This document shows, in pieces, positions 1 through 34,888 of a DNA stretch of 34,888 nt. Position numbers and translations under genes: made by a program. Source of the stretch: a virus (Duplodnaviria > Caudoviricetes); the IMG/VR virus record IMGVR_UViG_3300025621_000030, positions 1 to 34,888 of that record. The stretch is one strand, 5' to 3'. A model generated the notes under the pieces. The model was given only the letters and a program-made list of their open reading frames with translations, was not told where the DNA came from and ran no database searches. Position 1 is the first letter of the stretch. Every line of letters begins with the position of its first letter.

Positions 1-3000
1 TTGGTAGCGTAGATGTCGTTAAAACGCTTACTACCAGAGCCAATGTTCATAAGTCCATCAGTAGCGGCATTAGTTGTCATATTGAATGGTCTAAAGTGTT
101 CACCACCATTAACAAACTGAATACCTGCGTCATCGTTACCGATAGCCATGTCACCGCCTTCAGTCCCAATACTTCCAACTGACACACCAGCTTGATTGAG
201 TTCAATAATGTTTCCATCGTTAGTACCACGATTGAGTTTTAATGCAGCATCTCCACCTATAGATGTTGTTATTTGTCCTGCTGGTTCAATTTGCACACCT
301 GCTGATGAGAAGTCATTTGCTGAAGTCTTACCCACCAACAAGTTGCCTGAGTCACCATCAATACGCATCATTTCTACTGGATTAGTACCACTATTGTTAT
401 AATTAAATGTTAGGTCTGCTTCATCTAATGAAATATCATAATGTAAATTTAAAGTGTCACTAGCACCTGATTCTGCTAATCTTAAAGTAGCATGAGAATC
501 AGCTCCAGAAGTTGAATTATCTCTTATTGTTAATATTGGGTCAGTACCAACAATTTCCATAATAGTATCAGGACTATCAGTTCCAATTCCAACCTTGCCA
601 TCTCGTTTTAAAGTTAAAAAAGTACTGCCTCCGTTTGAGTCATAAGCGCCAAAACCTATTGACTGATTAGGTCTATCTATTTCTATACCAAATCCGTAAT
701 AAGAACCACCTTGTGCTCTGTTTTTGGTTCCGTCATTATAAGAACCCATACCAATAAATCCTGTAGAAGAACCTGTATCATTTAACGTTATAATATTATT
801 TACACCAATATCTAAAAGAGCGTCTGGACTACTCGTTCCAATTCCAACATTGCCTGAGCTGTCAATTACTAATCTGCTTGTATTTGCAGTATTGTCGTAC
901 AGATAAAAAGAGTTTGTACCTACACCAGCATATCCAACACCTAACTCGTATTGCTGTGTAGACGCATCACTATCAAACATGATTGCTGTTGTTGATGCAG
1001 AGTTTAAATGCAGTTTAGCAGCAGGACTAGTCGTACCAATACCCAACTTCTCAGCACTTGCATCCCAGAATAGAGCTTGGCTAGTTCCTGTATCATCGTA
1101 GAAGGAGATGTCTCCGCCATTATTAATACGCATACGTTGTAGGGTAGAAGTACCATCATTAGTGCTAAATAATAATCTTGATGCGGATGTAGTAGTATCT
1201 TCTCTATTAGCTGAAATAGTAGCTACTGAATTTTGAGTTCCAGCTTTTTGTGTAAGTGAAATAGTTGATGTATTACCTGTATGTGACATAGATAATGTAT
1301 CACCTTCAACAGTCAACCCATCCATTGTGGCTGTACCTGTTACGTCTATGCCTGTGTTGGTTATTCTCATGCGTTCTGATGAGCCTGTAGCAAATCTTAT
1401 ATCTTCTGCTCTAAACCCAAGTGGCTTCAAAGCTGAACCAGCAGAATTTTGTGCTTGTAAAGCTACATTACCATCACCCACTTCACTAATTATGTCATTA
1501 ATTGTTAATCTAGCATCAGTTGAAATATCTATATCAGCTTTTACAGCATTAACTGTACCTGAAAGGTGGAGGTCTTTGAATCTACCACCTGAATGACCTA
1601 AACTTACAGTATCGTCAGAATATGCACCAAGATTGTTTGCTGGATGAAATCCAGTTGTGTTAATTCTTAGTGACTTAGTAGTTCCTGCATAATATGTTGC
1701 ACCACCGACATGACCAATACTTCCAATTTGTGCAGCATTTGAATAAAGCCTAACCAAATCACCTGAATCTGCATTTCTACAGATTTGCATAGTTTCACCT
1801 GATGCATCTCTACTAAATGTTGCTGCATCTGTCCCTCTTATTATATGACCAGTGCCTAACCTAGCATCAGTAGTAGTAGTCTTACCCACAAGCAAGTTTT
1901 CACTACTATCAATAGTTATAGCTGTAGAAGTAGCATTATCATCAATACCTGTTGACCTAAAGCTAGTAAGAGTTCCAACGCTTGTAATATTAGGTTGAGC
2001 TGCTGTTGCTAGTGTTCCTGTAATGTTTCCTGAAGATTGAATAGCACCTGTAATATTAATATCACCAGTACCTGTTATATCGCTTGAGTTTAAATCTAAA
2101 TCACCACCAAGCTGTGGAGTTGTATCTTCTACAACATTATTAATAGAAACAGCTTGTACTCTTGCATCAGTGTAATAAAGGTTAGAGCCTTCTGATAAAT
2201 CACTTGTAGACTTACCACTAAATGCAGAATTAAATCTTGCAGAAGTATAGTAAAGATTGCTAGTGCCTTCAGATACATCATCAGTATCTTTGGTTGCTAG
2301 TCTTGTATCAAATCTAGCATCAGTGTAATAAAGGTTAGAGCCTTCTGATAAATCACTTGTAGACTTAGCTGTAAAAGCAGAATCAAATCTAGCCTGAGTA
2401 TAGTAAAGGTTAGTGCCTTCAGTTAAATCAGCAGTATCATGGTTGGATAAGCTAGAAACTGTACCTGTAACTGCTCCAGTTAAATTACCTTCTACATTAA
2501 CTACTAAAGTTCCAAGTGAATTAAGTGTTATGTTTCCTGTAGCACTACCATCTGCTGTAGTAAGACCCATTGTAAATTTATCAACTGATTCATCCCACAT
2601 AAAGATGCTGTTATCAGAAGTACCTCTATTAATAAGCATACCTGAATCATTAACAGGACTTCCTGTAAGACCTGCATTGAGTTGGAATAGGTTATCTTCT
2701 ATATCAAGATTCGTTGTGTCTAAAGAGGTTAGAGTTCCATTAACAGTTAAATTACCTGCTACTGTTAAGCTATCTGCAATTTGAACATCATCAGGTAGTG
2801 ATAGTGTTACATCTGCAGACTCACTACCACTTCCTGATACAGTAATCTTATTAGCTGTTCCAGTAATGGTTTGAATGTAATTACCAACTGTATCAGTTCC
2901 AAGTGTTACTGAGTTAGCAGCTACAGTATTTGCTTGTATTCCTAGTGCATCAACAAATGCTTTAGTGACTCTTGCATCTATAGCTGAATTTGCTCTTGTA

Positions 3001-4622
3001 TCTGTATAGTATAAATTTGTGTTTTCAGTTAAGTCAGCAGTAGTCTTATTACCAAATGCAGAATCAAATCTAGCTGATGTGTAATATAAATTAGTAGTTC
3101 CTTCACTTAAATCATCTGTATCTTTAGATGTAAAAGCTGAATCAAATCTAGCTGATGTGTAATATAAATTAGTGCCTTCTGCTAAATCAGAAGTAGACTT
3201 AGTTCCAAGTCTTGTATCAAAGTCTGTATTAGCTCTTCCTGATGTGTAATATAAATTAGTAGTTCCCTCTGAAACATCATCTGTATCTTTAGTAGCTAAT
3301 CTAGTGTCAAAAGCAGAATTAACTCTTGCATCTGTATAGTAAAGATTAGAGCCTTCAGATAAGTCTCCAGTATCTTTAGTAGCTAATCTAGTATCAAAAT
3401 CTGAATTAACTCTAGCTGTTGTGTAATATAAGTTGCTGCCTTCAGTTAAATCACCTGTATCTTTTGTAGCTAATCTTGAATCAAAATCTGTATTTGCTCT
3501 AGTTGTTGTATAGTAAAGATTAGTATTTTCAACGACTATAGAAGTATCAAGTGTTGATGTGATTGCTTGATTAGAAGCATTACCTATAAATATCTTGCCA
3601 TTATTTAAGTTTGGAACATCATTACTTCTTCCAGCACCACCTACTTTTATTGAGCCAGCAGCAGCATGACTTCTTATAACTTTACCTATGTTTTGTATTT
3701 GACTTGATTCACCTGTTGGTTTTGTTGTTGTATAAGCACCTGCTGTTGTTGAAGCATATAAAATTTGTCCTTCTGATACACCTGAGGTATCTAATCCATC
3801 TAACGTACCAAATGTTGCAACTTGTAATCCTGCATTATTATTAGCATCTGTTACAGCTAAACCAAATACAGGCATTTTAGAAACATCATCAGCTTTAGCT
3901 TTAGATACCACTGGAACATCACCTGAAACTCCTGAGACATAAACTAAATCACCTTTTGTTAATGCTTCACCAGCTTTTGCACTAAATCTAACAGCACCAT
4001 CAATATCACCAATAAATTCTTCACTTGCTGTAATAATATTAAAAGTAACATCATCAGTTGTAGCTACAGCTTGTCCTATAGCAATACTAGGAGTAGAACC
4101 CTCACCAGTTCCACCTGTTACTGTTACACCAGTACCACCTGATAGTGATTCAACATAATCACCAGTTGTATCAGTTCCCAAAGTAATAGAATTAATTTGA
4201 ACTACTGTATCTATATCAACATTAGTACTACCATCAAAAGATACTGAACCCACAACATCACCTGATAAAGATATGGTTCTAGCTGTAGTTAATATGTCAG
4301 CAGAATCTGCATTACCTGTTAAATCACCAGTAACATTACCTGTAACATTACCAGTTACATTACCAGTAACATCTCCTGTTAAATTCCCTGTAAATGTATT
4401 AGATGCAGTAATACTAACACCTGTAGTAACCCAAGCATTATCAGCAGCGTTTCTAATCTTTAATACACTGCTTGAAGTATCTACCCATAATTGATGAGCA
4501 AATGTAGTTGATGGTTCTGTTGAACCACTATTAACAGTTGCAATAGCTAAAAGAGCATTGTTTAAATCTGCTCTAAAGTCTGCACCTGATTGGTTTGCTA
4601 TGTTGTAATCGTGTTGTGCCAT
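1..4622 (-). CDS. Long modular tail fibre / receptor-binding protein; runs off the left edge and continues at 34888-34357 if circular (~1,680 aa)
   Basis: Not in ORF track; translated by hand from ATG 4622: MAQHDYNIANQSGADFRADLNNAL..., GNVT repeats, NLYYT repeats, GNVGIGT/NLLVGKT modules, still in frame at base 3 (...KRFNDIYAT). Lies after the tail tip genes. Confidence 0.9.
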   Translation of the reverse strand, partial: MAQHDYNIANQSGADFRADLNNALLAIATVNSGSTEPSTTFAHQLWVDTSSSVLKIRNAADNAWVTTGVSITASNTFTGNLTGDVTGNVTGNVTGNVTGDLTGNADSADILTTARTISLSGDVVGSVSFDGSTNVDIDTVVQINSITLGTDTTGDYVESLSGGTGVTVTGGTGEGSTPSIAIGQAVATTDDVTFNIITASEEFIGDIDGAVRFSAKAGEALTKGDLVYVSGVSGDVPVVSKAKADDVSKMPVFGLAVTDANNNAGLQVATFGTLDGLDTSGVSEGQILYASTTAGAYTTTKPTGESSQIQNIGKVIRSHAAAGSIKVGGAGRSNDVPNLNNGKIFIGNASNQAITSTLDTSIVVENTNLYYTTTRANTDFDSRLATKDTGDLTEGSNLYYTTARVNSDFDTRLATKDTGDLSEGSNLYYTDARVNSAFDTRLATKDTDDVSEGTTNLYYTSGRANTDFDTRLGTKSTSDLAEGTNLYYTSARFDSAFTSKDTDDLSEGTTNLYYTSARFDSAFGNKTTADLTENTNLYYTDTRANSAIDARVTKAFVDALGIQANTVAANSVTLGTDTVGNYIQTITGTANKITVSGSGSESADVTLSLPDDVQIADSLTVAGNLTVNGTLTSLDTTNLDIEDNLFQLNAGLTGSPVNDSGMLINRGTSDNSIFMWDESVDKFTMGLTTADGSATGNITLNSLGTLVVNVEGNLTGAVTGTVSSLSNHDTADLTEGTNLYYTQARFDSAFTAKSTSDLSEGSNLYYTDARFDTRLATKDTDDVSEGTSNLYYTSARFNSAFSGKSTSDLSEGSNLYYTDARVQAVSINNVVEDTTPQLGGDLDLNSSDITGTGDINITGAIQSSGNITGTLATAAQPNITSVGTLTSFRSTGIDDNATSTAITIDSSENLLVGKTTTTDARLGTGHIIRGTDAATFSRDASGETMQICRNADSGDLVRLYSNAAQIGSIGHVGGATYYAGTTKSLRINTTGFHPANNLGAYSDDTVSLGHSGGRFKDLHLSGTVNAVKADIDISTDARLTINDIISEVGDGNVALQAQNSAGSALKPLGFRAEDIRFATGSSERMRITNTGIDVTGTATMDGLTVEGDTLSMSHTGNTSTISLTQKAGTQNSVATISANREDTTTSASRLLFSTNDGTSTLQRMRINNGGDISFYDDTGTSQALFWDASAEKLGIGTTSPAAKLHLNSASTTAIMFDSDASTQQYELGVGYAGVGTNSFYLYDNTANTSRLVIDSSGNVGIGTSSPDALLDIGVNNIITLNDTGSSTGFIGMGSYNDGTKNRAQGGSYYGFGIEIDRPNQSIGFGAYDSNGGSTFLTLKRDGKVGIGTDSPDTIMEIVGTDPILTIRDNSTSGADSHATLRLAESGASDTLNLHYDISLDEADLTFNYNNSGTNPVEMMRIDGDSGNLLVGKTSANDFSSAGVQIEPAGQITTSIGGDAALKLNRGTNDGNIIELNQAGVSVGSIGTEGGDMAIGNDDAGIQFVNGGEHFRPFNMTTNAATDGLMNIGSGSKRFNDIYAT
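19..111. repeat. 93-bp direct repeat identical to 34796-34888 (circularisation overlap)
   Basis: Exact match TTAAAACGCTTACTACC...CACCACCATTA at both contig ends; bases 1-18 differ from 34778-34795. Confidence 0.95.
2160..2440 (-). repeat. Coding tandem repeats (T.DL.EG.NLYYT.AR), block 2, 4 copies
   Basis: ~22-23-aa repeats in the fibre; near-identical DNA such as GCATCAGTGTAATAAAGGTTAGAGCCTTCTGATAAATCACTTGTAGACTTA occurs twice. Confidence 0.85.
3000..3530 (-). repeat. Coding tandem repeats (NLYYT.AR...F..R.ATKDT.DL.EG), block 1, about 7-8 copies
   Basis: 22-27-aa repeats read in the minus-strand translation. Confidence 0.85.
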
Positions 4623-4650
4623 ATTAAATTCCTATTTTATATATCTTAAA

Positions 4651-5028
4651 TCATTCAGGGTTACTTGGAAATATCACATCATCAATATTATTAGCTGACT
4701 GATATAAAGATGGTAAATCTCTTAATTCCTGCCTATATGTTGCCCATTCTTGTTTCTTAGAATCAGCTAAAGGTGCATCATTTACTTGAGTCCAATCTGA
4801 TTCTTTTAGTAATTCGTTTCTTTGTATTCTTATTGTTGGGAGAAAATCAACAACCTGCTCTACTGCTTCACCATCAATAATTTTATAATTATCAACATCA
4901 TAAATACCCTCTATTATTGATTGTCCTTCTTGTAAGGGTATTTCAGATAATGCTACATTTGTTGCACCACTCTCTAAGATTTCCCCTGTTGCAGTGTTGT
5001 ATGTTGTGTATTCTATTATCGTATTCAT
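4651..5028 (-). CDS. Phage tail assembly chaperone (Phage_tail_APC-like)
   Basis: RIQRNELLKESDWTQ..D.PL....WATYRQELRDLP motif; between tail tip and fibre. Confidence 0.8.
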   Translation of the reverse strand: MNTIIEYTTYNTATGEILESGATNVALSEIPLQEGQSIIEGIYDVDNYKIIDGEAVEQVVDFLPTIRIQRNELLKESDWTQVNDAPLADSKKQEWATYRQELRDLPSLYQSANNIDDVIFPSNPE

Positions 5029-5029
5029 T

Positions 5030-8000
5030 TTATTGTGTGTTATCTACAAATACATATAAAGACTGATATGTACTTCTTAGTTTTGTTATCCATCTTACTC
5101 TCCAATATACTTTATTAGCATTTGTTCCTGAAGTTGGTAATCCTGAGATAGTTCCATTATAAGCAAACACATAAGTTCTAAAAGTACCTGCTGCCATAGT
5201 TACATTTTGTATACCACCTGCTGCTTGAGTATATGTAGAGCCACCATTGACACTGTATTCTAAAACACCATTTGTACAGTCACCATAAACACCAGTCCAA
5301 ATTGCTTGATATGAAGCACCATCTCTAACATTATCTACTACACATGTAGTTAAATAATTTCCTGTTGTTGATGTTATTGTTGTAAAGTTTGTTGAACCTC
5401 TTTGAAAAGCACTAGCAAAACTTGATAAAGGAACTGCTGAACCTGTATGAGAAATAATATCAGCAGATACGTCTGCAAAATGTTTTACATTTAAAGTATC
5501 AACATTAATTCTAGCTGCATCTAATTGGTCTGCTGTTATCTTGGTAGCTGATATGCTTTGCACTTTGTCATTAGTAACAGCATTACTAGCTATTTGGGTT
5601 GTATCTACACCACCTGATTTAATAATTAAGTTACCACTACCGTCAGTATCTAAAGTAACCCCATCAATTAATATCTTATCTGCTGATAGATTATTAATTC
5701 TTGCATTATCAATAAGAACAGTGCCACCACTTACAACAAAAGGACTTATGCTACTTCCTGCATCATTATCTATTTTAAAAGTATCAGCTAAAAAAGCTAT
5801 TGTGCTAGTAGCACCAGTTCCTGAATCAGCATTGCTGTTAAGAACCATTTGTGCAACTTTGCCATTTGCATTTAATTGCAATACATAAGATGCAGAAGCA
5901 TTGTCATTTATATCTGTTATTGCTGATGCATTGGTTGTAACAGATGCTGTATTACCAGCAACCGTAGAAGTTAAAGATGTAATATCAGAAGCAAGAGCAG
6001 TGTCTGCATTTGCTCTAGTTGTAGCTTCGCTAGTTATAGCAGAAGTATTGCTATTAACTGTAGAAGTAAGACTTGTAATGTCTGATGCTAAAGCAGTATC
6101 AGCATTTGCTCTAGTTGTAGCCTCACTTGTTATTGCTGAGGTGTTTGAATTAACTGTAGAGGTAAGACTTGTAATGTCTGATGCTAAAGCAGTATCAGCA
6201 TTTGCTCTAGTTGTAGCTTCAGAAGTAATATCTGCTGTATTGTCATCAACTGTAGAGGTCAAAGATGTTATATCAGAAGCAAGAGCAGTGTCAGCGTTAG
6301 CTCTTGTTGTAGCTTCAGAAGTAATAGCAGAGGTATTTCCACTGACTGTAGAAGTTAAGCTAGTTATATCTGCTGCTAAAGCTGTATCAGCGTTTGCTCT
6401 TGTAGTTTGTTCAGTGCTTATTGCTGATGTATTACTATTAACTGTAGATGTAAGACTGGTTATAGCACTAGCATTAGCTGAAGTATCAGTTGTAAGAGTA
6501 ACTATATCTCCCTGAGCTGTAGCTATGTTTGTTGTGTTAGTAGATACAGTTGAGCTTAATGAGTTGTATAAAGTTACTAATGAAGAATCTCTAGCCTTTA
6601 CCCAACCATTGTTAGATGCATTTCTAACATACATCTGATTATTATCATCAGTGTCTGCCCACAAATCTTGAGGTTGTAATGCAGAGCTATCACTTCTTGT
6701 TGTTGGAGCTGATGTAGATTTTATTAATTGTGTTGAATTAGTACCACCAGCATTGATTGCAGATTGCACATCAGCACCAATTTTATCTAGTGTTACTGCA
6801 TCATCTTGTATATCTGCTGTTGCTGTAGGAGCATCACCAATAGTAAAGGTTAAGGTAGCAGGTGATGATTCTGAGCCTAAAGTATTAAGTGAGCTAACAC
6901 TTGCAACATAGTTAGCATCAACAGGTAAAAAGTTTAAATCACAATTTTCTACATCAACAATAGTATTTTTTACTTGATTACTAGAACTATCTACAACATT
7001 AACTCTATATTGATAATTAGGAAAATCTGTTGGTTCATCCCAAGATAAAAATGGTCTACCTGTAGAACTAGAATCGGTATCAGTAAATGATAATCCTGTT
7101 GGAGCTTTAACTGCATAAGCAGAAGGTAGGTTAGCTAATTCTTCTACTGGTTCTTGAGGTGGTACTTCCCATGTATAAACATCAAAGTATTCTATTAAGC
7201 TAACTGCAACTAATCCATTAGGCTGTAATTCTAATGCCTCTACTCTACAAACTTTACCTGAGAATCCTAAGCCTGCATAAGTTAAATCTACTATATCTCC
7301 TACGTTGAGTTTATACATCTCAGGAGTTCCTAAGAACTGCATAGTTGTTTGATTTCTACTTCTAGTTAGAATTGCCTTACCCATGTTATAGGCTATATAA
7401 GGGTCGCTTATATAGGGAAATTCAGCTTTTATTTCTAATATTTCATCACCATCATCTGAATAATATTCAGGGGTTGCATCATGTAAAACAGTAGCTGTAT
7501 CTAATTCATATTTTTTATTAGCATTGAAGAATTCAACTATAACTTTATTTGCTTTTTTATCTTTGTTTCCATAATCAACTGATATACCAGCATCAGAAAT
7601 AATATGATTATCGTTGATACTAAATGTTGATGTCCCTGTATCTTCTATTGATAGTTCATACTTACCATCTATATATAAAAAGATACCACGCATATTTGCA
7701 AGTAATTCTTTTGCGTTATCCATGACATTTTTATTAGCATCTAAATAGCCATTACAATGAAATCTTTTAACTTTAACTAATGAACTACCTGTTTGTGATG
7801 AATATGTTGAACCTAATGTGTCATTTATATAAACAATGTATTCATCATTTTGGTCGTAAAATCCATTTCTCTGCACATCTTTAATTTCTTTGCCATCTAC
7901 AATTAGATTGCCATTTGCATCATTAATATCTACTATTTCTCCAACTTTATTTTGCCACCAGTTAGTATTAGGGTCAGTTCCACCAATGGTTATAAAGTCA

Positions 8001-8944
8001 TCTCCAGCATTGCCTGACCAAGTAAGAGATTGAGCTACACCATTAAAATAAGGCTGGTCAACTTCTGTATCACAAACATTAGCAGCAGCAGTAAATGTGC
8101 TCATGTTAATTTGTGATTGTGTTAATCCCTTACCATATTCATTATTGGTTATGTAATCTAAGAAAGTTAATGCAGGATTATCTGAATATTTATAAGTAGA
8201 TACAGTTCCAAATGTTTGATTTGTGTCTCTTGGGTCAAATACTTTTTTACCTCTAACTTGGACTGTTAGTTGTGGAATTCCTGACCAAATACCTTCCTTA
8301 TCATAGCCATAGTGAGCTGCTATATAAGCAACACCATTGAGTTTATGTGCTGTAGTCCAGTTAGGCATAGAAGCAACAAGCATAGGGTCTGCTAGTTGTG
8401 TAGCTTGACCATGATGTAGGTTCATAACATATCTATATTTAGATGTTGGACTTGAGCCAAACTGACCAGCACCAGCATTTATACCAGTACCATTTTGTGA
8501 AACTGTATTTAAAGAATAATTACCTGAAGATATTTTGTCTGAACCAATATAACCGCCATCTCTGAATCTAGCTGAATCAGTTAAGGGATTACCATCTAAC
8601 TCAATAGTTCTTCCAAGTATTTCATCACACTCACCAACTGATAAGGCATAGACTACATATAAATCTCTTGAGTCATTTGCGGATACATCCATATAAATAA
8701 CCTGAGCACCAACACGCCTATTTCCATATATGACAGGTAATTTACCTCCAGCAGATGTTTTATTTAATAAAATATCTTGACCTTTCGCAAGCATATTTCT
8801 AGCTTGTAAAAATCCTTTAACGCCAATAACAAGAGATGTAAAATTAATAATACCTGTAATTGTTTTTAAAATTGTAGCTGTTGTACCAGTAGTACCAAAC
8901 GAAGTTCCAAGAAGTTGGAAAAAAGTAAATATTTTATCTAGCAT
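5030..8944 (-). CDS. Tail tip / host-specificity protein (lambda gpJ-like central fibre) with FN3-like domain and coiled-coil repeats
   Basis: LPVIYGNRRVG, ALSVGECDEI, VRGKKVFDPR, YSDNPAL..LDY motifs; 1304 aa; follows Dit and hub genes. Confidence 0.85.
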   Translation of the reverse strand: MLDKIFTFFQLLGTSFGTTGTTATILKTITGIINFTSLVIGVKGFLQARNMLAKGQDILLNKTSAGGKLPVIYGNRRVGAQVIYMDVSANDSRDLYVVYALSVGECDEILGRTIELDGNPLTDSARFRDGGYIGSDKISSGNYSLNTVSQNGTGINAGAGQFGSSPTSKYRYVMNLHHGQATQLADPMLVASMPNWTTAHKLNGVAYIAAHYGYDKEGIWSGIPQLTVQVRGKKVFDPRDTNQTFGTVSTYKYSDNPALTFLDYITNNEYGKGLTQSQINMSTFTAAANVCDTEVDQPYFNGVAQSLTWSGNAGDDFITIGGTDPNTNWWQNKVGEIVDINDANGNLIVDGKEIKDVQRNGFYDQNDEYIVYINDTLGSTYSSQTGSSLVKVKRFHCNGYLDANKNVMDNAKELLANMRGIFLYIDGKYELSIEDTGTSTFSINDNHIISDAGISVDYGNKDKKANKVIVEFFNANKKYELDTATVLHDATPEYYSDDGDEILEIKAEFPYISDPYIAYNMGKAILTRSRNQTTMQFLGTPEMYKLNVGDIVDLTYAGLGFSGKVCRVEALELQPNGLVAVSLIEYFDVYTWEVPPQEPVEELANLPSAYAVKAPTGLSFTDTDSSSTGRPFLSWDEPTDFPNYQYRVNVVDSSSNQVKNTIVDVENCDLNFLPVDANYVASVSSLNTLGSESSPATLTFTIGDAPTATADIQDDAVTLDKIGADVQSAINAGGTNSTQLIKSTSAPTTRSDSSALQPQDLWADTDDNNQMYVRNASNNGWVKARDSSLVTLYNSLSSTVSTNTTNIATAQGDIVTLTTDTSANASAITSLTSTVNSNTSAISTEQTTRANADTALAADITSLTSTVSGNTSAITSEATTRANADTALASDITSLTSTVDDNTADITSEATTRANADTALASDITSLTSTVNSNTSAITSEATTRANADTALASDITSLTSTVNSNTSAITSEATTRANADTALASDITSLTSTVAGNTASVTTNASAITDINDNASASYVLQLNANGKVAQMVLNSNADSGTGATSTIAFLADTFKIDNDAGSSISPFVVSGGTVLIDNARINNLSADKILIDGVTLDTDGSGNLIIKSGGVDTTQIASNAVTNDKVQSISATKITADQLDAARINVDTLNVKHFADVSADIISHTGSAVPLSSFASAFQRGSTNFTTITSTTGNYLTTCVVDNVRDGASYQAIWTGVYGDCTNGVLEYSVNGGSTYTQAAGGIQNVTMAAGTFRTYVFAYNGTISGLPTSGTNANKVYWRVRWITKLRSTYQSLYVFVDNTQ
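5921..6464 (-). repeat. About 5.5 tandem 96-bp (32-aa) repeats ITSLTSTV.xNTSAITSEATTRANADTALASD
   Basis: Visible in the protein track; DNA period is 96 bp. Confidence 0.9.
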
Positions 8945-9492
8945 TATCTACCCCACCTAACATCTTCTTTAACCTGAGCTGCAAATTCAAAACCCTTATC
9001 ACCTGTGCTAAACAACTGCTGTGATTCATCAGTAAAATGTCTGCCCTTAGTTAAATTCCAATTTGCCCAATGTGATGCCACATTCATAGTAAGTGTAGAA
9101 TTGCTTAAGTTTTCTTGTATAGCAACATTTCTTATTTGCCCTTTAAAAAAACCTATAGCACCAACAATTGTTTCATCAGAATTAAAATAAGCAATATATA
9201 TATCTACTGTCTTATCTGTAAACTCACCATCTTGAACTAAAGACCTTACTTGGTCTGTTATATTTGAAAACGCCAAGCCTATTTCAGTTACTTCTAGTTG
9301 ACCAGTTTCTGTTGCAACATCTACTGATAAAAAAGAACCACCAGCTTCATAAGAATTAGAATCATAAGTAACATTAGAATACCAATCAGTTAATCTGATA
9401 GTAGATGATAAATTAAGCTCAACTAGAAAAGCTGTCTTGGTTGCTGTTGATGATACTTGGGCTTGTAAATCAGTAGATAAACTTCTTGGCAT
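8944..9492 (-). CDS. Baseplate hub / minor tail protein (gpL/DUF2163-like)
   Basis: MPRSLS..LQA, FLVEL...IRLTD and C-terminal DKGFEF...WG motifs; position between Dit and tip. Confidence 0.7.
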   Translation of the reverse strand: MPRSLSTDLQAQVSSTATKTAFLVELNLSSTIRLTDWYSNVTYDSNSYEAGGSFLSVDVATETGQLEVTEIGLAFSNITDQVRSLVQDGEFTDKTVDIYIAYFNSDETIVGAIGFFKGQIRNVAIQENLSNSTLTMNVASHWANWNLTKGRHFTDESQQLFSTGDKGFEFAAQVKEDVRWGR

Positions 9493-10097
9493 TAGGCTAT
9501 AACCTCTCTAACATCAAATGAAATACTGTAAAAACCATTAGCACTTGTTGAATACATGATTTCATTGTTTTCTAAATAAACAGTAAAACTTGGTTTGTTT
9601 ACAGTAACAGCTTCATTATCTGCTAGAGATGCTACTAGATTTGGCGATATAAGAACAGTTAATGCTCCACCACCATCAGAATCAATATCTGATTGAACCA
9701 TGTAGACTTTGCTATGATTCGCAAACTTAATTAAATCTCCAGCCTTTAAAGCACCTGTTTGGTTCGCTGTAAAGCCATCTAAGACTATGGAAGCATCTCC
9801 TGATGTATGTGCTCCAACTACTTGAATATCTGTTTCTGACTTGCCTGCACCTAAGTTATCTAGTGGTGCAACTATTGTAAAATCTTCAAAAGAACCTTTT
9901 TGTTTTTGTAAAAATGAAAATATTTCCTGAGACTTTTCTTGTTGTAATGGTGGCATTGCAACTGTAAAAGAAAAATACTGAGCACCTATTTGTCTGACTT
10001 GTTTTTTACCTGATAGTGTTTGATTTAATAGAGTAGGTCTATTGTCTTTAAAATTAAGACTTCTAAAATTTGGGTTTGTTGGAAATTGTCCTGACAT
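9492..10097 (-). CDS. Distal tail protein (Dit-like)
   Basis: Immediately after tape measure; LKAGDLIKFANHSKVYMV motif; ends F..REV. Confidence 0.7.
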   Translation of the reverse strand: MSGQFPTNPNFRSLNFKDNRPTLLNQTLSGKKQVRQIGAQYFSFTVAMPPLQQEKSQEIFSFLQKQKGSFEDFTIVAPLDNLGAGKSETDIQVVGAHTSGDASIVLDGFTANQTGALKAGDLIKFANHSKVYMVQSDIDSDGGGALTVLISPNLVASLADNEAVTVNKPSFTVYLENNEIMYSTSANGFYSISFDVREVIA

Positions 10098-11890
10098 TAT
10101 ACTATTCCCATTTTGCCTTGATTATTCATGGCGTTGTTTATGATTGATGTTATCAACCCTTTTCTTGATGCTAGTAACTGGTCAAAGCCAGCAGCATCTA
10201 CTGTTGATATATTAAAGTTCACTGTAGCACCCATACTTTGTCCTTTAGTATGATCTATAACAGTTTCGTTTGGATGTAATATAGCATTAAATCCTCCTTT
10301 ACCATCTACACCCCCAGCCCTAGCTCCAAAACCTGTATAACCACCACCTTCTCCTGATAGTTTTTTCCCTAAAATAGTAGTTTCGCCCATATCTCCAAAA
10401 TCTTGAGCGGCTACAGCAAAATATCCAGGACTTAAATTAGCGGCCTTTGCTGTTGACCCCCCAGCCATAAGATTATCTATGCTTGATGTTATGCCAGCAA
10501 CTAATTTTTGCACAACATATACTTGTAATAATTCTCTTATTACAGCCTGAGTTACACTCATTGCTAATGTTTTAAATTCTAAGAATTTTTGACTAGTTAT
10601 ATCAAAAAAATCAAGATAAGCATTTGTTAATTTGCCTTCAATAGTCTCGCCAAAAGTTTTTGTAATAACAATAGAGTTTTTTGTTTCTTCTTGTATTTTT
10701 TTTAATGCTTCTAAATAAGAATCAGCTCCATCTAAATTAGTATCATTTAATATTTTTTTTGCTTCAATTAAAATGTTTGTTTGTGTTATTTCTTCTTGTA
10801 TAACATCTAATTCTTTTTGTTTTTGCCTTCTTCCAAAACTTTTTGCATTTTCTTCTTTCTCTTTTAATAATTCTGCTTCTCTTTTTTGTAAATCTGCAAG
10901 TTTTTGATTCAAGCCCTCTACACTATTAGCATATTGATCTGTATTTTTAGATGCCATCATTACTATTGATGCTAAAGATGCAAAGCCAACAGCTAGTGCT
11001 GTTATTGGATTTGTTAACATTGCAATTTTCAATAAATTTAATGCCCTAATTAATTTTGGTATAGCGGTTGCTGCTAATAATGTTATAGCTGGTATTAATA
11101 TTTCTTGTATATTTTTTGCAAAGAAAGCAGCAGCATCAGCAATAATCCCAAAAGCATTTGTGCCTTTTTGAATGTCTCCAATCATAAACTGGAAACTATT
11201 TCTTATAGATACGCCAGCTTGACCTAGGGTCATAGGCATATCTGCTATCTTCTCATTTGTCTCTTCTACTCCAGCAATCAATATTGGCAATACTTTTTCA
11301 GCAGTTAAACCACCAGCATGACCAAACTCTCTAAGCTCACCAACTGTCATGTTAAGACCTTTAGCCAACATCTTAGTTAAAATTACGTTGTTTTCCATTA
11401 CAGAACGTAACTCATCACCCCTTAAAGCACCTGAAGCTAAACCCTGTGCTAACTGTCTAGCAGAGTTATTTGCTTCTTGAGTATGAGAACCAGCAATAAT
11501 AAAGGTATTTGCTACCATTTGTGTAGCATTAGCCAATTGATCTTGTGTAGTACCTAAATGCTCTGTAGCTAAAGCAAGCCTTGTATATAACATGGCAACA
11601 GAATCAAAATCCGATCTTGATTCCATGGCTATTCTTTTCATGCTATCCATAGCTGCTGCTGTAGCGGTAGCACTACCAGTCAAAGCGTTCATTCTATTTT
11701 CTACACCAATCATTACATTGGCTGCTTGAACTATTTCTCTAGTACCAAAAGCAGCAGCAATAGTAGCTCCAAGTCTAGCAACTTGATTGTGAACACTACT
11801 AATATCGCCTTTGAATTTCTTTAAAGCAGCACCTGATTTGTTATTTGCTAACAAATCTATTTGATACTTCATTCCTTTACCTAGAGCCAT
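10097..11890 (-). CDS. Tape measure protein
   Basis: QLAQGLASGALRGDELRSVMEN tape-measure motif; Ala-rich; C-terminal GGYTG...AILHPNETV. Confidence 0.92.
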   Translation of the reverse strand: MALGKGMKYQIDLLANNKSGAALKKFKGDISSVHNQVARLGATIAAAFGTREIVQAANVMIGVENRMNALTGSATATAAAMDSMKRIAMESRSDFDSVAMLYTRLALATEHLGTTQDQLANATQMVANTFIIAGSHTQEANNSARQLAQGLASGALRGDELRSVMENNVILTKMLAKGLNMTVGELREFGHAGGLTAEKVLPILIAGVEETNEKIADMPMTLGQAGVSIRNSFQFMIGDIQKGTNAFGIIADAAAFFAKNIQEILIPAITLLAATAIPKLIRALNLLKIAMLTNPITALAVGFASLASIVMMASKNTDQYANSVEGLNQKLADLQKREAELLKEKEENAKSFGRRQKQKELDVIQEEITQTNILIEAKKILNDTNLDGADSYLEALKKIQEETKNSIVITKTFGETIEGKLTNAYLDFFDITSQKFLEFKTLAMSVTQAVIRELLQVYVVQKLVAGITSSIDNLMAGGSTAKAANLSPGYFAVAAQDFGDMGETTILGKKLSGEGGGYTGFGARAGGVDGKGGFNAILHPNETVIDHTKGQSMGATVNFNISTVDAAGFDQLLASRKGLITSIINNAMNNQGKMGIV

Positions 11891-12032
11891 TTTGTTCTTC
11901 CTTTATCTCAAGATAAGCTAACCATCCTTGAAATTCCTCAACTGTTATCTCTTCAATTTCAGCTAAAGTTTTATTAAGTTTTTCAGCTAGTGCATATTTT
12001 ATGTATAGCTGCTTATCTTCAATTACTTTTTT
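11877..12032 (-). CDS. Tail assembly chaperone -1 frameshift extension (gpT-like part of gpGT)
   Basis: Slippery A AAA AAG at 12032-12026; -1 frame reads VIEDKQLYIKYALAEKLNKTLAEIEEITVEEFQGWLAYLEIKEEQNGSR*, a gpT-like motif with no ATG of its own. Confidence 0.85.
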   Translation of the reverse strand, partial: KKVIEDKQLYIKYALAEKLNKTLAEIEEITVEEFQGWLAYLEIKEEQNGSR

Positions 12033-12361
12033 TTAACTTGTTCCTGTGAAATATTGTTCATCATTTCACTTGAAACTCTAATTAATACATCTCTATCAAC
12101 CCTCTCCAATAAGGTTTTCTTATCAGCGATAGTAAATAACTTTTCTCCAGCCTCATCTAATGCTTTATAAATTAAAACATAAGCCAAAAGCTGTACTTCA
12201 TCATCTTTAGCCAGTTTCATAAATTTAGAAGTCTCTGAAAGAGTGATTGGTCTACAATAAATCTTTAACGGACTATCTTCATCCTCACCCCATTCAGGGA
12301 CTTCTATAATTTTAGTTTCTATGCTATCAAAATGCTTCTTTGCGTTATCTATAACTGACAT
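12023..12361 (-). CDS. Tail assembly chaperone (gpG-like)
   Basis: Between tube and TMP; IEVPEWG motif; ends VKKK on the slippery site. Confidence 0.85.
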   Translation of the reverse strand: MSVIDNAKKHFDSIETKIIEVPEWGEDEDSPLKIYCRPITLSETSKFMKLAKDDEVQLLAYVLIYKALDEAGEKLFTIADKKTLLERVDRDVLIRVSSEMMNNISQEQVKKK

Positions 12362-12365
12362 TTTC

Positions 12366-12755
12366 TTATACTGTTGATGTTGTTAAAGCACCATTGCCTT
12401 GTACTGAAATGCTAGCCTCAACCAATCCATCAAAAGATGCACTTCTTGAAACTCCAGTAACAATAGCTGAACCAGTGTAGTAAGTATCTCCAGTTGTATC
12501 TCCTTCAGGATATACATTTAAAGTTACTTCTGAACCAATACTTAAAGCACCTTGTCCGTCAGTATCAGTCTCATCCCAAAATACATCTAAACTTCCTGAG
12601 AAATTTGATAATGATGGTTTGTAGGTTCTAGCAGAATCACCCATTGAAGTATCTTCTAAAGTATCAGCAGATTCTTCTATTGAGTAAGACTTAATTTCAG
12701 CTACAGCATTTGAACCGACTTTAACAGTTCCTTCACTTCCTTTATGTGTTGCCAT
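12366..12755 (-). CDS. Major tail tube protein
   Basis: MATHKGSEGTVKVG...EDTSMGD..RTY, FSGSLDVFWD, S.SVQGNGAL motifs. Confidence 0.85.
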   Translation of the reverse strand: MATHKGSEGTVKVGSNAVAEIKSYSIEESADTLEDTSMGDSARTYKPSLSNFSGSLDVFWDETDTDGQGALSIGSEVTLNVYPEGDTTGDTYYTGSAIVTGVSRSASFDGLVEASISVQGNGALTTSTV

Positions 12756-12912
12756 TTTCTTTTACCTCGTCTTCCGACTTTTTCTTTGAAGAAGGTTTAA
12801 TTTTTTCTTGCGAATGGACTGCTTCTTCTTTCCAACCCATATTCAATAAAGACTCAACCTTTGAAGGGTGAGCATTTATAGAAATTTTGCCATTTGGACT
12901 AATCATTTTCAT
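12742..12912 (-). CDS. Small hypothetical protein, 56 aa (MKMISPNGKISINAHPSKVESLLNMGWKEE...)
   Basis: Hand-translated; CAGGAG RBS; fills the gap and overlaps the tube start. Confidence 0.7.
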   Translation of the reverse strand: MKMISPNGKISINAHPSKVESLLNMGWKEEAVHSQEKIKPSSKKKSEDEVKENGNT

Positions 12913-12924
12913 AATTGTCTCCTG

Positions 12925-13365
12925 TTAAACCGCCACATCAGGATTAGTTTCCTTGACATAGTAGTTAGTTAAAAATGTAAGAGATACATAACCCAAAGGC
13001 TTTTCTCCCTCAGCGTTAAACTCTATTTCTGTTGATTCTAGGTAGCAGTCCTTTGTTAGACCATCTAAGGTTCTGTCTGCTGCTATTGCCTCTTCAACTT
13101 CTTTACTTATTGTATCAATAGTATCATCAAAGTTGCTAGTAGCTTTTGCATATCCTTCTACTACTACTGATAATTCTCTACTCATAACTCTATCAGTACC
13201 TATAACTATTGGCTCAGATGCTTCTGATTTAGTATAGATAACTAATGCTGGTACTGTTTCTAATGGATAAACCCTTGACTCATAAACTCTTGAACCAGTT
13301 GTAGTCAAACCAGTTAAAGTAGTACCAAACTTTTCTCTTATTTGTTGTCTTATATGATTTGCCAT
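12925..13365 (-). CDS. Tail terminator (lambda gpU-like)
   Basis: H.RQQIRE, RVYESRVYP, EVE.AIAAD.TL.GL motifs; upstream of tube. Confidence 0.75.
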   Translation of the reverse strand: MANHIRQQIREKFGTTLTGLTTTGSRVYESRVYPLETVPALVIYTKSEASEPIVIGTDRVMSRELSVVVEGYAKATSNFDDTIDTISKEVEEAIAADRTLDGLTKDCYLESTEIEFNAEGEKPLGYVSLTFLTNYYVKETNPDVAV

Positions 13366-13715
13366 TATATTTCCTCTAACATTAATGCACTAAAACCTGT
13401 TCTATCTGATTGTATATTAACAACAGTATAATTTTGTGCTGCTTTGAGTATATTACCATTTGTATCTTTTATTGCAGATATATCTAAAGTATTTCCAAAT
13501 GCAATATTTGGAATATCTATAGTTCTGCAATAGGCTATTGGTTTTAATGCTTCTACACCAATACCTTCTTCTTGTTCTACATATTCATTATTTAGAATAA
13601 CGTTGATTGTTGTAGAAGTGACTGAATTTGTATAAACAGCAGAAACACCATGACCAAAATTAATATCTAAATATCCAGCCATATCTAATTCAGTTTCTAA
13701 TCTAAATTGAGACAT
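13365..13715 (-). CDS. Head-tail joining / head closure protein (gpFII-like), paralog 2
   Basis: Size, position and C-terminal D.TG...L.LEE motif. Confidence 0.65.
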   Translation of the reverse strand: MSQFRLETELDMAGYLDINFGHGVSAVYTNSVTSTTINVILNNEYVEQEEGIGVEALKPIAYCRTIDIPNIAFGNTLDISAIKDTNGNILKAAQNYTVVNIQSDRTGFSALMLEEI

Positions 13716-14116
13716 TATTCTTCCTCTAACACCAAAGAAACCAAACCTGTATTATCAGGTTCAACTGTTCTAACAACAAACGTGGTTACAGGCTTTAAAA
13801 CATTACCCTGATCAGTTGTTATTGCATCAACTCTTAATTTATCTTGTTGTGATATGTAAGGAACATCAGATGCTTTAACTATTGCTCTTGGTTGATAACC
13901 AGCAACAGGAACAGTGCCGCCTTCTATATTGAAATATTCTTGGTCAATAATGATATTAATATTCTTTGAGAACCCTGAATCAATATCAAAAAGGGTATCT
14001 ATTAATGGGAAATCATCCCATAAAGATTGTTGAACCTCAAAGAATGTAGCAGTAACACCATGACCTGTTGTTGTATCAACATAGGCGTTAAAATCTGCTG
14101 CACTCTCTAATGGCAT
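13715..14116 (-). CDS. Head-tail joining / head closure protein (gpFII-like), paralog 1
   Basis: Same motifs as the downstream neighbour. Confidence 0.65.
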   Translation of the reverse strand: MPLESAADFNAYVDTTTGHGVTATFFEVQQSLWDDFPLIDTLFDIDSGFSKNINIIIDQEYFNIEGGTVPVAGYQPRAIVKASDVPYISQQDKLRVDAITTDQGNVLKPVTTFVVRTVEPDNTGLVSLVLEEE

Positions 14117-14119
14117 GAT

Positions 14120-14335
14120 TTATTTTTTAGCTCTTGTTTTAGGAGCTTTTACTTTTGATGTTTCTAAACCCACGCTTCTATCTTCTTTTTGAGCTTTAGG
14201 TTTGCCAACATGAACCTCTGCTTTGCCATAACCACATAAGGAATGACCTTCACTTTCAGTAAGTTCAACTATATCACCAGCGTGTACTTTAGAACCGCCA
14301 GCCATTGTATCTGTTAAGATTTTATATTTTTTCAT
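14120..14335 (-). CDS. Small basic protein after capsid (possibly gpFI-like packaging chaperone), 71 aa
   Basis: MKKYKILTDT...AGDIVEL...L...GKAE; likely start ATG 14335 rather than 14377. Confidence 0.55.
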   Translation of the reverse strand: MKKYKILTDTMAGGSKVHAGDIVELTESEGHSLCGYGKAEVHVGKPKAQKEDRSVGLETSKVKAPKTRAKK

Positions 14336-14343
14336 ATTTGAGT

Positions 14344-14363
14344 TGGGGGTATTGCTACCCCCA
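14344..14363 (-). promoter_or_regulatory. 8-bp stem / GCAA tetraloop hairpin after the capsid stop
   Basis: Minus strand TGGGGGTA-GCAA-TACCCCCA; no U tract follows. Confidence 0.6.
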
Positions 14364-14384
14364 TTCCATTTAAGCATCAGTTAA

Positions 14385-16703
14385 TTAGTCGCTTGATTTA
14401 CAGAATGAAACTGCGTGTCTTACAGCTACATCAACAGTTTGTAGAGCAACAATTCTTACCCCACCTGAAGTTGATAATGCGTAAGGGTCAACAGTAATAT
14501 CCAGTCCACCATACATACCAATTAATAAGTCTGCAAAGTTACCAAAGTAGAAATCTCCACTTGTTACTTGGTTACTTCTAATAACATTATAACCATTCAT
14601 AGTGTTATCAGGATTAACAACAAATTGAGCAGTATTAGTTGCTTTTTCAGTTGTTTTTAAAGTACCAAAGTCAGCAGGTCTACAAATGTAACCTAAAGAA
14701 CCACTTAGAGCATTGTCATTAGCGATTGCAGATTCCATAGCCACGATCTCAGCCCATGTTGGGTTAGCAGCAGCAAATGTAGTAGTGTTAATACCTGTAG
14801 TATTAGAAATACCTGTAGGTTGACCACTTGAACCTGAACCAGCTAAAGCACCTAAGTCAATTGCAGTAGCGATTGATTTTGTTAGGTCATCTCTGATTAA
14901 GTTCTCAACATCTAATGATGATTGTTGTAACAAAAGTCTTGTTGCATCAGTGAAAGCACCGATTACTTTAGGACTCATTGTTACTGAACCTGAAGTAAAT
15001 TCACTTTCAGCAGCAGCACTACCTTCTGTAGCAATCCATCCAGCAGATGAAGCAGCAGTTTTCTTAGGTATTACAACATTTCCTTGTAATCCTCTAAGCA
15101 TTGTCGCTCCAGCTTGCATTACAGAAGACTCATTTCTAAGTACGTCTATAAAGGAATCCCCTCTGTAATCTTCAGCTATTAAAGTTGAATCATCAGATGA
15201 GTTGATGTCTCTTTTGCCCCAAGTTCTTAGGACTTCAGCAGGCAACATAATGCCTTGTGCATCTTTACCATACTGTCTTGCAGCTTCAGCAGAACATTCA
15301 AATTCAAAAGCAGCATCTTGTTGTGCTCTTCTGTCTGAAGGGTTTGCCATTGCTCGAATCGCTTTTACCAAGCTAAATTCTCTTACTTCTTCTTTAGTCA
15401 TGCCGATTTCTGAAGGAGTCTCTAAAGGTGTGTCATTAGAAATATTTTCTAATAATACGCCTCTAAATTCTTCAACAGAGATACCATCACTAATTGCTTT
15501 GTCAGCTAAATCTCTTTTATTGTGTCTAGCGGCTAAATCTATAATCTCTTTTGAGTTTCTTTTAAATTCAGCTTTAGCATCATCAATAGTTTGAGTTCTA
15601 ACTTCGTCTAGGTTTATGTCTTTATTTTCTGACATTTTAATCTCCTTAAAGTTAATATTATTTTTATCTTCAGAACGACCAACTCCAACAAGTCTTGACT
15701 GGTCAGCAGGAACGCTTACAGAAGAAACTTCCATAGGTGTCCATTGAGCTTTATAGTAATTCTCATCTTTGTTATTCATTCTTTCCAGTTTGTCGATGCG
15801 ATAACCTACCGATATGTTCATCCTTATCCCATCTTTTACATCTTCAAACACTTCTTGAGCTAAAGCAGATTTTCCAAATCTGACTACTGCTAAAGACCTT
15901 TTAGCAGTCTCATCTAGTTCGAATCTTTCTATTACACCTATTTGCTTGGTCATATCATGATCCAAGAGAAGAGGTGCACGTCCACTGTTTATAAACTCCA
16001 TGTTTATATCGCCAGCAGAATGTCCTAGGACTTCCATCCCAAAACTTCTTTCAACAGGTTCTTCAGAAGAAACTCCTACACGAACAGTTCTATTTTCTTC
16101 ATCAAGATAAGAATGTTTAGATAAATCAATAGTTCTATATTTCATAGGCATATCAATTACTTTTCTTTCATCTTCACTTGATTCAGTCATAGAAACCTCA
16201 TCAGTCATTTCTACTTCCTCACCTTCATGTTCTACATCCTCATGCTTTGCGAATTCAACAATAACTTTATCGTCAGTTTCACTCACATTAAGGATATGTC
16301 TATCTTCTTTATTCATAGATTTCTCCTCTTCATTTGTTAATAAAGGATGTTTTTCTGATTCTTGCGAATCAAAACTTGTTTGTCTTTCATCTTCTTTTTT
16401 CATTTGTTCTACCAATCTTTTTGACCAGCTATATCCAGCATCACCACCCCATAATGCCCAAGCTATTCTGCCATTAGAAGGATAACCTTCTTCACCAGCA
16501 CTAAATCCTTCTGCCTGTTTATCTACTTCATGTCTGCTGAAAAAACTATACATCCTTTTAATAGTTTCATCAGATAGATTTTCGTTATTTAATATTTGGT
16601 TTGCTCTTTCGGCTCCAATTCTAGTTCCACCCCTGCCAAATTCTTTTCTCCAGTCCAAGCCTTTGCGAGCCTCTTCTTTCATTCCTTGAGTAGGTTTACT
16701 CAT
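14385..16703 (-). CDS. Fused unknown N-terminal domain + HK97-type prohead protease + major capsid protein
   Basis: Protease motifs PLLLDHD, ISVGY, EVSSVSVPAD; capsid motifs AGWIATEG, FGNFADLLIG, DVAVRH. Start 16703 overlaps the portal stop; internal RBS+ATG at 16316 and 15635. Confidence 0.92.
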   Translation of the reverse strand: MSKPTQGMKEEARKGLDWRKEFGRGGTRIGAERANQILNNENLSDETIKRMYSFFSRHEVDKQAEGFSAGEEGYPSNGRIAWALWGGDAGYSWSKRLVEQMKKEDERQTSFDSQESEKHPLLTNEEEKSMNKEDRHILNVSETDDKVIVEFAKHEDVEHEGEEVEMTDEVSMTESSEDERKVIDMPMKYRTIDLSKHSYLDEENRTVRVGVSSEEPVERSFGMEVLGHSAGDINMEFINSGRAPLLLDHDMTKQIGVIERFELDETAKRSLAVVRFGKSALAQEVFEDVKDGIRMNISVGYRIDKLERMNNKDENYYKAQWTPMEVSSVSVPADQSRLVGVGRSEDKNNINFKEIKMSENKDINLDEVRTQTIDDAKAEFKRNSKEIIDLAARHNKRDLADKAISDGISVEEFRGVLLENISNDTPLETPSEIGMTKEEVREFSLVKAIRAMANPSDRRAQQDAAFEFECSAEAARQYGKDAQGIMLPAEVLRTWGKRDINSSDDSTLIAEDYRGDSFIDVLRNESSVMQAGATMLRGLQGNVVIPKKTAASSAGWIATEGSAAAESEFTSGSVTMSPKVIGAFTDATRLLLQQSSLDVENLIRDDLTKSIATAIDLGALAGSGSSGQPTGISNTTGINTTTFAAANPTWAEIVAMESAIANDNALSGSLGYICRPADFGTLKTTEKATNTAQFVVNPDNTMNGYNVIRSNQVTSGDFYFGNFADLLIGMYGGLDITVDPYALSTSGGVRIVALQTVDVAVRHAVSFCKSSD

Positions 16704-18189
16704 CTTCCTGATCTCCGCCATTTATATTTGCTTCCACAGGATTCTTCTGACCAAATGGTTGATAAGCTAATTCAATACCATATTGTTTGGCTAGTTCAAT
16801 TTCTTTTTGATGTTGTTCAAAAAGCTCTTCAGTATCTCTTCCGTATGCACCAGCAATGTCTGAATAACTTAATGTTCCATTTTGCAAACCAATTACATTA
16901 GCCTGCATTTCTTTTAAAGGATCAATCCAAGCAAAACTTCTTGGTATGTAATTAACAGCCTTAGCAAACTTATCAACTTTACTCATAGGCAAATTAATAT
17001 AGCCATTTGATATAGACATTTCTAACCAAGATTTAAAAACTGGGTCTATAAAATGATCTATAACAAATTGCTGATATATCTGATACATGCTTCTATCTTC
17101 TAAAGCACCTTGTCTTATTGAGCTGTAATTTACTGATGTAAGGTCATTACTTAAAGAATGATAAGAAATATTTAAACCTGATGCGATACTTCTTAATACA
17201 TTAGTTGTAAATGATTCAAATGCAGATGTGGGGTGAGTTGGATCAAATGCTTTAAAATCCATACCTGCTGGTAATTGTTCAAAAACTCCAGCCTGTGCGT
17301 TCATTGTTGGATTAAATGTATCTTCATATTCACCATCACCAACATAACCATCACCATCACCTGATGTAAAGAAACCCATTTTAGATGCACCAACTCTAGC
17401 TGCAACTATCTCTGCTTCTAAATAACCATTTAGCATTTTCACATTAGCCATTGCTGTAGCAACCAAAGAAACGCCTCTAGTTTGTTCTGCTCTAGCAGGC
17501 AGGTAAGCATGGATAATCTCATCAGCAGGAACTCTAATGTGTTGTGCTTGAGCTAAATAAACTCTATCGTAAGGGTGGTCTTTAAATAAATGATAAGCAA
17601 CTGGTTTATCATATTTATCTACCTCAACACCCATCTTAATACGATTGCCAGTAGCTTTATAAACATCATTTTTATTTTCATCTAAATGATCTGCTTCTAA
17701 AAACTGTAATTCAAAACCAAAGGGTGAATCTTTCTTTTTAATTTTTCTTATTAATACTTCACCATCTCTACATAGAGATTCAATAAATATTTTTTGACAA
17801 TCTAAGAATGATAATCTTCCATTGGTTGTACAATTGCCAACCTGACCCCATTCTTTCCAAGCGTTTTCAATGAGCTGGTTTCCAGCAATGTCCAATGACC
17901 CATTATCGTCACGTCCTTTACTGGAAACTCTTATGCCATGCTTACCGATAACATTAGATACCATCAGGTTTAAGTATCTTGCAATATAGCTATCGTTTCT
18001 TGCTAACTCTCTTGCTCTATCTCTTAAAATTCTTATGTTATCTTTTATCTCAGCATCGGCACTTGTAGATGTGGTAACAAAATCTGCAAACAATCTTCCA
18101 GTATTAGCTCCTGTGTAGCTTCTTCTATATGCTTGTCTTTTCTTTTTCTTAGGCTCATTTACGCCTAATATTCTGTTATACCATGCCAT
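16696..18189 (-). CDS. Portal protein, lambda family
   Basis: LRDRARELARND, RAEQTRGV, SNDLTSVNYSSIRQG, WIDPLKE motifs. Confidence 0.95.
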   Translation of the reverse strand: MAWYNRILGVNEPKKKKRQAYRRSYTGANTGRLFADFVTTSTSADAEIKDNIRILRDRARELARNDSYIARYLNLMVSNVIGKHGIRVSSKGRDDNGSLDIAGNQLIENAWKEWGQVGNCTTNGRLSFLDCQKIFIESLCRDGEVLIRKIKKKDSPFGFELQFLEADHLDENKNDVYKATGNRIKMGVEVDKYDKPVAYHLFKDHPYDRVYLAQAQHIRVPADEIIHAYLPARAEQTRGVSLVATAMANVKMLNGYLEAEIVAARVGASKMGFFTSGDGDGYVGDGEYEDTFNPTMNAQAGVFEQLPAGMDFKAFDPTHPTSAFESFTTNVLRSIASGLNISYHSLSNDLTSVNYSSIRQGALEDRSMYQIYQQFVIDHFIDPVFKSWLEMSISNGYINLPMSKVDKFAKAVNYIPRSFAWIDPLKEMQANVIGLQNGTLSYSDIAGAYGRDTEELFEQHQKEIELAKQYGIELAYQPFGQKNPVEANINGGDQEDE

Positions 18190-18806
18190 TATGTGTAACT
18201 CTTGGGTGTTGAACCAGTTGTACGACCAAAATTAACCTTGATTGTGTTTCCTGATCCTCTTTTATTCTTAATTCGTTGGATTTTGACTTCTTTAAGATAT
18301 TCAGCCTTGTATCTGTCTCTAAAAGTCAACAGTTCATCAATGGACATTCTTGATAATGACCTTCCAGCTATAGACATAGATGATTGGTCAATATTTGCCC
18401 TGTTCTCAATAACTGCTTCTATACTATCTAAAACAATTTTTGCATGACTTCTAACTGAAGCAGTTGTAGTTGCATAATTATCTTGAACTTCTACAAAACC
18501 CTCTTCAAGTTTGACTCTTGCAGAATCAGAACTTCTAGTCATGTAAGAAACCCAGTTGTAATTACCTTTTGTGTATGAAGCGGTATTGTTTGCCTCAATG
18601 ATGTAGTTATCATTTGATTCTGTAGATGTTAATGTAAAATTAGAAGCTGTAGCACCATCAACTAAATTAAATTCATATGATAGTGAATAGTCTGCTACTG
18701 GATAATCATCTGATAAATCTTCTCTTTTCCATGCCCAAAAGTCTCCTAACTGAAGCTCAGTAGGAACTTGGGGTGGATAATTTGTTGAATCAAATTTGTT
18801 GCTCAA
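18189..18806 (-). CDS. Head-tail adaptor (gpW-like C-terminus with N-terminal beta domain)
   Basis: SMSIAGRSLSRMSIDELL..RDRY between terL and portal; TTG start. Confidence 0.7.
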   Translation of the reverse strand: MSNKFDSTNYPPQVPTELQLGDFWAWKREDLSDDYPVADYSLSYEFNLVDGATASNFTLTSTESNDNYIIEANNTASYTKGNYNWVSYMTRSSDSARVKLEEGFVEVQDNYATTTASVRSHAKIVLDSIEAVIENRANIDQSSMSIAGRSLSRMSIDELLTFRDRYKAEYLKEVKIQRIKNKRGSGNTIKVNFGRTTGSTPKSYT

Positions 18807-18895
18807 GCAAAAACCTCATAAATGTTTTAGATATATCTAATATCACACTATGGTTTTCTGCTAAAAAGTCAACACATAAGCAAAGAAAAGTCAAA

Positions 18896-20716
18896 TTACT
18901 TCCAAGAAGTAGCAAAATTACCTCTATTTATGCCTTTTTGTGGTTTATTTTGCTTACCTTCTTTAGGTTTTAGTTGTTGATTTAGTATTTTTTCTTCAAT
19001 AGAGTCAAAATTTGGATTTAAAATGTAAATAGCAGCAAAATTATATACCAAAGTATCTAAAGCCTCATTTCTAGGTCTTATTTGTTTCCAAATTAAAGTT
19101 TTTCTACCTCTAACAAACTTTGTAATCCTTTTTTCTGCTGTAAGCTGTTTAAAATACTCTTCATCAAGGTCTGAGCAAAAATGCAGGGTAGTAAGCTCAT
19201 TTTCAACAGATAAACGAGCAAAAATAGCCTCTTTTGCTGAATCAGCACCAATTCCATATAAAACAGCCTTATTTTTACCTACAAATGTTGGTTTATTGGC
19301 TATTGGCTTACCTGCTGTTGATAAACCTTTAACAGCAAAGACTCTTCTAGCCTGCCTAGGCTTTGTAAATTGATAAACTTGATTTGTATGATGTCCACCA
19401 CTATCAATTGTGCAACAAGATATAGGGATCATTCTATCTGATTCGGTTTTAAATCTACGTTTTAAATAAGAATCTAAGTCTGACCAAACATTTAAGGCAT
19501 TGGGATCACCCCAAAATATCTTATAATCACACACCCACGCCTCATAGTTCTTACCCCATCCGACCAATTGTAATTCCAATCTATCTTTCTGCGTGTCCAC
19601 GCCAGCAGTTAAAACTAAAACATCCTCAGGTATAGTTGTGTAATCATAGTTTAATCTTCTTTCAAGCAAAGTTTCATATTCAACTGCTTCGCCCTGTTCT
19701 TCCCATGATTCTCCAAGAGCAGTGTTAATCCAAGTTTTTAACATCTCAGGATTCTTTTTTGCTTCAAGAAATGATTTAGCCATATCAGCCCATGTAGACC
19801 AAACAGAATATAGCTCTGATATGTGAAATCCTGCTGTATTAGATTTTGTTTCAGTTGCTATCCATTCACCATGTTTTAACATCCACTGTTTTTTAGATTC
19901 ATTTATTACAGAGCCACAATGATCGCAAGCATAAGATGCTGTTTCAGGTTGATTTTCTTCCCAAACTACATTCTTCCACTTTAAAACCTGTTTTTCATTA
20001 CATTCAGGGCAAGGAACGTGATAATATCGTTTATCTGACTCTTCAAAAGCAGTTTCTATTCTTGAAAGTCCTTTGATTGTAGGAGTAGAACACATATATA
20101 TCTTTTTATTCCAAAAAGTAGTAGTTCTCTTAGTAGCAAGTGATATAGGATCACCTTCAGCACCAGCAGATGCCTCATACCTGTCGACCTCATCAGCGAG
20201 TACGCAACGGATGGGACGTGAAGCGAGAGAGCTTGCACTGTTGCTTCCAGTTATAGTTAGATTACCACCAGCAAACTTTTTAGATAATACTGTATTACCA
20301 CTATCTCTACTTCTAGGGTCTTTAACACAATTTCTTATCTTTTCAGAATCACGAATCATAGTAGCAAGTCTATCCTTAGAAAAGGCCTGACCCATTTGTA
20401 ATGTTGGTTGCATAACTAACATAGGAGCTGGGTCTTGATCTATATAGTAGCCAATCACGTTTAAAAGTATCTCTGTTGCCCCAACTTGAGCAGACTTCAT
20501 AAATACTATTCTTTGAATGTCAGGATCGTTGAAAGAATCCATAATTTCTCTTTGATATGGTGCACGATCTGTACGCCATGCTCCAGCCTCTGCTGAAGAT
20601 TCAGGGGATAGTCTTCTATATCTATCAGCCCAATCGCTAATCTTCAAGTTCGGTGGAGGAGTCCATGTCTGATTCGTCTCCTGTATCACCTTTTCTATAT
20701 TCTTTAGGTATTCCAT
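18896..20716 (-). CDS. terL: Terminase large subunit, lambda GpA family
   Basis: MKSAQVGATE, LADEVDRY, STPT, CPEC..CDHC, AGVDTQ, RNEALD motifs. Confidence 0.97.
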   Translation of the reverse strand: MEYLKNIEKVIQETNQTWTPPPNLKISDWADRYRRLSPESSAEAGAWRTDRAPYQREIMDSFNDPDIQRIVFMKSAQVGATEILLNVIGYYIDQDPAPMLVMQPTLQMGQAFSKDRLATMIRDSEKIRNCVKDPRSRDSGNTVLSKKFAGGNLTITGSNSASSLASRPIRCVLADEVDRYEASAGAEGDPISLATKRTTTFWNKKIYMCSTPTIKGLSRIETAFEESDKRYYHVPCPECNEKQVLKWKNVVWEENQPETASYACDHCGSVINESKKQWMLKHGEWIATETKSNTAGFHISELYSVWSTWADMAKSFLEAKKNPEMLKTWINTALGESWEEQGEAVEYETLLERRLNYDYTTIPEDVLVLTAGVDTQKDRLELQLVGWGKNYEAWVCDYKIFWGDPNALNVWSDLDSYLKRRFKTESDRMIPISCCTIDSGGHHTNQVYQFTKPRQARRVFAVKGLSTAGKPIANKPTFVGKNKAVLYGIGADSAKEAIFARLSVENELTTLHFCSDLDEEYFKQLTAEKRITKFVRGRKTLIWKQIRPRNEALDTLVYNFAAIYILNPNFDSIEEKILNQQLKPKEGKQNKPQKGINRGNFATSWK

Positions 20717-21161
20717 TTTGTGCTAACTCATTTAGTGCTTCATGCACTTGTTCTTTTATTATTAATTCTGCTTCTGCATATTTGTCAACTGTTATTACTT
20801 GATGAGCAACCCTTGATGGCAGTCCTAATAGCCTAGCCCTTACATTTGAAACATAATCAATCCAAGTGTCTTCAACAAGTTGTGCTGGTATTAAAGACTT
20901 TTCTAACTGCTCTACTTCTAGCTCAGCCTTTCTAGCTTGAGCAGCAGTAAGTTTAGCTTTCTCTTCAGCAATATCACCAGTGCCACTTCTTTTATGATAT
21001 CCACCCAGCTTTCTTAGATAGGAAATATATGCAACTCTGCAAACATCTAAATTTAAAGGGCTCCTACCCATTTTAGAGGGCAATATTCCATCCCTGATTA
21101 ATTCAGATATTCTCTTAACAGATAAATCTAAATGATCTGCAACTTCTCTTTGTGTAGCCAA
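20637..21161 (-). CDS. terS: Terminase small subunit, Nu1-like
   Basis: N-terminal HTH (TQREVADHLDLSVKRISEL), coiled coil EKAKLTAAQARKAELE; TTG start. Confidence 0.9.
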   Translation of the reverse strand: MATQREVADHLDLSVKRISELIRDGILPSKMGRSPLNLDVCRVAYISYLRKLGGYHKRSGTGDIAEEKAKLTAAQARKAELEVEQLEKSLIPAQLVEDTWIDYVSNVRARLLGLPSRVAHQVITVDKYAEAELIIKEQVHEALNELAQNGIPKEYRKGDTGDESDMDSSTELED

Positions 21162-21294
21162 CGCTAATTTAATTTCTTAATACTCATAAATATAAATATA
21201 TCACACCAAAAATCTAAAAACAAAACATTTAGGGTGAAGGTAAATTACTTTAATAGGTTGGTATCAATGAGATATAAATCCGATGAATAGTAAT

Positions 21295-21357
21295 GGTCTG
21301 TCGCTACAAAAAGAATGGGGTGCTGCAACCTGCGTACCCATTGGGTCAGAAGAACCT
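21295..21357 (-). other. Candidate cos packaging site
   Basis: GC-richer island in the AT-rich gap ~140-200 bp upstream of terS; minus strand AGGTTCT...GGTACGCAGGTTGCAGCACC loosely resembles the lambda cosQ/cosN layout. Confidence 0.45.
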
Positions 21358-21521
21358 AAGCTCTAAGAAGCCTATAAACAAAGGCTTTGAGAGAACAACA
21401 AAAAAGAACGCCTAAAAATCAAGGGAATGACAAGAAAATAATAATATATCTATTATAAGTACAGCTTATAAAGGTATAAAAAGACGTAAGAATATTTATT
21501 AAAAATAATTTATATTATCTA

Positions 21522-21550
21522 TTGCATATAAATATATATTTATATATAAT
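21522..21550 (+). promoter_or_regulatory. Sigma70-type promoter P1
   Basis: TTGCAT-17 bp-TATAAT upstream of AAGGAG and ATG 21587. Confidence 0.75.
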
Positions 21551-21586
21551 ATAGTTATGTTTAACATTTATAAGGAGAAAATAAAC

Positions 21587-21958
21587 ATGAGCAAAGTACA
21601 TCACACACAATACAAAAAGAACTATAAAAAATATATTCTTGAATGTTTAGAAACAGAGGACGAGCTAATAGGCAAGAATTTATCAGACGATGAAAAGATT
21701 AATTATCTTTTTGATAGGTTCGGCAATGAGTACGGCTTTCAAATTGAAAGGATAGGAGAGTATAGAGCTATGACTGAATGGTTGAGTGGCTTAGCTATAA
21801 ACATTCCTTATACATACTCTGATATCATTGAGTTAGCTATTGATATGGGTTCAATTGATAACAACCCAAGCGAGGCATTAAAAGATAGAGTTATTGAAAA
21901 TTACTTTTCTTTTATGGCCAGTGTAATTCTATCTTTTAAACATAAATGGGTGGCATAA
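21587..21958 (+). CDS. Hypothetical early protein, 123 aa
   Basis: ORF track frame; start moved to the ATG with an AAGGAG RBS. Confidence 0.8.
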   Translation: MSKVHHTQYKKNYKKYILECLETEDELIGKNLSDDEKINYLFDRFGNEYGFQIERIGEYRAMTEWLSGLAINIPYTYSDIIELAIDMGSIDNNPSEALKDRVIENYFSFMASVILSFKHKWVA

Positions 21959-22120
21959 ATGAGAATAGATCTAAACGAAATTAAAAAATATGACTACAGC
22001 GACACTTCAACAGCAAGAGAACTTATATACAAGCTAACAGAGGAGCTTGAAAAAGCATATAAATTACAAAATGATTTAATCGAAGCAATAACTAAAAAGG
22101 GGGTAAATAATGAAATATAA
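21959..22120 (+). CDS. Hypothetical protein, 53 aa (MRIDLNEIKKYDYSD...)
   Basis: Hand-translated; abuts the previous stop. Confidence 0.65.
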   Translation: MRIDLNEIKKYDYSDTSTARELIYKLTEELEKAYKLQNDLIEAITKKGVNNEI

Positions 22121-22250
22121 AATAATAATTAATAACGGAACTCTTAAAGGCTTTTTAGCCTTTAGGGGTTCATGTCTTGCAACTATGCAAGATAAATTTA
22201 AACGCCTGGAACTTCAAGGGCATAAATTAAAACTAATAAGGGGTAAATAA
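22110..22250 (+). CDS. Hypothetical protein, 46 aa (MKYKIIINNGTLKGFLAF...)
   Basis: GGGGT RBS; TAATG coupling to the next gene. Confidence 0.65.
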   Translation: MKYKIIINNGTLKGFLAFRGSCLATMQDKFKRLELQGHKLKLIRGK

Positions 22251-22495
22251 TGGATATATACACAGAATATGTTATTTGGGGCGTAAAGATAGAAGACAGG
22301 GATAAACCCGAATATTTACAAGAGAGCTTGTTGCAGACACACCACCTAGGCGAAACTATCAGAAGTAAACCAATAGCGGAAAGGATAGCCCTATTATGTG
22401 AATCAAAGGGTTATACAAATGTAAGAATCCAATCTATACCCTTTTATGTGGGCTGTGAGTCTGATTTAGCCAAACAATTCATGGGGGTTAAATAA
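22250..22495 (+). CDS. Hypothetical protein, 81 aa
   Basis: ORF track; TAATG coupling at both ends. Confidence 0.75.
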   Translation: MDIYTEYVIWGVKIEDRDKPEYLQESLLQTHHLGETIRSKPIAERIALLCESKGYTNVRIQSIPFYVGCESDLAKQFMGVK

Positions 22496-22647
22496 TGAAA
22501 TATCAAATAAAAATATTACATGGCTCAATATATGAAATATTAGCCGATAACTTATTAGATTTACACAATCAGATTCAAAATCTCAAAAAGAAGCATTGTT
22601 TATATGATGATGAAATAACATCTATAGAGGTTCAATATGAGTCTTGA
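22495..22647 (+). CDS. Hypothetical protein, 50 aa (MKYQIKILHGSIYEILAD...)
   Basis: GGGGGT RBS, TAATG coupling, ends before the terminator. Confidence 0.65.
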   Translation: MKYQIKILHGSIYEILADNLLDLHNQIQNLKKKHCLYDDEITSIEVQYES

Positions 22648-22683
22648 TACATGGAAGATTAATAACTAATCTAACCAATCAAG

Positions 22684-22708
22684 GGCGGTACTATTACCGC
22701 CTTTTTTT
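22684..22708 (+). terminator. Intrinsic terminator
   Basis: GGCGGTA-CTAT-TACCGCC followed by T7. Confidence 0.85.
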
Positions 22709-22893
22709 ATGCCTTGAATATATAGGAGAGCCTTAGAGCCTTTCTAAGACGTTTTAATATTAAAGCCTTGTATTACTATCAATATATATTTATATTGCAA
22801 CAGACGGCTTGTCCGTGCCTTGTTTTTTTCTCTGTTGCTTCTTTTTGTTTCTGTTGCTTTGTTTTTTTTCTTTGGTGATTTTTTGAATCAAGA

Positions 22894-23063
22894 TATAAAT
22901 TTGCCTTGATTATAAATTTGCCTTGATTATAAATTTGCCTTGATTATAAATTTGCCTTGATTATAAATTTGCATCAAAACAGTATTTGCATCAAAACAGT
23001 ATTTGCATCAAAACAGTATTTGCCTTGATCTTAAATTTGCCTTAAAAATAAATTTGCATTTAG
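22894..23063 (+). repeat. Array A: 10 tandem 17-bp units with ATTTGC core
   Basis: 4x TATAAATTTGCCTTGAT, one hybrid, 2x ACAGTATTTGCATCAAA, one hybrid, 2 degenerate units. Confidence 0.95.
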
Positions 23064-23066
23064 GTA

Positions 23067-23095
23067 TTGTGTATTTATATATTTTTATATATGAT
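23067..23095 (+). promoter_or_regulatory. Sigma70-type promoter P2
   Basis: TTGTGT-17 bp-TATGAT right after array A, upstream of AAGGAG and ATG 23132. Confidence 0.6.
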
Positions 23096-23131
23096 AGGTT
23101 TATGTTAAATAAAAGTAAGGAGTTAAATAAC

Positions 23132-23377
23132 ATGAAACCATTAAATAAAAACCAACAAAAAGAGTTATCTCAAATTATGGGGTGGCACGATTTTAAAATA
23201 GACCAACGATCAACTCATAGTGCATACATAACTATGGGAGATATAACAGTCTATGTAGACAATTCAACCAACGAGCAAATAGTAAATGTATGGCAAGATC
23301 AACCGCTAGGCTTAGAAGAGAAAACTATTCATAGCTCATGGACTAATACAGATACACTTATAAGGGAGCAAGAATAA
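23132..23377 (+). CDS. Hypothetical early protein, 81 aa (MKPLNKNQQKELSQ...)
   Basis: Start moved to the ATG with an AAGGAG RBS; the track's upstream extension runs through the repeat array and promoter. Confidence 0.75.
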   Translation: MKPLNKNQQKELSQIMGWHDFKIDQRSTHSAYITMGDITVYVDNSTNEQIVNVWQDQPLGLEEKTIHSSWTNTDTLIREQE

Positions 23378-23484
23378 TGATTGAAGAACTACTAGACAAA
23401 TACCATGAAGACGATTTTGATGATTTGTTAATTGAAATAATCAAACACATGCAAGAACAAAAAGAAACAAGGGAGCAAGACTAA
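23377..23484 (+). CDS. Small acidic protein, 35 aa (MIEELLDKYHEDDFDDLLIEII...)
   Basis: GGAG RBS, TAATG coupling at both ends. Confidence 0.7.
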   Translation: MIEELLDKYHEDDFDDLLIEIIKHMQEQKETREQD

Positions 23485-23627
23485 TGAACTTAGAAGAATA
23501 TGCAAGAAAAAGAGTTGAAGAAGAAGATGAGCTAAAAGAATTGGCTTATGAACTTTTAATTTATTACTACGAAGGCTGGAGTAAGGAAGAATTAGCAGAT
23601 TTAGGTATAACAAAGGAGCAAGACTAA
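23484..23627 (+). CDS. Small acidic protein, 47 aa (MNLEEYARKRVEEEDELKELAY...)
   Basis: GGAG RBS, TAATG coupling. Confidence 0.7.
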   Translation: MNLEEYARKRVEEEDELKELAYELLIYYYEGWSKEELADLGITKEQD

Positions 23628-23773
23628 TGACAATTAAAGAATATTATAAATTAAGAGAAGCTATGAGTAATTTAGATAATCTTATTGATGATTGTTCAAT
23701 AGAAGTTAAAGAAGCTATTGACGAAGTATGGGATTTAGTAGATGAAATAAAAACAGAGGAGCAAGACAAATGA
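23627..23773 (+). CDS. Small acidic protein, 48 aa (MTIKEYYKLREAMSNLDNLIDD...)
   Basis: GGAG RBS; TAATG and ATGA coupling. Confidence 0.7.
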   Translation: MTIKEYYKLREAMSNLDNLIDDCSIEVKEAIDEVWDLVDEIKTEEQDK

Positions 23774-24084
23774 GTAAAGAAAAAATATATGAAATTGGCT
23801 TTGATGATAAATGCATGGGAGATCATAAGGGAGAGTGGGACGCTTGGTTTCTAAGCGACTTGATTTGCCTTGTAGGTGGCAATGTCTCTTGTACTGCAAA
23901 AGATTATGTAGAAGTAGATACAGATGATTATAAAAAAAGAATTTGCGTCTACATCGATCTTATGAAGTTTGTTTGTTATGTAGGTGATAAGCATGAGTAT
24001 TCAGCAAAAGACCATTTAGCCTTTCAAGGATTCTGTACTAAATATAATCTTAAATATGAGGAGTGGTGTGATGAGTCTAACTAA
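23770..24084 (+). CDS. Hypothetical protein, 104 aa, Cys/Asp-rich
   Basis: ORF track; GAGGAG RBS. Confidence 0.75.
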   Translation: MSKEKIYEIGFDDKCMGDHKGEWDAWFLSDLICLVGGNVSCTAKDYVEVDTDDYKKRICVYIDLMKFVCYVGDKHEYSAKDHLAFQGFCTKYNLKYEEWCDESN

Positions 24085-24292
24085 AAAACAAATAATAGAA
24101 AAACTTAAAAGCATACAGTACGAAGTTGATAGCATCTTTAACGAGAGGTTAGATAGGTTTGATACTGAATTGTTGGAGTTTCGCAAAGACCCTGAACCTG
24201 ATTATGGTTATATATCGTTTTTAGGGCATGAGGTTTATGAGGCTCAAAGAGTTCAAAAAGTAATTTTAGAAATAATAGGAGAGGAGGACTAA
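24071..24292 (+). CDS. Hypothetical acidic protein, 73 aa
   Basis: GAGGAG RBS before ATG 24071. Confidence 0.7.
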   Translation: MSLTKKQIIEKLKSIQYEVDSIFNERLDRFDTELLEFRKDPEPDYGYISFLGHEVYEAQRVQKVILEIIGEED

Positions 24293-24303
24293 ATTGCGGT
24301 AAG

Positions 24304-24335
24304 GGTAAATTTGCCTTAATGGTAAATTTGCCTTT
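24304..24335 (+). repeat. Array B: 2 units GGTAAATTTGCCTT (17-bp period) at the convergent gene junction
   Basis: GGTAAATTTGCCTTAAT GGTAAATTTGCCTTT. Confidence 0.85.
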
Positions 24336-24993
24336 ATCTTTTTAAGTGTCTAGCGAATTGTCTGTTGATCTCTCTATGCAAGGTGCTTTTAATAACTTTT
24401 TCTCCAACCTTATAAAAATCAATAAACTTTCTATGCTTAATAAATGGAGTAAAGGCTACAAGCAATTTAAGACCTTCTCTACCCTTTTTACCTTGCCTTT
24501 CCCATATACCATAAGTTTTAGAACCTTCTCCTTTAGGTACGCCTTGGAAACGTGAACCCTTTCTTTGTGAATCTTTTGTTTTATCAACTCTACTCAATAA
24601 ACCACCTTTTGCAGATAGCTTCATTATGTTTCCATATTTGCCTTTCTTGTATTCTCCATCTTTAGTTGGTGAGGCGTATTTTTGCCTTCTTGCAGGTTCG
24701 TTTTCTCCTGTGTATATGTAATGCAAAAACTTAACCGCCCAATCTTTAACAATAACCCTTGTAGCTAATCTATTGCTTCTAGGTTTGGCAAAGTTAGATA
24801 TAACAACAGACTTAACTGTTTGTGGACGTGGGTTATCTAACTTATCTTTAAGATGTGACCTTTCAGCATTTACAACCCTCTCTCCTGTATAATTCATAGC
24901 TCTTGCCATAATCTTATTAAAATCTCTTTTGTTTAAGTCTTTGTCTAATTGTTTTCTTAAATCTTTGAGATTATCTTTTACTGTTATTCTCAT
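24334..24993 (-). CDS. Basic protein resembling lambda gpZ / tail completion family
   Basis: M.ITVK.NL...ARAMN.T...LDNPRPQT, GIWER, LKLLV.F, DFY motifs; very basic. Confidence 0.55.
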   Translation of the reverse strand: MRITVKDNLKDLRKQLDKDLNKRDFNKIMARAMNYTGERVVNAERSHLKDKLDNPRPQTVKSVVISNFAKPRSNRLATRVIVKDWAVKFLHYIYTGENEPARRQKYASPTKDGEYKKGKYGNIMKLSAKGGLLSRVDKTKDSQRKGSRFQGVPKGEGSKTYGIWERQGKKGREGLKLLVAFTPFIKHRKFIDFYKVGEKVIKSTLHREINRQFARHLKR

Positions 24994-25110
24994 ACTAAAT
25001 TTGCCTTAAATATAAATTTGCCTTGATTATAAATTTGCCTTTATGAAATTTGCCTTAAACCTAAATTTGCCTCAATGTTAAATTTGCCTTAATTACAAAT
25101 TTGCCCAAGG
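24994..25110 (+). repeat. Array C: 7 units with AAATTTGCC core, mostly 17-bp period
   Basis: Includes an exact TATAAATTTGCCTTGAT unit shared with array A. Confidence 0.95.
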
Positions 25111-25263
25111 AGACTTTTTATCAAACTTCAAACCATTCTCGTTAGCAACTTTTAAAATAGTCGATTTGCTTTTACCAAGAGACATAACCACCTCGTTTAG
25201 TGATTTGCCTTTATCGATTTGCCTCTTAAGTTGCGAAACATCAATTTGCGGTTTATTGCTCAT
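25093..25263 (-). CDS. Small HTH-like DNA-binding protein, 56 aa
   Basis: Hand-translated MSNKPQIDVSQLKRQIDKGKSLNEVVMSLGKSKSTILKVANENGLKFDKKSPWANL; G.S..E....LG.S.STI...A...GL pattern; TAATG coupling. Confidence 0.65.
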   Translation of the reverse strand: MSNKPQIDVSQLKRQIDKGKSLNEVVMSLGKSKSTILKVANENGLKFDKKSPWANL

Positions 25264-25487
25264 TACAGGTTCTCATAATGTTCTTTTAATTTATTAATAT
25301 ACCAAATACTTTTCTCTAAGTCTTGGATGTTGGAGTCTTTATATTTATGTCTATGTAAATACTTTATAGCATTACCTTCAAGATATGCGGGGAAATTTGC
25401 ACCTAACTGTTGCTTTATGTAGTCAATACATTCAACACCACCTTCTTTGTGTAAGTAATGTTTCGGATGGTTTACTGGGTCATTCAT
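25263..25487 (-). CDS. DUF3310 family protein (T7 gp1.7-like nucleotide kinase family)
   Basis: DPVNHPKHY...ECIDYI...GNAIKYL.R...QDLEKS.WY signature. Confidence 0.85.
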   Translation of the reverse strand: MNDPVNHPKHYLHKEGGVECIDYIKQQLGANFPAYLEGNAIKYLHRHKYKDSNIQDLEKSIWYINKLKEHYENL

Positions 25488-25666
25488 ACTTTTCTCCTAA
25501 TTAGTTCATTCTTACATTTCTGTATGACTTTTTTCTTAGCACTAGAGGATTCAATATAATCATTCAGTTCTTGTACTGTCATACTCTTTAGATAGTAATG
25601 TTCTGTTTTTGTCTTACCTGTTGCTCTGTCTCTAACAACAGCACTAGGTCTTAGTTTTATCGCCAT
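25484..25666 (-). CDS. Hypothetical basic protein, 60 aa (MAIKLRPS...)
   Basis: AAGGAG RBS before ATG 25666. Confidence 0.7.
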   Translation of the reverse strand: MAIKLRPSAVVRDRATGKTKTEHYYLKSMTVQELNDYIESSSAKKKVIQKCKNELIRRKV

Positions 25667-25775
25667 CTTTTTTCTCCTTTTTCTTTTTCCCAAATGCTAA
25701 TTCCCAATTTGCATCTATTTTCTTTTTATCTTCCTTACGCCTTTTTGAGCCTTTGCCACCATGCCACTTAGTCAT
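25644..25775 (-). CDS. Small Lys-rich protein, 43 aa (MTKWHGGKGSKRRKEDKKKIDANWELAFGK...)
   Basis: Hand-translated; overlaps both neighbours; I recall this GGKGSKRR...NW..F pattern from other marine phages. Confidence 0.65.
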   Translation of the reverse strand: MTKWHGGKGSKRRKEDKKKIDANWELAFGKKKKEKKDGDKTKT

Positions 25776-26262
25776 AATCTATCCTTTGAAAATTTACAGA
25801 TTTATCTAATTTGCTTAGTATCTCTTTTGCTCTCATAAAATCCTGGGGTATACACCTAAGCAGTTCTTCAATACTAAATACCATAATATCCTTTTCGTCT
25901 TTATGTATTAGCTCTAAAACTGGCTTCTCTTCATCAGTATCACATATCAATGCAGTTTTCTTATCAAAGGTAAAACACCTAGCACTTGGTTGAATCATAA
26001 TGTAACCACTTTCTTCACATTTGATGTTTAGTTGTTCATAGGCTCTAATCATCATATCAACCATACTGATTTGCTTTTTGATCGTATCTTTTTGCAAAGA
26101 TGTTTTTAATAGTTGTTCTGCTTTCAAAAACTTAATCTCAAAGTCTACGCCCACCATTTTATAGATACGTTTCCAGTTACCCCATTTAACATTAGCCTCT
26201 GCTTCTAAGATTCTTAATTGTTTAAGTTTATCTTTTAAAGCCTCATCATAATAATTACTCAT
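25768..26262 (-). CDS. Hypothetical protein, 164 aa
   Basis: ORF track; GGAGGA RBS. Confidence 0.8.
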   Translation of the reverse strand: MSNYYDEALKDKLKQLRILEAEANVKWGNWKRIYKMVGVDFEIKFLKAEQLLKTSLQKDTIKKQISMVDMMIRAYEQLNIKCEESGYIMIQPSARCFTFDKKTALICDTDEEKPVLELIHKDEKDIMVFSIEELLRCIPQDFMRAKEILSKLDKSVNFQRIDYD

Positions 26263-26289
26263 ATATATCCTCCGTGCTTATACATTTAA

Positions 26290-26385
26290 GTGTGCATGTG
26301 TGTAGTCCTACGGACTACTACACACACACACACTCAAATAATGTATTCATACACACACACACACTCGCACACACACTCACACACT
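26290..26385. repeat. CA/TG microsatellite tracts with central 7-bp hairpin (candidate origin / priming site)
   Basis: GTAGTCC-TAC-GGACTAC at 26302-26318 and four CACAC(A)..CTC tracts directly after the primase-helicase stop. Confidence 0.75.
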
Positions 26386-28383
26386 CTATCCATTAGATAA
26401 CTCATAATCATCATATATTCTAAAGTCTACTAGCCTGTAACCCATCTTTCTTACAGTGTTTTTATCTCTTTTGGCATGTATAACAACTCCAACCTTTTCT
26501 AATCTTTGGAACGATCTGTTTATAGAATCACGATTAATTTCCTTACCACTAGTGTTATAAACAGCATGGTGGCCAAAATCATCTGCTGTAAACCATTCTT
26601 CTTCAGGTTTTGGCTTATCTTTTGCTAAAAAATACATTAAAGAAGCAATCTTTTTGTCTTCTGCTTCTTTAACAGCATCTTGAAAATCCTCATCAGAACC
26701 ATCATCTTCAGTCTCAATTAGTAATCCCGAAGTAACATTTAGACCCTCACCAATAACAGTCTCTTCGTGGAAAATAAAATTCTTATCAGTCATTCCCATT
26801 CCATCTTTATTCTTGGTTTGTTTCATCTTGACAAACATTTCTTTTTTATCGCCAACTGTCTTATCTTTCCTTTCAATCAAAAACTCACCATCTATAGATG
26901 CATCAAGAACAGAACTACCCCTAGCTCTTCCTGTATTACCTCTACCAGTATGATGAACAAGCAAAACAGTACAATCAAAGTCTTGAACCAACTGATCTGC
27001 GGCTTTAATAAACTTATTGACCTCTTGAGCAGAATTTTCATCACCACTAAAGTTTCTTTGAAACGTATCAAATATAATTAAACCCACTCCTCCAATCTCG
27101 TCTTTAAGCAAATTTATCTCGTCTTCTAACTTTTGATACTCTTCAGGCTCATTAATTCTATTACCTCTGTTTGATAAAAATAAAGGCACTTCTTCTAATC
27201 CCTTGTCATTACCAGTCTTATCTTGTTTTTTAATATACTGGCTTAGTGCTGCTAATCTGCGTTTTACCCCAGCAACTCCCTCTCCAGCCAAGTAGACTAC
27301 AGGTGCTTTTTTTGTAGCATAACCATAAAAAGATGTTCCTCTTGCTATAGCACAAGCCATTGCAATTGCAATAAACGATTTGCCTGTTTTTGGTGCTCCA
27401 AAAACTGTTATTAATTTATTACGTTCAAAAACATCAGTAATTAGCCAATCAGGATTTGTTACTTCTGCTATATATTTATCAGCCCTTTTTAATCTGAACG
27501 CACCACTTGGTAACTTTTCTTTTTGTTTATAGACAAAGCCAATGAAATCTTCTGCTGACTTAAAAGTTCCTCTTTCATATGCATCGTATAGATCATCTTT
27601 CTCTTTAAACTTTTTAGGTGGTTGTATGATTCTTATTGACCTACAGCCATTTTTCCTTAAATATTCTAATAGATTAGCAGCACATTCTTTACCTGCTTTA
27701 TCATTATCAGGAAATATCCAAATCTCTTTACCAAATATAGGTGTCCAGTCTGCTTTTTCCCAACTATTAACTCCGCCATGCCAAGTACAAGAACTTAATT
27801 CTTTTCCTACTATTGCCTCACAGCCTCTTAGAGCCTTTTCACCTTCATTTATTACGACAGGCTTGTCATCACCCTTATTATTAAAATAAATGGGTAATTT
27901 GCCCTCAGGTCGCTTCAAAGACCATGTGCCATCAATACCCAGGGTAAAGGGAGCATACTTCTGTTTAATTGCATGACCTTCAGGAAACCTAAGAACCATA
28001 AAATTATCAGCATACTTTAGCTTAACAATTGCCTGTCTATACAAGTCAACCATCTGCTCCCTAGAGAATGATCTAGCATTACTTTTAGGCTTAGCGACAG
28101 GGGAATCACTAAAGCCAGTTAGTAAGGAGTCATTAGACTGTAATGCTAGATCATGACCAAACTGTTTTAAAACTGTATTTACATCTTGATTTAGATGTTT
28201 AATTAAATCTATTACTCCCCCACCGACTCCTGCTTCATGGTCATAGAATGTACCATCAGATAGGTTGAGACACATACTACCCTTGCGACCCCATCTATAT
28301 TCATTAGATGAGGTGCTAGTAGGTTCTCCTAGTAGTTGCTTTGCAACATCAGGAGCTATTCTTTGCCAATCAATATGCTCCAT
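26386..28383 (-). CDS. Primase-helicase (Toprim + RepA-like AAA_25)
   Basis: Toprim INEGEKA, WHGG, IFPDND; Walker A GAPKTGKS; YLAGEG; Walker B IIFDT; LVHHTG, ARGSS. Confidence 0.92.
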   Translation of the reverse strand: MEHIDWQRIAPDVAKQLLGEPTSTSSNEYRWGRKGSMCLNLSDGTFYDHEAGVGGGVIDLIKHLNQDVNTVLKQFGHDLALQSNDSLLTGFSDSPVAKPKSNARSFSREQMVDLYRQAIVKLKYADNFMVLRFPEGHAIKQKYAPFTLGIDGTWSLKRPEGKLPIYFNNKGDDKPVVINEGEKALRGCEAIVGKELSSCTWHGGVNSWEKADWTPIFGKEIWIFPDNDKAGKECAANLLEYLRKNGCRSIRIIQPPKKFKEKDDLYDAYERGTFKSAEDFIGFVYKQKEKLPSGAFRLKRADKYIAEVTNPDWLITDVFERNKLITVFGAPKTGKSFIAIAMACAIARGTSFYGYATKKAPVVYLAGEGVAGVKRRLAALSQYIKKQDKTGNDKGLEEVPLFLSNRGNRINEPEEYQKLEDEINLLKDEIGGVGLIIFDTFQRNFSGDENSAQEVNKFIKAADQLVQDFDCTVLLVHHTGRGNTGRARGSSVLDASIDGEFLIERKDKTVGDKKEMFVKMKQTKNKDGMGMTDKNFIFHEETVIGEGLNVTSGLLIETEDDGSDEDFQDAVKEAEDKKIASLMYFLAKDKPKPEEEWFTADDFGHHAVYNTSGKEINRDSINRSFQRLEKVGVVIHAKRDKNTVRKMGYRLVDFRIYDDYELSNG

Positions 28384-28998
28384 TTAAAAAGGAATATCGT
28401 CATCTGATAATTCATTCTTATCGACCATTTCTTGGACTTTTTCTGCAAGACCATCATTAGGACTCTTGAAAGTATCTTCTACTTCTTCATCTTCTTTGCC
28501 ATAAAATGAAGGTATAACAAAATTGTCAAACCTTGGTGCAAACTTAGAGAACTCAAAAGTTAGCTCTGATGACCTTCCTATACCAACCTGTATCTCTTTT
28601 GAGCCTTTATACTCAACAACAGGCAATGAATCACTACTGGCATCCATTTGATTCCAAAAGCTACTTAATATCTTATTAAATGCACTAGATTCAGCAAAAG
28701 TAAATCTACTCCATATTAATGCGTGTTCATGTCCATGTGGCATAACACAACAACTAAATGCTCTTTTCCAATCATCACCAGGCTTTGTACTAGCCTTGCC
28801 AAAGTTATCATCCCAAACATACTGATACTCACCAGCATATCTGCCCCAACCACTTTTAAATGTTGCAGGGTCTAACTGCAAGTATTTAAAATCAATTGGT
28901 GTTTTGCCATTAACAAAAAATTGTTGATCGGCAGTTTTAAAAGCAAGATAAACTTGCTGTCCTTCAGTGGAATTACTCATTCCTCCTAATATATCCAT
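28384..28998 (-). CDS. Putative single-stranded DNA-binding protein
   Basis: Acidic C-terminus ending DDDIPF; directly upstream of the primase-helicase. Confidence 0.65.
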   Translation of the reverse strand: MDILGGMSNSTEGQQVYLAFKTADQQFFVNGKTPIDFKYLQLDPATFKSGWGRYAGEYQYVWDDNFGKASTKPGDDWKRAFSCCVMPHGHEHALIWSRFTFAESSAFNKILSSFWNQMDASSDSLPVVEYKGSKEIQVGIGRSSELTFEFSKFAPRFDNFVIPSFYGKEDEEVEDTFKSPNDGLAEKVQEMVDKNELSDDDIPF

Positions 28999-29013
28999 AA
29001 TACTCTCCTATGG

Positions 29014-29223
29014 TTAATGTATTGTTCTATCAATACTGTTTAAGTAATCAGCTTCAAGTTGGGTATAACACCTTTCCTTGAAACTATAATAATCCTCATC
29101 ATTTGTAATGCCAAAGACATCACATGCAATGCTGATTCTTTCGTAGGCACGCCTACAAAACTCTTCAAAGTCTTCCTGTAGCAAATAACTATTTAAATCC
29201 ATTCGCTTTTTGTAAGACTTCAT
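29014..29223 (-). CDS. Hypothetical acidic protein (start may be 29202)
   Basis: ORF track. Confidence 0.65.
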   Translation of the reverse strand: MKSYKKRMDLNSYLLQEDFEEFCRRAYERISIACDVFGITNDEDYYSFKERCYTQLEADYLNSIDRTIH

Positions 29224-29611
29224 CTAAAATTTCACATAATTCTGATAATGGGCAATTATAGGTGCAATTCCAATTTGCCTTGTCAACACTTGTTACCAGG
29301 AACAAGGGAATCACACACATAATTTGCTTTCTATCATATTTATAAATAAGTAATGGTATTAGGCTATCGCCAGCACTCTCTACTGCTTGTTGCCACCATT
29401 CATTTTTATAAGTTGTTTTCTTAGCACTCTCCTTATATCTTTTACACTCAATCGCGAACTTATCAAAATATATATCAGCCATGCCTTTAGTTTGGTATTG
29501 ATCTAGGTTTCTCTTGACTCTAGTTTCTATACCCCTTGATTCAAGAGCAGTGTTCAGTTTATTAACAATAACCCTTTCAAATGCTGCTCCTTTGTTTCTA
29601 CTGTTTACCAT
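29189..29611 (-). CDS. Holliday junction resolvase-like PD-(D/E)XK nuclease
   Basis: NSRNKGAAFER, ADI, IECKRY, WWQQA, PLLIYK motifs. Confidence 0.8.
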   Translation of the reverse strand: MVNSRNKGAAFERVIVNKLNTALESRGIETRVKRNLDQYQTKGMADIYFDKFAIECKRYKESAKKTTYKNEWWQQAVESAGDSLIPLLIYKYDRKQIMCVIPLFLVTSVDKANWNCTYNCPLSELCEILDEVLQKANGFK

Positions 29612-29718
29612 TAATCTAATTTATTAAGTATGTAGATAGCAGCCACCACGCTGACTATTGTTACGATTGCTAACAACCCAACAAAGCCACCAATTAAATA
29701 TAGAATCCAGTCAAGCAT
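29611..29718 (-). CDS. Small single-TM membrane protein, 35 aa
   Basis: MLDWILYLIGGFVGLLAIVTIVSVVAAIYILNKLD; TAATG coupling. Confidence 0.6.
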   Translation of the reverse strand: MLDWILYLIGGFVGLLAIVTIVSVVAAIYILNKLD

Positions 29719-29875
29719 CAAAATCTGTCCTTACAACCCTTCCACTTTGGTATTTTATTTCTCTGTAATGTGTTCCTGCACCTTTCTGAAAATAGTAATA
29801 GGCAATTTGCTTGTCTAGTTTTTCATTCTTTAACTCTTCTCTTCTTTTAGCTACTGCTTTGCTATTTTGACCCAT
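29711..29875 (-). CDS. Hypothetical protein, 54 aa (MGQNSKAVAKRREELK...)
   Basis: GGAG RBS; overlaps both neighbours. Confidence 0.65.
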   Translation of the reverse strand: MGQNSKAVAKRREELKNEKLDKQIAYYYFQKGAGTHYREIKYQSGRVVRTDFDA

Positions 29876-30026
29876 TCTTTTTCTCCGCTTTATATGAAAC
29901 CATACCTAGCTTTAAAACCATCTGCGAAGCAGACTCAATAGTCATGTTGTTTTGTATTGCAAATATCTTGATTTCTTTATGCAAGTCCTCCGATATCCAT
30001 AGTGCTTTTTTTATCTTCTCATCCAT
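29862..30026 (-). CDS. Small ribbon-helix-helix-like regulator, 54 aa
   Basis: MDEKIKKALWISEDLHKEIKIFAIQNNMTIESASQMVLKLG; Arc/CopG-like pattern; GGAGAG RBS. Confidence 0.55.
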   Translation of the reverse strand: MDEKIKKALWISEDLHKEIKIFAIQNNMTIESASQMVLKLGMVSYKAEKKNGSK

Positions 30027-30114
30027 TCTAACTCTCCTTTTTTATATTAATATTAATTTAAGATTTTTACCACTTCTTTTGTGTTTATATGTGTTTGATG
30101 ACCTATAATCTTGT

Positions 30115-30173
30115 TAAGGGCAATTGATAAACTCTCCATAAATCTAAATACTCTCATTATCTATTTGCCCTTA
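30115..30173 (+). ncRNA. Candidate antisense hairpin sRNA
   Basis: TATAAT at 30104-30109; stem TAAGGGCAA..GATAA / TTATC..TTGCCCTTA; 26-nt loop carrying two anti-SD motifs. Confidence 0.4.
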
Positions 30174-30174
30174 C

Positions 30175-31005
30175 TCACAAAACCAACTCAACAACATTAG
30201 GACTATTGTAAATACTTAAAGGTTTACCCTTCTGATATTCTTTATAGTCATTCAAATACCTTTCCATAATCAACCAACCAAAATCCATTTGCTCATCAGT
30301 AATTTTAAATACTTTAGATGCATAAGGATAAGTCTTTTCCTGAGCAACAAATACAAACTCCTGAACATCATATCCAGCCTTCTGCATACCTCTTCTATAC
30401 CAAGCTGCTTGCATATCATAGCCATACTTCTTCACTGACCTAGCAAACATATAAGGTTCACATGATTGGGTAGTCTTATAATCTATGACCACAATACTGT
30501 TCTCAGTATCACGACTAATAAGAGGGTCACATATAGCATCAGGTCTACACTTACAAAGCACATCATCTTCATACCAGTAAAAACTTGCTTCAGCTACTTT
30601 ACCTTTAGCATTAAGATAAGCATTACCCTCATAAACCATATTGTCTCTCATGCCCTTTATAGTCTCTAAGTCAGCTTCCTTAATAACAGTCATGCCCTTC
30701 TCTTCACATTCTATCTTCTGCTCCTTGTATGCCTTTGTATAAGGTGAGCCTTCTAAGACTGTTATCTCTTTATTAAATGCATCTATGCCTTCAACTAACA
30801 TTGAATGAGCAGCAGTTCCAAAGGTCATAGCTGGTGTTGTCTCTTGCTTATGTTCTAAAGCATGAAGCTGAGACTCACCAAACCTTCTAATAAAACTACT
30901 ACTGATACCAACATTGGCATGATAGTCCTCATTGGGTATGTCTTTATATATCAACGCATCCCAACGTTTTTCTGATTCATAGTTCTTTAGTTCTTCTATC
31001 ATCAT
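30175..31005 (-). CDS. RecE/ExoVIII-like PD-(D/E)XK exonuclease (DUF3799-like)
   Basis: NEDYHA..ISSS, FGTAAH, KCRPD, IDYKTT, YGYDMQAAWY, FVFVAQEK motifs. Confidence 0.9.
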   Translation of the reverse strand: MMIEELKNYESEKRWDALIYKDIPNEDYHANVGISSSFIRRFGESQLHALEHKQETTPAMTFGTAAHSMLVEGIDAFNKEITVLEGSPYTKAYKEQKIECEEKGMTVIKEADLETIKGMRDNMVYEGNAYLNAKGKVAEASFYWYEDDVLCKCRPDAICDPLISRDTENSIVVIDYKTTQSCEPYMFARSVKKYGYDMQAAWYRRGMQKAGYDVQEFVFVAQEKTYPYASKVFKITDEQMDFGWLIMERYLNDYKEYQKGKPLSIYNSPNVVELVL

Positions 31006-31583
31006 CTCTGCTCACCCCACTGATTTGCCATAGCATCTGCTATGCCAGTATAAAATTTACTTCTTTCTTTTCCTTTACCACCACCAATCCACCAAATTCT
31101 ATGCTTTTCTTTGTCAGGCAGTGCATCTGTTTCTTTTTTTACATTATTTGTTTCTTTTAATTTAGGTAAGTTCTTCAACCACAAACAAGTTCTTTTATAT
31201 TCCATGTGACCAAACTGAAATGGATTTATCATTTGGTCAGATTTTCTTATGTATGAAGAGATTACACTTACAGGATTTTCAATGCATATTTTATCAATAG
31301 GTGCATCCATAAGTTTTTTCACAAACTCTATAGCTTCATCTCTTAAATACATTGGTTTTCTTCCTTCAGTAAACCACCTTGCACCACTAACTGATAGGTG
31401 TGTGCATGGTGGATGTGCAATCATTAAATCCCACCCATCATTAATAATATCTAATACATCACCTTGATAATGTTTACCTTCTGACTCAGTTGGTAAGATA
31501 TCGCAACTGGTAGCATCATGTCCTTTTTTAGTGAAAGCATCTCTCACTATTCCACTATATTCGCAAGCAACTAAAACTTTCAT
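31002..31583 (-). CDS. Short phage DNA cytosine methyltransferase-like protein
   Basis: VLVACEYSG, DLMIAHPPCT, IENPV, GIADAMANQWG motifs. Confidence 0.75.
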   Translation of the reverse strand: MKVLVACEYSGIVRDAFTKKGHDATSCDILPTESEGKHYQGDVLDIINDGWDLMIAHPPCTHLSVSGARWFTEGRKPMYLRDEAIEFVKKLMDAPIDKICIENPVSVISSYIRKSDQMINPFQFGHMEYKRTCLWLKNLPKLKETNNVKKETDALPDKEKHRIWWIGGGKGKERSKFYTGIADAMANQWGEQR

Positions 31584-31759
31584 CTCTGCTCACCCATTAA
31601 ATATGCAATCTCAAGCAAAGAATCTCTGACAACATATTCTTCATTTGCTGTTTGAACTTTGTTCTCGCCAGTAAGGTAGTCTTTGTAGTAACCCCTTATT
31701 TGCCTTTTAGTTAAGATCAATGGCTTGACCTTGCCGACTTCATTAAATTGTATATCCAT
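31580..31759 (-). CDS. Hypothetical protein, 59 aa (MDIQFNEVGK...)
   Basis: AGGGGG RBS and TAATG coupling favour start 31759. Confidence 0.7.
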   Translation of the reverse strand: MDIQFNEVGKVKPLILTKRQIRGYYKDYLTGENKVQTANEEYVVRDSLLEIAYLMGEQR

Positions 31760-31848
31760 TAAATATTCCCCCTTTGTAATAAGTAAAGTAACCATAAGCA
31801 CACAACCATACCCAGTAGTGCTAATCGCATCATAAGTTCATGTTTCAT
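31759..31848 (-). CDS. Small membrane peptide, 29 aa
   Basis: MKHELMMRLALLGMVVCLWLLYLLQRGNI; AAGGAG RBS; first gene after promoter P3. Confidence 0.6.
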   Translation of the reverse strand: MKHELMMRLALLGMVVCLWLLYLLQRGNI

Positions 31849-31878
31849 AATTAACTCCTTTCTAATTAATATAAATAT

Positions 31879-31907
31879 ATATTAAATTATATTTAAATAC
31901 AATGCAA
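31879..31907 (-). promoter_or_regulatory. Sigma70-type promoter P3 for the replication/recombination operon
   Basis: TTGCAT-17 bp-TAATAT; same -35 as P1. Confidence 0.55.
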
Positions 31908-31910
31908 GGA

Positions 31911-32357
31911 TTAAATTATAGGATTTAGAACAGGTACAGAACTAAGAGTATCAAGTGATTCTTGAAGTGAATCAATCTCCATAGTGTCAGTGATAATCTT
32001 CTTATCAAAGGTGAAATAGTTTTGTGAGGATGTGTTGGATTTAAATAGGATTCTTTTATGTTCATCATAGAAGAATACAAAGGCTAAGATATCACAATGA
32101 TAGTTCTTGTAAGTTCCTGACATTGATCTTGAGTTTTCAGCAGCAAAGACAAACTTCTTTTCTTTAGTAGCTCTTCTACTTTTGACTTGCACTGTATATT
32201 TAGCGTTGCCAAATTCAACCATTAAATCAGCAGGATGTTTTTCTTGGGTTGGGAAGCAGAAGTCTGCATATTCCAAAAGGAATGTTTGTACCAGGGATTC
32301 ACCCAAAGCACCTAGTCTTGAATTATTTTGATGTTGGTCTGATGTTTTTCTTGGCAT
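31911..32357 (-). CDS. PD-(D/E)XK endonuclease (free-standing homing-endonuclease-like)
   Basis: GALGE.LV...ADL.V....VQVKS...Y..DILAFV signature. Confidence 0.7.
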   Translation of the reverse strand: MPRKTSDQHQNNSRLGALGESLVQTFLLEYADFCFPTQEKHPADLMVEFGNAKYTVQVKSRRATKEKKFVFAAENSRSMSGTYKNYHCDILAFVFFYDEHKRILFKSNTSSQNYFTFDKKIITDTMEIDSLQESLDTLSSVPVLNPII

Positions 32358-32766
32358 TTTGACATAAGGCTAACTGCCTTGAATTATAAGCTGCTCTATT
32401 AGGGGTCTGATTTGCATACTTACTTCTAAGTATTTCCTCTGATGCTTCTAGCCAGCACTCCATCTCCATTAATGCTCTTGTATGTCTAAAAGCCATCCAT
32501 CCTGTTATGCCCATTTGAAAGGTGCAATCAATACAAACTAATTGAGCCTTCTCAGGAAAACTTCTCCATACATGCCAGTGCTTGTCTAAACTGTCTATGA
32601 CTCTTTTAATATCGTTATCAAGCAGATACATAGCTTCATCTTCTGTTATGCCATTTGCTTCTAGGTTTTTTCCCACGCCTATTGTTAACTTGCCTTCAGA
32701 ACATTTATAAGGGAATGTTCTCATGCCCTCATGTTTGAGTAGCATTTCTTTTACATTGTCTAACAT
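32323..32766 (-). CDS. Endolysin, phage lysozyme family
   Basis: HEG.R..PYKC..GKLTIGVG.NL; FQMG; S.YA.QTPNRA motifs. Confidence 0.9.
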   Translation of the reverse strand: MLDNVKEMLLKHEGMRTFPYKCSEGKLTIGVGKNLEANGITEDEAMYLLDNDIKRVIDSLDKHWHVWRSFPEKAQLVCIDCTFQMGITGWMAFRHTRALMEMECWLEASEEILRSKYANQTPNRAAYNSRQLALCQNAKKNIRPTSK

Positions 32767-32767
32767 A

Positions 32768-33046
32768 TTATCTAACTTCCTTTTTATGTAAGTCTAATTC
32801 TGTTTGTAAGATTAAAACTTCCTTTTCTAATTCTATCACCTGTTCTTCTAGGACTCTAATATCAGGGAATATATATTTGTTTTGATTTGCTCTTAGGTTT
32901 TGTATCTCTCTGTCATTAAAGTCTATCTTTTCACTAATATTTGCATAACCCCAAACAGCTAAAGCTATAGCACCTATTATTTGTAATAAATAACTAAGAG
33001 AGATATTTAAAGTTGACTTATCATCAACCTTAGCTAGCTCACTCAT
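32768..33046 (-). CDS. Membrane-anchored coiled-coil protein (possible i-spanin-like)
   Basis: One N-terminal TM followed by coiled coil, inside the lysis cluster. Confidence 0.45.
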   Translation of the reverse strand: MSELAKVDDKSTLNISLSYLLQIIGAIALAVWGYANISEKIDFNDREIQNLRANQNKYIFPDIRVLEEQVIELEKEVLILQTELDLHKKEVR

Positions 33047-33417
33047 TATCTTCCTACGCCTTTAACCCTCTCAAAAGACCTCATACCACCCAAACCCAAC
33101 ATACCCATTAATACAGGTAGCATAGTAGATGTATCAGCTTGAGGCACGACTATTCCAAAGGGTGCTAGCAATGGACTGATTAGGAAATTAACTGCAAAGC
33201 CTGCAACACATACCCAAGCTGTTGCTGGTCTCCATGATGATTGAAACCAACTGCCCTTAGCTTCTTCTTTGTTTACTTCTATTTGTGCTTTTGCAATCTC
33301 ATGGATATGCTTTTGAGACATGGTAGCAATTTCATGTGCTATCTTTTGTTTTGTATCAGCATCAGGAATGAACTTATCTAGTAAGTCGCTGACTGGTTTG
33401 ATAAGTTTGTCTATCAT
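33046..33417 (-). CDS. Holin, 3TM (GTA-holin-like) family
   Basis: LLDKFIPD, QIEVNKEEA, WRPA.AWVC, LMGMLGLGGMRSFE motifs. Confidence 0.85.
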   Translation of the reverse strand: MIDKLIKPVSDLLDKFIPDADTKQKIAHEIATMSQKHIHEIAKAQIEVNKEEAKGSWFQSSWRPATAWVCVAGFAVNFLISPLLAPFGIVVPQADTSTMLPVLMGMLGLGGMRSFERVKGVGR

Positions 33418-33420
33418 ATA

Positions 33421-33621
33421 TTAAATTAAATAATCTTTGAGAAGAATCAATAACATTGATATAACTATTGTTGTAAGACCGCCTTTAATCCAGTTATTTA
33501 AACCATTAATATCATCATCTAGTTTTTCAAAGTGTTTAAATGCTGTAGTCCACCTTTCTGCACATTGTGTCTCATGTACTTGTAAGGATGCATGAACTTC
33601 TTGGGCGGTCTTTCTTGGCAT
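33421..33621 (-). CDS. XhlA/hemolysin-like small membrane protein
   Basis: HE..CAERW coiled coil plus C-terminal TM. Confidence 0.55.
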   Translation of the reverse strand: MPRKTAQEVHASLQVHETQCAERWTTAFKHFEKLDDDINGLNNWIKGGLTTIVISMLLILLKDYLI

Positions 33622-33881
33622 TATTCTTCCTCAACAACCTCAGCTACATCTTCAGCATTGATAGCTCTATCAAATGATTCAATTACTAAGTTTTTATATT
33701 CATTAGTAATTACATAGTCATCATAGTGCTCTTGAAGTCTAGCTAATTTTTTACCAGCAACATTTAATTTAGCAGCTAAAGCCATCTGCTCTTCATTTAG
33801 GTCAGCAGCTCTATACTCAACATCATTAAATGTAATGATTACTGGTTCTTGGTTTTCCATCTTATTTTCTTCGTTACTCAT
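33621..33881 (-). CDS. Hypothetical protein (possible fibre-associated chaperone), 86 aa
   Basis: ITFNDVEY...DL.EEQ followed by coiled coil; GGAGAG RBS. Confidence 0.55.
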   Translation of the reverse strand: MSNEENKMENQEPVIITFNDVEYRAADLNEEQMALAAKLNVAGKKLARLQEHYDDYVITNEYKNLVIESFDRAINAEDVAEVVEEE

Positions 33882-33927
33882 TAGTCTCTCCTATAAGTTT
33901 ATTAAAATTAAATTATATACTAAGAAA

Positions 33928-34236
33928 TTATAATGATGCAGTTTCATTAGCAGTTTTCTTTGCTTCTTTAACTTCATCAGTCCACACTGCTGTTGCAATG
34001 CCCTGAACCTCTGTAGACTCTCCTGATACATCTGTATCTGTATGAGTCCAACTATCGTCATCATTCTTTACAGAGCTTACACATTCTAATGCGTGTCTAT
34101 GGAAAGACCTTGATAGCTCTACATATCCTTTAGCATCTGTACCTTCTTTGATAACTGTAGCTGTTCTTACTTGTATAGTTTTGTAGTCTCCTACAACTTC
34201 TATTTTATCTTCTATTATTTCTTTTGTTATTGCCAT
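33928..34236 (-). CDS. Putative tail fibre assembly/adhesin partner
   Basis: DKIEVVG..IQVRTATVI..ELSRSFHRH; directly downstream of the DDYEEGT-type fibre tip. Confidence 0.6.
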   Translation of the reverse strand: MAITKEIIEDKIEVVGDYKTIQVRTATVIKEGTDAKGYVELSRSFHRHALECVSSVKNDDDSWTHTDTDVSGESTEVQGIATAVWTDEVKEAKKTANETASL

Positions 34237-34356
34237 TCTATTTTCTCCTTTTGTCCGTACCTAGAATCCACTAGGTATATTGTTAAAATTGTTCGTCTAT
34301 TCATATGTTATTCTATTTTTCCTGTCTGTGCCTAGCGTCCGATAGGCGTATGGTTG
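34237..34356. promoter_or_regulatory. Two tandem diverged copies of a hairpin + RBS leader element
   Basis: TACCTAG-AATCCA-CTAGGTA (34258-34277) and GCCTA-GCGTCCGA-TAGGC (34330-34347), each next to TTCTATTTT..CC..TGTC. Confidence 0.6.
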
Positions 34357-34888
34357 TTATGCCGCTTCGTAAGTTACCGTTAAATAATAATCTGCTGTAC
34401 CACTCGCAATATCAGAAACATCATCAATTCCTGTATACAGATAAGTAGTATTGCTTCCTGCTAAAACTATATTAGGCGCACCTGTAATTCCAGTTGAAGA
34501 CTGACTGCCTACAAAATTAAGCAAAGAAACATTAACAACACTAAAAGGTAACCCCTGCAAATAAACAAGATTACTTGCCGTCATGCCTACTGTAGTGATG
34601 TTTATAAAATTGACAACAACCGTAACCATCCTTCCAACTTTTGTATATCTAGCATTTCTAACAGCATAACCAGACAGGTTTCCTCCTGTAGAAGCATCAG
34701 AAAGTACAGGTGTAAAAGTACCTTCTTCATAATCGTCAAGATGGTTTGCTGAACCTGTACCGCCTAGATAAGCACCGCCTGAAAGGTAGAGGTCTTTAAA
34801 ACGCTTACTACCAGAGCCAATGTTCATAAGTCCATCAGTAGCGGCATTAGTTGTCATATTGAATGGTCTAAAGTGTTCACCACCATTA
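34357..34888 (-). CDS. C-terminal tip of the tail fibre (continuation of the 4622 ORF across the circular junction)
   Basis: Same frame through the 93-bp overlap; RFKDLYLSGGAYLGGTGSANHLDDYEEGTFTP...YTKVGRMVTV fibre-tip motif. Confidence 0.85.
   Translation of the reverse strand, partial: NGGEHFRPFNMTTNAATDGLMNIGSGSKRFKDLYLSGGAYLGGTGSANHLDDYEEGTFTPVLSDASTGGNLSGYAVRNARYTKVGRMVTVVVNFINITTVGMTASNLVYLQGLPFSVVNVSLLNFVGSQSSTGITGAPNIVLAGSNTTYLYTGIDDVSDIASGTADYYLTVTYEAA

Follow-up and report, generated by a model that had tools for sequence, protein, structure and literature searches.

A conserved hairpin in oceanic siphophages mirrors the translation starts of a regulator gene and a putative SSB gene, and is likely a small RNA restraining phage DNA replication

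We describe a conserved hairpin in a siphophage genome whose loop mirrors the translation starts of a regulator gene and of a putative SSB gene, and tracks the latter amongst relatives; it therefore likely specifies a small RNA (sRNA) that restrains phage DNA replication. The window analyzed here, a whole virus record of 34,888 bases, features a siphophage gene set (terminase, portal, capsid, tail, and lysis genes) and a minus-strand block that runs in the order exonuclease VIII, the hairpin, a gene for a 54-aa ribbon-helix-helix (RHH)-like protein (rhh), a RusA-like nuclease, putative SSB (ssb), and primase-helicase. Four lines of evidence support a plus-strand sRNA gene with an open loop predicted to pair with the SSB start: the geometry of the promoter, covariation within the stem, asymmetry between the strands, and covariation of loop and target. 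On this comparative basis we regard the hairpin as a real and new RNA family, and the comparison supports one of its predicted targets unusually well.

The predicted sRNA promoter features a -10 box, TATAAT, at 30104-30109 on the plus strand, exactly where a preliminary description of this locus had placed it. The predicted RNA is 57 nt long (30116-30172, plus strand; putative ends; 53 unique variants) and comprises an outer stem (30116-30123/30165-30172) and an inner stem (30126-30130/30157-30161) that encloses a 26-nt open loop; the region 30090-30200 folds at -16.7 kcal/mol (z -2.65). The hairpin had been drawn from 30115 to 30173, beginning 5 nt past the box. The hairpin itself holds, but its conserved stem begins with A30116, at a distance of 6 nt from the box, and the 30115:30173 pair is not conserved; likewise, the loop motif reported from 30130 is present, but A30130 is the last base of the stem. 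On the same plus strand, seed A (AAACUCUCCAU, 30129-30139) is the complement of (AU)GGAGAGU at rhh and of those ssb start sites that fall in the AUGGAGA class, and is followed by a variable, G-free linker (30140-30146), which in some clades prolongs the match into the ssb spacer and start codon. Beyond the linker, seed B (AAUACUCUC, 30147-30155) is complementary to GAGAGUAUU of ssb. The two loop/RBS identities on which the original proposal was built are exact and exclusive to these sites, with AACTCTCC found only at 30030 and 30130, and AATACTCTC only at 28999 and 30147, across both strands of the 34.9-kb window; the SSB and RHH-like genes indeed share an upstream GGAGAGT and start with ATG GAT. 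The matches were also correctly described as short. When the loop is base-shuffled, 355/5000 versions find matches of at least 9 and at least 8 nt in two start regions out of 40, so the match in a single genome lies within chance; it is conservation and covariation that go beyond it.

The spacing of box and stem was compared across 76 unique flank+core types, a set with 30 different spacers, into which types entered through a filter or model that included the box. Box and stem lie 6 nt apart in 58 of these types, 8 nt in 11, and 5 nt in 7, so that transcription would begin at the first stem A (+1); this coincidence of the stem's 5' end with the predicted +1 suggests a primary transcript. The -35 element, already noted as weak, is poor in the window's clade, and a consensus scan makes no promoter call here. 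The U tract after the hairpin in the window is short and not strong. On the minus strand, the divergent rhh-operon promoter has a predicted -10 box, TAATAT (30044-30049), 6 nt before GGAGAG. This box is found 6-7 nt before the GGAG of rhh, on the strand opposite to the sRNA, in 86/87 unique intergenic types, and the rhh mRNA probably starts at its own SD. Judged from these box positions, the predicted promoters of the sRNA and the rhh operon stand back to back. RNA data comprised assembled contigs only, from four runs over 28400-31400, and from three RNA runs and one DNA run over 29900-30400; an RNA contig of one relative spans the promoter and half of the hairpin, which in assembled form is uninformative on the sRNA.

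To catalogue the hairpin amongst relatives, 80 loci were retained from 186 exonuclease relatives, making 81 with the window. The hairpin is present in 73/73 rows that hold the RHH-like gene (72 relatives and the window), about 90 nt upstream of rhh; the remaining 8/81 rows end before rhh, and the hairpin is still visible in two of them. These 73 rows were picked by protein homology, and in all of them the -10 hexamer is TATAAT or, mostly in the relatives, TATACT at the same fixed offset, while the 6-nt spacer varies. Pattern scans gave 205 matches (68 unique), with 12 dropped as GC-rich or promoter-less chance matches. A pattern scan of genome contigs for a host gave chance matches. Scans seeded with two distant SSBs, together with an RNA-model search, yielded 35 matches at E<0.001 among 46 sources, where the model recovered relatives by sequence only; all 35 are antisense to ssb, and 32 were inspected. 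The combined scans comprise 241 rows, overlapping between scans, and 53 unique RNA cores. Inserted genes, often methylases, are found at either flank of the hairpin and differ by clade, which suggests that hairpin and box form an independent unit. Both flanks (30173-30177 in the window) are insertion hot spots for methylase and other genes, e.g. in L003, L006, L016, L661, and L665. The exonuclease VIII-like gene (DUF3799; 30175-31005, minus strand), which is convergent with the sRNA, is not a fixed partner of the hairpin; many relatives have intervening genes, and L115 has a different nuclease gene.

The stem itself covaries. Stem cells are paired in 88% of cases, compared with 37-59% in slid controls, and double-sided changes number 15 vs 4.0+/-1.6 in shuffles, in rows that share descent. 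The covariation check proposed for the stem thus finds compensatory changes above shuffles across 53 variants. The outer stem swaps A-U/G-C and C-G/U-A, and one inner position features five pair types (fixed-register counts). Strand and loop counts, to which shared descent applies equally, favor the plus strand: G-U pairs number 29 on the plus vs 9 on the minus strand (53 unique variants), and the unpaired probability of the loop is 0.95 vs 0.66, with the plus strand more open in 53/53 cores. Only 3 of 885 loop bases are G (31 loop types, sharing descent as above), whereas G makes up 15% of the adjacent spacer and 8% of the DNA between the promoters. These asymmetries bear on the opposite reading, in which the minus strand does the work: the hairpin would end or stabilize the upstream transcript, or the loop would be the start of a leader peptide (SD + ATG GAG AGT), and any plus-strand RNA would act only in cis on read-through mRNA. 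The hairpin does always follow the last upstream gene, ATG or TTG precedes GAGAGT in 84/85 types, and the minus strand often folds to a lower energy when unconstrained. However, the small loop ORF ranges from 8 to 42 codons with neither frame nor length kept, AAG replaces its start in one clade, and the U tract is poorer on the minus strand (221 vs 328 T of 560). Moreover, a minus-strand function conflicts with the G-U pairs and loop openness, and leaves both the plus-strand -10 box and the covariation with a distant site (1.1 kb) unexplained. We consider it very unlikely.

Taking the plus-strand sRNA as the functional molecule, its loop was ranked against 50 translation starts of the window. 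The rhh start (SD, spacer, and AUG; 30018-30037, minus strand) ranks first, with a duplex of -18.7 kcal/mol, and the putative SSB start (28994-29007, minus strand) ranks second, at -16.0 kcal/mol, followed by a next-best loop duplex of -11.4 kcal/mol; a ranking of all phage RBSs, as had been suggested, therefore returns the two proposed targets. Whole-molecule co-folding places rhh and ssb at ranks 2 and 3 in the window, and when stem opening is allowed, a gene at 32768-33046 scores -7.7, slightly better than rhh (-7.4) and ssb (-6.7). Amongst relatives, ssb ranks third or better in 14/17 records, and rhh fifth or better in 11/11 where the ORF filter called it. The start of RusA was rejected as a third target: it forms a good duplex in some clades and reaches p 0.02 at the pair level, but the p of 0.32 at the loop level led us not to accept it. 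A late 86-aa gene (33621-33881) ranks seventh or better in 17/17 records, without covariation, and its start reads GGAGAGT in 12/16 records. As GGAGAG is a component of an ordinary SD, this gene is a possible third target or simply has an ordinary SD.

The SSB start is distinguished by covariation with the loop, which was assessed by permutation and Fisher tests that take no account of shared descent. Loop/ssb pairs from the same genome bind better than shuffled pairs, with 0/5000 shuffles reaching the observed value (pair level). At the level of 17 loop types, ssb gives p 0.006 by energy and 0.0001 by longest match, and the 11 other genes examined, with rhh among them, all stay at p 0.06 or above. 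Without the two best clades of this first set, the ssb signal is p 0.32 by energy and 0.005 by longest match. For ten held-out loop types, recovered only once the hypothesis had been settled, ssb reaches p 0.002 by energy and 0.053 by longest match, and across 29 loop types 0/20000 shuffles reach the observed loop/ssb energy; for ssb, the loop and its start site thus co-vary, as the original proposal would have it. In an SSB tree of 51 types, start sites switch back and forth repeatedly between two classes, one fitting seed B and the other fitting seed A plus flank. The seed-A flank occurs in 22/29 pairs without a seed-B match (vs 7/29), and AT precedes GGAGA[A/C/T] in 14/16 ssb sites vs 2/70 starts of other genes. 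Clade-specific loop changes are also mirrored at the ssb start, e.g. over 14 nt in L014, by AGAAGGAGA in L685, where it stands both in the loop and at the ssb start site, and by TAAGGAGAGT in L688. The sites in L710, L664, and L680 are weak, with matches of 5-6 nt only.

These mirrored changes help to weigh two further explanations. The GAGAGT repeats might be protein sites, bound by the RHH protein on DNA or by a translational repressor on mRNA, with the loop serving as a decoy or operator array. The same hexamer does occur twice in the loop and again at the rhh and ssb starts, beside an RHH-like gene, but the repeat period of 16-22 nt offers no helical phasing, and both the clade-specific 10-14-nt loop/ssb identity and the G-U-tolerant changes fit base pairing, so we give protein sites hardly any weight. 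We find it just as improbable that the RNA is a general anti-SD that acts mainly on host mRNAs, or on all GGAGAG-led phage genes, with incidental matches to ssb and rhh. Its seeds are nearly invariant across distant clades and GGAGAGT also leads the late gene described above in 12/16 records; against this, of 12 genes ssb alone covaries with the loop, and GGAGAGT starts are concentrated on three genes (38/44).

The other predicted target, rhh (29862-30026, minus strand), leads the replication operon. Its 54-aa product is RHH-like by weak Pfam and fold matches: Pfam Omega_Repress is matched at E 0.038, below the cut-off, and a structural model with pLDDT 80 returns mostly RHH proteins in the top Foldseek rows, none at E<=0.001. 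GGAGAGT is kept in 41/42 unique rhh start sites, the lone deviant being pairable through G-U, and unlike in rhh the sequence after GGAG is free to vary in other genes. Loop and rhh do not covary (p 0.43; held-out 0.16), because the loop and the rhh site both hardly change. The proposal that a plus-strand RNA pairs with both RBSs is thus supported by loop covariation for the SSB site, whereas the rhh site fits and forms the best duplex, without covariation. In a distant clade (L676 and L677), the rhh start mirrors an altered loop over about 19 nt, with a duplex of -21.8 kcal/mol; this is a single case of apparent loop/rhh covariation. A palindrome, TAATAAAG-N6-CTTTATTA, lies between the promoters in L008, L012, and most relatives, where it overlaps both predicted -35 regions, and is a candidate operator. 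The window's clade has a different sequence in its place, though the RHH beta-strand residues are invariant.

The putative SSB (28384-28998, minus strand) is so named for its acidic DDIPF tail and its gene position before primase-helicase, like the annotated SSB of CRP roseophages. It has no PHROG match and no meaningful Pfam match; its model has pLDDT 58, fold searches gave nothing clear, and an Atlas search led to unnamed viral clusters. A profile of this protein matched 0/300 sampled genomes of one bacterial class, in a search run without a positive control, and INPHARED phages matched neither the SSB nor the hairpin element. The start of the primase-helicase gene (Toprim + AAA_25; 26386-28383, minus strand), which in the window lacks an SD, abuts the ssb stop. 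Of 182 rows, 171 have the two genes overlapping or directly adjoining at this junction, so shutting off ssb would also shut off primase-helicase.

We consider it probable that a short primary transcript pairs with the SD and AUG of ssb and rhh, blocks ribosomes there and, through coupling to primase-helicase, sets a threshold for replication. The sRNA would be made from its own promoter, directed away from the replication operon, and its open loop would pair in trans with the ssb and rhh translation starts inside the cell. Pairing across SD and AUG represses translation; here it would block ribosome loading on both genes, and repression of ssb would extend to primase-helicase by translational coupling. 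During infection, the sRNA might thus serve as a threshold or brake, such that replication proteins are made only once operon mRNA exceeds the RNA.

The preliminary description had proposed a replication or carrier-state switch in a phage without CI. Replication control is retained, given the nature of the predicted targets; the carrier state finds no direct support: the phage family is read as probably lytic, and no integrase, CI, or partition gene was found among 47 ORFs scanned in the window, which also include no antirepressor. A carrier-state account would make the RNA the immunity repressor of a pseudolysogenic or plasmid-like state, in a bistable switch with the divergent RHH gene, which would repress the RNA promoter; the RNA would also silence superinfecting relatives. 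In its fullest form, the RNA takes the place of CI and silences an RHH 'cro' and ssb-primase-helicase, RHH silences the RNA, and the toggle lets an integrase-less SAR86 phage wait unreplicated, immune to relatives, in a starving host. The RNA gene does sit where cI sits in lambda, the two predicted promoters are divergent, many relatives have the palindrome between them, and rhh is among the predicted targets of a phage in which no CI was found. Several features nevertheless make both forms unlikely: the lack of integrase and partition genes among the scanned ORFs, the probably lytic character of the family according to the available text (PMC12629253), the loss of the palindrome in the window's clade despite invariant RHH beta-strand residues, and two seeds that barely vary, where immunity systems would be expected to diversify. 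Moreover, the sole record classed as provirus (G006, L626-L628) carries eukaryote-like flanks of 60-70% GC around a phage of 35% GC, and is probably a chimeric assembly.

CRP roseophages are the nearest cultured relatives of the phage, and the window matches three CRP phages at 49-52% in TerL, 42-55% in capsid, 49-50% in portal, and 28-33% in the helicase domain. Table S3 of the paper on the CRP-822-type family (PMC12629253) lists all six close relatives that were checked against it; on these relationships, we place the window phage with that family, as a CRP-822-type siphovirus. As described in the available text of that paper, two carriers of the element (L029 and L032) belong to subgroup V, with SAR86 as predicted host, and the group is abundant, without integrase, and probably lytic (PMC12629253); the same text nowhere mentions antisense, small RNA, sRNA, non-coding, repressor, or lysogen. 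The element is absent from three cultured subgroup III roseophages (CRP-811, -406, and -821), which feature no RNA-model match and no evident analogous hairpin.

The sRNA was likened from the outset to P1 C4 and P22 sar, as an analog rather than a homolog, and in keeping with this there is no Rfam match: nothing reaches the gathering score in the window, and nothing lies over the element at E<=10. The c4 RNA is matured from a precursor by RNase P, whereas sar of P22 is encoded opposite its ant target/ribosome-binding site, beside the RHH gene arc; RNAII of plasmid pMV158 is fully complementary to its target region. As far as the available text describes it, c4 of P1/P7 is a trans-acting RNA of 77 nt, whose loop-displayed sequences block a phage ribosome-binding region (PMC12197685). 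The loop of the window RNA is similarly complementary to phage ribosome-binding regions, with which it is predicted to pair. The target of c4 is the antirepressor (ant) mRNA of temperate phages with a protein repressor (PMC12197685), whereas here rhh and ssb/primase-helicase are the predicted targets; also unlike c4, both seeds occupy one large loop, and the Rfam C4 models are unmatched. The sar RNA, at about 68 nt, occludes a phage translation start (PMC12197685), but in contrast to sar, which functions in antirepressor control, the window RNA overlaps neither predicted target.

The threshold role proposed for the sRNA resembles that of the pMV158 system, where an antisense RNA and an RHH repressor jointly limit the plasmid initiator. 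The available account describes RNAII as a small antisense RNA that keeps a replication gene, co-transcribed behind the small repressor CopG, from being translated; it acts via its 5' tail, with its loop secondary (PMC4485353). The RHH fold, that of CopG, is found among the fold matches of the 54-aa protein that leads the replication operon, although these are weak and none is significant. Unlike RNAII, the sRNA of this tailed phage would pair over 8-9 nt, in trans, through an open loop, and would also cover the RHH gene; nor is its gene opposite a rep start, lying instead about 80 nt from the rhh start and 1.1 kb from the ssb start. The available supplements of Fremin 2023 (PMC10690425) gave 0 matches, and the hairpin may be among the 8495 unnamed candidates of that study. 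Our literature search found no description of the hairpin element, nor of SAR86, phage, small RNA, and antisense together.

To our knowledge, the trans-acting riboregulators described in phages belong to a small number of temperate enterobacterial phages and act on antirepressors. The present RNA family is fixed across an abundant and widespread group of uncultured oceanic phages with SAR86 as predicted host, and appears to be aimed at replication genes in the absence of integrase and CI. It thereby gives testable molecular access to the question of how replication might be paced or delayed in phages whose marine bacterial hosts grow slowly. Neither host nor phage needs to be cultured for tests of the 57-nt RNA and two 30-nt leaders, and matched as well as mismatched RNA/target pairs exist naturally.

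Other repeats and start-region motifs were observed in the window. Tandem, iteron-like 17-bp repeats of the TATAAATTTGCCTTGAT type lie at 22894-23057 and 24292-24351, and are a candidate origin or packaging signal. Amongst the records scanned, similar arrays occur in just two others (G014 and G016), which suggests that they are not tied to the RNA. Small plus-strand genes at 23347-23784 and 22091-22497 share common extended start regions, AAGGGAGCAAGACTAATG in four copies and GGGGTAAATAATG in three. A U/C-rich tract (22827-22849), which recurs in G014, is 83% complementary to one shared start region, and is possibly a second anti-RBS element or low-complexity sequence. Directly 3' of the primase-helicase gene, the region 26284-26401 features a 23-bp inverted repeat and CA-rich repeats.
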